A program made the translations under genes and the position numbers. From Acidimicrobiia bacterium (GTDB lineage Bacteria; Actinomycetota; Acidimicrobiia; Spongiisociales; Spongiisociaceae): a stretch of DNA of 64,000 nucleotides. The DNA lies in assembly GCA_041576165.1 (NCBI GenBank), contig JBFGLM010000002.1:32001-96000 (forward strand). The letters run 5' to 3'. The notes below the pieces were generated by a model. That model searched no databases and was not told the DNA's origin. It worked only from the letters and a program-made list of their open reading frames with translations. Numbering within the stretch: the first letter of the stretch is position 1; the number at the start of each line of letters is the position of its first letter. This document shows, in pieces, positions 1-64,000 of the stretch.

Positions 1-1198
1 AGACACCCCGTCCCATCGTGGCCGCTCCGGCCACATGGCCCGTGTTGTACTCGACCGTGTGTACGGCGAGGCCCTCGTCCTTCGCCTGTGATTCCGTGAG
101 GCCCGCCGCCGCCACCTGCGGCGTCGTGAAGACGACCCGCGGCTCGGCCCGCCGGTCACCCCAGGCGGTGGTGTTCAACCCGGCGATATGGCCGCCGGCG
201 ATCCGGGCTTGATACTTGCCGGTGTGGGTCAGCAGCGATCGGCCGTTGACGTCACCGACCGCGTAAAGCCAGGCCCCGTCGACCTCGACCGCTCGCATGT
301 GATCGTCGACGTCGATGTAGGTGCCTGGCTCGAGGCCCACCGTCTCGAGCCCGACATCGTCGGTGAGTGGACGCCGGCCGACCGCTGCGAGAATCTCGTC
401 TGCCTCGATGGTCGAGCCGTCTTCGAGGGTCCCCGTCACCGGACTGTCGGTCGTCTCACGCGTTACCCGGACGAGCTTGGCTTCGGTGTGAACTGCGATA
501 CCCAACCTGTCGAAAGCTGCGGCCACCAACTCACCGGCAAATGGCTCTTCGCGGGGGAGCAACCCCGGCATCATCTCAACGATGGTGACCTCTTCGGCCC
601 CCAGCCATTTCCACGCCTGCGCCATCTCGACACCGACGACGCCGCCGCCGACGATAAGGAGACGGCGAGGGACTTCTTTGGCTGTGGTGATGTCCCGGTT
701 GTCCCACACGGCTATGTTGCGCAGGCCTTCGATGGGAGGGATCGCCGCGCCGGTGCCGGTCGCCACAATGACCGCCTTGGAAGCCTCATACGTCGTGACG
801 GTGCCGTCGCCTGCCTCGACCTCTACGAGCCGCTCGCCGACGAGCCGCCCGTGCCCGCGGATCAGTTCTACACCGACGGAATCCAACCACGCTACCTGTC
901 CGCCATCGTCCCAGTTAGCGCTCAATGCGTCACGGCGCGCCAGCGCAGCGGGCACATCGATCTCTCCGGTGACCGCGTCAGCTGCGCCCGGCACACGCCG
1001 CACGGCGTCGACGACCTCACCCGGTCGCAGTAGCGCCTTCGATGGCATGCACGCGTAATAGCTGCACTCGCCGCCGACAAGCTCTCGCTCGATGACGGCC
1101 GCTCGCAAATCCCCCCTGGCCGCGACGTCGGCTGCGTTCTCACCCGCCGGGCCCGCTCCGATAACCAGTACGTCGTAATCCCTATTCGGGTCCGTCAT
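1..1198 (-). CDS. Pyridine nucleotide-disulfide oxidoreductase (dihydrolipoamide dehydrogenase/mercuric reductase-like); 3' end runs off the window
   Basis: Not in ORF track. Manual minus-strand translation from ATG 1198: MTDPNRDYDVLVIGAGPAGENAA (FAD-binding GxGxxG), LVGGECSYYACMPSK (redox CxxxxC), PRVVFTTPQVAAAGLTE (dimerisation domain). GGGAG RBS upstream. Confidence 0.88.
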   Translation of the reverse strand, partial: MTDPNRDYDVLVIGAGPAGENAADVAARGDLRAAVIERELVGGECSYYACMPSKALLRPGEVVDAVRRVPGAADAVTGEIDVPAALARRDALSANWDDGGQVAWLDSVGVELIRGHGRLVGERLVEVEAGDGTVTTYEASKAVIVATGTGAAIPPIEGLRNIAVWDNRDITTAKEVPRRLLIVGGGVVGVEMAQAWKWLGAEEVTIVEMMPGLLPREEPFAGELVAAAFDRLGIAVHTEAKLVRVTRETTDSPVTGTLEDGSTIEADEILAAVGRRPLTDDVGLETVGLEPGTYIDVDDHMRAVEVDGAWLYAVGDVNGRSLLTHTGKYQARIAGGHIAGLNTTAWGDRRAEPRVVFTTPQVAAAGLTESQAKDEGLAVHTVEYNTGHVAGAATMGRGV

Positions 1199-1241
1199 GC
1201 GTTTCTCCCGCGTCGCGTTCGGGCAGCCCTCGCTCTGGTGA

Positions 1242-1266
1242 AACGCAAGATCGGTTTCAACATTCC
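1242..1266 (-). promoter_or_regulatory. Possible ECF (SigH/SigE-type) promoter for the disulfide oxidoreductase
   Basis: Minus strand GGAAT-N17-GTT; spacer one base shorter than the SigR/SigH consensus. Confidence 0.3.
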
Positions 1267-1285
1267 CGACGGCCCCGTAAGCCGA

Positions 1286-1314
1286 GCCGATCGCCACCTG
1301 GTGATTCGATCGGC
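1286..1314. terminator. Stem-loop immediately after the stop of the 1315-2040 gene
   Basis: GCCGATCG (1286-1293) pairs with CGATCGGC (1307-1314); no U-tract. Confidence 0.4.
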
Positions 1315-2040
1315 CTAGTCCGCATCGTTCAGCGGCCGTCCAAGCAAGGCGTCGATGCGCTCCAATGTCTCGGTGACCTCGAACGTGGCCGGCTTGACCC
1401 GTTCCAGCCGATCGCGCGAACGCACGAGTTGCTCGGCCACGTCACCGCTGAACTCGATGGACATCAACCCCTCCGCTCCACTGAGCGCTGCGTTGAACAG
1501 CGGGATCCGGACCTCGGCGAGGATCTGATCTACGACGTGCGCGGCTGCAAACTGGTCCCAGTCGGAACCGAACCTGATTTGCACGTCATGCAACGAACGG
1601 TCGATGTTGCCGCTCGTCAGGGCAAGATCGAACAGCAACGCCACATCCGATGCCGAGTATGGCAGGGGGACCTTTGACCCGTATTCGATGATCCGCTCAG
1701 CGGCGAAATGGCGCCGGTAGGAGGGAGGCGCCAACAACCAGACCTGGGTGCGACGATCCTTGAGCGGAAACTTGCGAAGGATGCCAGCCGACGCGACCAC
1801 CGCAGACGCAACCAAATCGGGGTGCAATGCCTGCAGCACCGACCCCCCGCGGAGGCGTTCGAGCGGCTCGCCGAGCAAGATGGTGGGGTCGTCACCGTCC
1901 TCTTCGAACGCTACGAACAGTCGTTCGACCCGATTGGTGTGAAACTTCAACGCGGCGCGGCGATCCCCCTTGAGAAATCTCCAACCGACCAGGTCTCGCC
2001 AGTTCATCAGCCTCTTCCGGGCGCCGCGGACGTCCGGCAC
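1315..2040 (-). CDS. Hypothetical protein (start may be ATG 2007)
   Basis: 241-aa ORF with globular-like composition, filling the gap downstream of hisIE on the same strand; no recognised motif. Confidence 0.6.
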   Translation of the reverse strand: MPDVRGARKRLMNWRDLVGWRFLKGDRRAALKFHTNRVERLFVAFEEDGDDPTILLGEPLERLRGGSVLQALHPDLVASAVVASAGILRKFPLKDRRTQVWLLAPPSYRRHFAAERIIEYGSKVPLPYSASDVALLFDLALTSGNIDRSLHDVQIRFGSDWDQFAAAHVVDQILAEVRIPLFNAALSGAEGLMSIEFSGDVAEQLVRSRDRLERVKPATFEVTETLERIDALLGRPLNDAD

Positions 2041-2091
2041 CGCAGATTAGGCCAGCGGCGGAGGTCGGGTGACGGGCGGTTGCCGCCGAAA

Positions 2092-2715
2092 TCACCCCGC
2101 CCTCCCCGCCAGCACGCGCAGCGCCCCTGCCGGCGTCGAACCCCGCTCGCCGATCAGCACGAGCAGGTGGTAGATCAAATCGGCTGCCTCCTCGTCAACC
2201 CGCCGCGTGGGTTCCGCCCGCCGGGCGTGCCCGATCGCAGCCGCGACAACTTCGGCGGCTTCCTCGAGGACCTTGCGTCCGGCGCCGTCGGCGCCCGACT
2301 CCAGCAGCGACGTGGTGTAGGAACCGGCTGGGCGATTCGCAACCCGGTCGGCAATGGTGATCCACAAACGTTCGAGTGTCGCGAATCCGACCGGCTCCGG
2401 CGAGTCGGCATGTGGCTCTTCAAAGCAGGTGCGGGTGCCCGTGTGGCAGGTCGCTCCGACCGGCCTTGCCTCGATCAGCAGTGCGTCACCGTCGCAGTCG
2501 AACCGCATATCGTGCAGTCGGAGCGTGTTACCGCTGGTCTCGCCCTTCCGCCACAGTGCATTGCGGGATCGACTCCAGAAATGGACGAATCCTGTTGAGC
2601 GGGTCGCGTCGATGGCGGCTTGGTTGAGATACCCGAGCATCAGCACTTCCCGGGTGTCGGCGTGCTGGACGATCCCGGCGATCAGACCCGCCTCATCGAA
2701 CGTAGCCTCCCTCAC
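2092..2715 (-). CDS. hisIE: Bifunctional phosphoribosyl-AMP cyclohydrolase / phosphoribosyl-ATP pyrophosphatase
   Basis: [30 protein letters not shown]; C-terminal [26 protein letters not shown]. Confidence 0.95.
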
Positions 2716-3476
2716 GCGTCCACCCTGGCCGGCACCCCTGCCGCGATCATCGCAGCTTTGACCTCGCGAATTCCGACCTGCGACCGGTGGAAGATGCTCG
2801 CCGCTAGGGCAGCATCGGCCCTCCCCTCCACCAGCGCAGCCACGCAGTCGGCGGCCGACCCGGCCCCGCCCGAGGCAATGATCGGTACCGGCACGGCGGT
2901 GTGCATCTGATGGAGAAGGTCGAGGTCGAACCCGGCATTGGTGCCGTCGCGATCCATCGAAGTGAGCAGTATTTCACCGGCGCCCCGGCCTGCACCGGCA
3001 GCGGCCCATTCAATGGCATCGAGCCCAGTCGGTGTTCTGCCGCCATTGACGAACACCTCCCAACGGTGGCCGCCAACGTGCTTGGCGTCGACCGCGAGCA
3101 CGACGCATTGATTGCCGAACGCGGCGGCACATCGGTTGATCAGGTCGGGATCGCGAACTGCGGAGGTGTTGATGGATACCTTGTCGGCGCCGGCCCGAAG
3201 GACTGCCCGCATGTCCTCCACGCTGCGTACACCGCCTCCCACTGTGAGCGGGACGAACACATTGCGAGCAGTGCGCCGCACCAGGTCCAACAGCGTACCC
3301 CGACCTTCGGGCGAGGCCGTGATGTCCAGATAGACGATCTCATCGGCCCCCTCGGCCGCATAGCGGGCCGCCAGCTCGACCGGATCGCCCTCATCTACCA
3401 GATTCACGAAGTTCACGCCCTTGACGACCCGCCCGTCGGCGACGTCGAGACACGGGATCACCCGCTTACGCAACAT
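2712..3476 (-). CDS. hisF: Imidazole glycerol phosphate synthase, cyclase subunit
   Basis: [46 protein letters not shown]. Confidence 0.97.
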
Positions 3477-4083
3477 GCTGATCTACCCGCACCGACTGGA
3501 CGAAATTGTCGATCATCCGCATGCCATGCCGGCCCGAACGCTCCGGGTGAAACTGCACACCTACCCGATTGCCGCGGCGAACCGCGGCCACGAACGGTGT
3601 CCCATAGGTCGAGCGGGCAATCACAACTCCGTCATCATCCGGGACGGGAGCGAAGCTGTGCACGAAATAGAAGGTGGCGTCGGGACTGATCCCGTTCATC
3701 AGCGGGTCGTCAGGCTCGCGGTCGACGAGCTCGTTCCAACCGATGTGCGGCAGGCGCTCCGCCGGTAGCCGCTGGACCCGCCCCGGGATCAAACCGAGAC
3801 AAGGGCCCTCGTCCTCGTCGCTGGTTTCGAAGAACAGCTGCAGACCCACGCAGATCCCGAGCAGGGGGCCTTCCCAGGCCCGGAGCGGATCGACGAGGCC
3901 CTGGACGGCCAGCCGCTGCATCGCGGCGCCAGTGGCCCCAACCCCGGGCAACACAACCGCGTCGGCATTCTCGAAGCCGGATGGGTCGCGCGTGACGGTC
4001 GCAACTGCGCCGGCCGATACCAGCGCCTGGGATATGGATACGAGATTGCCCGCCCCGTGATCGACCACGGCGATCCGCGTCAC
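3466..4083 (-). CDS. hisH: Imidazole glycerol phosphate synthase, glutaminase subunit
   Basis: [35 protein letters not shown]. Confidence 0.96.
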
Positions 4084-4667
4084 AGCGATCCCTTGGTGGA
4101 AGGTACCCCGGATCGGCGGGGATCTGGCGCCACCGCCGCCCGGAGCGCTCGAGCCAGGGCCTTGGCGGCCGCCTCCGCCAGATGGTGATCGTTGGCACCC
4201 GTAGCGGAGAGATGCAGCGTGAACCCTGCTCGAGCAGCCAGCGCCTCGAAGGCGTGAGCAATGTTCTGGGTGGTGAGGTTGCCCAGGTATGGCGTCTCGA
4301 ACGGCAGGTCGATGACGGTGTAGGGCCGGCCTCCCACATCGATGGTGCAGCGAGCTAGCGCCTCGTCCATTGGTACGGCGGCGTCACCGAATCGTTGGAT
4401 TCCCTGGCGATCGCCGAGTGCGTCCCCCAACGCATCACCCAGCACGAGCGCGGTGTCCTCGACGGTATGGTGATCGTCGACCACCAGGTCGCCGGCAGTC
4501 TCGATCTCGATGTCGATCAGCGAGTGGTGCGCCAGGCTGGTGAGGAGGTGGTCGAAAAAGCCCACCCCAGTCGTGATGTCGGCCCTGCCGGTACCATCGA
4601 GATCGACCCGAACTCGGACCTTCGTCTCGCTGGTCTCTCGCGAAGCCTCGCCGGTGCGGCCGCTCAT
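4080..4667 (-). CDS. hisB: Imidazoleglycerol-phosphate dehydratase
   Basis: RETSET, TGVGFFDHLL, DDHHTVED, PMDEAL, NDHHLAEA, PSTKGSL; ATG overlaps hisD stop (ATGA). Confidence 0.96.
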   Translation of the reverse strand: MSGRTGEASRETSETKVRVRVDLDGTGRADITTGVGFFDHLLTSLAHHSLIDIEIETAGDLVVDDHHTVEDTALVLGDALGDALGDRQGIQRFGDAAVPMDEALARCTIDVGGRPYTVIDLPFETPYLGNLTTQNIAHAFEALAARAGFTLHLSATGANDHHLAEAAAKALARALRAAVAPDPRRSGVPSTKGSL

Positions 4668-5956
4668 GCGTCGTCTCCCTGTTCGAACCTCAGTGTTGCG
4701 GCCAGCGCATGGGCAGTGAGACCCTCCGCCTCCGCCAGCGTGCAAATCGTGCCACGCAATCCGGCCAAACCCCGTTCGCTGATTGTCTGCACCTGCCGCC
4801 ACGAGCCGAAGTCATCGACCGCCAGCGGCCCACAAGCGCGGGCCAGCCCGCCGGTGGGAAGCACGTGGTTGGCGCCGGTTGCATAGTCCCCGGCCGATTC
4901 GGGGGACCATCGGCCCACATAGACAGATCCAGCTCCGGTGACGGCCTTGGCCACGTCCGCGGCCGCTTCGGTCATGACCGTCACGTGCTCACCCGCGTAC
5001 TCGTTGGCGAAGTCGACGGCCTCGGATGTGTCGTCGACCAGGACGACCAATCCATGGTTGTCCAGTGCTTGAATGAGCAGGTCGCGACGTTCCAGACCGG
5101 CGAGAAGCGTGTCCAGCTCTGCGGCCACCCGGTCGGCTAGCTCCGGGTGGCTGGTCACCAATACGGCCGGCGAGTCTGGACCGTGCTCGGCCTGGCACAG
5201 CAGGTCGATCGCAACCAGGCGCGGCTCGGCGGTGTGGTCGGCGATGACCAGCACCTCGCTCGGCCCGGCCGGAAGATCGATGTCGCAGACGCCGTACACG
5301 GCGAGCTTGGCGGCGGTCACCCAGGGATTGCCGGGACCCACGATCTTGTCGACAGGCTGAATCGTTTCGGTCCCATACGCCAGCGCTGCGATCGCTTGGG
5401 CACCGCCCATCGCGTAGAGCTCGTCTACTCCGGCCAGATGAGCCGCTCCCAACAGCACCGGCGACAGGCGGCCGTGCTGGTCAGCCGGCGTGGCCACCAC
5501 CCGTCGTCCCACAGCTGCGACAGCAGCCGGTGCCATGGCCATGATCAGACTCGACGGATAAGTGGCCTTGCCGCCCGGAACGTACGCTCCCACACTTGCC
5601 AGGGGCGTCCATTTGCGCTCAATCCGCACACCCTCGAACGTTGCCACGCTGTGATCGGCTGGCAGCTGGGCACGGTGAAAACGAGTGACGGCGTCGATGG
5701 CGGCCTCCAAGGCGCGGGTCACCATCGCCGGCAGGCCGCGGGCGGCGGCGGTGATTTCCTCGGCGGCTACCCGCACGGGTATTCGACTTCCCCCGTACCG
5801 CCGGCCGGCATCATTCAGGGCTGCATCCCCGCCGTCACGGATGGCCGCGCAAATGCGCGCCGCTGCGTCCCGCACGTCATCATTGGGGACGGCCGAGCGG
5901 TGTAGGATCGCTCGCTGTTCCGGCGCGGTGAGGTCTTTCCAGGTGACAGTCCGCAT
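4664..5956 (-). CDS. hisD: Histidinol dehydrogenase
   Basis: GAYVPGGKATYPSS, GGAQAIAALAYGTE, KIVGPGN, PAGPSE, QAEHG, GANHVLPTGG; start overlaps hisG stop (TGATG). Confidence 0.96.
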   Translation of the reverse strand: MRTVTWKDLTAPEQRAILHRSAVPNDDVRDAAARICAAIRDGGDAALNDAGRRYGGSRIPVRVAAEEITAAARGLPAMVTRALEAAIDAVTRFHRAQLPADHSVATFEGVRIERKWTPLASVGAYVPGGKATYPSSLIMAMAPAAVAAVGRRVVATPADQHGRLSPVLLGAAHLAGVDELYAMGGAQAIAALAYGTETIQPVDKIVGPGNPWVTAAKLAVYGVCDIDLPAGPSEVLVIADHTAEPRLVAIDLLCQAEHGPDSPAVLVTSHPELADRVAAELDTLLAGLERRDLLIQALDNHGLVVLVDDTSEAVDFANEYAGEHVTVMTEAAADVAKAVTGAGSVYVGRWSPESAGDYATGANHVLPTGGLARACGPLAVDDFGSWRQVQTISERGLAGLRGTICTLAEAEGLTAHALAATLRFEQGDDA

Positions 5957-6819
5957 CAGCGAATGAGTTGTTCGATCGGCAGTACCAGGATGTCGTGCGC
6001 CCCGGCGGCTTTGAGATGGGGGAGGAGGCTCCACACCTCCCCGGCATCAACAACCGAGTGAATTGCGACCTCGCCCTCCTCAGCGAGCGGCACGATGGTC
6101 GGCGCCTCCAGTCCGGGGATGATGGCGGCGATAGATTCGATCGAAGACTTTGGAGCGTTCAGCATCAGGTACCGCTTCCGCCGGCCGGCGACCACGGCCA
6201 TCAGCGGGAGGCGCACCCGCTCGATCTCATCTGGCCGCGACGCCACGGCTGTCGGAGATGCGGCCAGGATCGCTTGCGACTCGATTATCTCGACGATCGG
6301 GCGCAACCCGTTGACGAGCAATGTTGATCCCGTAGAGACCAAATCGGCGATGGCGTCGGCGATTCCCAGCTTGGGCGCGACCTCCACCGAGCCGCGCAGA
6401 GGAACGACGTCCACCGCGATGTTGCGCACCTCGAAGAACTGCCGAGTGAGCACGGGGTGGGACGTGGCAACGCGCCTGCCGTCGAGGTGATCAGGTTTTT
6501 CGACGTCGGACGAGTTGGGCACGGCCACCACCAGCTGGCACCGGCCGAAACCCAGTTCGGCGATTACCGGGATCTCACGGTTGATTTCGCTCAGCAGATC
6601 GAAGCCGGTGATCCCCATGTCGGTCGCCTCGTCGATGAGCAACTCGGGGATGTCCTCGGTCCGTACAAACAGCAGCTCCATGTCGGCGTTCTGGACGTGC
6701 ACCGACAACGCGCGTTCGGTCTGCTCAAACACCAATCCGGCTTCCCGTAGCAAACGGGCGGTCGCATCTCTGAGCCGCCCTTTGTTGGGCACTGCCAAGC
6801 GGAAGTTACCGTCGCTCAT
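5956..6819 (-). CDS. hisG: ATP phosphoribosyltransferase (long form)
   Basis: LAVPNKGRL, GSVEVAPKLGIADAIADLVSTGSTL, C-terminal regulatory domain (PGLEAPT...LKAAGA). Confidence 0.95.
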   Translation of the reverse strand: MSDGNFRLAVPNKGRLRDATARLLREAGLVFEQTERALSVHVQNADMELLFVRTEDIPELLIDEATDMGITGFDLLSEINREIPVIAELGFGRCQLVVAVPNSSDVEKPDHLDGRRVATSHPVLTRQFFEVRNIAVDVVPLRGSVEVAPKLGIADAIADLVSTGSTLLVNGLRPIVEIIESQAILAASPTAVASRPDEIERVRLPLMAVVAGRRKRYLMLNAPKSSIESIAAIIPGLEAPTIVPLAEEGEVAIHSVVDAGEVWSLLPHLKAAGAHDILVLPIEQLIR

Positions 6820-7118
6820 CTCGGCTCCTGTTCCCGATCCAACGCGAGCTGATATCCACCGGTGCCGCGGGTGAGCCACTGGTTGACCCGGGTCACTGTG
6901 GCGGTCGAGACTCCAGTGGCGCGGGCGACCTCCCTATAGGGGAGACCATCCGCCAGGCTGCGCACCACGGCCCACCGCCCGGACAGCTCAGACAGCTCTT
7001 TGACGGTGCACAAATCCCGCAGGAACGCCGCCATCTCGTCGACGGTGTCGAGGCTGAGCAGCGCCCGACACAGGTCATTGACCTCTTCGGTGCGCCAGTC
7101 GTTGCGGTTGGTCGCCAT
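6816..7118 (-). CDS. TrpR-like YerC/YecD regulator (putative HisR)
   Basis: FLRDLCTVKEL, HTH YREVARATGVSTATVTRVNQWL, GTGGY; first gene of the his operon, stop overlaps hisG start. Confidence 0.9.
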   Translation of the reverse strand: MATNRNDWRTEEVNDLCRALLSLDTVDEMAAFLRDLCTVKELSELSGRWAVVRSLADGLPYREVARATGVSTATVTRVNQWLTRGTGGYQLALDREQEPR

Positions 7119-7198
7119 GGCTGCCTAACGGGTGGTTGATCTCGCGGATGTCCCTGAGGGCTGTCGTCAGTGCGTACTGTTCTCAGTACCTGTCTGTT

Positions 7199-7238
7199 CT
7201 AGTGTTTTAACATGCTAAAACATTGAAACACTACGGTA
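7199..7238. promoter_or_regulatory. Palindromic operator in the divergent hisR/hisA promoter region
   Basis: TGTTTTAACATGCTAAAACA (7203-7222) is a near-perfect palindrome in an AT-rich patch; TAGTGTTT (7200-7207) also pairs with AAACACTA (7226-7233). Confidence 0.7.
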
Positions 7239-7274
7239 CAGTACGGTCTGCGCATTCTCAAACCGGGGCGGACA

Positions 7275-7988
7275 ATGGATGTGATTCCAGCCGTCGACAT
7301 TCTGAGTGGCTCCGTCGTGCGACTGATGCAAGGCGACTACGAGCAGGTGACCGAGTACGGAAGCTCACCGGTCGATGCCGCCCGGCGGTGGCTCGATGCC
7401 GGGGCGCAACTGGTCCACATTGTTGATCTGCACGGGGCCCGAGACGGCACCGCCGACGTCGACACTTGGCGCTCGCTTGGACGAGCCGGCATCCCGTTCC
7501 AGCTCGGTGGCGGTATCCGCACCCTCGACACCGTTCGGGCGGCGATCGGAGCAGGTGCGCGGAGGGTCATTCTGGGTACCGCCGCCGTCTGGCAGCCCGA
7601 TCTGCTGGGACGCGCGATCGACGAAGCCGGCACCGGATCCATCGTGGCGTCGATCGACGTGCGGGACGGGCGGGCGACCGGTGCCGGCTGGCTCGACGAG
7701 GGCCGGGTCACTGAGGACGTGGTCGCCGGCACCTTCGCGGTAGGCGTGCGCCAGTATTTGGTGACCGCTGTGGCCCGCGACGGGACCATGCGCGGCCCGG
7801 ACCTCGAGCTGATCTCCCGTGTGATCGAGCTCACGGAGGGGGCGTACGTCATGTGTGCGGGCGGTATCGGCACTCTCGGTGACGTGGCCCGAGTCCGGGA
7901 GCTTGGGGCCGGCGGGGTAGTGGTCGGCCGCGCGCTGTATGAGGGAGCCTTCTCATTGAGCGAAGCCGCCCGGGTCGCTGAAGGGTGA
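7275..7988 (+). CDS. hisA: HisA isomerase (ProFAR isomerase), divergent from the other his genes
   Basis: VIPAVDILSGSVVRLMQGDY, HIVDLHGA, QLGGGIR, ARDGTMRGPD, VVGRALYEG. Confidence 0.93.
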   Translation: MDVIPAVDILSGSVVRLMQGDYEQVTEYGSSPVDAARRWLDAGAQLVHIVDLHGARDGTADVDTWRSLGRAGIPFQLGGGIRTLDTVRAAIGAGARRVILGTAAVWQPDLLGRAIDEAGTGSIVASIDVRDGRATGAGWLDEGRVTEDVVAGTFAVGVRQYLVTAVARDGTMRGPDLELISRVIELTEGAYVMCAGGIGTLGDVARVRELGAGGVVVGRALYEGAFSLSEAARVAEG

Positions 7989-8009
7989 GCCGGCCCGGCG
8001 CAGCCTGTA

Positions 8010-8318
8010 TCAGGGAACCGTGCAGATCGGATCTGTCGAGTCGGGCGGGCACAACGGACCGCCGCCGGAGCCGCCGCCGCCGGAGCCGCCGCCGCCGGAC
8101 CCGCCGCCGGAACTCCCGCCACCCGATCCGTTCTGGTTGAAAGAGGCCGGCACCTGATCCCACAGATCGCCGGTGTTATTGCCGAAGTAGGCAACCGCCG
8201 CGATGGCCACCACCGCGATCAAGAGGACCGCAAGGGCGGTCTCGAGCAGATTTGCGCCGAAGTCGCTCCCCAGATCGAGCGCGCGCCGCATGGGGCCCCG
8301 CTCGCTTTCCGTGGTCAT
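8010..8318 (-). CDS. Flp/Tad-type pilin-like protein with Gly/Ser linker and Cys-pair tail
   Basis: Prepilin-like G|ANLLE followed by a hydrophobic helix (TALAVLLIAVVAIAAVAYFG), then GGGGS repeats and CPPDSTDPIC. Confidence 0.7.
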   Translation of the reverse strand: MTTESERGPMRRALDLGSDFGANLLETALAVLLIAVVAIAAVAYFGNNTGDLWDQVPASFNQNGSGGGSSGGGSGGGGSGGGGSGGGPLCPPDSTDPICTVP

Positions 8319-8419
8319 ATGCAGCCCCTTGTAATTCCCAGCTATCACAAGTATACGCAAGTTGCGGCAGAGAATGGGCACTCACAGTGGTGGCGGCGCA
8401 GCAAAGCCGGCCACGCCGG

Positions 8420-10423
8420 TCAGCTCCGGGTTGATCGGAACCGCTCGAGCGCCTTGTCCAGCTCCGCCCAGCCGACGGTCCGTCGATCCGACCCGGATCG
8501 CAGGACCTCCAGGGCGGCCTCGCGCAGGAGTCCGGTGAGGTCCGCAAACGACAGGCCCTCGGTCTTCTCGGCCAGCTCGTCCAAGTCGACTTCGTCGCCG
8601 AAGGGCACATCAGAGATGTTGAGTAATGCCCGCCGGCCCGGGGTCTTGGGAAGACCGAGATGGATGTGTACTTCGAACCGCCCCGATCGGATGAGAGCCG
8701 GGTCGATGAGGTCTCGCCGGTTGGTCGCGCCGATGACCACGACGTCACCCCGACCCCCGATCCCGTCGAGTTCGGTGAGCAGGGCGGCGACGACCGAGTC
8801 CGTCACCGAGGTGGTGGAGGAGCCGCGCACCGGCGCGAGCGCGTCGAGCTCGTCGAAAAAGATAATCGACGGCGCGGCGGCGCGGGAGCGGGAAAAGACG
8901 TCCCGGACGCCGCGCTCGGACTCGCCAACGTATTTGTCCAACAGCTCGGCCCCCTTGACCGCAAAAAAAGCCGCGCCGCTTTCGTGGGCCAGCGCCCGGA
9001 TGACGAACGTCTTGCCAGTGCCCGGCGGTCCGTAGAGCAGGATGCCCCGGGGTGGCTCGATCCCCATTTCCGCGAACCGTTCGGGCTGGGTCATCGGCCA
9101 GATCACTGCTTCGGTGAGGCGTTGTTTCTCCTCTTCGAGGTTGGCGACTTTGTCGAAGCCATAACTCGGCATCTCTCCGAGAGGTACAGAGCCCAGCGAT
9201 GGCGACGTGTCTTCCACTGCGGCCAGGAGCCCTTCCTGGGTCACCGGTTCGCCCGAGCGGGCCACCATGGCGGATGCATGGACGATCGCCGCCATGATGT
9301 CCGAGCCGGAGAACCCGGCTGAGCGCGCCGCCAACTGATCGTGGTCTATGTCCGCCGTCGGGACGTGGCGCAATCCTTCCTCGAACATCAAGCGGCGGCG
9401 AGTGAGGTCGGGCGGCGGCACGGTCAAGGTCCGGGGGAGCAGGGGAGACCGGGCGATCGAGTCGTCCAGATGCGACACCGCCGCAACGCCGAGCACACAT
9501 GCCAGGCCCTTGGTTTCGGCCACAGCGTCGGTGAACCATCGCAGGATGGCTCCGACCTGGCTCTTGAACGCGACCATGCCTTCTTCGCCGGTGACTGCTT
9601 CCAGCCGGTCGACGTAGATGACTCCGGGCCTCGCGGTCGTGTTCTTGGCCTTCTCGAGCAGATCCAGCAGCCTCTCCGGCTTGAACACCAGATCCAGAGA
9701 CACTTCGTGGAACGCGGCTCCCGCCTCGTCGGCCGCTGTGCGAACCAGTTCGGTCTTGCCGACCCCCGACGGACCCTCGAGGATCACGCCGGCCACCTCC
9801 GGCAGGCCCCAGCTCTTTGGCAGGTCCTGAGGCGAGGTGAGTAGCGCCAGCCATCCGGTCAGGATCTCCAGCTCGGCTTCCAGACCGGTGAGAAGGGCAG
9901 CCATCGGCCGAGGGAGATCCGAGGGGGCTTCGACTGCGCCCGGCCGGGCGCCGTCGACCAGCGCCCGTGCATGGTCTGCGGCCGACAGGACGAGCGAGCC
10001 GTGGTTGATCAGGCCCGCATCGCCGGGCTCAATATCGGCGATGCGCATGTCGATCGGATCTGCGCCTCCCAGATAACGCGCATCGATCGTGATCGTGTCG
10101 CCGGTGGTGGCCGGACGCCCCTGGAGCGCTTGGATCAGCACCCGCGGTTCCACCGGCAAGGTTTCGCCTTCGATCACGACCCGCCCGGCGGTGGACAGCA
10201 ACGCCCGGTTCGCCTCGACCGATGCGCCCACCTGAATGCCCGCATTGGCGAGGGCCTGGGGGCCGAGGCTCAGCGCCGACGCTTCACCACCCCGCCGGGG
10301 TCGAACGAGCACATGGGTCTTACCCACCGAGATGACACCGCCGGCCGGCATACCCATCGCCGCCAGCATCGCCCGATCGGCGCCTGCCACCGGGTCTGTG
10401 CCCGCGCGTACGATGAACCGCAT
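8420..10423 (-). CDS. Cdc48/VCP-like double AAA+ ATPase (Cpa-like)
   Basis: N-domain plus D1 (GPSGVGKT) and D2 (GPPGTGKT, IIFFDELD, ATNRRDLIDPALIRSGRFE); TAGCAT -10 box 7 nt before ATG 10423. Confidence 0.88.
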   Translation of the reverse strand: MRFIVRAGTDPVAGADRAMLAAMGMPAGGVISVGKTHVLVRPRRGGEASALSLGPQALANAGIQVGASVEANRALLSTAGRVVIEGETLPVEPRVLIQALQGRPATTGDTITIDARYLGGADPIDMRIADIEPGDAGLINHGSLVLSAADHARALVDGARPGAVEAPSDLPRPMAALLTGLEAELEILTGWLALLTSPQDLPKSWGLPEVAGVILEGPSGVGKTELVRTAADEAGAAFHEVSLDLVFKPERLLDLLEKAKNTTARPGVIYVDRLEAVTGEEGMVAFKSQVGAILRWFTDAVAETKGLACVLGVAAVSHLDDSIARSPLLPRTLTVPPPDLTRRRLMFEEGLRHVPTADIDHDQLAARSAGFSGSDIMAAIVHASAMVARSGEPVTQEGLLAAVEDTSPSLGSVPLGEMPSYGFDKVANLEEEKQRLTEAVIWPMTQPERFAEMGIEPPRGILLYGPPGTGKTFVIRALAHESGAAFFAVKGAELLDKYVGESERGVRDVFSRSRAAAPSIIFFDELDALAPVRGSSTTSVTDSVVAALLTELDGIGGRGDVVVIGATNRRDLIDPALIRSGRFEVHIHLGLPKTPGRRALLNISDVPFGDEVDLDELAEKTEGLSFADLTGLLREAALEVLRSGSDRRTVGWAELDKALERFRSTRS

Positions 10424-10504
10424 CGTCGGCATGCTAGGGGGTGACCGGGCCTCGTTCCGCCGGGCCGCAGGCCGGCAACCTGCAGTGGTACCGGAAGGCC
10501 GGAA

Positions 10505-11644
10505 TCAGATCCCGGCCACCGTCTCCTCGACGAGGTTGGCGACGACCTTGCGCAAAGCCGTCGCGGCGTCGTCGCCGCCGGCCACCGCCTTGCGGTACAC
10601 GTCGAGCTGGCGGTCGGCGCTGGTGCCGCGCTGGACGATCGTCCGGGCATGCTCGACCAGGTCGACGCAGTCGAGCGCTTCGGCATCCGGGCGGATCAGC
10701 TCGATGATCTCCTCCACGAGGTCGGCAAATGGGATCAACTCGACTTTGCCGAAGTCGATGAGCTCGCCTTCTACGCCGTAGCGTTGGGCTCGCCAAAGGT
10801 TCTCCTCAATGAGAAATCCAGCATATGAGCGCCAGCGCTGGTTCTTTTGGCGGCGGCGCCACAGCATGCGCAGCAGACACACATAGATAGCCGCGATGCA
10901 CAGGGAATCTTCCATCCGGGTGGGGAGATCGGCGACACGCATCTCCAAGGTCGGATATCGCACCGAGGGCCGGATGTCCCACCAGATCTTTGAGGCGTCC
11001 TCAATGACGCCAACACTGACCAGCACGTTCACGTGGCGTTCGTATTCACTCCAGGAGGCGAAACGGATTGGCAGTCCGGTACGGGGGGCGGCCCGGAAAA
11101 CCGTCTTGCGATAACTCTTGAGGCCCGTTTCGTGACCGCCCCAAAACGGGGAAGAGGTGGAGAGGGCGAGCAGGTGCGGTAGGAAGTAGCTCGCTTGGTT
11201 CATCAGGTCTATGCGCAGCTCGGGGTCATCGATGCCAACATGGACGTGCATGCCGGAGACCATCAGGCGGCGCATGACAGCTTGCATGTCCTCCGCCAGC
11301 GCGATGTAGCGATCGGCGTCGGTGACCTTTTGCTCGGACCAGCGAGCAGTCGGATGGGTCGAGCAAGCCACGGGGGCCAGCCCATGGGCGGACGCCGTGT
11401 CGGCCACCGCGTTCCGCAACCGGCGCAACTCCGCACGCGCTTCCGCCAGAGAGGAACAGACCTTCGTCCCAACCTCGATCTGGCTCTGGAGGAATTCCTG
11501 GTTGACCTGGTCACCGAGCAGCGTGCTGGCTCGCTCCATCAGCGCGGCCGGCTGTTCGACGAGTAACTCCCCGGTTGACCGGTCGACCAGGAGGTATTCC
11601 TCTTCGATTCCCAACGTCCATGCCGGCTCTGCGACCACAGGCAC
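10505..11644 (-). CDS. Carboxylate-amine ligase (YbdK/GCS2 family)
   Basis: TLGIEEEYLLVD, GMHVHVG, LALSTSSPFW, WWDIRPS, TLEMRVAD. Confidence 0.93.
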   Translation of the reverse strand: MPVVAEPAWTLGIEEEYLLVDRSTGELLVEQPAALMERASTLLGDQVNQEFLQSQIEVGTKVCSSLAEARAELRRLRNAVADTASAHGLAPVACSTHPTARWSEQKVTDADRYIALAEDMQAVMRRLMVSGMHVHVGIDDPELRIDLMNQASYFLPHLLALSTSSPFWGGHETGLKSYRKTVFRAAPRTGLPIRFASWSEYERHVNVLVSVGVIEDASKIWWDIRPSVRYPTLEMRVADLPTRMEDSLCIAAIYVCLLRMLWRRRQKNQRWRSYAGFLIEENLWRAQRYGVEGELIDFGKVELIPFADLVEEIIELIRPDAEALDCVDLVEHARTIVQRGTSADRQLDVYRKAVAGGDDAATALRKVVANLVEETVAGI

Positions 11645-11701
11645 ACCTCTCCGCAGGTGCTTGCGTGGGGAACTTAGTCATCTGGGGGTGCCGTCGTCGC
11701 A

Positions 11702-13312
11702 TCACGCCGCCAGAGTCAGCGGAGGGACCGAGCCGGCCGGGGTGGCGATCGGATGGTCGGAGGCGACCAGCCGAACCGTTCCGGACGTCAGCCAGCGCCA
11801 CAGCAGCTGGACCTCTTCTCCTTCGCCGCTGGTCGGCGGCACCGGCGGGAGGTCCCGATCGGCAGCCGCATCCGGCAAGAGCGGCGGCGTCGTGCCGTGC
11901 CGCCATGCCGCCACGAGCCGGCCGTCGTCAATACACACCATTGCGTCGAGCCCCTCGGCATAGACCCGGCCGGCTCCCGCCAGTGCCGTCCACGATCGGC
12001 GGCGCTCGATCGCCTGCGCGAGCGCCCCGTGGCGGTCGCGGGCCCAGGCCGCCTCCTCGTATCGCTGGGCCCGGGCGAGCTGGCGCACCCTCTCCACGAG
12101 AGGATCGAGCAGCAGCCGCGGTTCGGTGGTGATGGCCCGGCACAAACGTTCGACGACCTGGGCGTATGCGTCCGGGTCGAGGGTCCCGGCACAGGGGCAG
12201 AGAGCCACACCCAGCTGGGCGGACGCGCACGGGGCCCCGCGGGCGGCCGGTCGCCCGGAGCAGCGCCGGACCGGGCTGGCGTCCCAGATCGCGTCACGCA
12301 CCAGCGTCGCCATCCGATGGGAGCGGAAAGGTCCCAGACAGAAAGGTTCCCGCGGCCGGCGGGTGATGGAAAGCCGCGGGAACCGCTCCCGGGTCAGGCT
12401 GACGAAATGCTCGGTCTTGGGTGGGCGGGAACGGCGGTTGTATTGCGGGCGGTGAGCATGGATGAGCCGCAACTCAGTTACCTCCGCCTCGATCTCTGTC
12501 GCGCACACGATATGGTCGATGCGGTCGAGTTGGCGGAGCATGTCGCCGACCCGGCGGCGCCGATCGCCATAGAAGTAGGCCCGAACCCGGGTCCGCAGGT
12601 TCTTGGCCTTGCCCGTATAGATCACGTCGCCGTCTCGATCTCGGAACAGGTAGACACCGGGTCGGCGCGGCAGGGTTTCGGTCAGGGACAGCTTCGAGTA
12701 CATCGGCGACCCCTTGGCCGCCGGCAGCTCCAACAGATCCTCCAGCGCGGTGATGCCCATGGTCCCGACCCTGGCCAGCAACTCGAAGAACACGTGAGCA
12801 GTTGCCCGGGCGTCTTCAAGCGCCCGATGGTTCGGGACAACTGGCGATCGGAAATAGGTCGCCAGGGTGCTCAGCCTGAGGTTGCGCACTTCCGGGCGGA
12901 TGAGCCGTCGGGCCAGAGCGGCGGTGTCGACATGGCGGTTCGACACTCCCGGATAGCCGAGCCTCCCGGCGGCGGCTTTGAGGAATGACAGGTCGAAGCG
13001 GACGTTGTGTCCGACAATCACCGCATCGCCAATGAACTCGAAGAACGCAGGCAGGGCTTCTTCGATCATCGGCGCCTCGATTACCATCGCCTCAGTGATC
13101 CCGGTCAGGATGGTGATCATCGGTGGAATGGGGCTGCCGGGATTGACCAGGGTGTGGAAGGTTCCTTCCAGCTCTCCCCGGCGGTACCGGACCGCGCCGA
13201 TCTCGGTGATTTCGCACTGCGCGGGCGATCCGCCGGTGGTTTCCAGGTCGAGGATGCAGAAGGGAACCTCAAAAAGTGGCGTGCCCATCTCCTCGAATGA
13301 AGCCTGACGCAC
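11702..13312 (-). CDS. DEDDh exonuclease fused to GIY-YIG/UvrC-like endonuclease (Rv2191-like)
   Basis: LDLETTG, GHNVRFD, HRALEDA; PGVYLF...VIYTGKAKNLRTRVRAYF; Cys cluster; UVR motif RYEEAAWARD. Confidence 0.92.
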   Translation of the reverse strand: MRQASFEEMGTPLFEVPFCILDLETTGGSPAQCEITEIGAVRYRRGELEGTFHTLVNPGSPIPPMITILTGITEAMVIEAPMIEEALPAFFEFIGDAVIVGHNVRFDLSFLKAAAGRLGYPGVSNRHVDTAALARRLIRPEVRNLRLSTLATYFRSPVVPNHRALEDARATAHVFFELLARVGTMGITALEDLLELPAAKGSPMYSKLSLTETLPRRPGVYLFRDRDGDVIYTGKAKNLRTRVRAYFYGDRRRRVGDMLRQLDRIDHIVCATEIEAEVTELRLIHAHRPQYNRRSRPPKTEHFVSLTRERFPRLSITRRPREPFCLGPFRSHRMATLVRDAIWDASPVRRCSGRPAARGAPCASAQLGVALCPCAGTLDPDAYAQVVERLCRAITTEPRLLLDPLVERVRQLARAQRYEEAAWARDRHGALAQAIERRRSWTALAGAGRVYAEGLDAMVCIDDGRLVAAWRHGTTPPLLPDAAADRDLPPVPPTSGEGEEVQLLWRWLTSGTVRLVASDHPIATPAGSVPPLTLAA

Positions 13313-13351
13313 CGGGTCATCCTCCCGCCGATCGGACCTCCCAACCTAGCC

Positions 13352-13365
13352 CGAACATATGTTCG
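13352..13365. promoter_or_regulatory. LexA (SOS) box
   Basis: Perfect palindrome CGAACATATGTTCG about 40 bp upstream of the DEDD/UvrC-like gene; matches the actinobacterial consensus CGAAC-N4-GTTCG. Confidence 0.85.
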
Positions 13366-13405
13366 ATGTCGAGTATTCGGCTTGATATGCGTATCGTGCG
13401 GCGCC

Positions 13406-13618
13406 ATGACCACCACGTATCGCTGCGGTGTGTGCGGTAACCGCACCCGCTTCGACGTCTACGAGTCGCTGCGTCGCCGCCAGTTCCAGCACTTCACACT
13501 TGGCGGTGAACTCACCGTGGAGGAGGACGAGACGATCGAAGCTGCACTCGAGCGGGTGGTGTGCCGCTGGTGCGGGCGATCCGATCAAATCGAGGTCCGC
13601 GGAACCCCCGTGAAGTGA
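13406..13618 (+). CDS. Small zinc-ribbon protein
   Basis: MTTTYRCGVCGNRTRFDV...VVCRWCG, two CxxC pairs. Confidence 0.8.
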   Translation: MTTTYRCGVCGNRTRFDVYESLRRRQFQHFTLGGELTVEEDETIEAALERVVCRWCGRSDQIEVRGTPVK

Positions 13619-13625
13619 GATGGCC

Positions 13626-14423
13626 TCAGCCGCAGTGGCGCTGGCGCACCGCCTCGAACAGCAGCACTCCGGCGGCCATGGCGGCGTTGAGTGAGTCCGC
13701 GGACCCGGCCATGGGTACACGAACCAAAGCGTCAGCGTCATCCAACCACCGGCGCGACAACCCCACCTGTTCGGATCCGATCACCAGGGCCGTCGCCGCG
13801 GAGTAGTCGATCTGCCAGTAAAGGCGTTCGGCATGGGGAGTTGCGGCCACGCGCTGGATGTTGCGGTCCGCCAACCACGATGAGGCTGCTTCGGTCCCGA
13901 CCACCGCCAGCGGAACGGTGAAGAGTGATCCGATCGAGGCACGAACGGCGTTCGGGTTGAACGGGTCGGTGGTCGGATCGCATACCATGACCGCGTGGGC
14001 GCCCGCTGCGTCGGCGGTACGCAGCATGGTGCCGAGATTCCCCGGTTTTTCGATCGCTTCAACGACAAGCAACAGGGCGTCGCCCGGCGGGTCGATGGCG
14101 GACAGCGACGTGTCGAATTGGCGCGCGACGGCCAGCAGGCCTTCCGGACGGTCCCGGTATGCCACTTTGCGGAACGCAGCCTCTCCCAGCTCGATGGCGG
14201 TGGCTCCGCCTGCCAGGACGCGATCGACCAGCGTTTCCTCGTTTTCACCGAGGTAGAGGTCGGGGCTGTAATAGAGTTCCTGTATCTCGACCTTGCCGGC
14301 GGCCTTCGAGAGCTCCCGGTAGCCCTCGATCAGAAACGTCCCGGTCCGGTCCCTTTCACGCCGGTTGCGGAGGCGCACGAGGTGTTTGACCCGGGCGTTG
14401 GCCAGCGATCGGATCGGTTCCAT
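13626..14423 (-). CDS. TrmH/SpoU family RNA methyltransferase
   Basis: FLIEG, KPGNLGTMLRTADAAG, IGSEQVGL, PMAGSADSLNAA. Confidence 0.93.
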   Translation of the reverse strand: MEPIRSLANARVKHLVRLRNRRERDRTGTFLIEGYRELSKAAGKVEIQELYYSPDLYLGENEETLVDRVLAGGATAIELGEAAFRKVAYRDRPEGLLAVARQFDTSLSAIDPPGDALLLVVEAIEKPGNLGTMLRTADAAGAHAVMVCDPTTDPFNPNAVRASIGSLFTVPLAVVGTEAASSWLADRNIQRVAATPHAERLYWQIDYSAATALVIGSEQVGLSRRWLDDADALVRVPMAGSADSLNAAMAAGVLLFEAVRQRHCG

Positions 14424-14486
14424 GGCTTCAGCGCCGGTGCCGCGCCCCGCGCGACCCGTTCACGAGACCCGGTCCGACCCGCGGGG

Positions 14487-14876
14487 TCATGACCCTGCCG
14501 CGCTGGACGGGTACGCCTTCAGCTCGATCAGATTGCCATCCGGGTCCCGCACGTACATGCCGGGGCCGTCGCCCTGCGCTCCGAAGATGACCTTGGGCGG
14601 TCGCACGACCTCGAACTCGCCCGAAGCAGCCGCCGCACCCAGGTCTCCCTCAACGTAGAGGGAGAAATGGTCGACGTTCTCCCCAGTCCGCTCACCCGGC
14701 ACCAGATCGATCAAGGCGGATTCGCTGATCTTCATCGAGACGAATGGCACCGTGCCGGCGCGAAATGCCTCCAGGCGCAAGGGCTCCAGACCGAGCTTGT
14801 CCCGGTACCACGCAACCGAACGTTCGACGTCGGCGCACACGACGACAACGTGGTCGATTCCTTTCACCCGCAGCAT
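14487..14876 (-). CDS. VOC/glyoxalase family protein
   Basis: IDHVVVVCADVERSVAWY, YVRDPDGNLIELK. Confidence 0.9.
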   Translation of the reverse strand: MLRVKGIDHVVVVCADVERSVAWYRDKLGLEPLRLEAFRAGTVPFVSMKISESALIDLVPGERTGENVDHFSLYVEGDLGAAAASGEFEVVRPPKVIFGAQGDGPGMYVRDPDGNLIELKAYPSSAAGS

Positions 14877-14936
14877 GTCGTCATGCTAGAGGGGCACCCG
14901 GCTGCTGGTACCGGCATCGGAGCAGGGTCGAGCCGC

Positions 14937-15551
14937 TCAGAAATCCACCCGCCAGTCGGGGCTCCACTCCTCCCAGTGGATCACCTGGTCCGGCGGTCGG
15001 TGCCCGCGGGCCAGCGAGCCGGAACGCCGGTCGGGTCGCGGGTATCCCACCGTCACTACGCCGACCGGCGAATATTCGATCGGGATGCCAAGTAACGCCG
15101 AAATGTCTCCCATCGCGTGGCTGCCCAAGAACCCGGCTGCCAGCCCTTCGTTGATGGCTGCGAGCAACACGGCCATCAGCGCTGCACCGGCATCCACCCA
15201 CCAGTAGGGGACCGGCCAGTCGATCTCCCGGCCTTTTTCGTCGAGCTTGTCGGGTTCTCGATAGCGGCGGTGGTACGCGGCTTCTGAAACCACCAGCACG
15301 ATGTGCGCCGGTGCCCGGCTGATCCACGGCTCCATGCCGGCCTCCACATAGCCGGCTTCTCCGCTCAGCTCTGCGATCCGGGCCCGGGTCTCCACGCCGG
15401 TAACGACCACCGCCGCCACTCCTTGCGAGAAGCCGGCGCTCGGCGCTCGCATCGCTGCCCGAGCAATGCGTTCCAGAGCGGGCCGGGGGACCGGGGTCGT
15501 GGCGTAGTTACGCGCCATGCGGCGGCGAGAGAGCACTTCTGCAAAATCCAC
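14937..15551 (-). CDS. Nitroreductase family protein
   Basis: RRRMARNY, APSAGFSQG, DAGAALM...LLAAINEGL, VTVGYP. Confidence 0.9.
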   Translation of the reverse strand: MDFAEVLSRRRMARNYATTPVPRPALERIARAAMRAPSAGFSQGVAAVVVTGVETRARIAELSGEAGYVEAGMEPWISRAPAHIVLVVSEAAYHRRYREPDKLDEKGREIDWPVPYWWVDAGAALMAVLLAAINEGLAAGFLGSHAMGDISALLGIPIEYSPVGVVTVGYPRPDRRSGSLARGHRPPDQVIHWEEWSPDWRVDF

Positions 15552-15621
15552 CGCCGGAGCTTAGGACCCGAGCGTTCGCCGGGGTGCCGCTCGCTGCGCC
15601 GGGCGTCTGTACGATCGCCGG

Positions 15622-15978
15622 ATGCAAGGTCGGGCCAGGCTCAAACAAGCAGCCCGCGAGGTCGGCATAGGCGCCGGCGCCGCTCTGGTGTTGTTGCTGC
15701 TGGTGATGCGCGGCTCGGTGGCCGCTGCGGAGTTCGCCTTCCTGGCCCTGTCGCTGGCCGCCTTGTACTGGATCGCAACCGTGCCGCTTGGGCGGATCAT
15801 GACCGATGCAGGCCGGCCGCGGCTGATGGTATTTGGTTCGCTCAGTGTTCTTGTCCTAGTGGCGGCGTTGTCGGTGGCGATCTTGGCCGAGCTATTGATT
15901 CTCGCCGCGCTGCCGGTGGTCGTGGCGACGCTGCTGGTTGGTGTGTGGAGGATTGGGCGCCGCTCGACCGGGGCGTGA
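15622..15978 (+). CDS. Small four-TM membrane protein
   Basis: Four hydrophobic segments; TACGAT -10 box 6 nt before ATG. Confidence 0.65.
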   Translation: MQGRARLKQAAREVGIGAGAALVLLLLVMRGSVAAAEFAFLALSLAALYWIATVPLGRIMTDAGRPRLMVFGSLSVLVLVAALSVAILAELLILAALPVVVATLLVGVWRIGRRSTGA

Positions 15979-16011
15979 CCTAGCCGGGCTCGCAATCGGC
16001 GCGCCGACCGG

Positions 16012-17376
16012 TCACACCTCCCGGACCGCTTTGGCGAGCTCCTCCAGCGCATCCCTGGCATCGGCGAACAGCATCAGCGTCTTGTCTTCGTAGAACAACG
16101 GATTGTCGATGCCGGCGAAGCCGGGGGAGAGGCTGCGTTTGACGACAACGGCGGTGTCGGCCTCGTCAACATTGAGGATCGGCATTCCGTAGATCACTGA
16201 TCCTTCTTCCCGGGCGAGCGGGTTGACGACGTCGTTGGCGCCGACGACCAGCGCCACGCTGGTGCGGTCGAAGTCCTCGTTGATGTCGTCCAGGTCCAGC
16301 AGCACGTCGTAGGGTACATCGGCTTCTGCCAGCAGTACGTTCATGTGTCCTGGCATCCTCCCCGCCACCGGATGGATGGCGTAGCGCACCCCGACTCCTC
16401 GTTCCTCGAGCCGGTCCGCCAGTTCCCGCAACGCATGCTGGGCCTGGGCTACCGCCAGGCCGTACCCAGGAACCACGATCACCGAATCGGCGTACGCCAG
16501 GGTGACCGCAACGTCGTCGATGGTGGCGCGCCGCACAGAGCGGTCACCGAGTTCGCCTCCTGCTGCTTGCGGTCCCCCGAACGCCGCGAACAGCACGTTG
16601 CCGAGCGTACGGTTCATGGCGCGGGACATGATGGCCGTGAGTATCAGGCCGGAGGCACCGACGAGGGCTCCGGAGATGATCAACACGTTGGAGGAGATCA
16701 CGAATCCCGCCGCCGACGCCGCCAAACCCGACAGCGAGTTGAGGAAGGCGACCACCACCGGCATGTCGGCCCCCCCGATCGGCAGGGTGCGGACGACGCC
16801 CAGCACACCGGCCAGGCCGAACAACGCCCAGTACGCGGCCGCGGCATCCCCGATCACCAGCCACACCCCCCCGGCCACCGCGGCGACGCTCAACGCACCA
16901 TCGCCCACGAGTTGCCCGCGGTATCCCAAGGGCCGGCCGGGAACCAGTCCTTGCAGCTTGCCGAACGCGATGAAGCTGCCGGTGAGTGTGACCGCGCCGA
17001 TCGCCGTGGAGAACGCGATCGTGACCCGAGTGTCGGTCGCGAGGCCGGAGGCGGTGAGAAACTCGGCACCTGCAACGAGGGCTGACGCTCCGCCGCCAAA
17101 GCCATTGAACGCCGCCACCAGTTGCGGCATGGCGGTCATCTCCACCGAGCGGGCCAGGTATGCGCCGACGGCGGCACCGACGACCAGGCCGGCCGTGATC
17201 ACGCCGTACGACACAACGGCCTGATCGGCCAGAGTCACGACGACGGCAATCAGCATGCCTCCCGCGGCGAGTTGGTTTCCTCGGCGGGCCGTGGCCGGCG
17301 ACGCGAGCCGCCGGAGGCCAATGATGAACAGCGCCGCCGCCCCGAGGTAGAGCAAGCTGGCGATCTCGGTGGTCAC
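16012..17376 (-). CDS. pntB: NAD(P) transhydrogenase beta subunit
   Basis: MTAMPQLVA, IGGADMPVVV, VPGYGLAVAQAQH, HPVAGRMPGHMNVLLAEA, GANDVVNP; GTG start overlaps upstream stop. Confidence 0.96.
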   Translation of the reverse strand: MTTEIASLLYLGAAALFIIGLRRLASPATARRGNQLAAGGMLIAVVVTLADQAVVSYGVITAGLVVGAAVGAYLARSVEMTAMPQLVAAFNGFGGGASALVAGAEFLTASGLATDTRVTIAFSTAIGAVTLTGSFIAFGKLQGLVPGRPLGYRGQLVGDGALSVAAVAGGVWLVIGDAAAAYWALFGLAGVLGVVRTLPIGGADMPVVVAFLNSLSGLAASAAGFVISSNVLIISGALVGASGLILTAIMSRAMNRTLGNVLFAAFGGPQAAGGELGDRSVRRATIDDVAVTLAYADSVIVVPGYGLAVAQAQHALRELADRLEERGVGVRYAIHPVAGRMPGHMNVLLAEADVPYDVLLDLDDINEDFDRTSVALVVGANDVVNPLAREEGSVIYGMPILNVDEADTAVVVKRSLSPGFAGIDNPLFYEDKTLMLFADARDALEELAKAVREV

Positions 17377-17657
17377 CGACTCTGCCTTCCCTTGAACATC
17401 TCGAGCATGCGGTCGGTGACGAGGAAACCGCCGACCACATTGATGGTGGCGAGTGTCACAGCCAGAAATCCCAGGATCCCGGCCATCGTGGTAGCGCCGC
17501 GCCCGCTGACGACTATGGCAGCCACAACGGTGATGCCCGAGATTGCGTTCGAGCCCGACATCAGCGGCGTGTGGAGCTGCGGCGGAACCTTGCTGATCAC
17601 TTCGAAGCCGATGAAGGCTGCCAGCACGAACACGGTGATCCCGATGATCAGCGTCAT
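17373..17657 (-). CDS. pntAb: NAD(P) transhydrogenase alpha subunit, part 2 (membrane)
   Basis: KVPPQLHTPLMSGSNAISG, INVVGGFLVTDRMLEMF. Confidence 0.95.
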   Translation of the reverse strand: MTLIIGITVFVLAAFIGFEVISKVPPQLHTPLMSGSNAISGITVVAAIVVSGRGATTMAGILGFLAVTLATINVVGGFLVTDRMLEMFKGRQSR

Positions 17658-18784
17658 GCGTCTGTCCCCTCGGACTCGGCCAGCAACTCGAGGACCCGCG
17701 GATGCCGCACCCGTCCACCGTGCGCAACGGTTACGTAGTCGATGATCTCATCCTCGAAGTCGAGCTCCAGCGTGCCCTCGGGAGCCGCCAGTTGCAGGAA
17801 TTCGAACGCGTTGCGAGCGAACATCTCGGATGCATGGGTGGCGGTCCGGGCCGGGAGGTCGGTGAAACCCACGATGGTCACGCCGTCGTGGTCGATCACC
17901 TCGCCGGGAACCGTCAGCTCACAGTTGCCCCCAGTGGAGGCGGCCCCGTCGATGACGATCGAACCCGGGCTCAGCGCCTGGATCATCGATCGAGTCACGA
18001 GGATCGGGGCGCGGCGGCCGGGAATTGCGGCGGTCGTGATCACGGCGTCGGCTGCGGCGACGTGCACTTCGAGCTCGTCCAGCAGTCGCGCCTGATCCTC
18101 GTCGGTGAGCGCCCGGGCGTATCCACCGCTGGCGGCAGCGTCCTGCTGACCCAGTCCAAGAGTGATGAACTTCGCGCCCAGGCTCTCGACCTGCTCTGCG
18201 GCCGCAGCCCGGACGTCATAGGCGGAAACGACAGCCCCCAGTCGCCGGGCCGTGGCGATCGCCTGGAGTCCGGCTACTCCGGCCCCCAAGACCAGCACTT
18301 TGGCCGGTCGAATCGTTCCGGCCGCGGTGGTGAGCATCGGGAAGAACTTTGGAAGCCGCGCGGCCGCCTCCAGTACCGCCTGATATCCCAGCACTGTGGC
18401 CTGCGAGGAGAGAACATCCATCGATTGGGCCCGAGTCGAGCGCGGGAGCAGCTCGAATGCCAGCACCGTCACGTTTCGCTCAGCGAGGTTCGAGATGCGT
18501 TTCGGATGCTCCAGCGGCTCCGCCAGACCCAACACCGCGCCGCCGTCGCGGAGCGCCGCGGCGACCTCGTCGGTGACGGTGATCGTCGTGACCAGATCTG
18601 TGTCATATGCATCCGAGCCAATCGCGGCACCAGCTTCGACGTAGTCGTCGTCAGCGAATCCCGCTGCTTCCCCGGCCCCGGGCGACACCACGATTGAGTG
18701 GTGGTCGCTCAGCCGGCGAACGATCGCCGGCGTGAGGGCCACCCGCCTGTCCCAGTCTGATGGTCGAACGACTCCGATGCGCAT
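17654..18784 (-). CDS. pntAa: NAD(P) transhydrogenase alpha subunit, part 1 (NAD-binding)
   Basis: RAQSMDVLSSQ, TAAGTI, GAGVAGLQAIATA, GGYA, IPGRRAP, GGNCE. Confidence 0.95.
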   Translation of the reverse strand: MRIGVVRPSDWDRRVALTPAIVRRLSDHHSIVVSPGAGEAAGFADDDYVEAGAAIGSDAYDTDLVTTITVTDEVAAALRDGGAVLGLAEPLEHPKRISNLAERNVTVLAFELLPRSTRAQSMDVLSSQATVLGYQAVLEAAARLPKFFPMLTTAAGTIRPAKVLVLGAGVAGLQAIATARRLGAVVSAYDVRAAAAEQVESLGAKFITLGLGQQDAAASGGYARALTDEDQARLLDELEVHVAAADAVITTAAIPGRRAPILVTRSMIQALSPGSIVIDGAASTGGNCELTVPGEVIDHDGVTIVGFTDLPARTATHASEMFARNAFEFLQLAAPEGTLELDFEDEIIDYVTVAHGGRVRHPRVLELLAESEGTDA

Positions 18785-18970
18785 GAGCGGTCGAATCTAG
18801 AGCCTTCTGAACGCAGTACGGGAATCTGAAACCACCACGAGTGTCGGTTGTCAGCCCGTCGATGGGCCCATGTAGTGGACAAAGCGCGGAAATGGCGCCC
18901 CAGAAAACCGCAGACGCCCTAAATTGGGGTTTCGGTAATGACGGATTCCCGAAACCATGCCCGTACGTCT

Positions 18971-19864
18971 ATGCGCGTCGTCTGGACACGCGGGAAAGGG
19001 TGTGCGGACTTGGCGGCTGCAGTGTCGGATGACACGGCGGCCCGTGTTACCGGAGACATCGAACAGGCCGTCGTCGCTCAGCGCGCCGACCTGCTGGTGA
19101 CGAAGAAGTTCACCCCGAAGGCATTCGTCAGCACCGCCAGCCCGATGGACTTCGATTTAGACGCCTTTGACCGTGTCGTCGCCATGGTGGGCGGTGGCCC
19201 CCATTCGGCGCTCGCCACTGATGTCGCCAACCGAATCGGACAGGCGCGTGGCGTTCCGGCGCGCCTCATCTCCGCCTACCGCGAGCCCGAGGAGCGCCCC
19301 GATGCCGTCGCCACCATCTACCGTCTCAATGAGGTGGCTCCCGGGATCGATGCCGATGTGGTGGAGGCCACCAGCCCGGCCGACCTCATCACGCGGATCG
19401 GCGACCGGACGCTGATCGTGTTGGGCGCCCCAGGCGGCTCGTGGGTGCAGAGGATGTTCATCGGTCCCGGCGCTCGGCTGATTTCCGCTGCGTCGGCCGG
19501 AGCGGTGGTGGTACGCCGTGCCGCTCGCCGGGTCTATCAAGTAATGGAAGATCCGATCTGGGTCAGTCCGCTGCTGGGTGCCACCGATGCGGTCCGGCTG
19601 TCCAACGCACAAGTGCTGCCAGTGGTCGACCGGGGACGCCTGGTGGGTACGACCGCCCGTTCAACCCTGCTGTCGGCGGCTGGTGGGGAGACTGTCGGCG
19701 CCTTGATGCGACCGCCCGAAGCGGTCAAGATCACCGACGGCGTGCGAATGGCCGGCGATGTGGCCAGCCGCCAAGGGGGCGGACCGGTAGCGGTGGTTGA
19801 CGACGACGGCCATCTCGTCGGGACCGTTCCTCTGTCGGCTATCCGGTCCAGCGCCGCGTATTGA
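18971..19864 (+). CDS. Universal-stress-like domain plus CBS-domain pair protein (start uncertain, 18938 or 18971)
   Basis: VGGGPHSALA and LIVLGAPG (USP-like); LPVVDRGRLVG and VAVVDDDGHLVGTV (CBS). Confidence 0.7.
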   Translation: MRVVWTRGKGCADLAAAVSDDTAARVTGDIEQAVVAQRADLLVTKKFTPKAFVSTASPMDFDLDAFDRVVAMVGGGPHSALATDVANRIGQARGVPARLISAYREPEERPDAVATIYRLNEVAPGIDADVVEATSPADLITRIGDRTLIVLGAPGGSWVQRMFIGPGARLISAASAGAVVVRRAARRVYQVMEDPIWVSPLLGATDAVRLSNAQVLPVVDRGRLVGTTARSTLLSAAGGETVGALMRPPEAVKITDGVRMAGDVASRQGGGPVAVVDDDGHLVGTVPLSAIRSSAAY

Positions 19865-19892
19865 AACCGCCCGGCGGCTGCCGGGAGCCCGG

Positions 19893-20099
19893 TCAGTGGA
19901 CGGCGCGGACGCCCAACAGGCTCAGCAACAACACCCATGCACCGATGACGAAGATCCGCCACTCGACATGGCGCCATGCGGCCCGGAGTGCGATGGCGCC
20001 CACGATCAGGACTGTCATCACCTGAACCAGCACGCCCGCATCGGTAGCGGGCAGGAGGACATCCACCACGGCCTCCACGGTACCGGGCCGTCGCGTCAA
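19893..20099 (-). CDS. Small two-TM membrane protein
   Basis: Two hydrophobic helices; fills the gap between neighbouring genes. Confidence 0.55.
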   Translation of the reverse strand: MTRRPGTVEAVVDVLLPATDAGVLVQVMTVLIVGAIALRAAWRHVEWRIFVIGAWVLLLSLLGVRAVH

Positions 20100-20181
20100 A
20101 CTGTGCGGGGTGCCATCTCGCTCCCGTGCTCGATCTGTACACGAGATCTCGTACCATGCGCGGTCTGACGAGAGGAGCGTG

Positions 20182-23100
20182 ATGGAAGGGCCGGTCGGGT
20201 ACTACCGCCACCCGACGATCTCGGGCGACAAGATCGTTTTTGTCGCAGAGGACGATCTGTGGATGGTTGGGGAGGAAGGCGGGTTCGCCAGCCGGATGAC
20301 CTCAAATCCCGGGTCGGTGTCCTTCCCGCGGCTGTCTCCGGATGGCAGCGCTGTCGCGTTCGTGTCCAAAGACGAGGGGCATCCCGAGGCGTTCGTTATG
20401 CCTGCCGCCGGTGGGCCGGCCACCAGGATCACGCACTTCGGCGGCCTGACCACAGTGGTCAACTGGCAATCCGACAACCGGGTAGTGGTGGCGACCGACT
20501 TCGAACAACCCTTCGCCTCGCTGATGGAGCTCCATTCCGTGCCGGCCGGCGGGGGGCTGCCACGGCCGCTCGGCTATGGCCCGGCCCGGGCGGTCTCCTT
20601 CCAGCCCGGCGGGCGAGGTGTGGTGATCGGCCGCAACTCGGCTGATCCCGCCCGCTGGAAGCGGTATCGGGGGGGAACTGCGGGAACGATATGGATTGAC
20701 CGGAACGGCGATGGCGAGTTCGCTCCTCTGATCGACCTTCCCGGCAACCTGGCGCATCCAATGTGGGTCGGACGCAGGATCTATTTCCTGTCGGATCACG
20801 AAGGACACGGGAACATCTACTCGTGTACCCCCACTGGCAGGTCGCTCAAGCGCCATACCCACCATGAGGACTTCTATGCCCGGTACCCGGACACCGACGG
20901 CAGCAGGATCGTCTATCACGCCGGAGCGGACATCTGGCGCTTTGACATCTCACGCGACGAGTCCGTGCAGCTGGACATACGGCTGCCATCGACCCGCCCC
21001 CAGCGAAACCGGCGTTTCGAACGCGCCACCCGCAACCTCGAGTCGATCGATCTGCATCCTCAAGGTTCGCAGCTGGCGATCACGGCCCGCGGGACGGTCT
21101 TCACGGCCCCGGTTTGGGAAGGCGCGCCGCGCAGTCACGACCGAGCGAGCGAAAGCCGGATGCGCCTGGGCACGTGGTTGGCCGATGGCCAGCGCTTTGC
21201 TGCAGTATCCGACGCCTCCGGTGAGGAGCGATTGATCGTGGCGTCCGCCGATGGCAGCGAACAGGCGCGGGTGCTGAGCGCCGACGTCGGCCGTCCGTTC
21301 TGGATCGAAGCCTCACCGGCCGGATCCGACCGGATCGCCGTCCTGAACCAGCGTCAGGAATTGCTACTCGTCAATGTCAGGTCCGGCCAAGCCCGGGTGA
21401 TCCATGCCAGCCCCCACGATCGGATCTACGGTATGGCCTGGTCACCCGATGGGCGCTGGCTGGCGTTTGGTGCCGCACTCACCCAGCGGAGCGCCGCCTT
21501 GCACGTGGCCGATACCAGCACCGGCCGGGTACATCAGATCACGTCCGGCGACTTCCGCGACGGCTGGCCCTCGTTTGATCCGGCCGGCGTATATCTGTAT
21601 TTCTTGTCGTGGCGTACGTTCAACCCGGTGTCGGACGCTTTGTTCTTCGACCACGGTTTCCCTAACGCGGCCAAGCCGTACCTCATCCCACTCGCCGCCG
21701 AGACACCATCGCCGTTTTCGTTGGAGCATCGGGAACCGCGCGCTCCCGGCTCCCCAGCCGGACCCAATGGGAAGAACCGCAACGAGGACCGAAACAACGG
21801 TGCCGACGCGGGGACGGCGGGCCCCCAACCGGTCGAGATCGACCTGGAGACCATCTCACGCCGGATCGTCCCCCTCCCGGTTCCAGAGGGTCGCTATACC
21901 AAGGTGGCGGGTGCGGCCAGTCGCATTGTGTTTTCATCCATTCCGACAGAAGGTGCTCTCCCGATCAGCCCCAACGCGGAGGAGGGACGACCGAAGGGTC
22001 GGCTCCAGGCCTACGACTTCACTCGGGACCGGGTAGAGACCGTGATGGACGGGATATCGGGCTTCACGGTGTCGATGGACGGCAAGGTGATCGCTATCCG
22101 GTCGGCGCGCAAACTGCGCGTGGTGCCGGCCGGGTTCAAGGAGGAGAATCCCGGTCCGGAGGAGAAGACCCGGGAGACGGGGTGGGTAAACATCGACAGG
22201 TTCCGCCTCGAGATCGTCCCCGGGCGGGACTGGGCCCAGATGTTGCGCGAAGCGTGGCGACTGCAGCGGGATCAGTTCTGGACCGAGGACATGTCCGGGG
22301 TCGACTGGGTTGATGTCTACCAGCGCTATGCCCCCCTGGTGGACCGAGTGGCCGCACGTTCCGAGTTCTCCGACCTCATGTGGGAGATGCAGGGGGAACT
22401 CGGCACGTCGCATGCCTATGAGATGGGGGGTGACTACCGGCCTGAGCCGAAATGGTTCCGAGGATTCCTCGGCGCGGACTTGTCCTACGACCGGCGGGCC
22501 AAGGCGTGGCGGGTGGAAAGAGTGGTAGAAGGCGATCCTTGGGAGCGGTCGGCTGCGTCACCGCTGGCGGCGGCCGGGGTCGACGTCGCCCCCGGTGATC
22601 GGATCCTCGCGGTGGACGGGGTCGATTTGGATGAGCGGACGACGCCCGGCATGGCGCTGGCCGATCGGGCGGGACGTCCAGTAGAGATCAAAGTGGCCCG
22701 TGGCCGGCGGCGACCGCGGACGTTTGTGGTCAGGACCCTCACCTCAGAACGCTCGGTCCGTTACCGAGACTGGGTGGAGCGCAACCGGGCCCTCGTGCAC
22801 GAAGGCACGGGCGGCCGGGTCGGCTATGTGCACATCCCGAACATGGGTCCGGACGGTTTCGCCGAGTTTCATCGTTACTACCCGGTGGAAGTGGAACGCG
22901 ACGGCTTGATTGTGGACGTGCGGTTCAACGGCGGTGGCAACGTCTCCCAGCTTCTGCTCGAGCGACTGCTGCGGCGCCGGGTCGGGTACAACCAGACGCG
23001 TCACGGAGGCTGGCGACCCTATCCGCAGGATTCGCCGGCCGGTCCGCTGGTAGCGCTGACCAACGAATGGGCGGGAAGCGACGGGGACATCTTCAGCCAC

Positions 23101-23430
23101 GCCTTCAAACTGTACGGACTGGGCCCGCTGATCGGCACTCGCACCTGGGGCGGGGTGATCGGGATCTGGCCGCGCCACACGTTGGTCGACGGCACGGTCA
23201 CCACCCAGCCCGAGTTCTCGTACTGGTTCAACGACGTCGGGTGGCGAGTCGAGAATTACGGGACCGACCCCGACATCGTGGTGGAGATCACCCCGCAGGA
23301 CTATCGCGCTGGCCGCGACCCGCAGCTACAGCGGGGCATTGAGGAGGTCCAGCGCATCATGAGCGAGAGCGGACCGACCACGCCCGAGTTCGGTCCACGG
23401 CCGGAGAAGGTGCCCCCCAAGCTCTCTTGA
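20182..23430 (+). CDS. Tricorn protease (peptidase S41 with beta-propellers and PDZ)
   Basis: YYRHPTI...VFVAEDDLW, WKRYRGGTAG, GELGTSHAY (His), DVRFNGGG, AGSDGDIF (Ser), GTRTWGG; AGAGGAG RBS; no signal peptide. Confidence 0.95.
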   Translation: MEGPVGYYRHPTISGDKIVFVAEDDLWMVGEEGGFASRMTSNPGSVSFPRLSPDGSAVAFVSKDEGHPEAFVMPAAGGPATRITHFGGLTTVVNWQSDNRVVVATDFEQPFASLMELHSVPAGGGLPRPLGYGPARAVSFQPGGRGVVIGRNSADPARWKRYRGGTAGTIWIDRNGDGEFAPLIDLPGNLAHPMWVGRRIYFLSDHEGHGNIYSCTPTGRSLKRHTHHEDFYARYPDTDGSRIVYHAGADIWRFDISRDESVQLDIRLPSTRPQRNRRFERATRNLESIDLHPQGSQLAITARGTVFTAPVWEGAPRSHDRASESRMRLGTWLADGQRFAAVSDASGEERLIVASADGSEQARVLSADVGRPFWIEASPAGSDRIAVLNQRQELLLVNVRSGQARVIHASPHDRIYGMAWSPDGRWLAFGAALTQRSAALHVADTSTGRVHQITSGDFRDGWPSFDPAGVYLYFLSWRTFNPVSDALFFDHGFPNAAKPYLIPLAAETPSPFSLEHREPRAPGSPAGPNGKNRNEDRNNGADAGTAGPQPVEIDLETISRRIVPLPVPEGRYTKVAGAASRIVFSSIPTEGALPISPNAEEGRPKGRLQAYDFTRDRVETVMDGISGFTVSMDGKVIAIRSARKLRVVPAGFKEENPGPEEKTRETGWVNIDRFRLEIVPGRDWAQMLREAWRLQRDQFWTEDMSGVDWVDVYQRYAPLVDRVAARSEFSDLMWEMQGELGTSHAYEMGGDYRPEPKWFRGFLGADLSYDRRAKAWRVERVVEGDPWERSAASPLAAAGVDVAPGDRILAVDGVDLDERTTPGMALADRAGRPVEIKVARGRRRPRTFVVRTLTSERSVRYRDWVERNRALVHEGTGGRVGYVHIPNMGPDGFAEFHRYYPVEVERDGLIVDVRFNGGGNVSQLLLERLLRRRVGYNQTRHGGWRPYPQDSPAGPLVALTNEWAGSDGDIFSHAFKLYGLGPLIGTRTWGGVIGIWPRHTLVDGTVTTQPEFSYWFNDVGWRVENYGTDPDIVVEITPQDYRAGRDPQLQRGIEEVQRIMSESGPTTPEFGPRPEKVPPKLS

Positions 23431-23511
23431 AGCGCCCGCTTCGCACGCTGCGTCCATCCTGTGGATGGTGCGCAGGAACCGTCATTGGGATTTGATACCG
23501 TTGGTCAAGCG

Positions 23512-26028
23512 ATGACTGTACAGATTCAGCCGCCCGTCGACATGGCCAACGGGCTGTCCCGGGCCGAGGTGGATGCCCGGGTCACCGCGGGCGCTGTCAA
23601 CACGCTGCCCGAGGGTCCGAGCCGGACCATCGAGGACATCGTTCGGGCCAACGTCTTCACGAGGTTCAACGTGCTCGTGACGGTGCTGTTGGTTGTGATC
23701 CTCATCGTGGCTCCGCCGCAGGACGCCTTGTTTGGGCTGGTCATGGTCGTGAACGCAGCCATCGGGATCGTGCAAGAGATCCGAGCCAAGAATCAGCTGG
23801 ATCAGCTCGCGTTGGTGTCTGCCCCCCAGGCCAAGGTGATCCGGGAAGGGCGCACGTGGCGCGTCGATGTCTCCGATGTCGTCCTGGATGACTTGATCGA
23901 GGCCGCGGCCGGTGACCAGATCGTGGTCGACGGCGTGGTCGTCGAGACCAACCGTCTGGAGCTCGACGAGTCCCTGCTCACCGGCGAATCCGATCCGGTG
24001 GCGAAGCGGGCAGGCGACGAAGTGTTGTCGGGGAGTTTTGTCGTCGCCGGCGCGGGGGTGTACCGGGCAGTGCGTGTTGGCTCCGAGGCGTATGCAGTGC
24101 AGCTCGGGCAGGAGGCGAAGCGCTTCACGCTGGTCAAGTCCGAGCTGCGGGATGGCATCGACTGGATCCTGGCTGCGATCAGCTGGGCGATCGTGCCGGC
24201 CGCGGCCATTCTGATCTGGAGCCAGTTGGAGGCTGCCGCATCGGTCAAAGGCGCTTTCGCCAACGCAGTGGCGGGCACTATCGGGATGGTTCCCCAGGGC
24301 CTCGTCCTGGTCACTTCCATCGCCTTCGCCGTGGGCGTAGTCCGGTTGGCCCAACGCCGGGTCCTCGTGCAGGAGTTGCCCGCCATCGAGGGTCTGGCCC
24401 GGGTAGACGTGGTTTGTTTCGACAAGACCGGCACGCTCACGGAAGGCAAGCTGGTTCACGCCCAGACCCTGCGGCTGAGTGACATCGATCCGGCACCCGT
24501 CATCGGCGCCCTGGCCGCGGCCGATCCTGCGCCGAATGCCACCACCAAGGCGCTGCAGGCCGCCTACGCCGCCCCGGATGATTGGACGCTCACCGAATTC
24601 GTCCCGTTTTCGAGTGCTCGCAAGTGGAGCGCCTACGAATTCGAAGGCCGGGGCGCCTGGGTTATCGGCGCGCCCGACGTGATCCCGTTCGGGCGTCGAG
24701 ATATCGAAGTGCGAATCGACGAACAGACCACCTCGGGTCGCCGGGTGTTGATGCTGGCGTCGCTCGACGAGCTGCCGAGCGGCGATCGCCTGACCAAAGC
24801 CTGCGAACCGATCGCACTCGTCATCCTTGGCGACACGGTGCGAGAGGATGCGCCCGCCACGCTGGAGTTTTTCCTCCAGCAGGGCGTCGCGGCCAAGGTC
24901 ATCTCCGGCGATGATCCAGAAACCGTGGGGGCCATCGCTCGCCGGGCCGGCGTTGTCGACGCACACGGTGTCGTCGACGCACGCGATCTGCCCGAAGACG
25001 GTCTTGCCTTGGTGGAGGCCGTCAAAGTGGGCACCGTGTTCGGTCGGGTTTCGCCGCGACAGAAAAGGTCGATGGTGCGAGCGCTCCAGGCCGAGGGGCA
25101 TACGGTGGCGATGACCGGCGACGGTGTGAACGATGTGCTCGCGCTGAAGGATGCCGACATCGGCATCGCCATGGGCTCCGGGTCGGCGGCCACCCGGGCA
25201 GTGGCGCAACTGGTATTGCTGGACAGCGACTTTGCCACGCTGCCCCACGTGGTGGCCGAGGGCCGGCGGGTGATCGCCAACATCGAACGGGTGGCCAACC
25301 TCTATCTCACGAAAACGGTCTACGCATTCGCCCTCGTGATCGCTATCGGCGTCGCTGGGTTCGCGTTCCCCTTCCTCCCGCGCCATCTGACGCTGGTCGG
25401 CTCACTCACGATCGGGATTCCCTCCCTCTTTCTGGCGCTGGAGCCGTCGCACAAACGGGCCCAGCCTGGATTCATTCCGCGGGTTCTGCGGTTCGCAGTC
25501 CCCACCGGGGTACTGGCCGCCGTCGCCACATTCGTGGCGTTTGGCTTGGCCGAGATAGAAGCGGAGCGCCTGCAGGAATCTCGCACCGTTGCCACGATCG
25601 TTTTGGCATCGGTGGGTCTCTTCGTCCTGGCGGTCGTGATGCGCCCGCTGCAACCGCGCAACCTGGCGCTGCTGTGGGGAATGGTGGTTCTGTTCGCGAT
25701 CGTGCTGCTCAATGGCTCAGCCAAGACATTCTTCAACCTCGACATGCCGAGAGCGGTGGTGGTCTTCGCCGGAATCGGCTTGGTGGGCCTCACGGGAGGC
25801 TTGATGTACCTGGCCCTGTGGGTGTCCGGCTGGTTGCGCGGAATGCCCGAAGTTGTTCGGGTCACCCAAGAGCGCGTGCGTGAGGGCGGGTTCAGCTTGG
25901 CCCGCCTCAGGGCACTACGCCGGCCCCCGGCCGTGCTCGAAATGCTGACGGGCGACATGGATGGGCCGGCCGGTGGAGCGGAAGCACCGGCCGACCCTCA
26001 GCTCACACTGCCGTTCGACGAGTCGTGA
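23512..26028 (+). CDS. Cation-translocating P-type ATPase (CtpE-like)
   Basis: LTGES, DKTGTLT, KVISGD, MTGDGVNDVLALK; M4 motif reads PQGL. Confidence 0.92.
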   Translation: MTVQIQPPVDMANGLSRAEVDARVTAGAVNTLPEGPSRTIEDIVRANVFTRFNVLVTVLLVVILIVAPPQDALFGLVMVVNAAIGIVQEIRAKNQLDQLALVSAPQAKVIREGRTWRVDVSDVVLDDLIEAAAGDQIVVDGVVVETNRLELDESLLTGESDPVAKRAGDEVLSGSFVVAGAGVYRAVRVGSEAYAVQLGQEAKRFTLVKSELRDGIDWILAAISWAIVPAAAILIWSQLEAAASVKGAFANAVAGTIGMVPQGLVLVTSIAFAVGVVRLAQRRVLVQELPAIEGLARVDVVCFDKTGTLTEGKLVHAQTLRLSDIDPAPVIGALAAADPAPNATTKALQAAYAAPDDWTLTEFVPFSSARKWSAYEFEGRGAWVIGAPDVIPFGRRDIEVRIDEQTTSGRRVLMLASLDELPSGDRLTKACEPIALVILGDTVREDAPATLEFFLQQGVAAKVISGDDPETVGAIARRAGVVDAHGVVDARDLPEDGLALVEAVKVGTVFGRVSPRQKRSMVRALQAEGHTVAMTGDGVNDVLALKDADIGIAMGSGSAATRAVAQLVLLDSDFATLPHVVAEGRRVIANIERVANLYLTKTVYAFALVIAIGVAGFAFPFLPRHLTLVGSLTIGIPSLFLALEPSHKRAQPGFIPRVLRFAVPTGVLAAVATFVAFGLAEIEAERLQESRTVATIVLASVGLFVLAVVMRPLQPRNLALLWGMVVLFAIVLLNGSAKTFFNLDMPRAVVVFAGIGLVGLTGGLMYLALWVSGWLRGMPEVVRVTQERVREGGFSLARLRALRRPPAVLEMLTGDMDGPAGGAEAPADPQLTLPFDES

Positions 26029-26224
26029 ACCCGGCTGCTCGACCTGGCAGTCGCCAACCGGTTCTCGGTACCTCTCAGCAGCGGGTGCTTGTGGTGCCGG
26101 CCGATTGTGCCACAGATCGCGCTCTCGGTGGGAAAAATGACACAACCGGTAGTCACCGCAACGGGCTGAGCCGCTGGGGGCGGGGGCGACGCGCGGCCGA
26201 GGGTTAACGGTCTATAGTCGCCGG

Positions 26225-27742
26225 ATGCACCACAACGTGATCCACGAGGTCGCGCATGGAGCACAGCCGGGGGGGCGCCGGCAAGAGGCTGTCAGGCTGG
26301 CATGCGCGCTGTTGATCGCCATTGCTGTCGTCCTCGGGCCTGCTTCCGCAGCCGGCGCGCAGAGCACCTACATCGGCATCTCTCCCAACACAGCTCCCGC
26401 CGGCGGGACGATCGTCGTCACCGGTGAAGGATTTGAGCCCGACAGCGCAGTCACTCTGAGGTGGTCGGACGGCAGCGCGCTCGGGATGGACACGACCAGC
26501 GGAATCGGAGAGTTCGGGCTCTCGCTGACGGTACCGGCTGGGGCTGCGGCCGGGCCGCACCAGGTCACTGCCACCGACACAGGAGGGACAAGCGCGTCCA
26601 GCACCATGACGGTGAACCGGGGTAGCGGCGGCGGCGAACCTGATCCGGTCCCTGAGCCTGAGCCTGATCCGGTGCCGGTGCCTGAGCCTGATCCGGTGCC
26701 GGTGCCTGAGCCTGATCCGGTGCCGGTGCCGGTGCCTGAGCCTGATCCGGTCCCTGAGCCTGATCCGGTGCCTGAGCCTGATCCGGTGCCGGTGCCTGAG
26801 CCTGATCCGGTCCCTGAGCCTGATCCGGTCCCTGAGCCTGAGCCTGATCCGGTGCCGGTGCCTGATCCGGTGCCGGTGCCTGAGCCTGATCCGGTCCCTG
26901 AGCCTGATCCGGTGCCTGAGCCTGATCCGGCGCCCCCACCAGAGACCGGCCCGGGCGGTGCGGCGCTGGCTCCGAGCACCTCTCCCGCCGAGTCGCAGGA
27001 GCCGCAACCGGCACCTTCGCCCGATGTGATCACTCCGGAGCCGAGCACAGACACGGCAGTCTCCGAAGAATCCGTCGAAGTCACATTCGCCCCCGCCGAC
27101 CCGTCGCCTACCCGGCCACCGGCCGCCGGATCCGATGCCCAGGCCGAGACCGGCTCAGTTGCGACGGTCAGCGAGGCGGCCCTGGACCGTGCCGTCGTCA
27201 GCGCTCGCAAGACCGTGCTGTACGACGTCGAGTTGCCTACCCGACCGCCGGGAGACACAGGCTCCGACACCGGCCCGGCATACGTCCGAGTCTCAGATCT
27301 GGTGGCCGGCCGGCTTGCCGACGACACATCTGCCGTGTTCGTTACGCTCACCTACGCCCCGGAGAGCCATGTGGACGGCCGGATCCGGCTGCGAGTAGAC
27401 GGAGAAGTCCTTGCGGGAGAGCTGTCGGTGGCGCCGGGTCAGACGCGCACATATCAGATCAACGGGGCTTCGCCCGAAGACATCGAACTGGCGGTCCTGA
27501 CCAGCGACGACACGCTGCTGGCTTCGACCGTGATCGGGCCGCTCAGAGGTGGAGCGCCTCGGTCCGAGATTGAGGACAGTGTCACGACAGTGGTGATCGG
27601 CGGCGCTTTGGCGGTATTGATCGTCGTGATCGTGCTGGGGTTGCGTGCCCTCTACCGGACGTCGGCGACCCGCGCCACACCTATCCCGTGGGCCGGTTCG
27701 GATGTCGAGGAAGAAACTGAGGAGCTCCAGGTCACTCACTGA
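26225..27742 (+). CDS. Secreted, C-terminally membrane-anchored protein with Ig-like domain and Pro-X repeat stalk
   Basis: Signal peptide ending ASAAGA; beta-rich domain ([11 protein letters not shown]...HQVTATD); PEPDPV repeats; C-terminal TM helix followed by basic residues. Confidence 0.8.
26639..26929 (+). repeat. Intragenic hexamer tandem repeat (CCTGAG / CCTGAT / CCGGTS)
   Basis: About 290 bp built almost entirely from 6-bp units encoding PE, PD and PV. Confidence 0.95.
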
Positions 27743-28796
27743 TCATCCCGGCGAGCCGGTCGCCGAGCTCGTCGGTCGAAGCACCCATGTCCGGTCCCGC
27801 CATCGCGCCCAGCGTCGGCAATATGTCGGCCACCGCTGCCTCGACCGCCGCAGCCGCCTCCGACTCACCGAGATGATCCAGGCAAACCGCCAGCGACAGC
27901 ACCGAGGCCGCAGGGTTAGCCCAGCCCTTGCCGGCGATGTCGGGGGCTGATCCGTGAACAGGCTCGAACATCGAAGGATGGGCTCCATCTGGATTGAGAT
28001 TGCCCGAAGCAGCGAGTCCCATCCCGCCCTGCACGGCTGCCCCGAGATCAGTGATGATGTCGCCAAACAGGTTGTCGGTCACGACGACATCGAACCGTTC
28101 AGGGACTGTAACCAGGTAAAGGCACATCGCATCAACGTGCACGTAATCCAGCTCCACCGATGGGTATTCGGCGTGGACCTCCTGTGCGGTACGCCACCAC
28201 AGATCGGCCGCGAAGTTGAGGACGTTGGTTTTGTGACACACCGTGAGATGCCGGCGCCGCTCCACCGCTCGGTCGAAGGCGTAGCGAATCGCCCGCTCTA
28301 CCCCCAGCCGGGTATTGAGCGATTCCTGTGTCGCCACCTCGTGGGCGGTGCCCCGTCGGAGAAAACCGCCGGCTCCGGCGTAGAGGCCCTCGGTGTTCTC
28401 GCGGATGATGATCATGTCGCAACGCTCAGGAGTGAGGCCGGCCACCGGGGTGGGCACCCCTGGATATAGCTTCACCGGACGATGGTTGATGTATAAATCG
28501 AAGTCGAACCGCAGCTTCAGGAGCAGGCCGCGTTCCAACACGCCCGGCGGGACATCAGGCGTCCCGATCGCGCCGAGCAAGATCGCGTCGTGCTGGTCCA
28601 GCTCCGCCTGCACCGCATCGGGCAGGACGTCACCTGTCGCGAGATAGCGGCGACCACCCAGGTCGTACGGCGTTGTGTCGTAGGTGAAAGCAAAGCGGCC
28701 GGCGGCCGCCTTCAGAGCTTTCAGGGCTTGGGCCGTGACCTCCGGACCGACGCCATCCCCATCGATGACGGCGAACGTGTAGTGCTTCCCGCTCAC
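27732..28796 (-). CDS. leuB: 3-isopropylmalate dehydrogenase
   Basis: [55 protein letters not shown]. Confidence 0.95.
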
Positions 28797-30307
28797 CGGC
28801 GGTCACCCATCGCCCGGTTGAGTGCTTCAACGAACGCGTGACCAGAACCCTCCACGACGTCGGTGGAAACCGCCCGACCGTTGTAGCTGGTACCTCCCAC
28901 CTGTACCACGACGTTGATTTCGGCCATCGCGTCCGCCCCTGAGGTCACGGGGACCACCCGGTAGTCGATGAGCCTGGCATCCAGGCCAAACGCCTGCTTG
29001 AGGGCGTCGAATGTGGCATGGACCATCCCATCACCTTCGCCGGTGTACGTCTCGGTGGCCTCGCCTCGCTGGACGGTGACTGTGGCGCGCGGCATGCTGG
29101 AAGTTCCGCCAGCCACATCCATGGCGACGAGGTGCAGCGACTCCTCCACCGCCCTGAGCTGTTCGTTGACGATCGCCGTCAGCTCCCGCTCGTTGATCTC
29201 GACCTTGCGGTCGGCCAGCTGCTTGAACCGCTGGAAAGCCGCCTCAAAGTCGGCGTCTTCCAACTCGACGTCGAGCTGCTTGAGCGCGTCGGCGAAACCT
29301 GCCCGACCGGAGTGTTTTCCGAGGACGATCATGCTTTCGTGACCGATCGCAGCCGGGTCCATGATCTCGTAGGTCTCGCGGTCGCGCAGGACGCCGTGCT
29401 GATGGATCCCCGACTCGTGGGCGAATGCGTTACGCCCGACCACAGCCTTGTTGAATTGGATCGGGTAGCCGGTGAGCCGGGAGACGAGGCGGGAAGTGTT
29501 CACGATCTCGGCGGTGTTGGCACCTATCTCGACGCCGAAGCGATCCTGACGGGTCGTGACCGCCATGATGATCTCTTCGGTCGAGGTATTGCCGGCCCGT
29601 TCGCCGATGCCGTTGATCGCCCCCTCGATCTGGCGGGCCCCGGCGTGGATCGCAGACAGAGAATTCGCCACGGCCAAACCCAGGTCGTTGTGGCAGTGGG
29701 TGGAGATGATGATTTCGTCGTTGCCTTGCTTCACCTCGTCGTATACCCGGGTGAGCAGCTCCACGTAGTCCTGGGGCGTGGCGTAGCCGACCGTGTCGGG
29801 GATATTGATTGTGGTGGCGCCGTTCTGTACCGCCAGCTTGCAGGCTTCGAGCATGAACTCCACATCGGAACGGGTGGCGTCCTGTGGCGAGAATTCGACA
29901 TCCTCGCAGTAGCCCCGGGCCCGCTTCACAGCCTCGCGAACCGACTCCAGGACCTCTTCTGGGGTCATGCGCAGCATCCGCTCCATGTGGATGGGGCTGG
30001 TGCTCTGGAAGACGTGGATGCGGTGGCGGTCGGCATGCTTGACGGCGTCGTAGGCTTGATCGATGTCTTCGTCCACGCAGCGGGCGAGTGACGCGATCAC
30101 CGGCCCTTTCACGTTCTTGGCAATCTGCTCGACGCCGAAGAAGTCTCCTGGGGAGGCCGCAGCGAATCCGGCCTCCAGGACGTCGACTTGCAACTTGGCC
30201 AGCTGCTGGGCGATGACCAGCTTCTCGTCGGGCGTGAGCGCGATTCCGGGCGCTTGCTCGCCGTCGCGCAGGGTTGTGTCAAAGATGATGAGGCGGTCGG
30301 ATGGCAT
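28793..30307 (-). CDS. leuA: 2-isopropylmalate synthase
   Basis: [52 protein letters not shown]. Confidence 0.96.
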
Positions 30308-30473
30308 GGCTGATCTCCTGGGGCTGGCGCGCCGCGGGCGGCACGCAGAGAGAATGGAAAGTCGCTTGCGACGGCTGTCGTCGTCACCGCGGGAGCGGCC
30401 GGGTCAGCCTACCGGCTGCCCGGCCCGGGAAGCTCGAGCCACCGTCCGCCGGCCCCCGGAGCAGCTGGCTGTC

Positions 30474-31478
30474 TCAACTCGGGACCTTTGGTTCGAGGAA
30501 CGGCATGAGGTCGCGCAACTCGCGTCCCACCCTTTCGATCGGGTGACTTTGTTCGCCGGCTCGGATCTCGAGCAGGCGCTTGGCGCCGGAACGAGCCTCG
30601 GCCATCCACTCGCGAGCGAAGGCGCCTGATTTGATGTTCTCCAGCGCCGTTTGCATCGCGGCACGGGTCTCGTCGGTCACGATCTTGGGCCCCGTGGTGT
30701 AATCACCCCACTCAGCCGTGTCGGAGACCGAGTAGCGCATCCACGAAAGGCCGCCTTCATAGAGCAGATCGACGATCAGCTTCAGCTCGTGCAGCGTTTC
30801 GAAGTAGGCGGATTCGGGCTGGTAGCCGGCATCGACCAGTGTCTCGTATGCAGCCTTGATCAGTTCGGAAACCCCGCCACACAAGATCACCTGCTCTCCG
30901 AACAAATCTGTCTCGGTCTCTTCTTTGAAGGTGGTTTCCAGCACCCCGGCCCGGGTTCCGCCGATGGCCCATGCATACGACAAGCCCAGCCGGTGGGCGC
31001 CACCGGTGGCATCCTGATGCACCGCCAACAGGCTTGGTACCCCCGAACCTTCGGTGTACGTGCGACGGACCAGATGGCCGGGCCCCTTGGGAGCGACCAT
31101 GGCGACGTCGAGGCCGGGGGCCGGGTCGATCTCGCCGAAATGGATGTTGAAGCCGTGGGCGAAGAAAAGCGCCTGCCCGTCCTCCATCACGGGCTCGATC
31201 TCATCTTTGTAGAGATCGGCTTGAAATTGATCGGGGACCAGCAGCATCACCAGGTCCGCGGCGGCCGCCGCCTTCTCTGGCGATTCGACCCGCAGGCCCT
31301 CGCCTTCCGCCTGCTCCCATCTCGCCGAGCCGGGCCGCAGACCGACCACGACGTCAACGCCCGATTCCCGGAGGTTGAGCGCGTGTGCGTGACCCTGGCT
31401 GCCGTAGCCGATCACGGCCACCCGCCGGTTCTGGATGATCGACGGGTCTGCGTCGCCGTCGTAGTAGATGTTCGCCAT
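30474..31478 (-). CDS. ilvC: Ketol-acid reductoisomerase
   Basis: [40 protein letters not shown]. Confidence 0.97.
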
Positions 31479-31552
31479 GGGGGTGTGCGTCTCCTCGCTA
31501 GGGGTGTAGTCCGCCTCGCGCCCTCGTGCTCCGCCGCACTCGTCCAGACATA

Positions 31553-32050
31553 TCAGCCGGTGGCTCGAAGCTTGCGGGCCTTGGGCTCCCGCGTGACCGC
31601 AATTCGTCCAGATTTCACCAGATCCACGATGCCGTAGGGCCGGATCAGCTCCAGGAAGTCATTGATCTTGGCAGGTGTTCCGGTCACCTGGAAAGTCATT
31701 GCGTTGGCGCCGACGTCAACCGCAATCGCTTTGAATATCGTGGCCATCTCGAGTATCTCGCCGCGTTTGCCGGCCGCGACGCTCACGCGGACCAGTGCAA
31801 TCTCACGCTCTATGGCGAAGGCGGGGTCGAGCTCGGTGATCTTGATGACATTGACCAGCTTGTGGAGCTGCTTCTTGACCTGCTCCAGCTCATCCGCCTC
31901 CACGACGACGGTCATGCGGGACATGCCGGCATCGGCGGTCGGGCCGACCGCCAGAGAGTGAATGTTGAACCCGCGGCGGGCGAGCAGCAACGCCACCCGG
32001 GCGAGGACCCCCGGCCGATCCTCGACCAGCACCGACAGCGTGTGCAGCAT
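31553..32050 (-). CDS. ilvN: Acetolactate synthase small subunit
   Basis: [35 protein letters not shown]. Confidence 0.95.
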
Positions 32051-33750
32051 CAGAGCTCCTCCGGTCCGGTGATTATCACGTCGTTGGATCCCCCGGCCGG
32101 CACCATGGGAAACACCATCTCGTCCCGGTCCACGACGAACTCAACAATTACCGGCCGATCGTTGATCTCGAGCGAGCGCTGGATCACCCCAGGGACTTCG
32201 GCGGGCGTGGTGGCTCGCAATCCGGCACAGCCCATGGACTCGGCCAGCATGACATAGTCGGGCACCCCTTCCCCGAGGTTCGAGGAGGAGAACCGCTCGT
32301 TGTAGAACAGCCGCTGCCACTGGCGGACCATGCCGTGCGCAGAGTTGTTGAACACTGCGACCTTGATCGGGATGTTCTCAACAGCGGCGGTGATCAGCTC
32401 CTGGACGGTCATCTGGAAGCAGCCGTCGCCGTCGATGGCGTATACGAGGCGGTCCGGGACGCCTGCCTTGGCCCCGATTGCCCCCGGTATCGCAAAGCCC
32501 ATCGTTCCCAGGCCGCCCGAGTTGATCCACGTCCGGGGCTGTTCGAACTTCCAAAACAGTGAGCCCCACATCTGGTGCTGGCCGACCCCCGCGACCACCA
32601 CCGCGTCGCCTCCGGTCAGGCGATTGAGCTCTTCGATGACGTACTGCGGTTTGATCGGTCCGGTGTCATCCTGCTCGTAACGCAGCGGATACTGCTCCTG
32701 CCAGTCGCGGATGGTTTCCCACCATTTGGTCCGCTCCGGGGTGGCCCGGCCGCCCCAGGCTTCGACCATGGCTTTGAGGACATGTCCGGCGTCGCCCACA
32801 ATCGGGACGTCGGCGCGCCGGACCTTGCCGATCTCGGCGGGGTCGATGTCGGCATGGATCACTTTGGCAAAGGGGGCGAAACTGTCGGGATCGCCGGTCA
32901 CCCGATCATCAAATCGAACGCCGATTGCGATCAAGAGATCCGACTTCTGCATGGCAGTGGTGGCGGCGTACACGCCGTGCATGCCGGACATACCGAGCAC
33001 GTTTGCGTGGGAATCGGGGATGCCACCGCGCCCCATCAACGTCGTGACCACGGGCACGTTGCTGTGATCGGTGAAGCGGGTCAGTGCCTCGGTTGCACTG
33101 GCCTTGATGATGTCGCCCCCGACATACAACACGGGCCGGTCGGCGTGCTCGATCATGTCCACTGCCTCCGCAATACGACGGGGGTGCGGGTCGAGCGTCG
33201 GCTTGTACCCCGGTAGCGAGATGGGATCGGGATCACGCCACACGGTCTGGGCGGTCTGGATGTTCTTCGGAATATCGATCAACACCGGTCCCGGCCGGCC
33301 GGTCGCGGCGATATGAAACGCCTCGTGCACGACCTGGGGGATATCGTCTGCGTCGGTGACGAAGTAGTTGTGTTTGGTGGCCGGCATCGTGATGCCGGTG
33401 GTGTAGGCCTCCTGGAAGGCGTCGTTGCCCACCGCGAACGTGGGCACCTGACCGGTGATCGCGACTACCGGCACAGAATCCATGAGGGCATCGGCCAAGG
33501 GCGTCACCAGGTTGGTCGCACCGGGGCCGGACGTAGCAATACACACGCCCACCCGGCCGGTTGCCCATGCGTAGCCCTGTGCCATATGACCTGCCCCCTG
33601 CTCGTGGCGAGCCAGAACGTGGCGGAAACGGGCGTCGAGCAGCGGGTCATAGGTGGGGAGGATGGCGCCACCGGGCACACCGAACACGACATCGACGCCC
33701 TCGTATTCGAGTGCCTTGATGATCGACTGGGCCCCGGTTATGGCGGTCAT
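32050..33750 (-). CDS. ilvB: Acetolactate synthase large subunit
   Basis: [49 protein letters not shown]. Confidence 0.97.
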
Positions 33751-33814
33751 TGCGGTCCTCTCGCGTCGTTGTGATTGCTCGTGGCTGGGTGGCCGGGTGG
33801 CGTCCGCGGGTACG

Positions 33815-33836
33815 AAAAAACCCTCCTTCCGGAGGG
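33815..33836 (-). terminator. Intrinsic terminator (attenuator) upstream of ilvB
   Basis: Minus strand CCCTCC-GGAA-GGAGGG followed by TTTTTT. Confidence 0.85.
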
Positions 33837-33871
33837 CAGCTCAGCGCACACGTCGGGATGTGACGTATGCG

Positions 33872-33910
33872 CTATTCAATAAGGAGTACGGGCCGGTTGG
33901 AGGTCGCCAC
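33872..33910 (-). CDS. ilv leader peptide MATSNRPVLLIE
   Basis: GTG GCG ACC TCC AAC CGG CCC GTA CTC CTT ATT GAA TAG: consecutive Val-Leu-Leu-Ile codons between promoter and terminator. Confidence 0.8.
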   Translation of the reverse strand: MATSNRPVLLIE

Positions 33911-33917
33911 GAAGAGA

Positions 33918-33945
33918 ATATTACGGTCTTCCCATCGAGTGTCAA
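33918..33945 (-). promoter_or_regulatory. Housekeeping sigma promoter of the ilv-leu operon
   Basis: TTGACA (33945-33940), 16-bp spacer, TAATAT (33923-33918), then 7 nt to the leader GTG (leaderless). Confidence 0.8.
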
Positions 33946-34033
33946 TCCGGCCCGCTGCTTGATCTCAACCGGACCGGTATTCCCCCCTTGATGACCGACG
34001 CGGGCAGCCCGGAAAATCTGCGACGATGACTGC

Positions 34034-35248
34034 ATGCGGTACCCACCCGAGCTTTTTTCCCCACTCATCCAACATGCCCGGGACCGGCTCCGGCAGTTGG
34101 AGGATGACGAGGTGCCCGCGGCGCTACGCCGGGTTGCCGGTTACAGCGGTCCGAAGCTCCCGCCGCCGCTGGCACAGAGGTTGCTGGGCGAGATCGACAG
34201 CAACGACTGGGTACGGGAATTCATGGCCGAAGGCTGGGATCCGGCGGGCGCCGATGCCGAGGCGTCCACGTTGTTCCTCCTACGCCCCGATGGGTGGGAG
34301 GTATCTCTGGAGGCAAGGGCCGCGGCCATCGAACAAACTCGGACGGCTGACCGGGTGGCGGCGCTAGAGCGGGAGCTGGCCGAGATGCGGGAGGAGAACG
34401 AGCGCAACCGACGACGCGCCCGGCAGGTGCAGCGCGAGGCCGAGCTGGCAATTGCAGAAGCTGACCGCCGGGTCACTGCGGCCAGGTCGGCCTCGGTCGG
34501 TCAGCGGCACGAGGAGCAAGAGGAGATCACTGCCCTTGCCCGCGAGGTGGCGGCACTGCGCCGAGCGCTCGACGAAGCAGCTCACGATGTAGAGGCCAGT
34601 CGCGAACGAGTGCGGGCCCTTCGCTCCGAGCTCCTGCGGGCCAAACGGGCCGCCCGGCCCGCCCCCACTCCCACCGGGCCCAGGGTGTGGGCCGCCGCCG
34701 ATCCGCTGGCCCGGGCGCGCATCCTGGACGAGGTACGCGCTGCCTACGCCCCGGCGTCGGAGTTCGCAGAGGTCCAACTGCCGCTGGACTCTGGACCACT
34801 TCAGCTACCAGCCGGAATCAGTCCCGACCGGGCTGGGGCGGTTGGGTGGCTGCTCGAGAGCCGCCGGGCCCTGGTTTGGATCGTCGACGGTTACAACGTG
34901 ACCCACCAGTTGTCGCCCGAGCTGGCCACCGACGCCCGCACCCGCGAGCGACTGAATCGCGACCTGGGCCGGCTCCGGGGCCTGGCGATCGCCACCCCTC
35001 GCGTGGTTGTCGTCTACGACAGTTCGCTGGCGGGCACCACCACCGCGGCGGCCGGACCCGGCGGTATCGAGGTGCGGTTCACAGCGCATGGTCACAGCGC
35101 CGACGATGAGATTCTCGAGATGGCAGCCGAGCTGGACGGAGCGGCCGTCGTGATCAGCAGCGATCGCCAGGTCCGGGAAAGTGCCCAGCGGTTGGGGGCA
35201 CTCGGCATCTGGACCGAGGCGCTGGTGGACTGGATCCGCACCAGCTGA
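34034..35248 (+). CDS. Coiled-coil protein with C-terminal NYN (PIN-like) RNase domain
   Basis: WIVDGYNVT, VVVYDS, SADDEI, VISSDRQV; central coiled coil. Confidence 0.85.
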   Translation: MRYPPELFSPLIQHARDRLRQLEDDEVPAALRRVAGYSGPKLPPPLAQRLLGEIDSNDWVREFMAEGWDPAGADAEASTLFLLRPDGWEVSLEARAAAIEQTRTADRVAALERELAEMREENERNRRRARQVQREAELAIAEADRRVTAARSASVGQRHEEQEEITALAREVAALRRALDEAAHDVEASRERVRALRSELLRAKRAARPAPTPTGPRVWAAADPLARARILDEVRAAYAPASEFAEVQLPLDSGPLQLPAGISPDRAGAVGWLLESRRALVWIVDGYNVTHQLSPELATDARTRERLNRDLGRLRGLAIATPRVVVVYDSSLAGTTTAAAGPGGIEVRFTAHGHSADDEILEMAAELDGAAVVISSDRQVRESAQRLGALGIWTEALVDWIRTS

Positions 35249-35303
35249 GTCCCTCTCCGTCCGCCCGGTCACTGCTCCGGTCGCCGCGCCCCCATCGGGG
35301 AAA

Positions 35304-35325
35304 TGTCACACCCGGTTTCTACGGT
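35304..35325 (+). promoter_or_regulatory. PafBC/RecA-NDp-like promoter
   Basis: TGTCAC-N10-TACGGT versus consensus TGTCGG-N10-TA-N3-T. Confidence 0.55.
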
Positions 35326-35375
35326 GCACCAAGAACAAGAAAGGGCCGATCGAAGCGACCGGGAGGACATGGGCG

Positions 35376-35582
35376 ATGTTGATCGACTGCAACGAATGCG
35401 CGATGCAGGACACCAGCGCCTGCGATGACTGCGTGGTTGGTGTCCTCTTGCGCGATTCGGATGGGCCGGTCGTGCTGGACGAAGCAGAGGCGGAGGCTCT
35501 CGATCATCTGGCTCAGGCCGGGCTAGTTCCCCGCTTGCGCCTGGTTCCTCGCCACCCCGGCCCGTCGGCCGCGGCGTCCTGA
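35376..35582 (+). CDS. Small Cys-rich actinobacterial protein
   Basis: MLIDCNECAMQDTSACDDCVVGVLL...LAQAGLVPRLRL; GGAGG RBS. Confidence 0.8.
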   Translation: MLIDCNECAMQDTSACDDCVVGVLLRDSDGPVVLDEAEAEALDHLAQAGLVPRLRLVPRHPGPSAAAS

Positions 35583-35593
35583 CCTAGAGAGAT

Positions 35594-36307
35594 TTAGGGC
35601 AGCTCGGGCACTGCCGGTCGAGCCGGCGGCAGCACCACGACCTGTTCGTAGCCCAGGCCCTGGAGCAGCTGGGTCAATAGTTGGGCGGCGCCCGCCTCAG
35701 CGTCCTCCAGGATGCCCTCATCTAGCGCCTTCCGCAGCAACGCGTCTTCGGCAGCTTGACGCGCTTGCGTTTCGAGTTGGGGATCACCCTGGGTGAAGAG
35801 ACCGGTCTTGCGGTCATACACACGAGTGGCCTCGTTGTCGAGAGACGCGTAATGGACTTCGGCGGGCGGCAACTGGAAAGTGACGATGCCGCGTTCGGTG
35901 TCGACAGTGAAGGACTGCTCGGTCAGCTCCGATAGGTCGACGCCTGCTCCGATCTCAGCCACGGCCAGCATCTCGATCGAGTCTCCCCGGGCCCAATCGA
36001 GCCACGACGCATCCGTTCCTTTGGATATCGTCGTGTACTCCACGTACTCGACCGTGGTCAGCTCGGCGAGAGCGTGGATCGACTGGACCACGGCCGGGCT
36101 GATCTCTTCGTAAGGCTGCTTCTCGACCACTGCCTCGACCACCTCGGCCGGGGAGGGGAGGTTCGGCAAGCCGGGCATCTCGGGCAGTCGCTCGGCGACT
36201 TCCGATCCGGCGCGGCTGAGGCCGATGGCCAGACCCACCGCCACGATTGCCGCCACCAGCACCGCCGAAATCAGGGTCGTCAGGCGCTTGGTCAACAGAT
36301 CCATCAT
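35594..36307 (-). CDS. DUF4230-like membrane-anchored protein
   Basis: N-terminal TM, ELTTVEY, AGVDLS, LPPAEV, LDEGILEDAE...LGY. Confidence 0.8.
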   Translation of the reverse strand: MMDLLTKRLTTLISAVLVAAIVAVGLAIGLSRAGSEVAERLPEMPGLPNLPSPAEVVEAVVEKQPYEEISPAVVQSIHALAELTTVEYVEYTTISKGTDASWLDWARGDSIEMLAVAEIGAGVDLSELTEQSFTVDTERGIVTFQLPPAEVHYASLDNEATRVYDRKTGLFTQGDPQLETQARQAAEDALLRKALDEGILEDAEAGAAQLLTQLLQGLGYEQVVVLPPARPAVPELP

Positions 36308-36555
36308 GTCGAGATTCCTTGGATGTTCTCGTGACTCTGACGCAAAAGGTGTATCCCAGTTCTTGGTAAATCGACCCTCCTACCGCCACTATGCCTCGGC
36401 TCGCCCGGCTCCCGCCAGCACAGTCGAGGCCCGACGCTGCGGTTCCCAGTACTGTAGTTGGCATCGAGATTTGGGGTGCACAAGGTGGCGTGGCGCCCCG
36501 ATCGCCGCCTTCGTCCCACCCACCGTTGCTCGGTCGAAAGCTGGTCGACGCGCGG

Positions 36556-37109
36556 TCACTGGCTCGCGGGCTCGTTGAGTAGGACGAGCTGCCACTCCTC
36601 GCCGTTTTCCCACCAGGTCACGATCAGCAGGGGCGGCGTGAGCGGATCGATATGACTGGGTGTGAGCGCGATATCCGCTTCCACTGCGCAGTCATCTCGC
36701 AACGCCTTGCGCCAGCCGTTCTCGAGCCGGGTGTAGGCGCTCCGGTTGAAGTTGGCGTTTTGGGGGAAGAGCTTGGGTCCTGAAGCAAACCCGCCAAGCG
36801 AGACAGGATATGGCCGCCCTCATAGTGGGCTGCTGCGGCCAACCGTCCCGCGGCGCGGCCGGCGGCTGGGTGCCGTTGCGCCCCGGGTTGGAGGCGCAAG
36901 CCACCTCGGACCCGGGCCGGCAGGCAATTCTCGTCGGTCAGGTACTCGAATCCGTGGCTGACATACGACGGGCGAGGCTTCAGATCTCGAGGGGCGACGG
37001 GGGCGTCGTTACGGAGAATGATGCGCGGCTGGATCCCGATGGGATTCGTCAGCTCGCCGTCGGATCCGATCTCGGGCCGGATGGGCTCGAGGTGGAGAGG
37101 ATCGATCAC
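36556..37109 (-). pseudogene. Frameshifted DNA/RNA non-specific endonuclease (His-Me finger, Endonuclea_NS_2-like)
   Basis: Frame A reads ...GFEYLTDENC...HYEGGHI; frame B continues PVSLGGFASGPKLFPQNANFNRSAYTRLENGWRKAL...EPASQ*. One missing base near 36800-36808 joins them into a 184-aa protein. Confidence 0.7.
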
Positions 37110-37158
37110 CGGTTGCGCCCCCGTGCCGTCGGCGACAAGAGCCGGTACCTTACCTGGG

Positions 37159-38193
37159 ATGGAGATCTGGGAACGTCTCCGGGCTGCGGCAGAAGAGGCC
37201 GGGTTGGCGGGCCTGGGCGTGACCACCGCCGCGCCGTTCGACGACGCCCGGCAAACGATCATCGACCGCCGGACCGCAGGGCTCAACGGCCGGTTGCAGT
37301 TCACGTCCGCTGACCCGGCCACGGCCACTGATATCCGCGCGTCGTTTCCGTGGGCCCGGTCACTGGTCGTCGGCTCCTACCCATACCTCCCGGATGGTGG
37401 CCGGCCCGGCCACCATCCCGGTAGCGGCCGGATCGCCCGGTTCGCGGTCGACCAGCCCTACGACGCCCTGCGGCGGGCGCTGGGCGCGGTGGCCGCCGTT
37501 TTCGCCGCCGACGGTCACAGGGCCGAGGTGATCGCCGACGACAACCGCCTGGTCGATCGGGCCGCGGCAGTGCGGGCGGGGATCGGCTGGTGGGGCAAGA
37601 ACACCATGGTGCTCGATCCCAAACACGGGCCGTGGCTGCTACTCGGATGCGTGGTAGCTGATCTGGATCTCGAACCTACCCCTCCCATGGTGCGGGACTG
37701 CGGGACGTGTGCCGCCTGCCTGCCGGCGTGCCCCACCGGCGCACTCGTTGCACCCGGCGTGCTGGATTCTCGCAAATGCCTGGCGCACTGGGCGCAGGCG
37801 CCGGGGGACATCCCCGAGGAGCTGCGGGCTCCGATGGGCGATCGGCTTTACGGCTGTGATGACTGCCTGGAAGCCTGCCCTCCGGGCCACCGACTGCTGA
37901 ACGCGGCGGTCGAAACGAAGGGCCGGGTCGATCTCGCCGAGGTGCTCGCAACTCCCGACCGGGCGCTGCTCGTCCGGTTCGGTCACATGTACATTCCCAA
38001 GCGCAACCCGGACTATCTGCGCCGCAACGCGCTGGTGGTGCTCGGTAACACCGGCTCGGAGGAGGATCTGGCGCTGTTGGCCGGATTCCTGGCTCATCCA
38101 AACGCCATGTTGCGCCGCCACGCGCAATGGGCGATCTCTCGGATTGGGGGGGAAGCGGCAATGGCGATCCTCTCCGGCTCATCCGGTTCCTGA
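37159..38193 (+). CDS. queG: Epoxyqueuosine reductase
   Basis: [52 protein letters not shown]. Confidence 0.92.
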
Positions 38194-38239
38194 CGTCGTC
38201 TGCCCAGCTCCTCCGAATTCGGCCACCTATCATCTCCCG

Positions 38240-39919
38240 ATGGCCGAGCTCAACCGAACCAGTCGCCGCATAACCCAACCTCCGTCACAAGGCGCATCGC
38301 AGGCGATGCTCTATGGAACGGGATTGACGCCCGACGACATGTCTAAGGCCCAGGTAGGCATCGCCAGCATGTGGTTCGAGGGCAACCCCTGCAACATGCA
38401 CCTCCTCGACCTGGCTACCAAGGTCAAGGAGGGTGTTGAGGCCGCCGGGTTGATCGGCATGCGGTTCAACACCATCGGAGTCTCCGACGGCATCTCCATG
38501 GGGACACCCGGGATGAGCTATTCGCTCCAGTCGCGTGACTTGATCGCCGACTCGATCGAGACCGTCATGCGTGCGCAGTGGTACGACGCCAACGTGTCAC
38601 TTCCCGGCTGTGACAAAAACATGCCCGGCAGCGTTATGGCGATGGCCCGTCTCAACCTGCCGTCGATCATGGTGTACGGCGGCACGATTCGCCCCGGCGT
38701 CAGTCCAACTGGCGATGCGATCGACGTCGTGTCGGCGTTCCAGTCGTACGGAGAGTTCATCGCGGACCGCATCGACGACGATCGCCGGCAGGGCATCATC
38801 CGTAACGCCTGTCCCGGCGCTGGTGCATGTGGCGGTATGTACACGGCCAACACGATGGCCTCCGCGATCGAGGCGATGGGCATGACATTGCCGTACAGCT
38901 CCTCCAACCCGGCCACATCCCAGGAGAAAGCCGACGAATGTCTGGCGGTCGGAGCCGCCATCCGCCACTTGCTGGAGGAGGACATAAAGCCCCGCCACAT
39001 CATGACTCGCGCTGCATTCGACAATGCGATCGTGCTGACGATGGCCCTGGGGGGCTCCACCAACGCAGTCCTTCATCTCACTGCGATGGCGCGTGCGGCG
39101 AACGTTGAGCTGACGATCGACGATTTTCAAACGGTCAGCGATCGGATCCCGTACCTGGCCGACCTCAAGCCGAGCGGCAGATACGTGATGGAGGACGTAC
39201 ATGCCGTGGGCGGGATCCCCGCAGTGCTCAAGTTGCTGCTGGCGGAAGGAGTGCTGCATGGTGATGCGTTGACGGTGACTGGGCGGACCTTGGCGGAGAA
39301 CCTGGCAGGACTCCCCGAGCTGACGCCCGGCCAGACCGTGGTCCAGCCGTGGTCGGCCCCGATCAAAGAAAGCGGCCATCTGCAGATCTTGCGTGGCAAT
39401 GTGGCGCCCGACGGGGCCGTGGCCAAGATCACCGGCAAAGAGGGCCTCCGTTTCGCCGGCACGGCCAAGGTTTTCGACGGGGAGGAGGACATGCTGCACG
39501 CGCTCGAGCGGCACGAGATCGGCCCGGGTGATGTGGTCGTCATCCGCTACGTCGGACCCAAAGGCGGGCCGGGGATGCCGGAGATGTTGACACCGACCTC
39601 GGCGCTGATTGGCGCCGGATTGGGCGGCGAGGTGGCCCTGTTGACTGATGGGCGGTTTTCGGGCGGCTCGCACGGCTTCATCATCGGGCACGTCACGCCA
39701 GAAGCACAGGCGGGCGGCCCGATCGCGCTGCTGCAGAATGGCGACCGCATCGAAATCGACGCGGTGGCGCGCACCATCCAGGCCGGCGTGTCCGACGCCG
39801 AAATGGCGGCGAGGCGGGACGTGTGGCGTCCGCCGCCGCTCAAAGCCACCCGCGGCACGCTGCACAAGTACATCAAGACTGTGAGCCCTGCATCCGAAGG
39901 ATGTGTTACCGACGAGTAG
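38240..39919 (+). CDS. ilvD: Dihydroxy-acid dehydratase
   Basis: [56 protein letters not shown]. Confidence 0.97.
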
Positions 39920-39977
39920 GCGGTGCCCGGGCGGTAGAAACGTCGGAAGTGGACCGTTCCGGCGCCTGGTGAGGACC

Positions 39978-40634
39978 TTGTCAGACGTCACGACATGTCA
40001 CGCATGCGGAGCCAGCAATCCTGCTGGAGCGGACTGGTGCACTCTGTGCTTCGCCAGATTCGACGAGCCTGCGCCTGAGCCCGAGCCCGTGGTCCGTCCG
40101 GCCGCCGCGGAGCCCGCTGTAGACCAGTTCGAGCCCTCCGCGCCCGGAGAGCAACTGTCGTTGATCGCAGACGACCGCAAGACTTGGCGGTGCAGATACT
40201 GCGAGGCCAGGGTCGCCCTGGAAGAATCTGCTTGCCCGCGGTGCCAACAGTCGATCTACGACAGTTTCGGCCACAAGGACGACCCAGGGCCCGATGTCGC
40301 CGAGAGCGTTGCGCTGCGGTGGGCGCTCCTACCGGGAGCGGGACACCTGCGGCTCGGGCATGGCGTGCTGGGGGTGGCGGTTGGCTTTTCGGTGCTGCTC
40401 AGCGCGATATTCGGGGTGGTCATGCTCAAGGCCGGCCGGGCAACCCACGGCTCGCTTTTGATCCTCATCATGATCGGAACCTGGCTAGCGTCGATCCACG
40501 ATGCGCTCCGATTCGCGAAACATCAGCCGGACGAGACCTTGCTGCGACCGAGGGTCCTGTCCGTGGTCGCCGGCGTCGTTTTCATGATCATCGTTGGCGC
40601 GTCGGTATCGGCGCAGTCGGCAATCAATCAGTGA
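39978..40634 (+). CDS. Double zinc-ribbon membrane protein (start uncertain)
   Basis: CHAC...WCTLC and CRYC...CPRC, then LPGAGH and three TM helices. Confidence 0.7.
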   Translation: MSDVTTCHACGASNPAGADWCTLCFARFDEPAPEPEPVVRPAAAEPAVDQFEPSAPGEQLSLIADDRKTWRCRYCEARVALEESACPRCQQSIYDSFGHKDDPGPDVAESVALRWALLPGAGHLRLGHGVLGVAVGFSVLLSAIFGVVMLKAGRATHGSLLILIMIGTWLASIHDALRFAKHQPDETLLRPRVLSVVAGVVFMIIVGASVSAQSAINQ

Positions 40635-40858
40635 GGTGGGTGTTCGCAGCCGCCCTGGCTAGCGGGTTCTCTTTGCTCCTCGCATTGCTGCTGGTCGGGT
40701 TGAATAGCCGCATGCGCATCACCGCCTCGGGTCTCATCGGGTTCGGCATCGCGGGCCTGTCGGCCGCGTATGCAGGCTGGCCAGTAGCGGTGGCGGTCGT
40801 CGTCGCTATCGCCGCAGCGGGTTTCCTTGGGTGGTATGCGGCATCCGAGGAGCCTTGA
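40631..40858 (+). CDS. Small membrane protein
   Basis: GTG overlaps upstream TGA; hydrophobic 75-aa product; stop abuts next start. Confidence 0.6.
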   Translation: MRWVFAAALASGFSLLLALLLVGLNSRMRITASGLIGFGIAGLSAAYAGWPVAVAVVVAIAAAGFLGWYAASEEP

Positions 40859-41617
40859 GTGCTGATCATCTCCGATGTACACGCCGCCTTCGACGAGCTG
40901 GCCGCCGTGGCAAGCTCGGGAAAGCCGCTCCTGATCCTTGGAGACTTGTTGAATTTCATCGACTACCGCACCGGTGAAGGCATGGCCCGGGAGGTCTACG
41001 GCGAGGAGTTCGTCCAGGCTGTGATCCAGAACCGGGTGGAGGGCGATTGGGCGGCCTCGCGCTCGCTGTGGGCCAAAGTGTCACAAGGTCGCGAGGAAGA
41101 GCTGCGCGCGCAGATCCGGGATGCGGCACTGCGCCAGTACGAGCAGACCACCAAGGCGCTGGTGGGCGCCGAGGCATATGTCACCTACGGCAACGTCGAC
41201 TGGCCGGAAGCGCTGCGCGAATGCCTTCCCCCAGGCTCCCGCTTCGTCGACGGCGAGGTGGTGGAGATCGAAGGCTACCGCGTTGGATTCGTCGGTGGCG
41301 GCAGCCCCACGCCGATCCACGCTCGGGGCGAGGTCAGTCACGAGGAGATGCGGGCCAAGCTGACTTCACTGGGACCGGTCGATGTACTGTGCTCCCACCT
41401 CCCCCCGGCGGTGGAGCCGCTCTACCGCGACGTTGTCACAGGACGGCTCGAGCGGTCCTCTCAGCCCATTCTGGACTACATCGAGGCCCACCAGCCCCGC
41501 TGGCACTACTTTGGTGACGTTCACCAACCCCAGGCCCAGCACTGGCGGATCGGGCAGACGGTCAGCATCAACGCCGGGTACTTTCGGGCGACCGGCCGGG
41601 CGATTGAGCACGTGTGA
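40859..41617 (+). CDS. Metallophosphoesterase
   Basis: ISDVH, LGDL, YGNVD, CSHLPP, FGDVHQP. Confidence 0.9.
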   Translation: MLIISDVHAAFDELAAVASSGKPLLILGDLLNFIDYRTGEGMAREVYGEEFVQAVIQNRVEGDWAASRSLWAKVSQGREEELRAQIRDAALRQYEQTTKALVGAEAYVTYGNVDWPEALRECLPPGSRFVDGEVVEIEGYRVGFVGGGSPTPIHARGEVSHEEMRAKLTSLGPVDVLCSHLPPAVEPLYRDVVTGRLERSSQPILDYIEAHQPRWHYFGDVHQPQAQHWRIGQTVSINAGYFRATGRAIEHV

Positions 41618-41681
41618 GGCGGCCGGGCACCGAGCCCAAAACGCTACGCTGACCCTCGGCGAACACTCCAAAGGACTGGGA

Positions 41682-42119
41682 ATGGCTGAAGGCACGGTGC
41701 AGACGATCGAGATCCCGGCTTCTCCCGAGCAGATCTTCGAGGTCGCGGCCTCCGTTGCTGCGTACCCGGACTGGGCGGACGGTGTGAAAACCGTGGAGGT
41801 GCTCGAGGCGGACGAAGAAGGTCGCCCGCGGCGGGCTCAGTTCACGGTCGACGGGATGATCAAAGAGATCACTTACACGTTGGTGTACTCCTACGACGCC
41901 CCCCACCGCATCTCGTGGACAGCGGAGCCCGGCGCTGATATCCGGGAAATGGAAGGCTCCTACGAGTTCAACGAGGTGGATGACGGCACTCAGGTGGTCT
42001 ACGCGCTGCGGGCCGAGCCGGCATTCAAGATCCCTGGGTTCCTCAGGAAGCAGGTCGAGAAACAAATCGTCGGGACCGCGTTGCGGGGGCTGCGCAAGCG
42101 GGTTGAGGCGGTCGGCTAG
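41682..42119 (+). CDS. SRPBCC (START-like) cyclase/dehydrase family protein
   Basis: IEIPASPEQIFEVAA...YPDW...GRPRRA...EGSY...ALRGLRKRVE. Confidence 0.88.
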   Translation: MAEGTVQTIEIPASPEQIFEVAASVAAYPDWADGVKTVEVLEADEEGRPRRAQFTVDGMIKEITYTLVYSYDAPHRISWTAEPGADIREMEGSYEFNEVDDGTQVVYALRAEPAFKIPGFLRKQVEKQIVGTALRGLRKRVEAVG

Positions 42120-42187
42120 CCCATGTCGTGGTCTCGTCCTGGCGCGCGTCGGCCGTGCGCTGTTTCCCGGCTGCTGGTGTGAGCTGA

Positions 42188-43357
42188 ATGCGCATCGTGC
42201 TGATGACCGGCAAGGGAGGGGTTGGGAAGACGACGGTGGCAGCCGCCACCGCATTGCACGCCGCAGATATCGGCCTGCGGGTCCTGGTCATGTCGACCGA
42301 TCCAGCCCACTCGTTGGCGGACGCCTACGACGTGCCGTTGGGTGACACGCCGCGCGAGATCGCGCCTCGGCTGCGCGCCCAGCAGGTGGATACCCAGACC
42401 CAGCTGGAGAGATTCTGGAGTGACATTCACCAGCAACTCATGGCCGTGTTCAATTGGGGTGGGGTAGACGGGATAGCCGCTGAAGAGTTCCTGATCTTCC
42501 CCGGAATGGACGAGCTGTTCTCGCTGCTCGAGGTGAAGGAGCACGCCAAGAGCGGTGACTATGACGTCGTGGTAGTTGATTGTGCTCCCACCGCAGAAAC
42601 GCTCCGGCTGCTGAGTCTGCCGGAGGTGTTGTCGTGGTACTTCGATCGGGTGCTCCCCACCGAGCGCAAGATCATGCGGGCTGCCCGACCCGTCCTGTCC
42701 CGTGTCACGAACCTGCCGATGCCGAGCGAATCAGTCTTCGACGCCGCCGAGACCGTTTTCGCTGGTGTCGAGGAGGTTCGCGAGTTGCTGTCCGATCCGG
42801 AAATCACGGCGGCCCGCCTCGTTGTCAACCCAGAGAAGATGGTGGTCAACGAGGCCCGTCGGACCTACACGTACCTCGGCTTCTTCGGCTACGGCGTCGA
42901 TGGCGTCATCGTCAACCGGGTCCTGCCCGAGTCGGTCCGGGATCCGTATTTCGAACGCTGGCGCTCAATTCAAGAGCAGCATCTGGAGACGATCGCGCAG
43001 GCGTTCCAGGAGGTGGACGTCCTTCCGCTCCGATTGTTCGACGAGGAGATGGTCGGCTTTGAACGCTTGCGAGTTCTCGCCAAGGAGCTGTACGCCGACC
43101 GCCACCCGATCGACGAGTTTCATGCCGCGCAGCCGTTCTCAGTGACCGAGTCTGAAGACCAGGTTGTGCTCGACCTGTCGGTGCCGTTTGCGGAACTGGA
43201 CGAGGTGGACGTTGTGCGGCATGGTGCCGAGCTGTACGTGACCGTTGGTGCGTACCGGCGGTCATTCGTCCTGCCCGATTCGCTTCGACGGCGCAAGGTC
43301 GGCGGTGCCCGCCTGGCGGACGGCAGGCTACGCGTCACCTTCGTGGACCCGGAATGA
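42188..43357 (+). CDS. ArsA/GET3-family ATPase with C-terminal HSP20-like domain
   Basis: GKGGVGKTT, STDPAHSL, PGMDE, DCAPTAETLRLL, VVNPEKMV; C-terminal ELYVTVGAYRR...LRVTF. Confidence 0.92.
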   Translation: MRIVLMTGKGGVGKTTVAAATALHAADIGLRVLVMSTDPAHSLADAYDVPLGDTPREIAPRLRAQQVDTQTQLERFWSDIHQQLMAVFNWGGVDGIAAEEFLIFPGMDELFSLLEVKEHAKSGDYDVVVVDCAPTAETLRLLSLPEVLSWYFDRVLPTERKIMRAARPVLSRVTNLPMPSESVFDAAETVFAGVEEVRELLSDPEITAARLVVNPEKMVVNEARRTYTYLGFFGYGVDGVIVNRVLPESVRDPYFERWRSIQEQHLETIAQAFQEVDVLPLRLFDEEMVGFERLRVLAKELYADRHPIDEFHAAQPFSVTESEDQVVLDLSVPFAELDEVDVVRHGAELYVTVGAYRRSFVLPDSLRRRKVGGARLADGRLRVTFVDPE

Positions 43358-43542
43358 TGGCAAGATGTGATCTCGCCGAGTGGACGCGGGCCCTCGGCCG
43401 GGCCGTGAGCGCCGCCACGCCTCATCTGCTGGTGGCGGCCCGGGAGTTGACCGTAGCGGGATTCGCTTTCATCGAAGCACTGACTGCCGACGGCGCCACC
43501 GCGCCGAGTCCGGGGCGGGAACGGATACGGGTCGTTGAGTGA
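43354..43542 (+). CDS. Small hypothetical protein (SCO2127-like position)
   Basis: ATGA overlap with ArsA; HLLVAARELTVA helix, ends ERIRVVE. Confidence 0.6.
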   Translation: MMARCDLAEWTRALGRAVSAATPHLLVAARELTVAGFAFIEALTADGATAPSPGRERIRVVE

Positions 43543-43553
43543 CGTGCGAGCCC

Positions 43554-44891
43554 TCAAGGCCACCGGTCCGAGTCGGGGTAGACGCTGGCCCAGCTGAACC
43601 AGAAGGCGGGCACGGCCTCGACGCGGGGCAGCTCCCGTCCATCGTCCAGACGAAGGCTGGACTCGGTCATGGCCTGTATGCCGGCCTCGGTAGCCGAACC
43701 GAGGAACACCCGGGCACCCGCTGCTTCGGTTGGGATCACGGTGATGGCATCGCCTCCCACCGACGTGACCAGCGTACCGTGGTCGATGAGAGCGTCGAGT
43801 TCAATTGCCAGTGCACGGCCGTTGTGGGCTACGCCCACCACCGCGACCTTGGGCGGGCCGCCGGGCGTGCTCGGAGCCGGGAACCACAAATCCGGGCTGG
43901 CGTAGTACTCGGAGTCAGCGGCACCCTCTTCGTATGACACGTCGCCGAGCGCCAGCGCAGGACCCTGCGTGTCCGGCTTGGCCACCACGAGCGTGTCGGG
44001 ATGCGTCGTTTGCCAGTCCTGCCAGGTCGTTGTGGTAAGGAACAAGCGGTCGAGCTCTGTGCCGGCCAGCGGACCGGTAAGTGCGATGCCCGTCAGTTGC
44101 TGCCACACGGATCCAGTCTCTCGGTCGATCATCAGGTTGTTGGAGTTGAGCAAAAGACCCGACATCACGAACTCGAGCTCGCGCCCGTCCACTACGCGGC
44201 TGAACAGCCCGGCAGACCGGCAGAGGGTGCAATTGGTCAGCACCACCGGCTGTCCGCCCAGCACGTCATTCGACAGCTCGTGGACGTCCAGGATGCGCAC
44301 CGGGTAGGCGCGAGCTGCTCCTAGCAGCTTCGCGCCGAAAACCAGGTCTTCTGGCGACAAATAGTCAGCACTGGCCGGATTGATCAACGCCGGCGTGTTG
44401 ATGGCCGGGATGCCGTCGAATGGCACGGGCCCCCCCTGCACTTCGGCCGCCAGACGCGGCTCCAAGCCCGCAATGATCTCCTCGAACTCGGGCGACAGTT
44501 CCGCGTACAGCCGGCCCTTCCAGGCCGGGTAAGAGGGCGGCGGTACGATCTCGGGACGGTCGAGCAGCCATGACCCGAAGGTGACGTGGTCCTCCGTCGG
44601 TCGTCCGGTCGCCGCCAGGCCGGTCAGCGCTGCCAGCGCGTCGGTCACCGCCGTGCGGCGCTCCTCGTCGAGCTCCACCCGTAGGAGGTCAATCAGGTAG
44701 GGGACGATCGTCGCGTTGTCCTGATCCACAGCCGCGGCCGCAGCTGCGGTCACAGCATCGTCGGTTCGCCGGTCGGCGAGTGGTTCGAAAAGTGGGAGCA
44801 CTTCGGGCGAGGCCGGCAGATGGCTATCTGCTCCGGCTCTACAGGCGGCCAGGATCAGCCCCAAGGTCACGATGATCGCCGCCGCGCGCAT
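43554..44891 (-). CDS. DUF3179-family lipoprotein
   Basis: Lipobox LAAC; DGIPAINTP, ARAYP, NCTLC, SGLLLNSN, DRETGSVWQQLTG, FWFSW. Confidence 0.88.
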   Translation of the reverse strand: MRAAAIIVTLGLILAACRAGADSHLPASPEVLPLFEPLADRRTDDAVTAAAAAAVDQDNATIVPYLIDLLRVELDEERRTAVTDALAALTGLAATGRPTEDHVTFGSWLLDRPEIVPPPSYPAWKGRLYAELSPEFEEIIAGLEPRLAAEVQGGPVPFDGIPAINTPALINPASADYLSPEDLVFGAKLLGAARAYPVRILDVHELSNDVLGGQPVVLTNCTLCRSAGLFSRVVDGRELEFVMSGLLLNSNNLMIDRETGSVWQQLTGIALTGPLAGTELDRLFLTTTTWQDWQTTHPDTLVVAKPDTQGPALALGDVSYEEGAADSEYYASPDLWFPAPSTPGGPPKVAVVGVAHNGRALAIELDALIDHGTLVTSVGGDAITVIPTEAAGARVFLGSATEAGIQAMTESSLRLDDGRELPRVEAVPAFWFSWASVYPDSDRWP

Positions 44892-44937
44892 GCTGTGACT
44901 CTCCCACGTCGACCGGTCGGTGGGAAACCGGACGCAG

Positions 44938-44966
44938 CCGGGCCCCGACTGCTAGCCGGGGCCCGG
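44938..44966. terminator. GC-rich hairpin downstream of hsp20
   Basis: CCGGGCCCCG-N9-CGGGGCCCGG, 10-bp perfect stem. Confidence 0.6.
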
Positions 44967-45045
44967 TATTCCACGGTGGGAGGAGGGAGAGATTGGGCTG
45001 TTCAGTGGCGGCCGGTCGCAGAACGCTCCCGGCCGGCGCTGGGGG

Positions 45046-45477
45046 TCAGCCCGCCGTGGAAATCTCAATCTTGCGGGGGAGGACTTCCGGCCGCTTGGCC
45101 AGGGTCACCTCGAGAATCCCGTCCTTGTACGTGGCCTCCACCTCATTGGTGTCGTAGTGGTCGCCTACCCGGATCGACCGCCGGAAGGCTCCTCGCGCCA
45201 GCTCGCGGCGGTGATAGGTGGCGTCCTGCTCCTCGGACTCGAAGGCCCGTTCCCCGCTCAGGGCCAGCACGCCGTTTTCGAGCGTGACGGTGAGGTTCTC
45301 GGCGTCGAAACCGGGCACCTCAAACCGGGCCACGAGGGAATCGCCGGACTCCACTAGGTCGACTGCGGGCACCCACGCCCGAGGCTCGGCCCGGTCATCC
45401 CACGAATCGAACAGCCGGTCGAAGTCGGGACCGAAGATCCGGCCGAAAGCGATTGGCCGCTGACGTACGAGCTGCAT
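45046..45477 (-). CDS. Hsp20/alpha-crystallin small heat-shock protein
   Basis: WVPAVD, EVPG, LSGER, GAFRRSI, ATYKDGILEVTL, IxI motif KIEI; AGGAGG RBS. Confidence 0.95.
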   Translation of the reverse strand: MQLVRQRPIAFGRIFGPDFDRLFDSWDDRAEPRAWVPAVDLVESGDSLVARFEVPGFDAENLTVTLENGVLALSGERAFESEEQDATYHRRELARGAFRRSIRVGDHYDTNEVEATYKDGILEVTLAKRPEVLPRKIEISTAG

Positions 45478-45520
45478 GTGGCTGATCCTCCTGTATTGCT
45501 GAAATGTGGCTTTACTCTTG

Positions 45521-45555
45521 ATCTAATAATAACAGACTTAGATTTATTCCGGCAA
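45521..45555 (-). promoter_or_regulatory. hsp20 housekeeping-type promoter overlapped by an inverted repeat
   Basis: Minus strand TTGCCG-N18-TATTAT; palindrome ATCTAA-N11-TTAGAT (45521-45543) covers the -10 box and weakly resembles an HspR HAIR. Confidence 0.5.
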
Positions 45556-45576
45556 GACATAAAGATTTTCGTGTGT

Positions 45577-45620
45577 TTCAACCCGCGTTTTGGAATAGGT
45601 ATTCCAGGTCGGCGGTTGAA
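45577..45620. promoter_or_regulatory. Two overlapping divergent SigH/SigR-type promoters
   Basis: Plus strand GGAAT(45592-45596)-N18-GTTGAA(45615-45620) toward lon; minus strand GGAAT(45605-45601)-N18-GTTGAA(45582-45577) toward hsp20. Confidence 0.75.
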
Positions 45621-45656
45621 CGGGAGGTTCCCGGCCCACATCAGGAGGCCCTGCAG

Positions 45657-48026
45657 ATGCCCGATCAGATCACCAACGACTCCGCTGGCGGGCCGGCGGA
45701 ATCCGACGTCCGAACGGCGGTCGGCTCGCAGCCGTCGTCGCTGCCCGTGCTGCCGTTGCGTGACACCGTGGTACTACCGCAGATGGTGATGCCAATCCTG
45801 GTTGGCCGTCCTCGGTCGCGGGAGCTCGTGCAGCATCTGATTGAAGACCAGCTGGAGCTCGTCGTACTCTCGGGGTTGAAACGCGACACCGACGATCCGG
45901 AGCCGGGCGACCTCTACCCGACCGGCACGGTGGCCCGTGTGGTCCAGCTGATGGCGTTGCCTGACGGCAATTTCCGGCTCGTCGTGGAAGGCGAGACACG
46001 GGTCCGCGTGCGGGGCTTCTCCCAAACCGATCCGTTCTTTGTGGCGGACGTTGATTGGCTGGAGGATCGACCGGGTGACCCGATACGCACAGAGGCGCTG
46101 CGCCGCCAGGTTCTGTCGCAGTTCGCCAGCCTGGCCCAGCGATCGCCCTATCTGGACGAGCAGGCACTGCGGCGGGCCCGGACCACGGAGTCCCCTGCGG
46201 CGCTGGCCGACTTCATTGCGGCGTCCCTCAACCTGGCGGCAGAGCCCCGCCAGGAGCTGCTCGAGGCGATGGACGTCGAGAAGCGCCTGGATGCATTGAC
46301 GCGCATCCTCGCCGGTGAGATCTCGGTGCTCGAGGTCGGCGCCCAAATCCAAGAGGAAGTCGAGGCTGATCTAGCTGGGACGCAGCGCGAGTTCATTCTC
46401 CGTAAGCAGCTCGAAGCCATCCGCCGCGAGCTGGGCGAACTCGACGGTGAGGCCGGTGATGCTACAGCGGACCTGCGAACCCGGCTGGAGGAGGCAGGCC
46501 TTCCCGAAGCGGTGCGCAAGGAGGCATTCCGGGAGCTGGAGCGGCTGGTCAAGGTGCAGGAAGCGAGCCCCGAGCACCAGGTGATCACCACCTATCTCGA
46601 CTGGATACTGCGCGTGCCCTGGTCGGTGGCCAGCGAGGACCGTCTCGATGTGGCTGAGGCCGAGGGCATCCTGGAGGAGGACCACCACGCACTGGCTGAC
46701 ATCAAGGAACGCATCCTCGAATACCTCGCGGTGCTGCAGCTGACCCACGACATGCGCGGACCGATCCTCGCCCTGGTCGGCCCGCCCGGCGTGGGCAAGA
46801 CGTCGCTGGGCCGTTCCATCGCCCGCGCCATGGGCCGCGAGTTCGTCCGGATCTCGCTAGGTGGTGTCCGGGATGAGGCCGAGCTGCGGGGACATCGCCG
46901 CACGTATATCGGCTCGATGCCCGGCCGGATCGTTCAGGGACTGGTTCGAGCCGGCACCCGCAACCCGGTGATCATGCTCGACGAGATTGACAAACTCGGG
47001 GCCGACTATCGGGGCGATCCGAGCGCAGCGCTGCTCGAGATCCTCGACCCGCGGCAAAACGACACGTTTACCGATCACTATCTCGACGTGCCGGTCGACC
47101 TGTCGCAGGTCATGTTCATTGCGACCGCCAACGTGCTGCACACCATCCCGCAACCGCTCATCGACCGGATGGAGATCATCCAGGTCTCCGGCTACACCCG
47201 GGATGAGAAGGCCGAGATCGCCCGCAAGTACCTGATCCCGCGCCAGCTTTCTGAGCATGGGCTCGATGAATCAGACCTCCAACTGGGTGAGGGAGTGATA
47301 GAAGGGATCGTGGCCTCCTACACCAGGGAGGCCGGCGTGCGGGAACTCGAGCGCAGGATTGCCCGGGTCGCCCGCAAAGCCGCCAAACGGCGGGTGGGCG
47401 GCGACTCCGGCGTCATCGACATCACGGCGGACAACCTGAGTGAGTTCCTCGGTTCACCGAAATACCGGGACAAGGTGGTCGACACCGATGATCAGGTGGG
47501 TGTGACTGCCGGCCTGGCGGTGACCGGCGTGGGCGGCGACGTGCTGTTCGTCGAAGCTTCCCTGATCCCGGGGACCGGCAAAGTGACCATCACCGGCCAG
47601 CTCGGCGATGTCATGCGCGAGTCGGCGCAGGCGGCCCTCACATACACCCGGGCGCAGACGGCCGATCTCGGGTCGTGGTTCGACGAGCGAGACATTCACA
47701 TCCACGTGCCGGAAGGTGCGGTGCCGAAAGATGGCCCCTCCGCCGGTGTCACGATGACCACTTCGCTGGTCAGCGCGGTCCGCGGAGCAGCGGTCGATCG
47801 ATCGGTGGCGATGACCGGCGAGGTCACGCTCCACGGTAAGGTTCTGCCGATCGGGGGCGTGAAGGACAAGGTTCTCGCGGCTCACCGGGCCGGCCTGAGG
47901 ACCGTGTTGCTGCCCGCAGACAACGAGAAGGATCTCGACGATGTACCGGCGTCGGTGCGAGACGAACTGGACATCCGCTTGGTGTCGAACATGGAAGAGG
48001 TGCTCGAGGTGGCCCTGGTCGGCTGA
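45657..48026 (+). CDS. lon: ATP-dependent protease La
   Basis: LPVLPLRD, GPPGVGKTS, GHRRTYIG, LDEIDK, PKDGPSAG (Ser), GGVKDK (Lys); AGGAGG RBS. Confidence 0.97.
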   Translation: MPDQITNDSAGGPAESDVRTAVGSQPSSLPVLPLRDTVVLPQMVMPILVGRPRSRELVQHLIEDQLELVVLSGLKRDTDDPEPGDLYPTGTVARVVQLMALPDGNFRLVVEGETRVRVRGFSQTDPFFVADVDWLEDRPGDPIRTEALRRQVLSQFASLAQRSPYLDEQALRRARTTESPAALADFIAASLNLAAEPRQELLEAMDVEKRLDALTRILAGEISVLEVGAQIQEEVEADLAGTQREFILRKQLEAIRRELGELDGEAGDATADLRTRLEEAGLPEAVRKEAFRELERLVKVQEASPEHQVITTYLDWILRVPWSVASEDRLDVAEAEGILEEDHHALADIKERILEYLAVLQLTHDMRGPILALVGPPGVGKTSLGRSIARAMGREFVRISLGGVRDEAELRGHRRTYIGSMPGRIVQGLVRAGTRNPVIMLDEIDKLGADYRGDPSAALLEILDPRQNDTFTDHYLDVPVDLSQVMFIATANVLHTIPQPLIDRMEIIQVSGYTRDEKAEIARKYLIPRQLSEHGLDESDLQLGEGVIEGIVASYTREAGVRELERRIARVARKAAKRRVGGDSGVIDITADNLSEFLGSPKYRDKVVDTDDQVGVTAGLAVTGVGGDVLFVEASLIPGTGKVTITGQLGDVMRESAQAALTYTRAQTADLGSWFDERDIHIHVPEGAVPKDGPSAGVTMTTSLVSAVRGAAVDRSVAMTGEVTLHGKVLPIGGVKDKVLAAHRAGLRTVLLPADNEKDLDDVPASVRDELDIRLVSNMEEVLEVALVG

Positions 48027-48041
48027 CGGCGCCGGCGACCC

Positions 48042-48992
48042 ATGGTGACCTCAACGCAGCCCAACGCGCTCGGCATCGATCTCGGTGGTACCAAGATGGC
48101 CGCTGCCATCATCGCGCCCGATGGATCCATCCTGCAGCGGCGCACCGTGCCCCGTCCGGCCACCGGCGCCGCCATGCTCAACGAGCCGGTGGGGCTGGCG
48201 TCCGAACTGATCGACGATTCGGTGGGACGGATCGGGGTCGGCGCGGCTGGTTTGGTCGACTGGACCGAAGGCACGCTGGTGTGGGGGCCGAACGTGGCAG
48301 GTGAGCACGTGCCGTTCAAAGAGATGTTCGAGCGGACGCTGCAGCGACCCACGGCAGTCGACAACGACGCCAACGTGGCCGGTCTCGCTGAAACCCGCAT
48401 CGGCGCGGCTCGCGGGTGCAGGCACGTTGTCATGATCACACTGGGGACGGGGATTGGCGGCGGCTGGATGGTGGACGGCCAGCCGTACCGGGGCCGCAAC
48501 TTTGCCGGCGAGATCGGCCATGTAGTCGTGGATGTCGGCGGACAATGGTGCACGTGCGGTCAGCGTGGCTGCTGGGAGACGTTCGCATCCGGTCGGCGAT
48601 TGGACCAGATGGCTCGCGACCTGGTGGCCACGCGGCCCGGTGGGCTGGTGGCGAAGCTGGCTGAAGGCACGACGCCTACCGGTCGCCACCTCACCGACGC
48701 CGCGCTCGAAGGCGATTGGGATGCGATAGCCCTGATCGAAGAGATGGGGATCTGGCTGGGCATCGGTATTGCCAATCTGATCGCTGCTTTCGACCCGGAG
48801 ATCGTGGTCGTGGGTGGCGGCGCATCCCGGGCAGGAGATGTCCTGTTGGAACCGACCCGGCAGTCGGTCTCGAACTCGCTCGAGGGTTCCGAACACCGCC
48901 CGCCCACTCCGATCGTCGGTGCCGAACTGGGAGAGGACGCCGGCGTGATCGGGGCGGGGTTGCTGGCGTTCGAGGCGATCGGACCTGCATGA
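48042..48992 (+). CDS. ROK family glucokinase
   Basis: GIDLGGTK, NDAN, LGTGIGGG, GEIGH, CTCGQRGCWE. Confidence 0.92.
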   Translation: MVTSTQPNALGIDLGGTKMAAAIIAPDGSILQRRTVPRPATGAAMLNEPVGLASELIDDSVGRIGVGAAGLVDWTEGTLVWGPNVAGEHVPFKEMFERTLQRPTAVDNDANVAGLAETRIGAARGCRHVVMITLGTGIGGGWMVDGQPYRGRNFAGEIGHVVVDVGGQWCTCGQRGCWETFASGRRLDQMARDLVATRPGGLVAKLAEGTTPTGRHLTDAALEGDWDAIALIEEMGIWLGIGIANLIAAFDPEIVVVGGGASRAGDVLLEPTRQSVSNSLEGSEHRPPTPIVGAELGEDAGVIGAGLLAFEAIGPA

Positions 48993-49429
48993 ACGACGCT
49001 TACAAACCCGACGCCGTGTTCTCACCGGATGGCCGGCGCATAGAAGGTGCCCGGGAGTGGCTCAAGGAACTGGCGCTGGCGATCCCCAATGTCGCCAAGC
49101 TCCTGGGTCGGCTCGCCGCCGACCCCCGGGTTCCACAGGGGGCCAAACGACTGGCCGGGGTTGTCGCGGCGTACCTAGTGTCGCCAGTCGACCTCATCCC
49201 GGATTTCATCCCGATAATCGGCCGTACGGATGATGTGCTGCTGGCGGCCTACGCCGTCAACTATTTGATCAAATCGGCGGGCGAGCATGTTGTCCGGGAA
49301 CATTGGGACGGAGCCGACGAGGTACTCGACATCCTCGTCGACACCGTGGACGTGATATCTCACGCCATGCCGCGCTCGCTCCGGTTGGCGCTCGGACGGT
49401 TGGGCCGGCTGCAGATCTTCCGTCGCTAG
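48989..49429 (+). CDS. YkvA/DUF1232 family protein
   Basis: DPRVP...YLVSPVDLIPDFIPIIGRTDD; ATGA overlap with glucokinase. Confidence 0.9.
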   Translation: MNDAYKPDAVFSPDGRRIEGAREWLKELALAIPNVAKLLGRLAADPRVPQGAKRLAGVVAAYLVSPVDLIPDFIPIIGRTDDVLLAAYAVNYLIKSAGEHVVREHWDGADEVLDILVDTVDVISHAMPRSLRLALGRLGRLQIFRR

Positions 49430-49477
49430 CCACGTCCCTCTGCACGGTATTCTGCGGGGATCCGAGGAGAGCGGCCA

Positions 49478-50650
49478 ATGGACTTTCGGCGCATCGGCAA
49501 CCTGCCCCCATACGTGTTTGCCCAGGTCAACCAGCTGAAGCATGCAGCGCGCCGCGCAGGCGAGGACATCGTCGATCTCGGGTTCGGAAATCCCGACATC
49601 CCCTCCCCGCCGGTCGCGGTGAGCAAACTGGCCGAAGCGGCTCACAACGGGCGGAACCATCGGTATTCGGCATCACGCGGCATTCCCAACCTGCGCCGGG
49701 CCGTGGCAGACCGATATCAGCGCCGCTTCGGGGTTGCGCTTGACCCGGAGACCCAGGTCATAACCACGATCGGAGCCAAGGAGGGCCTGGCGCACCTGAT
49801 GTGGGTGCTCGTGCAATCCGGCGACGTAGCCCTCGTGCCCGAGCCGAGCTACCCGATCCACATCTACGCCCCGGCCCTGGCGGGCGCAGAGATTCGCAAG
49901 GTCCCGGTCGGGGCGCACGCCGATTACTTCGATCATCTCGCCGAGGCCTTCGAGGACTCATGGCCGCGGCCCAGGGTGATACTCACTTCGTTCCCCCACA
50001 ATCCCACGACGGCCTGCGTGGAGGTCGACTTCTTCGAACGCCTCGTGGCGTTTGCGCGGGAGCACCAAGTGTTCCTCGTCCACGACTTTGCCTACGCCGA
50101 CATCGCCTTCGATGGTTATTCGCCCCCGAGCCTGCTCCAGGTACCCGGCGCGCTAGACGTGGGGGTAGAGCTCTACACCCTCACCAAAGGTCACTCCATG
50201 GCCGGTTGGCGGGTGGGCTTCGTGGTGGGCAACGCTCGCATGGTCGAGGCCCTGGCCAAGATGAAGTCGTATCTCGACTACGGCACCTTTCAGCCCATCC
50301 AGATCGCCTCGATCGTGGCGCTGAACGAGGGGGACGACTACGTCACCGAGGTGAATTCGATCTACAAGCGCCGGCGCGACGTCCTGGTCGACGGATTGAA
50401 CCGGGCCGGTTGGAAGGTCGACAAACCCAGGGGAACGATGTTCGTCTGGGCGGAAATCCCGGGGCCGTACGACGAGATGTCATCCATGGATTTCACGATT
50501 CACCTGCTCCGGGAGGCCAAGGTGGCCGTCAGCCCGGGCAACGGATTCGGGAACACAGGGGAGGGCTTCGTCCGCTTCGCGCTGGTGGAAAACGAGCACC
50601 GGATCAGCCAGGCGGTGCGAGGGATACGGGGAGCACTCGACAGACTGTGA
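49478..50650 (+). CDS. Class I/II PLP aminotransferase (AlaC-like)
   Basis: [46 protein letters not shown]. Confidence 0.92.
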
Positions 50651-50680
50651 GGCCGACGCCGGGCAGCCGGTGGTCGGTCT

Positions 50681-52807
50681 TCAGCGGCCGACCGGAACGT
50701 AGGCGTTGCGGGCGTAGTCCTGGATCATACGGTGGGTGGAGAACGCGCCGATGGTCGAAGCTGTGGCCTCTTTCATCATCGCCACCCATCGCCGGGGAAT
50801 CCCGCCGTCGTCCCGCTCGTAGTACAGCGGGACCACCGTCTCTTGCAGCAGTTTGTAGAGCTCGACGGCGTCTTCGTTGTCCTGGGCGCTGTAGTCAGGG
50901 TTCTCGAGGCTGGCGCCGAACGTCCACCCATTCTTCTCGGTGTACCCCTCGATCCACCATCCGTCGGACACCGAAACGTTCAGCGCGCCGTTCATGGCGG
51001 CCTTCATCCCCGAAGTTCCGCTCGCCTCTTGCGGCGGGCGCGGATTGTTGAGCCATACGTCTACTCCCTGGACTAGAAAGCGGGCCATTCGCAGGTCGTA
51101 GTCCTCGAGGACGTGGATGTGACCTGCCAGCTCCGGACGCTTCGACAATTCGACGATGTGGCGGATGAGGCCCTGGCCATGCCGGTCGGCCGGATGAGCC
51201 TTGCCGGCAAACACGACCTGCACCGAGCGCTCGGGATCGGTCAAGATCGACTGCAGCCAGGGGACGTTGTGGAACAGCAGCGTCGCGCGCTTGTAGGTGG
51301 CAAATCGCCGGCCGAACCCGATCGTCAGCCGCTCGGGTGGCAGCAATCGCTCGACCGAGCGCAACTCGTCGGGCGAGGCGCCGTGGCGAGCCAGCTGGGT
51401 GCGGACCCGACCGCGCACGAACCGGGCAAACATCTGTTTGCGCGCCTGGTGGAGCGCCCAGATCTCTGAATCGGGGATCTCGTTGATCAACGCTGCAGCG
51501 CTGGGGTCGTCGATCAGGCTGCGCTCCCAATCGGCTCCCAGGTTCTTCTCGAGCGTGCGCATCAGGTCGCGTCCGAGCCACGTGGTCGGATGGACCCCGT
51601 TGGTAACGGCCAGCGCCGGCCGATTGAGCAGATGCGCCCAGTCGCGGTTCACGACTTCGGCGTGTTTGCGGCTGACCCCGTTGACGACCGAGGCGTGCTT
51701 GATGGCAAGGGCGCCTAGGTCGAACTGGAGATCCCCCGGCCGTTCCGAGCTGCCCAGGCGGCTGAGATGGAACAGATCGGTCCCCACCTTCCCGGGCCAC
51801 CAGCTCAAATACTTCTCGACTAACGCGTTGTCGAACGTCTCGTTTCCCGCCGGCACCGGCGTGTGCAGGGTGAACACGGTCCGGCGGGTGACCAGCTGCG
51901 TCGCCTCCTCGAGGGTGGCCCCGGCGGCAACATGTCGGGAGAGTCGCTCCAGAATGCTCATCGCGGCGTGGCCCTCGTTCACGTGCCACACCGACGGTTC
52001 GATACCCAGAGCGCCCAGCGCTCGGACCGACCCGATGCCCAGGATCAGCTCCTGGCAGAACCGCATTTCCCGACCCCTGACATAGAGGGTGTGGGTGATG
52101 GGGCGGTCGGCGGGTTCGTTGCCGGGGATGTCCGTGTCGAGCAGCAGGATCGGCACCCGGCCCACCTCCATGCACCATACGGCCACACCGACGGTGCGGC
52201 CGGGGAATTCGATCTGGACCTTCAGCTGGCCGCCGCTGGCCGATGCCACGGGTCGCACCGGCAACCGGCTCATGTCCAAGACCGGGTAGTAGTGCTGCTG
52301 GGTCCCATCCACGTCGAGGTACTGGTGGAAGTATCCACGGCGGTACAGGAGGCCGGTCCCGACAAAGGGAAGTCCGAGATCCGAGGCGGATTTGGCGTGG
52401 TCGCCGGCCAGCACTCCGAGGCCCCCCGAGTACAGGGGCATGGACGAGTGCATCCCGTATTCGGCGCAGAGGTATGCGATCGGGTTGTTGACGACGTCGG
52501 GGTACGCGCAATCAAACCAGCCGGTGCTCGACTCCATGTATGCGTCGAACCGGCGGACCGCTTCCATATAGAGGTCGTGAAACAGTTCGCTCTCTGCGAG
52601 CGATTCCCAGGTGGCCGGCTCCATCGCCGACAGCATCTCGATCGGGTTCCGGTAGCGCTCCCAGAGAACGGGGTCGAGTTGACGCCACATCTGGACCGCG
52701 TGGGTGTCCCATGACCACGCGAGGTTGTAGGCGAGGTCGTACAAACGGCTGTACTCGGCCGGTATATGGAATTCGTCGCCGTGTAGCAGCGGGATTCGAA
52801 CGCGCAT
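50681..52807 (-). CDS. glgP: Alpha-glucan (glycogen/maltodextrin) phosphorylase
   Basis: YSGGLGVLAGDH, NEGH, TNGVH, RRFATYKR, AGKAHP, EASGTSGMKA. Confidence 0.96.
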   Translation of the reverse strand: MRVRIPLLHGDEFHIPAEYSRLYDLAYNLAWSWDTHAVQMWRQLDPVLWERYRNPIEMLSAMEPATWESLAESELFHDLYMEAVRRFDAYMESSTGWFDCAYPDVVNNPIAYLCAEYGMHSSMPLYSGGLGVLAGDHAKSASDLGLPFVGTGLLYRRGYFHQYLDVDGTQQHYYPVLDMSRLPVRPVASASGGQLKVQIEFPGRTVGVAVWCMEVGRVPILLLDTDIPGNEPADRPITHTLYVRGREMRFCQELILGIGSVRALGALGIEPSVWHVNEGHAAMSILERLSRHVAAGATLEEATQLVTRRTVFTLHTPVPAGNETFDNALVEKYLSWWPGKVGTDLFHLSRLGSSERPGDLQFDLGALAIKHASVVNGVSRKHAEVVNRDWAHLLNRPALAVTNGVHPTTWLGRDLMRTLEKNLGADWERSLIDDPSAAALINEIPDSEIWALHQARKQMFARFVRGRVRTQLARHGASPDELRSVERLLPPERLTIGFGRRFATYKRATLLFHNVPWLQSILTDPERSVQVVFAGKAHPADRHGQGLIRHIVELSKRPELAGHIHVLEDYDLRMARFLVQGVDVWLNNPRPPQEASGTSGMKAAMNGALNVSVSDGWWIEGYTEKNGWTFGASLENPDYSAQDNEDAVELYKLLQETVVPLYYERDDGGIPRRWVAMMKEATASTIGAFSTHRMIQDYARNAYVPVGR

Positions 52808-52988
52808 CGATGGAGGCTCCTGGGTGCGGTAACCCGTGACACTACCGGCATTCGGGTGCTGGGCGAATCACCGCGGCGGCGGCCTCGCGCCGATCGCCTC
52901 GGCGGAGGCGTGTTCGAGTTCACCCGGCAGGATCGAAGCTCTAACCTGACGCCGCCAAGCAATCCCTGGACCCGCCCCGGAGGGCCGC

Positions 52989-54050
52989 ATGCCATTTCCC
53001 GACGGCACTGCAGATTTCAGATCGGATACCGTGACCCGGCCGACGCCGGCGATGATCGAGGCGATGGCTCGCGCCGATGTGGGCGACGACGTGTACGGGG
53101 AAGATCCCACCGTCAACCGGCTCCAGGAGGAGTCGGCGGAGGTGCTGGGGAAGGAAGCTGCACTCTTCACGCCGACCGGTTCGATGGGCAACCAGCTGGC
53201 GATCAGCCTCCAAACGTCGCCCGGCGACGAGGTGCTCTGTGTCGATCGAGCCCATGTCCGCAATTATGAGATGGGTGCAGGTGCCGCCATGTCGGGTGTG
53301 CAATTCCGCCCGGTGCCGACACCGGACGGCCGGATCACCCCGACCGACGTCGACGCGGCGCTCGAATCGGCGAGCTACCGGCTCCCGCGGATCAGCCTCA
53401 TGGCCTGGGAGAACACCCACATGGTCTCGGGCGGGACAGTCGTCCCGCTCGATTTGATGCGTGAGACGAGTGCGCGAGTACACGATGCCGGTGTGGCTGT
53501 ACACCTGGACGGGGCTCGCGTATTCAACGCCGCCGCAGCCAGCGGCACGGACCCTGTCGACTACGGCGCGCTGGTCGACACCGTGCAGTTCTGCTTCTCG
53601 AAGGGCCTCGGTGCGCCCATAGGATCCATCCTGTGTGGTCCTGCCGATTTGATCTCCGAGGCGAGGACCATGCGGAAGCGCTTCGGGGGCGGGATGCGGC
53701 AAGTTGGGGTGATCGCGGCGGCCGCCCGGGTGGCACTAGCCCGACGCGACGAGCTGGCGGACGACCACACGACGGCCCGGCACCTCGCGGAGGGGATCGA
53801 GTCCCGCTTTCCCGGCTCCATCAAACTCGACGAGGTCCAGACCAACATCGTCATCGCCGACTCTTCACACCTGCCGGTGACCGGGACCCAGTTGATGACA
53901 GCGCTGGCCGACCAGGGCGTGCTGGTCGGTGCGGTCGGTTCAGCCACGCTTCGCTTCGTGACACACCACCAGGTGGACGCCGACGACGTGGATCGTGTAC
54001 TGCGGGTCCTGGACGAGCTGTCGGCGGATGCTCGATCCGTGTCCGCCTGA
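52989..54050 (+). CDS. ltaE: Low-specificity L-threonine aldolase
   Basis: [43 protein letters not shown]. Confidence 0.93.
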
Positions 54051-54088
54051 CGGTAACGGTCGGTGGTGACGCGAGGTCTCACGTAGCG

Positions 54089-55027
54089 ATGCCGTTTGCG
54101 ATTCTGTTCCCGGGGCAAGGCACTCAAGAGGTCGGGATGGGCGCCGAGCTGTTCGACGCCCGCCCCGATGTCCTGATCGAAACCGCTGATGAGGTGTTGG
54201 GCTGGTCTCTGCGAAGCACCTGCCTGGAGGGACCGCTGGGACTCCTCACCGCCACAGACCGGGCCCAGCCGGCCATCTACGCGCTCTCCTACGTTCTGTG
54301 GGAAGAGCTGGCGAGCCGCCTGGCAGCAGCGCCAACCGCGGCAGCGGGTCATAGCTTGGGCGAGTACACGGCGTTGGCCGCAGCCGGAAGTTTTGGGTTT
54401 GAGGATGGGTTGCGGCTGGTCAGCGCGCGGGGTCGGGCGATGGCCGCCGCGGCCGCCCAGGAGCGTTCCGGTATGGCCGCTTTGATCGGCGTGGACGTCG
54501 ATGGTGCCGAGACAGTCTGCCGGGCCCGGCGGGACGACGGAGGCAAGTTGTGGGTGGCCAACATCAATGCTCCCGGACAGGTGGTCGTGGCCGGGGGTGC
54601 CGAGGATCTGGAATGGCTGGCCGACCATGCCCGGGAGTTCGGCGTGCGGCGGGCCATTCCGTTGAATGTGGCAGGAGCGTTCCATTCACCGTTCATGCAA
54701 CCGGCCGTAGCCGCATTGGATTCGGTGTTGCGTGACCTGGAATTCGGCGCTCCGGCCTTCGACGTGTGGGCGAACGCGACCGCTGCTCCCTTGACGGGCG
54801 GGGAGATTGCCGCCCGGCTGACCGAGCAGGTGGTGTCGCCCGTTCGGTTCGCGGACGGGCTGGTGGGTATGGCTGCGACGGGTATTGACTGTTTCGTGCA
54901 CGTCGGACCCGGGGACGTCACCGCCGGCATGGCGAAGCGAACGGTGGGAGGGGCCACGGTCCTCACCGCCAACTCACTGGGGGCTCTGGACGAGGTCGCA
55001 GGCCTCGCCGTGGCCTCCGTACAATGA
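54089..55027 (+). CDS. fabD: Malonyl-CoA:ACP transacylase
   Basis: FPGQG, AQPA, GHSLGE, AGAFHS. Confidence 0.95.
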   Translation: MPFAILFPGQGTQEVGMGAELFDARPDVLIETADEVLGWSLRSTCLEGPLGLLTATDRAQPAIYALSYVLWEELASRLAAAPTAAAGHSLGEYTALAAAGSFGFEDGLRLVSARGRAMAAAAAQERSGMAALIGVDVDGAETVCRARRDDGGKLWVANINAPGQVVVAGGAEDLEWLADHAREFGVRRAIPLNVAGAFHSPFMQPAVAALDSVLRDLEFGAPAFDVWANATAAPLTGGEIAARLTEQVVSPVRFADGLVGMAATGIDCFVHVGPGDVTAGMAKRTVGGATVLTANSLGALDEVAGLAVASVQ

Positions 55028-55055
55028 CCCGTCTCACCAGCAGCAGGAGGTTGTG

Positions 55056-56156
55056 ATGCGGCAGGCGGAGATCGTCGGTTGGGGCAAAGCCCTCCCGCCG
55101 AGCGTATTGACGAATCACGATCTCGAGAAGATCGTCGAAACCAGTGACGAGTGGATCACCACCCGGACCGGTATCAAGGAGCGCCGCATCTCCCATGTCG
55201 AGGCGAGCGATCTGGCAACGGTGGCGGCTCGGCGAGCCCTGGCCGCAGCCGATATGGACGCCGCCGACATCGGGCTCGTCATCAACGCCACGTGCACTCC
55301 TCGCTCCCTGGTGCCGGCGAGCGCTGCGTACGTCCAGCGCGATATCGGGGCCGTCAACGCCGGGGCCATGGACATGAATGCGGCGTGCAGCGGATGGATC
55401 TACGCATTCGTCGCCGCCTCCAGCATGGTCCAGTCCGGAGCCATCGACTCGGCCTTGGTGATCGGGGTCGAGAAGCTCAGCTACATCATGGATTTCACCG
55501 ACCGTACGACCTGTGTGCTGTTCGGCGACGGAGCCGGGGCAGTCGTGCTGCGGGCGTCGGACGACCCGGTGGGTTTGCTGGCCTCCGAGTTGGGAAACGA
55601 CGGTGAGGCAATCCAGCTCCTCGAGGTGCCGGTCGACGGAGCGGAAGGCTCGCCGGGACCACGCGACCCGCGAACCAGCTCGATCTCGATGCAGGGGCCC
55701 GAAGTGTTCCGACGGGCCGTCACGATGATGGGGGAGGCGTCGGAAGCGGTCGTGGAGCGCGCCGGATGGGGCGTCGGCGACGTCGATTTGTTGGTCCCGC
55801 ATCAAGCGAACCAGCGGATAATCGACGCCACCGCCCGCCGGCTCAAACTCGACGCTTCCAAGGTGTTCCTCAACATCCACGCCTACGGCAACACCTCGTC
55901 TGCCACGATCCCCATCGCGTTGACCGAAGCGCTCGAGCAGGGTCAGGTGCCACCGGCGGCGAACCTCGTGTTCGCCGCCTTCGGGGGAGGTCTCAGCTGG
56001 GCGGCTGCGGCCGTCAAGTGGGGCTCCCGCATCGAGCCGCTGCGAGAGAGCGACGCCACAGTGTCCCCTACCGACACGACGGTGATGGAACTGCTGCAAC
56101 CTTCTTTCGATTTCTTCGGGCCTGCCTCGCTGGCATCGGAGGGCCAGGGTTCGTGA
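55056..56156 (+). CDS. fabH: 3-oxoacyl-ACP synthase III
   Basis: WITTRTGIKER, NAACSG, PHQAN, YGNTSSA; AGGAGG RBS. Confidence 0.96.
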   Translation: MRQAEIVGWGKALPPSVLTNHDLEKIVETSDEWITTRTGIKERRISHVEASDLATVAARRALAAADMDAADIGLVINATCTPRSLVPASAAYVQRDIGAVNAGAMDMNAACSGWIYAFVAASSMVQSGAIDSALVIGVEKLSYIMDFTDRTTCVLFGDGAGAVVLRASDDPVGLLASELGNDGEAIQLLEVPVDGAEGSPGPRDPRTSSISMQGPEVFRRAVTMMGEASEAVVERAGWGVGDVDLLVPHQANQRIIDATARRLKLDASKVFLNIHAYGNTSSATIPIALTEALEQGQVPPAANLVFAAFGGGLSWAAAAVKWGSRIEPLRESDATVSPTDTTVMELLQPSFDFFGPASLASEGQGS

Positions 56157-56887
56157 GCCATGTCGCCCTCGTCACCGGCGGATCTCGCGGCATCGGGCGG
56201 GCGATCGCCCTCGAACTGGCCTCACAGGGGGCGTCGATTGCGGTCAACTATGCGCAACGGTCGGATGCAGCTGAGGAAGTGGTGAAGACCATCAACTCGA
56301 ATGGGGGAACGGCGGTCGCCGTCGGCGGCGACATGAGCCAGCCGGACACGGCCTCGGCAATGGTCAGCGAGGTCGCTGACGAGTTGGGCCCGGTCGACAT
56401 TCTGGTCAACAACGCAGGGATCACCCGCGACGACCTGCTGCTGCGGTTGGACATCGACCAGTGGGATGAGGTCATCAACGTGAATCTGCGGTCGGCCTTC
56501 CTGGCGTCCAAGGCCGCGCTGCGGGGGATGCTCAGGGCAAAATGGGGCCGGATCATTTCGATCAGCTCGGTGGCGGGCCTGGCCGGCAACCCGGGTCAGA
56601 CCAACTACGCCGCTTCCAAGGCTGGCTTGATCGGGTTTTCGAAGTCGCTGGCCAAGGAAGTTGGATCGCGGGGCATCACCGTCAATGTCGTGGCGCCGGG
56701 CTTCATAGAAACAGAAATGACTGAGGCGCTTGGCGAAGCTGCGGCCGGAGCGGCAGCGGCTGCGACGAGTCTCGGGCGCCTGGGCACGCCGGCTGAGGTC
56801 GCCTCGGCCGTCGGCTATCTTGCCTCCGAACAAGCGTCCTACATCACCGGCCAGGTGCTCGTAGTAGACGGAGGACTGGCCCTGTGA
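56153..56887 (+). CDS. fabG: 3-oxoacyl-ACP reductase
   Basis: TGGSRGIG, NNAGITRD, GQTNYAASKAG, APGFI. Confidence 0.96.
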   Translation: MSHVALVTGGSRGIGRAIALELASQGASIAVNYAQRSDAAEEVVKTINSNGGTAVAVGGDMSQPDTASAMVSEVADELGPVDILVNNAGITRDDLLLRLDIDQWDEVINVNLRSAFLASKAALRGMLRAKWGRIISISSVAGLAGNPGQTNYAASKAGLIGFSKSLAKEVGSRGITVNVVAPGFIETEMTEALGEAAAGAAAAATSLGRLGTPAEVASAVGYLASEQASYITGQVLVVDGGLAL

Positions 56888-56918
56888 GAGGGTCGGATCG
56901 AGAAGGGATGGGCAAACC

Positions 56919-57164
56919 ATGGATCGTGCGGAAATCGAATCGAAGCTGAAGGATCTGCTGGTGAGCGAGCTCGGCCTCGAAGCCGACAAGATCACCGGCG
57001 ACGCCAGCTTCGAAGAGGACCTCGAAGTCGATTCGCTCGGCGTGGTCGAGCTGCTCATGGCCATGGAAGACGAATTCGGTGTGAAGATCCCGGACGAAGA
57101 AGCTGAGGAGATCGGCACCGTGGGCCAGGCCGTCGACCTGGTGCAAGCCAAGCTGGCCGGCTGA
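56919..57164 (+). CDS. acpP: Acyl carrier protein
   Basis: DLEVDSLGVVEL (phosphopantetheine Ser), EDEFG. Confidence 0.96.
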   Translation: MDRAEIESKLKDLLVSELGLEADKITGDASFEEDLEVDSLGVVELLMAMEDEFGVKIPDEEAEEIGTVGQAVDLVQAKLAG

Positions 57165-57181
57165 ACAAGAGGAGCTCTGAC

Positions 57182-58432
57182 ATGAGCGGCAGCCGACGAC
57201 GGGTCGTGGTCACCGGCATGGGTGCGGTGACACCCATCGGCCATTCGGTCGACTCGTTTTGGAAGTCGGCGACAGCCGGAGTTTCGGGCGTTGGTCCGAT
57301 CACGCTGTTCGACCCGGCCCGGATCGAGACCAAGATCGCAGCCGAAGTGAAGGGTTTCGACCCAGAGGTCTACATGCCACGGCGCGAGTCGCGGCGGCTC
57401 GACCGGTTTGCCCAACTGTTCATCGCCGCCGCGCAGCAGGCCATGGACGATTCCGGACTGGATTTCACCGATGATGACGAAGCGGGCGCCCGCGCCGGCA
57501 TTGTGCTGGGTGCAGGCATCGGCGGGATGTTGTCCTTCGTCGACCAGCACAACGTACTCAGAGAACGCGGACCCGACAGAGTCAGCCCCTTGGCCATCAC
57601 CATGATCATCCCCAACGAGGGGGCTGGGGTGGCTTCGATCAGATTCAACATGTTGGGCCCGGTGTCGTGTGTCGTGACTGCGTGTGCGGCCTCCGCCAAC
57701 GCTATTGGGGACGCCGCGGAAATGATCAGGCGGGGCACAGCGGATGTCATGCTGGCAGGCGGAGCGGAGGCGACGATCTGCGAATTCGGGGTCGGTTCGT
57801 TCAATCAGAGCAAGGCACTCAGCACCCGCAACGACGACCCCACGGGCGCCTCCCGCCCCTTCGACCGGGACCGCGATGGGTTTGTCATGGGCGAGGGCGC
57901 AGCGGCGCTGGTGCTGGAAGAACGTGAGCAGGCCATGCAACGAAACGCCACGATCCACGCCGAACTGCTGGGCTACGGCATGAGTTCGGACGCCTACCAC
58001 GTCACGCTGCCTCGCCCCGGCGGGGAAGGCGCAGCGCGAGCCATGACCAATGCGCTGGACGATGCTCAACTCAATCCCGCCGACGTTGACTACATAAACG
58101 CGCACGGCACCTCGACGCCGGCCAACGATTCGACCGAGACCGCCGCCATCAAACAGGCCATGGGCGATACCTCCCACACGACCCCGGTGTCGTCGACCAA
58201 ATCGATGACCGGGCACCTGCTCGGCGGCGCCGGAGCGGCGGAGTCGATCATGTGTATCCAGGCCATCAAGGAGGGGGTGCTGCCCCCGACGATCAATCTC
58301 GAGACGCCCGATCCCGAATGCGACCTCGACTACGTGCCGAACGAGGCTCGTGAGGCCCGGGTTGTGAATGCCATGACGAATTCGTTCGGCTTCGGGGGCC
58401 ACAACGTTGCGCTGATCTACGGAGCCGCCTAG
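57182..58432 (+). CDS. fabF: 3-oxoacyl-ACP synthase II
   Basis: VVVTGMG, TACAAS, NAHGTST, KSMTGHLLG, NSFGFGGHN. Confidence 0.97.
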   Translation: MSGSRRRVVVTGMGAVTPIGHSVDSFWKSATAGVSGVGPITLFDPARIETKIAAEVKGFDPEVYMPRRESRRLDRFAQLFIAAAQQAMDDSGLDFTDDDEAGARAGIVLGAGIGGMLSFVDQHNVLRERGPDRVSPLAITMIIPNEGAGVASIRFNMLGPVSCVVTACAASANAIGDAAEMIRRGTADVMLAGGAEATICEFGVGSFNQSKALSTRNDDPTGASRPFDRDRDGFVMGEGAAALVLEEREQAMQRNATIHAELLGYGMSSDAYHVTLPRPGGEGAARAMTNALDDAQLNPADVDYINAHGTSTPANDSTETAAIKQAMGDTSHTTPVSSTKSMTGHLLGGAGAAESIMCIQAIKEGVLPPTINLETPDPECDLDYVPNEAREARVVNAMTNSFGFGGHNVALIYGAA

Positions 58433-58488
58433 GGGCGTCACGTCCGCGTACGGGGTTCGGCGGCGGGGTGCGAAACGCCCACCAGCCT

Positions 58489-58761
58489 CTACGCATCATC
58501 ACCTGATGGCTCATCCGATGCCGGTGGGGGCGGGCCGGCCCCGCTGGTTTCTCGCCATTCGGCGAAGGAGCGTACGGCCAGGATGACGACGACAGCCACT
58601 CCGCCGCCGCACACCAGCGCGCCGACGATCGTTACCGCGATCGCGGTGCCGTAACATGTGTCGGGCTGACAGCTGATGGATGTCACGATCCACCCGATCA
58701 GCCCGCCCACCACCAAAGCCGCCAGCACCGGCCACAGAACCCACGGGTTTATGCGGCTCAC
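58489..58761 (-). CDS. Small two-TM membrane protein
   Basis: Two TM helices flanking CQPDTC. Confidence 0.65.
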   Translation of the reverse strand: MSRINPWVLWPVLAALVVGGLIGWIVTSISCQPDTCYGTAIAVTIVGALVCGGGVAVVVILAVRSFAEWRETSGAGPPPPASDEPSGDDA

Positions 58762-58764
58762 GCC

Positions 58765-59553
58765 TCAGTCCTTCTTCTTGGGCCGGCCTTTCGGGTCAAA
58801 CCCGGCCGCCCCGAGTACGTCGGGCGGAACCATCTCCGGCAGGATTGGCACGGGTGAAACCCGCTGGGGCGCGAGCGGGTTGGCGGCGGCCAGTGCTGGT
58901 TTGCTCCATGCCAGCACTGTCACGACTGCGGCGAATACGCCTAGGCCGGCGGCGGCCCACAATTCCAGCCCGATGACGGCCCAAGCTGCCAGCACCGGCC
59001 AGCCCAGCCGTATCGCCCACAGCGCGCGGACGAGCGCCCGCATGTACGCCCAGCCCAGAATCACCCCGGCCGCGGCCAGCACCCACCCTCCGGTGGTCAC
59101 GCCCGCATAGCCGAGAGCGCCCACCACCGCCGGGGAACCGGCCAGCGTTAGTGCCAGCGTGGTGGCAGATGCCGGCACCCGGTCGGGGCGGCTGACAGCC
59201 GCCATGGCCTCCAGCGCCCGACGGCGCCACAGCATCGCAGTGGCGAGCGTCGCGGCGGCTACAGCGATCCACCATCCAGGGGTGATATCCAGCGCGACGG
59301 CGACGCTCAATTCGAACGCGAGCAGGACCGTCACACTGATCGCTACCCATCGGCCCGGCGACAGCAGCGCGGCCACCGCAAGCACGGCGTTGAGTAGAAC
59401 AACGCCGGACGCGAGCAGCGCCGCCGCCGCTTCCGGCCACGGCGTCGGAGCGAAGGTGAGTCGAGCCACCCAGGCAATCGCCGCGATCACCAACACGGCG
59501 GCAGCCCGCACCAGGGCGGTGCTGGCGTGACGTTCGGGGGTCGGGGCGGTCAT
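58765..59553 (-). CDS. Multi-pass membrane protein
   Basis: About eight hydrophobic segments; C-terminal PILPEMVPPDVLGAAGFDPKGR. Confidence 0.75.
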   Translation of the reverse strand: MTAPTPERHASTALVRAAAVLVIAAIAWVARLTFAPTPWPEAAAALLASGVVLLNAVLAVAALLSPGRWVAISVTVLLAFELSVAVALDITPGWWIAVAAATLATAMLWRRRALEAMAAVSRPDRVPASATTLALTLAGSPAVVGALGYAGVTTGGWVLAAAGVILGWAYMRALVRALWAIRLGWPVLAAWAVIGLELWAAAGLGVFAAVVTVLAWSKPALAAANPLAPQRVSPVPILPEMVPPDVLGAAGFDPKGRPKKKD

Positions 59554-59623
59554 GTCACAACAGACTAGAACGGGAACAGGGCGCCTCCATCCGGGACGTC
59601 ACTCCCGGCGATAGCATCCCCAC

Positions 59624-60154
59624 ATGTCGACCACACGCGGCTCTTGGCCCGGCGACCCGATCTATTGCTCTCAATGCGGGACTCGGTTGGAAGATCAACC
59701 CATGCACAACGGAGACCTGCGCCCGACATGTCCCCGCTGCGGATACATCGCGTTTCGGAGCCCGTCCGTGGGTGTTGCGGTGCTGGTGCGTGATGCATCG
59801 GGTCGGGTGTTGATGGTGAAGCGGGCCGAGGGTGCCACCCGGCCCGGCCTGTGGTCGATCCCGGCGGGTTACATGGACTACGGCGAAGAGGTCAGAGAGG
59901 CCGCCGCCCGAGAGCTGGAGGAAGAAACCGGGCTCGAGGCCGACGTCGGGGAGGTCGTGTTCGTAGCGTCGAATTTCCACGATCCGGCAAAGCTCACCGT
60001 GGGCATTTGGTTCGAGGGGAACGTGGTTGGAGGCAATCTGGAGGCCGGAGACGATGCGGCAGAGGTGGGATGGTTTTCCCTCGACGAGCTGCCGCCGCTC
60101 GCGTTCGAAACGGATGAGGCGCTGTTCGAACAACTGCGCTCCGGGGTCTGGTGA
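59624..60154 (+). CDS. NUDIX hydrolase with N-terminal zinc ribbon
   Basis: YCSQCG...CPRCG; Nudix box GYMDYGEEVREAAARELEEETG. Confidence 0.93.
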   Translation: MSTTRGSWPGDPIYCSQCGTRLEDQPMHNGDLRPTCPRCGYIAFRSPSVGVAVLVRDASGRVLMVKRAEGATRPGLWSIPAGYMDYGEEVREAAARELEEETGLEADVGEVVFVASNFHDPAKLTVGIWFEGNVVGGNLEAGDDAAEVGWFSLDELPPLAFETDEALFEQLRSGVW

Positions 60155-60241
60155 GGTCAAGCCCGTTAGGTCGCGATCGTCCGCCGAGACGGCGTTGGTT
60201 CACATAGACTCGACTCGGCTTCATCACCGGAGGAGAGGGCC

Positions 60242-60331
60242 GTGAGACCAGGGCACGCCAGCAGATGCACGTCCCGGCGCACCGCCTGGAGCCGGCTGGA
60301 CTCCGGCCATATACCGGACGTGGTGCGATGA
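60242..60331 (+). CDS. 29-aa upstream ORF coupled to the CHAT gene
   Basis: GGAGGAGAGG (60229-60238) precedes GTG 60242; product MRPGHASRCTSRRTAWSRLDSGHIPDVVR; TGA overlaps ATG 60328 (ATGA). Confidence 0.45.
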   Translation: MRPGHASRCTSRRTAWSRLDSGHIPDVVR

Positions 60332-62850
60332 CGGTGCGACCGGCTGAGATCCGGCCACTCGGCGTCCACGAACTCGAGCCGCTCCTCGACCTGGTTGCGG
60401 GCTCCGACCCCGCCGTGCGCCGGAGAGCGCTTGACGTCCTCACCGTCTTTCCTCTGACCGACGCCGCGTGGCGGCACGTGGCGCGAATCGTCCTGGTTGC
60501 GATCGAGCTGGATCCCCATGCAGAAACGCTGGTCGCGGCGGCCCAGGTTCCAGTCCGCGAGGTGCGGGAGCAGTTGCACGCTCAGCTCGGGCTGGCACCA
60601 CCCGAGCAACGCACCGCGCTCGCCCAAGCACTGGTGGCGGCCGGCGACGCCGCGGCCGCGCCGGTGCTGGTGCGCCGGCTCGCAGTGGCGGAGCCCGGCC
60701 GGGCAATGGCCGCCGCCGAGGCGCTTGGGCAGATAGCGCCCGCCGTGCCGACCGGATTGGCGCGGGAGATCTTCGAACAGTCGAAGTCGGACGACGTCCG
60801 CTTGTGGTTGGCAGTCCATCTGGCCAGGGGAGGCGACATCCGACCGCTCCAACAGTTGATCGACGAAGCGGCCGCGGGCAGCTTCCGTCCGGCGCACTAC
60901 CACGGCGATTCGACAGCATGGGCCGCCCGGATAGAGCCGAACCCGCCGATGCCCCGAGTTGTCATCGACCTCACGACCGGCCACGGCGCTGGGGGCAACA
61001 TCGTGGTCGACCTGCTGACGGCGCTGGAGAGTCGGGCGGCACCGGGTGCGGCGAGTGAGCAAGGACACCTGGCCGGGGTCGCGCGCACGGCACTAGACCA
61101 CGCAGCCAATGATCCCACGCAGGCACTTGAGAGCCTCGAGGCGGCGGTCGCGGAGCACGGGATCAAACCTCCCGCCCGGCCCCATTTGGAGAACTCGACC
61201 GTCGACTTGATAGCGCTCGAAGAGGAGGTGTTGGTCGAGACAGCCCCGCTGGATGATCTGGGCCTCGAGAGCCTGGGACCGGTTCGGTCGGCCATGGAGG
61301 CTTCGCCGCCGGATGCCGCGGCGGCATCCGGAACCGACCACGTATATGCCCTCCTCAAATGTCCGGGCACGGTTGCGGCTGAACAGGAATTCGAGCTTGC
61401 GGTCGGCCTGAGTCCCGCTCAGTCCGAAGGTGTCGTCGGCGGGCCGCTGGAGGGTCTCGAGGGCCGAGCCAAACCGTACGTCATCTCCGTCCAGGTGGTA
61501 GCCGACGGGTTTGAGCTGCGGGAAGGCGAGCGCTGGCGCCACGACCTAGCGGTGACCGACGCTCAGCCCTTCCCAACCACGCTATTGCATCTGCGGGCCG
61601 TCCCCACCGACGCGGCGGTGCGGGCGGCCGCCATCTCTGCGACATTCACCGTCGACGGTCAAATGGTTGGCATGGCTGTGCGGCCGGTGGCCATAACGGC
61701 TCCCGGGGTGACCGCCCCGGAGGAGAGCGGACCTCAGGAGGTCGTCGGGGCCGATCTGGCCATCCCTACCGGGCCGGTACCGGCGGATCTCACGGTGGCT
61801 TTCCACCAGGCCCGCGAGCTCCATCTGCTCAGGATGACGATCGAGTCGCCACACGACACGGTGAGAATCCCCGAAATCGACGTCGAGGTGAGCATCGGTG
61901 CCGACCCGGACGAGTACGCCCGTGAACTGGTGCGCGACATGGATGGGCTAGAGGGGAGTGCCGGCTTGCGGCGCGAGCTGGAGGGACGGGGCCGGATGCT
62001 GAGTCAATCGCTGCCCGAGGAGTTCTGGGCAGCACTGCGGGAGGCTGCAGAGGCCGCCGGCGGGCGGCCGTCTGTGCTGCTGGTGTCGGCCGAGGGACGT
62101 ATCCCCTGGGAGTTGGCACTGGTCGATCCGCCACTCGATCCCGACCAGCCGCCGTTTTTGTCGACCCAGGCCGTCATCGGGCGGTGGGTCCTGGCCGGCG
62201 GCGTGCCGCTTCCGCCGCCCCACGAGCGTCCATTCGGTTCGATGGCCGTGATCACCGGCGACTACACCGATCTTCCTCGCTGGGATTCGCTGGCGGCGGC
62301 CGACAATGAACGGGATGAGCTACACGGCCGCTACCAGGCGGAGCCGGTCGACGCCAAGTATGAGCCGGTGATCGAGCTCCTGGAGCGAAAGCCCGCCCCG
62401 ACTGTGTTGCATCTGGCCGTGCACGGCAAGTACACCCAGGGTTCCGGGCGAGAGGGAATTGTTCTCACCGACGGGGAGTGGCTCACGCCCAACGTCGTGA
62501 TGGCCCAGGAAATCGAGGGCGAGCCGCTGGTATTCCTCAACGCTTGCCAGGTCGGTTCGTCGGACGCCGTGCTCAACCAGTACGCCGGGCTGGCTCCGGC
62601 ATTCCTGCGAGCGCGCGCGTGTGGGGTCATTGCGCCGATGTGGAGCGTCAAGGACGAGATTGCTCGCAACATGGCGCTCGGCTTCTACACGGCGACGCTT
62701 GAAGAAGGAGTTTCGGTGGGCGAAGCCATCCGGCGCGCACGATCGGCATTTGCTGCGGGCGGCGAGCCGACTTCTGCGACATTCATGGCGTATCAGTACT
62801 TCGGCCATCCGGAACTCCGGCTGGCCCCGTCGGACCCAGGAGGTGGATGA
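60328..62850 (+). CDS. HEAT-repeat / beta-sandwich / CHAT (caspase-like, clan CD) protease
   Basis: N-terminal DPAVRRRALDVL and AAAEALGQI helical repeats; C-terminal IPWELA, VLHLAVHG (His), VFLNACQVG (Cys), IAPMWSVKD, YQYFGHP. Confidence 0.88.
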   Translation: MTVRPAEIRPLGVHELEPLLDLVAGSDPAVRRRALDVLTVFPLTDAAWRHVARIVLVAIELDPHAETLVAAAQVPVREVREQLHAQLGLAPPEQRTALAQALVAAGDAAAAPVLVRRLAVAEPGRAMAAAEALGQIAPAVPTGLAREIFEQSKSDDVRLWLAVHLARGGDIRPLQQLIDEAAAGSFRPAHYHGDSTAWAARIEPNPPMPRVVIDLTTGHGAGGNIVVDLLTALESRAAPGAASEQGHLAGVARTALDHAANDPTQALESLEAAVAEHGIKPPARPHLENSTVDLIALEEEVLVETAPLDDLGLESLGPVRSAMEASPPDAAAASGTDHVYALLKCPGTVAAEQEFELAVGLSPAQSEGVVGGPLEGLEGRAKPYVISVQVVADGFELREGERWRHDLAVTDAQPFPTTLLHLRAVPTDAAVRAAAISATFTVDGQMVGMAVRPVAITAPGVTAPEESGPQEVVGADLAIPTGPVPADLTVAFHQARELHLLRMTIESPHDTVRIPEIDVEVSIGADPDEYARELVRDMDGLEGSAGLRRELEGRGRMLSQSLPEEFWAALREAAEAAGGRPSVLLVSAEGRIPWELALVDPPLDPDQPPFLSTQAVIGRWVLAGGVPLPPPHERPFGSMAVITGDYTDLPRWDSLAAADNERDELHGRYQAEPVDAKYEPVIELLERKPAPTVLHLAVHGKYTQGSGREGIVLTDGEWLTPNVVMAQEIEGEPLVFLNACQVGSSDAVLNQYAGLAPAFLRARACGVIAPMWSVKDEIARNMALGFYTATLEEGVSVGEAIRRARSAFAAGGEPTSATFMAYQYFGHPELRLAPSDPGGG

Positions 62851-64000
62851 TGGACTACGACCTCGATCCCTACGGCGATCCGGTCGCCGTCGATGACGTC
62901 GTGCTGCGTACCCCCGGCCTGGCCGGACGCGTACGGACGATCACCGCCTCCGGGCAGGCCATGCGTTCGGAGGCCCAATGGACGTCGGCTCTGTCCGAGG
63001 CGCTGGCCAACGAGAACGTCGAGCCCCAGGTCGTCGTTGAGATATCCGACACAGAGGAGACCGACGTTCCGGCGGGCGTAGGCACCCGTTCGACCGCAAT
63101 CGGGGAGCCGGGAATCGAACTCGAGGTGCCCGGGCCCGGCACCGGGTGGGGTCAGCTGATCCTGTACACCGACGAATCGGGAGTTGCCACCTGGGAGTTC
63201 GCAGAGAACGGAGACAGCCAGGAGGCGGCTACGCGCGGTGCAAATACTCAGACGTACGTGCTCCGGCGTTCCGTGCCGCCGCCGGCAGCCCCTGAAGCCG
63301 GCGCTAGTCGCGGGGTGCTCTCGTCCATCGGTAGGAAGGTCTTGGGCGTCTTGGCTTTCAAGCTGATTGATCCAGTAATAGGCGCGATCGGAGAGGCCTT
63401 TGCCGAGCGGTGGGAGGCGAAGAAGCGGCCATATCGCATCCGGTCGTTTGCTCCCGATTCGTACCGAGAGTCCGACGGCCCGCTGATCGATTCGACCGGA
63501 TGGAACCGTCTTGGTGAGGGCAAGTCACTGCTGTTCGTGCACGGCACGTTCTCCCGTGCCCATACGGGCTTCAGCGGGCTTTCACCCCACGTGATGAAGG
63601 ACCTGCACCGCATCTACGAGGGTCGGATCTTCGCGTTCGACCACTTCACCCTTTCCCACACTCCCCAGCAGAACATCGAATGGTTGCTCGGCCAGCTACC
63701 CGATGGCGTCAGCCTCGACCTGGACATCGTCTGCCATTCCCGGGGCGGTTTGGTGAGCCGGACACTGGCCGAGAAACAGGGTGAACTGTCGACCGGAGGC
63801 CGCACCGTCAACGTCGACAAACTGGTATTCGTCGCCACTCCCAACTCCGGGACGGCGCTGGTCGACACCGAGCACATGTCTCAGTTCATCGATACGTATA
63901 CAAACTTGTTCAACTTCGTGCCCGACAACGGGGTCACCGAAGTCCTGGAGGGCGTCATCACCGTGGCGAAACACATCGCCGTAGGCGCAGTCAAAGGTCT
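62847..64000 (+). CDS. Alpha/beta-hydrolase (lipase/esterase-like) with long N-terminal extension; 3' end runs off the window
   Basis: Not in ORF track (no stop). Open from ATG 62847 (ATGA overlap, AGGAGG RBS): LLFVHGTFS, FAFDHFTLS, DIVCHSRGGLVSR (nucleophile Ser codon 63738), VATPNSGT. Confidence 0.88.
   Translation, partial: MMDYDLDPYGDPVAVDDVVLRTPGLAGRVRTITASGQAMRSEAQWTSALSEALANENVEPQVVVEISDTEETDVPAGVGTRSTAIGEPGIELEVPGPGTGWGQLILYTDESGVATWEFAENGDSQEAATRGANTQTYVLRRSVPPPAAPEAGASRGVLSSIGRKVLGVLAFKLIDPVIGAIGEAFAERWEAKKRPYRIRSFAPDSYRESDGPLIDSTGWNRLGEGKSLLFVHGTFSRAHTGFSGLSPHVMKDLHRIYEGRIFAFDHFTLSHTPQQNIEWLLGQLPDGVSLDLDIVCHSRGGLVSRTLAEKQGELSTGGRTVNVDKLVFVATPNSGTALVDTEHMSQFIDTYTNLFNFVPDNGVTEVLEGVITVAKHIAVGAVKG

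Follow-up and report, generated by a model that had tools for sequence, protein, structure and literature searches.

In bacterial gasdermin systems, a caspase-like or CHAT protease frees an autoinhibited killer encoded next door. The gating of effectors by proteases is coming to be recognized as a general principle of prokaryotic immunity, with a parallel in the caspase-driven death of eukaryotic cells. The pairing of a caspase with an alpha/beta-hydrolase was described computationally in 2020 (Kaur et al., eLife, PMC7159879); in that paper, the caspase-superfamily domain of VMAP systems is said to 'always' have a neighboring alpha/beta-hydrolase gene. According to a more recent preprint (Evans et al., bioRxiv 2025, PMC12642450), the caspase-like protease LcCaspase activates the alpha/beta-hydrolase zymogen LcHydrolase by double cleavage at R|G, as demonstrated in vitro and by toxicity assays. 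Reading the published LcHydrolase sequence by eye places the two sites (R73 and R117) after the HG strand and ahead of the AHSLG nucleophile. A first-pass annotation of the DNA analyzed here had known of no characterized system with such an architecture; these two publications overturn that statement.

We analyzed a 64,000-nt stretch from an Acidimicrobiia bacterium (hereafter the window), which ends within a CHAT protease-hydrolase gene pair. By comparison with the systems above, the locus appears to be an unstudied variant of this recently described kind of immune module, distinguished by a CHAT protease, an extra hydrolase N-domain and a downstream two-TM nSTAND1 protein. Its features in the window are as follows (aa, residues of the encoded protein).

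59624..60154, + strand: NUDIX hydrolase gene, the upstream neighbor (Pfam NUDIX, 88 bits)
60328..62850, + strand: gene of the CHAT protease, read from the ATG at 60328 (840 aa; ORF listing)
CHAT protein aa 13-182: HEAT-like helical solenoid of 11 helices (AF2 model)
CHAT protein aa 198-326: disordered linker (low AF2 confidence)
CHAT protein aa ~337-461, with more strands to 522: macroglobulin/Ig-like beta-sandwich (AF2: all-beta 340-522)
CHAT protein, between the beta-sandwich and the active CHAT fold: helical/pseudo-protease part
CHAT protein aa ~635-837: active CHAT caspase fold with His699 and Cys740 (AF2: CHAT fold 582-834)
62847..64000 (cut by the window end), + strand: hydrolase gene, DUF7379 (Pfam, alignments)
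Hydrolase aa 1 to ~222: conserved beta-rich N-domain, holding R130-G131 and R155-G156
Hydrolase aa ~225-496: DUF7379 alpha/beta-hydrolase domain with the HG oxyanion motif (232-233) and the putative triad Ser298, Asp443, His476

An alternative ATG of the CHAT gene at 60265 in the ORF list would give a protein of 861 aa. The hydrolase start at 62847 and the CHAT stop share four nucleotides (ATGA), and the HGTFS (232-236), CHSRGG (296-301) and TPNSGT (331-336) motifs are present, all as first annotated. The pair had also been said to follow core genes, and indeed FabD, FabH, FabG, ACP, FabF and then the NUDIX gene lie upstream; no NUDIX homolog was found in any of 80 related loci, and this gene probably lies outside the module. 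The operon had been suspected to extend beyond the window, and the retrieved downstream sequence bears this out: the complete hydrolase gene (G000:C2:94847-96337, corresponding to L002:4847-6337) encodes 496 aa, and a third gene follows 80 nt further on.

The 840-aa protein matches the CHAT profile PF12770 over residues 675-811 (54.8 bits, cut-off 24), with HLAVHG at 695-700 and FLNACQ at 736-741. The His/Cys dyad, previously described as intact, is invariant at His699 and Cys740 in a 24-sequence alignment and again in 105 aligned homologs. In the AF2 model (mean pLDDT 78.6, but >90 across most of 340-840), the proposed layout of HEAT-like repeats, linker, beta domain and C-terminal CHAT is reproduced. 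Structure comparison, together with Foldseek, places the model close to Csx29 (Z 24.0, 313 aa aligned, rmsd 3.8), separase (Z 23.9), gingipain R (Z 19.3), SAVED-CHAT (Z 15.7) and metacaspases (Z 11). Profile, dyad and predicted fold all fit the assignment of this protein to the CHAT / clan CD caspase-fold cysteine proteases. The beta domain resembles C3/alpha-2-macroglobulin (Z 9.4-9.7). It had been suggested that this middle domain might match TCAD7; however, no Pfam match was found there and the fold is similar to macroglobulin/Ig-like beta-sandwiches; in some other family members TCAD7 occupies the N-terminal slot, i.e., the position of the HEAT-like repeats in the window protein.

The HEAT assignment draws on a weak HEAT_2 match in the window protein (E 0.03, under the Pfam cut-off), significant HEAT_2 matches in its homologs, and helical-repeat structure matches whose Z is too low to be meaningful by the tool's own standard for helical proteins. 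Among homologs the protease N-terminus is swappable, with HEAT_2, Pkinase, TCAD7, RRM, Peptidase_S8 (subtilase), CSD, SEFIR+TIR or Trypsin_2 in this position, and the protease core (aa 340-840) is conserved.

The hydrolase matches PF24096 (DUF7379) over the full profile 1-191 (192.1 bits, cut-off 33) and is ~50% identical between phyla. All 115 aligned sequences have S298, D443 and H476, which, together with the HG motif, are also kept at 69/69 loci; the three residues form a putative catalytic triad, assigned from motif position rather than from coordinates. The AF2 model has a pLDDT of 92.3, with the loop 122-131 below 50. Foldseek returned family I lipases (E ~1e-9), and the fold matches obtained via VIA were led by PlaB phospholipase (Z 18.2), Streptomyces lipase (Z 17.8) and Tle4 (Z 15.2). 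Because these matches form a continuum, from Z 18.2 at rank 1 to 13.7 at rank 50, the label 'lipase' is not established. By profile and fold the protein is an alpha/beta-hydrolase with a putative nucleophile-acid-His triad, closest to phospholipases/lipases, and its substrate is, as a best guess, a (phospho)lipid or another ester. The membrane-attacking lipase proposed at first is likewise no more than a best guess. When scanned for hydrophobicity (Kyte-Doolittle, 19-aa window, threshold 1.6), the hydrolase showed no hydrophobic segment and the CHAT protein only a borderline internal Ala-rich helix; hence no signal peptide is evident in either protein, in agreement with the first-pass annotation.

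Alignment-derived hydrolase patterns identified 477 stretches in one-genome-per-species contigs (~185,000 species genomes), and 465 of them encode a relative. The best 80 of these 465 loci were kept and their neighbors typed by tblastn and Pfam; 74 were informative, the other six having <250 nt of upstream sequence. A caspase-fold protease lies directly upstream of, or is fused to, the hydrolase at 69 of the 74: a CHAT gene directly upstream at 33 loci, and Peptidase_C14 at 36, where 34 are fused in frame (~1165-1200 aa) and two lie in another frame. At the remaining five (L037, L041, L047, L067 and L078) neither protease is beside the hydrolase, which counts against the module reading given below. 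All seven metagenome loci have CHAT upstream of the hydrolase. Furthermore, on another contig of the source genome (C97), DUF7379 and CHAT are fused in one protein (DUF7379...CHAT, at least 1529 aa), and six protein clusters (P0231-P0236) combine Amidase_2, CHAT and DUF7379. The type of partner follows the hydrolase tree, with five changes on 67 rows compared with a mean of 26.1 after shuffling (as low in 0/200 shuffles). The conserved pairing expected by the annotation is thus found, and on these genomic counts it is not due to chance. The hydrolase was not found in any of 24 same-family genomes searched and only weakly in one of 16 same-order genomes; its distribution is patchy and its tree disagrees with taxonomy.

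Two Arg-Gly motifs in the hydrolase N-domain are of particular relevance to how such a pair might work. R155 is kept in 69/69 homologs (followed by G in 60 and by S in nine) and R130 in 65/69; both motifs lie in N-domain loops of variable length and low AF2 confidence. From their conservation and modeled position, R130 and R155 are the most likely candidate cut sites. They precede the HG strand, and the LcHydrolase sites differ in place by the same by-eye comparison, so the motifs could instead be structural or ligand-binding. Moreover, the CHAT protease of Craspase cleaves after Leu/Met, which counts against assuming an Arg preference here.

We consider it reasonably probable that the two genes form a protease-effector module, as in bacterial anti-phage/conflict systems, in which the CHAT protease activates the hydrolase zymogen by cutting. 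The protease would be held inactive until the HEAT-like N-terminus, directly or via a partner, registers a trigger; once activated, it would cut the co-translated hydrolase. Cuts after Arg130 and Arg155, each followed by Gly, would excise a piece of ~25 residues and free the Ser-Asp-His lipase-like enzyme from autoinhibition, and the freed hydrolase would kill or arrest the cell. The hydrolase is, in this view, probably a dormant killer enzyme with cutting as its switch. This scheme of sensor, CHAT switch and zymogen effector had been put forward by the first-pass annotation; adjacency and fusion, the variable protease N-terminus, the invariant triad, the R-G motifs and the precedent in PMC12642450 largely support it, and its novelty has not stood. 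Of this scheme, our analysis itself establishes the domain layout, the catalytic residues, the conserved linkage, the varying protease N-terminus and the kept R-G motifs; the direction of control, the cut sites, toxicity, the substrate and a defense role are inferences.

In this sublineage, a third component may act upstream of the pair. The third gene is on the same strand, and the 80-nt gap behind the hydrolase has no terminator-like site among those that the scan listed. It encodes 1783 aa with two strongly hydrophobic, presumed membrane-spanning segments (23-56 and 1289-1312), separated by a stretch of ~1230 residues made up of Ig-like repeats (DUF11/CARDB, SdrD_B). PF20703 (nSTAND1) matches residues 1338-1740 over the full profile length (100.4 bits, cut-off 27.1), and Walker A-like GPAGAGKTS and Walker B-like VIVIDE motifs can be recognized by eye. 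In the closest metagenome locus (L091), HEAT-CHAT is likewise followed by the hydrolase and then by a homologous TM protein, here a partial copy cut short. Among 183 nSTAND1 matches, the DUF11/SdrD_B plus nSTAND1 build recurs only in P0239 and P0240; their contigs (12,392 and 16,776) equal in size those of the two closest hydrolases, P0003 and P0002, respectively, and we infer co-location from this equality. Between relatives, identity is 29-33% in the ectodomain, 54-61% in the NTPase and 77% in the hydrolase, which makes the ectodomain by far the fastest-diverging part.

These observations make a three-component receptor conceivable, but still less than likely: the nSTAND1 protein would sense outside the cytoplasm and oligomerize, turning on CHAT and then the hydrolase, with the products of the neighboring SIR2 and trypsin genes as possible further effectors. 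Such a reading extends the protease-effector module and does not exclude it. In addition to the shared strand, short gap and conserved order, it is consistent with the gene row of a Nocardioides locus (L072: CHAT-SIR2, nSTAND1, S8-CHAT, hydrolase) and with the C14-nSTAND1-WD40 genes often present at C14-type loci. On the other side, no STAND gene was near any of the 22 CHAT-type loci with scanned neighbors, which suggests that the pair can function without such a gene, or is at any rate passed on without it; synteny between close relatives may simply be inherited, the P0239/P0240 co-location was deduced from contig sizes rather than seen, and blastp found no adaptor domain common to the five proteins of the locus. 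More tentative still is the specific proposal that the pair is the output arm of an outside-in receptor, with the ectodomain outward and the nSTAND1 NTPase cytoplasmic after the second segment. A surface event (phage adsorption, competitor contact or envelope damage) would then be passed on to the CHAT protease and the hydrolase. In the usual STAND layout, a WD40 or TPR array is C-terminal and lies in the cytoplasm; if the proposal holds, the protein would be a membrane-spanning analogue of NLR/apoptosome signaling whose ligand-binding array is extracytoplasmic and N-terminal, and, if coupled to the pair, it would show a bacterial STAND protein reading extracytoplasmic signals.

A reverse or parallel wiring, in which the protease is the true effector that cleaves many proteins of the cell (as in type IV Thoeris or PCaspase) and the hydrolase a cofactor, a sensor or a processing enzyme that generates or destroys a signal or turns on the protease, is unlikely in our estimation. 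Kaur et al. state only that caspase and hydrolase 'operate together' (PMC7159879), caspase-like proteases acting alone can provide defense with no effector according to PMC12642450, and the extreme conservation of the hydrolase would suit a housekeeping-type cofactor. Many C14-fusion loci also carry further proteases (CHAT, Peptidase_C11, C14-nSTAND1-WD40), suggesting proteolytic cascades. However, the variable sensor-like domains are on the protease and not on the hydrolase, in the only comparable pair to have been tested, control passes from protease to hydrolase, and conserved R-G motifs in flexible hydrolase loops fit a substrate role.

Within the 20 kb surrounding the pair (L002), Pfam analysis of the large ORFs revealed NUDIX, CHAT, DUF7379, nSTAND1, SIR2_2, Trypsin_2, IMS polymerase and transglutaminase. 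Membership in a VMAP/MoxR-vWA ternary system was considered and rejected, as MoxR AAA, vWA, VMAP and GAP1 were all absent from these ORFs. Neither the CHAT protein nor the hydrolase had a match in PADLOC-DB 2.0 at E up to 0.01; weak matches were obtained for neighbors only (ThsA-like for the SIR2 protein, RT-Protease for the trypsin protein). At the 22 scanned CHAT-type loci, most pairs are two genes standing alone, flanked mostly by housekeeping genes or transporters and not by defense islands. Although these housekeeping surroundings and the lack of PADLOC matches would suit an ordinary metabolic or regulatory pair without a conflict role, e.g., the proteolytic maturation of a lipid/ester-metabolizing enzyme, we regard this as highly improbable given the patchy distribution out of step with taxonomy, the swappable protease N-termini, the repeated STAND, SIR2, TIR, trypsin, patatin and PLD neighbors, and the toxicity of homologous logic elsewhere.

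This hydrolase family occurs at 465 places in ~185,000 species genomes and, at the 74 informative loci, is linked nearly without exception to two caspase-fold protease families via adjacency and fusion. It offers testable handles in two candidate R|G sites, the Ser-Asp-His triad and swappable sensor domains. As a second, highly conserved hydrolase family with a confident model (pLDDT 92), it also provides another route to the substrate of protease-activated alpha/beta-hydrolases.

Compared with bacterial gasdermin systems, the neighbor of the protease here is a DUF7379 alpha/beta-hydrolase enzyme, not a pore-forming gasdermin. The best structural matches of the protease belong to Craspase (Cas7-11 with the TPR-CHAT protein Csx29 cleaving Csx30), SAVED-CHAT acting on PCaspase, and separase, with which it shares a helical repeat, a CHAT fold with a His-Cys dyad and a dedicated protein substrate (putative here). 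Unlike Craspase and SAVED-CHAT, the window protein has no CRISPR effector or SAVED domain, its N-terminus is HEAT-like rather than TPR, and its partner is a hydrolase instead of Csx30 or PCaspase. With the VMAP (MoxR-vWA) ternary and GAP1-N1 systems, as described in PMC7159879, the locus shares the pairing of a caspase-superfamily protein with an alpha/beta-hydrolase, and TCAD7, named from these systems, is present on some CHAT partners of the hydrolase. The closest likeness is to LcCaspase-LcHydrolase: in both, a caspase-fold protease adjoins a Ser-nucleophile alpha/beta-hydrolase with two conserved Arg-Gly motifs and a resemblance to lipases, and proteases of both kinds occur in combination with a variety of sensors, STAND and WD40 among them. 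The two differ in that the window protease is CHAT-type, 840 aa long, with HEAT-like and beta-sandwich domains, and in that its hydrolase has 496 aa compared with ~296 aa for LcHydrolase. The R|G sites of LcHydrolase are inside the hydrolase fold, whereas the R-G motifs here are, by eye, in the extra N-domain of ~220 aa.

The layout that the first-pass annotation had read from the last 3.7 kb of the window is matched by the ORF calls, the Pfam CHAT match and the domain order in the AF2 model. As had also been noted, the stop codon of the protease gene overlaps the next start, the pair follows core genes (fatty-acid synthesis genes lie upstream), and neither protein carries a signal peptide, a hydropathy scan showing no such segment in either. 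The suggestion that the operon may run past the window was borne out by the continuation in L002 (the 20-kb region round the window's own pair), which completes the hydrolase; the window itself corresponds to G000:C2:32001-96000.

Features of the window and of L002
Window 53633-58432 (+): FabD-FabH-FabG-ACP-FabF, complete fatty-acid synthesis row, upstream of the pair
Window 58489-58761 (-): small ORF, no Pfam family
Window 58765-59553 (-): 262-aa ORF, no Pfam family
Upstream of the CHAT gene: NUDIX gene (Pfam)
Window 60265 or 60328 to 62850 (+): CHAT protease, 861 or 840 aa
Window from 62847 (+): hydrolase, ATG overlapping the CHAT stop by 4 nt; 384 aa inside the window, full length 496 aa in L002
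L002:6418-11769, equal to G000:C2:96418-101769 on the same contig (+): two-TM Ig-array/nSTAND1 protein, 1783 aa, beginning 80 nt past the hydrolase
L002:11786-13243 (-): SIR2_2 protein (Pfam), 484 aa, downstream of the nSTAND1 gene
L002:13289-14944 (+): Trypsin_2 protein, 551 aa, the N-terminal ~340 aa of which are helical

The CHAT domain occupies residues 675-811 of the protease (54.8 bits against a Pfam cut-off of 24). In the AF2 model, built from 105 homologues (mean pLDDT 78.6), residues 13-182 form eleven helices, 198-326 are a low-confidence stretch, 340-522 form an all-beta domain (pLDDT >90), and a short helical part then leads to an alpha/beta CHAT fold ending at 834. The His/Cys dyad reported earlier as intact, His699 (HLAVHG) and Cys740 (FLNACQ), is invariant across the 105 sequences, and residues ~340-840 make up the conserved core of the family. 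Structural comparison of this core, with which Foldseek concurs, matched it over 313 residues to Csx29, the TPR-CHAT protein of Craspase (Z 24.0), and also to the protease domain of separase (Z 23.9); gingipain R followed at Z 19.3 and SAVED-CHAT at Z 15.7. Residues 337-461 resemble macroglobulin/Ig-like beta-sandwiches at moderate scores (C3, Z 9.7; bacterial alpha-2-macroglobulin, Z 9.4). The HEAT-like repeats proposed for the N-terminus stood in part: eleven helices are modelled there, the proteases of the related loci L006, L044 and L066 align to this region, and HEAT_2 is significant in L006 and L066 and weaker in L044 (E 0.007; Pfam), whereas the window protein's own HEAT_2 match falls below the Pfam threshold (E 0.03). 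Its N-terminal helices also resemble the repeats of karyopherin and TOG proteins, with Z values of 9-10 that are under the tool's meaningful level for helical repeats.

The segment that precedes the protease core is freely exchanged among family members (Pfam, over loci and protein clusters), its variants being HEAT_2, protein kinase, TCAD7, RRM, Peptidase_S8, cold-shock domain, SEFIR plus TIR, Trypsin_2 and Peptidase_C14. Because of this exchange, the region has, on domain content, the pattern of a putative sensor or adaptor slot. TCAD7, once raised as a candidate for the middle domain, has no Pfam match in the window protein at E up to 0.1; it lies at the protease N-terminus in L024, L073, L084 and L085.

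In the hydrolase, DUF7379 spans residues 228-402 (192 bits against a Pfam cut-off of 33), with faint Pfam matches to palmitoyl-protein thioesterase and PGAP1-like families. With an E limit of 0.001, a word-indexed search returned 650 homologues. Among the best 120 of these, nearly all measure 486-514 aa and show 47-77% identity from end to end, and the source names include Chloroflexota, Acidobacteriota, Gemmatimonadota, Actinomycetota, Bacillota and Krumholzibacteria. Since the homologues match over their full length, the N-domain (~220 residues) belongs to the family as fully as DUF7379 does. All 115 aligned sequences retain the HG motif (232-233), Ser298 (CHSRGG), Asp443 (NDLVVP) and His476. 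The AF2 model (pLDDT 92.3, pTM 0.92) is weak at loop 122-131 (pLDDT <50) and around 151-160 (~68). Foldseek placed bacterial family I lipases at the top (E ~1e-9); a Foldseek-independent aligner ranked the Legionella phospholipase PlaB first (Z 18.2), followed by a Streptomyces lipase (Z 17.8), BlEst2 (Z 17.0), palmitoyl-protein thioesterases (Z 15.3-15.7) and the T6SS lipase Tle4 (Z 15.2). Because such matches still reach Z 13.7 at rank 50, 'lipase-like' is a fair label for the modelled fold that does not fix the substrate. A lipid substrate is conceivable, though less likely than not. An ESM Atlas search with the N-domain (1-222) was uninformative (best scores 0.79 and 0.78). PADLOC has no model matching the CHAT protein or the hydrolase, and PADLOC and NCBIfam gave no useful name for either.

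To survey the linkage of the two genes, 185,579 species, each represented by a single genome, were scanned with patterns from a 22-homologue alignment. A total of 477 matched stretches were obtained, 465 of which encode a relative; the best 80 of the 465 loci were retained with flanks of up to 10 kb and classed by tblastn, simple gene calls and Pfam.

Upstream partner of the hydrolase in the best 80 of 465 loci
Same-strand CHAT gene immediately upstream, with homology to residues ~340-832 of the window's CHAT protein: 33 loci
Peptidase_C14 caspase upstream: 36 loci
Upstream sequence shorter than 250 nt: 6 loci
Neither protease: 5 loci (L037, L041, L047, L067, L078)

The hydrolase is thus tied to a caspase-fold protease in 69 of the 74 informative loci among these best 80. 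Nearly all C14 loci (34/36) encode in-frame fusions of ~1165-1200 aa, in the order caspase, ~400-aa middle region and complete hydrolase homologue; in L020 and L082 the caspase lies in a separate frame. The CHAT middle domain (338-560) was also considered as a homologue of the ~400-aa middle region, and none was detected (hhalign probability 0.1). A metagenome scan with a single protein query gave no loci, and one with a 4-sequence alignment gave seven, every one of them with CHAT upstream. The conserved pairing that the first-pass annotation had named as a check on its model was recovered in genomes and metagenomes alike.

Single proteins that combine the two domains are also found, including a second DUF7379 copy in the window's own genome (L086, contig C97).

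Features at related loci
L086:4808-9394 (+): divergent DUF7379-CHAT fusion, 1529 aa or more, with the reading frame still open where the contig stops; DUF7379 near the N-terminus, C-terminal CHAT at 1155-1441
L086:1542-3443 (-): 633-aa TIR_2 protein, upstream of the fusion on the opposite strand
L072:3533-11497 (NZ_QXGH01000049.1): CHAT-SIR2_2 (701 aa), nSTAND1 (497 aa), Peptidase_S8-CHAT (1046 aa) and hydrolase
L047:3243-9791 (+): 2182-aa protein with SdrD_B, GEVED and DUF11 domains and an IPTL-CTERM sorting signal, preceding the hydrolase of a protease-less locus
L050:7-2706 (-): Trypsin_2-PLDc_2 protein, flanking a Thermoanaerobaculia CHAT-hydrolase pair
L050:7219-9291 (+): patatin-like phospholipase, flanking the same pair

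In addition, six protein clusters (P0231-P0236) carry Amidase_2, CHAT and DUF7379 in one chain. Judged from their domains, these fusions and that on C97 point toward a real protease-hydrolase pairing. The six clusters (~1340-1356 aa, e.g. Nannocystaceae) contain PF24063, Amidase_2 (PGRP-like), PF24062, CHAT and DUF7379, possibly a peptidoglycan-sensing version of the unit. When 67 hydrolases were placed on a quick maximum-likelihood tree (rows with a hydrolase shorter than 430 aa left out), partner type required 5 changes against a shuffled mean of 26.1, and none of 200 shuffles gave a value as low. The tree departs from taxonomy, the window hydrolase being sister to a Krumholzibacteriota one (SH-aLRT 98). 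The hydrolase was not detected in any of the 24 same-family genomes searched and was found, weakly, in only one of 16 from the same order.

Further examination of the genes beyond the window concerned whether the nSTAND1 gene belongs to the system. Its product has strongly hydrophobic segments at 23-56 and 1289-1312, separated by an array of ~1230 residues that includes DUF11/CARDB and three SdrD_B repeats (Ig-like; Pfam); a Pro-rich linker follows the second segment, and the nSTAND1 NTPase at 1338-1740 is full-length (100 bits against a Pfam cut-off of 27.1). The predicted architecture is that of a membrane-spanning STAND protein with a cytoplasmic NTPase. In favour of membership, the closest metagenome locus (L091) has the order HEAT-CHAT (60% identity) and hydrolase (77%), then a 99-nt gap and a sequence homologous to the TM/Ig-repeat region (30-32%) that reaches the contig end. 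The DUF11/SdrD_B plus nSTAND1 build recurs in just two of 183 matches to the NTPase region, P0239 and P0240, and their contigs (12,392 and 16,776 bp) have the sizes recorded for the two closest hydrolases, P0003 and P0002, from which co-location is inferred. An nSTAND1 gene also stands in the Nocardioides immobilis row (L072), and the genes after a C14 fusion often include a ~600-aa CHAT gene, an apoptosome-like Peptidase_C14-nSTAND1-WD40 gene (1040-1640 aa), or both. Against membership, the 22 CHAT-type loci scanned showed no recurrent third gene, and their flanks are mostly housekeeping genes. In a promoter/terminator scan, L002 1500-15500 had no promoter-like site and the gap separating the hydrolase from the nSTAND1 gene had no terminator-like site; the scan was otherwise uninformative. 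Because the evidence is divided, we regard the module as two genes, to which the STAND receptor could be a sublineage-specific input, though this is rather unlikely.

The SIR2_2 protein begins with a stretch (ILISYRRSD...) that is TIR-like by eye, with no Pfam TIR match, and has weak ThsA matches in PADLOC; a DinB-type polymerase and a transglutaminase come after the Trypsin_2 gene. Together, the SIR2_2, Trypsin_2 and nSTAND1 genes and the CHAT pair look like a small conflict island; the four-gene row of L072 is the fullest version of this association. An EAD-like adaptor shared among the CHAT, hydrolase, STAND, SIR2 and trypsin proteins was rejected, all-against-all blastp giving a best E of only 0.07. 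Downstream of C14-hydrolase fusions, the ~600-aa CHAT gene, the C14-nSTAND1-WD40 gene or both occur in L009, L040, L077, L049, L061, L069 and others, and L061 and L081 additionally have a Peptidase_C11 gene, which suggests multi-protease cascades. The 2182-aa protein of L047 has repeat families in common with the window's nSTAND1 protein, and the flanking genes of L050 are other effector-like genes.

Candidate cleavage sites were found in the hydrolase N-domain. Arg155 is invariant in 69 hydrolases (33 CHAT-type, 36 C14-type), the next residue being Gly in 60 of them and Ser in nine, and Arg130 is present in 65 of the 69, followed by Gly or Ser. Variable-length Pro/Ala-rich stretches precede both, and both lie in low-confidence AF2 loops. 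The conservation of these R-G motifs was picked out before the precedent in PMC12642450 was met. As the specific cleavage sites, Arg130 and Arg155 are a tentative choice, with the balance leaning slightly against them. Gingipain R, which is among the structural matches to the CHAT core, is an Arg-specific enzyme. For the type IV Thoeris caspase-like effector, the accessible part of the report describes an assay peptide ending in Arg (10.64898/2025.12.03.692087). Because of this peptide and the gingipain match, a P1-Arg preference would be plausible, by analogy, for the caspase-fold proteases of these pairs.

In the paper collection searched, the term 'DUF7379' occurs nowhere, and literature searches turned up no experiments on a pair of CHAT and DUF7379 proteins. 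According to the accessible part of PMC7159879, the caspase-superfamily domain of VMAP ternary systems always comes with a neighbouring alpha/beta-hydrolase gene, and a related alpha/beta-hydrolase also occurs in GAP1-N1 systems. The available portion of PMC12642450 describes a Lysobacter caspase-like protease that cuts the adjoining alpha/beta-hydrolase at two R|G sites, Arg73 and Arg117; the paper counts 161 homologues of the hydrolase. The mechanism proposed in the first-pass annotation is largely supported by this precedent and by the comparative evidence; its statement that no characterised system has such an architecture is outdated, because PMC12642450, in the part available, is a direct experimental precedent for the mechanism. 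We consider it moderately probable that the CHAT protease acts on the adjacent hydrolase as a zymogen, freeing it by cleavage. Compared with LcCaspase-LcHydrolase as described in that portion of the paper, the protease of the window's family is of the CHAT type, the hydrolase is longer by 200 residues, and, by eye, the extra N-domain carries the R-G motifs, whereas those of LcHydrolase lie between the HG strand and the nucleophile. The CHAT-DUF7379 pair is a variant of a recently described kind of system and not a kind of its own.
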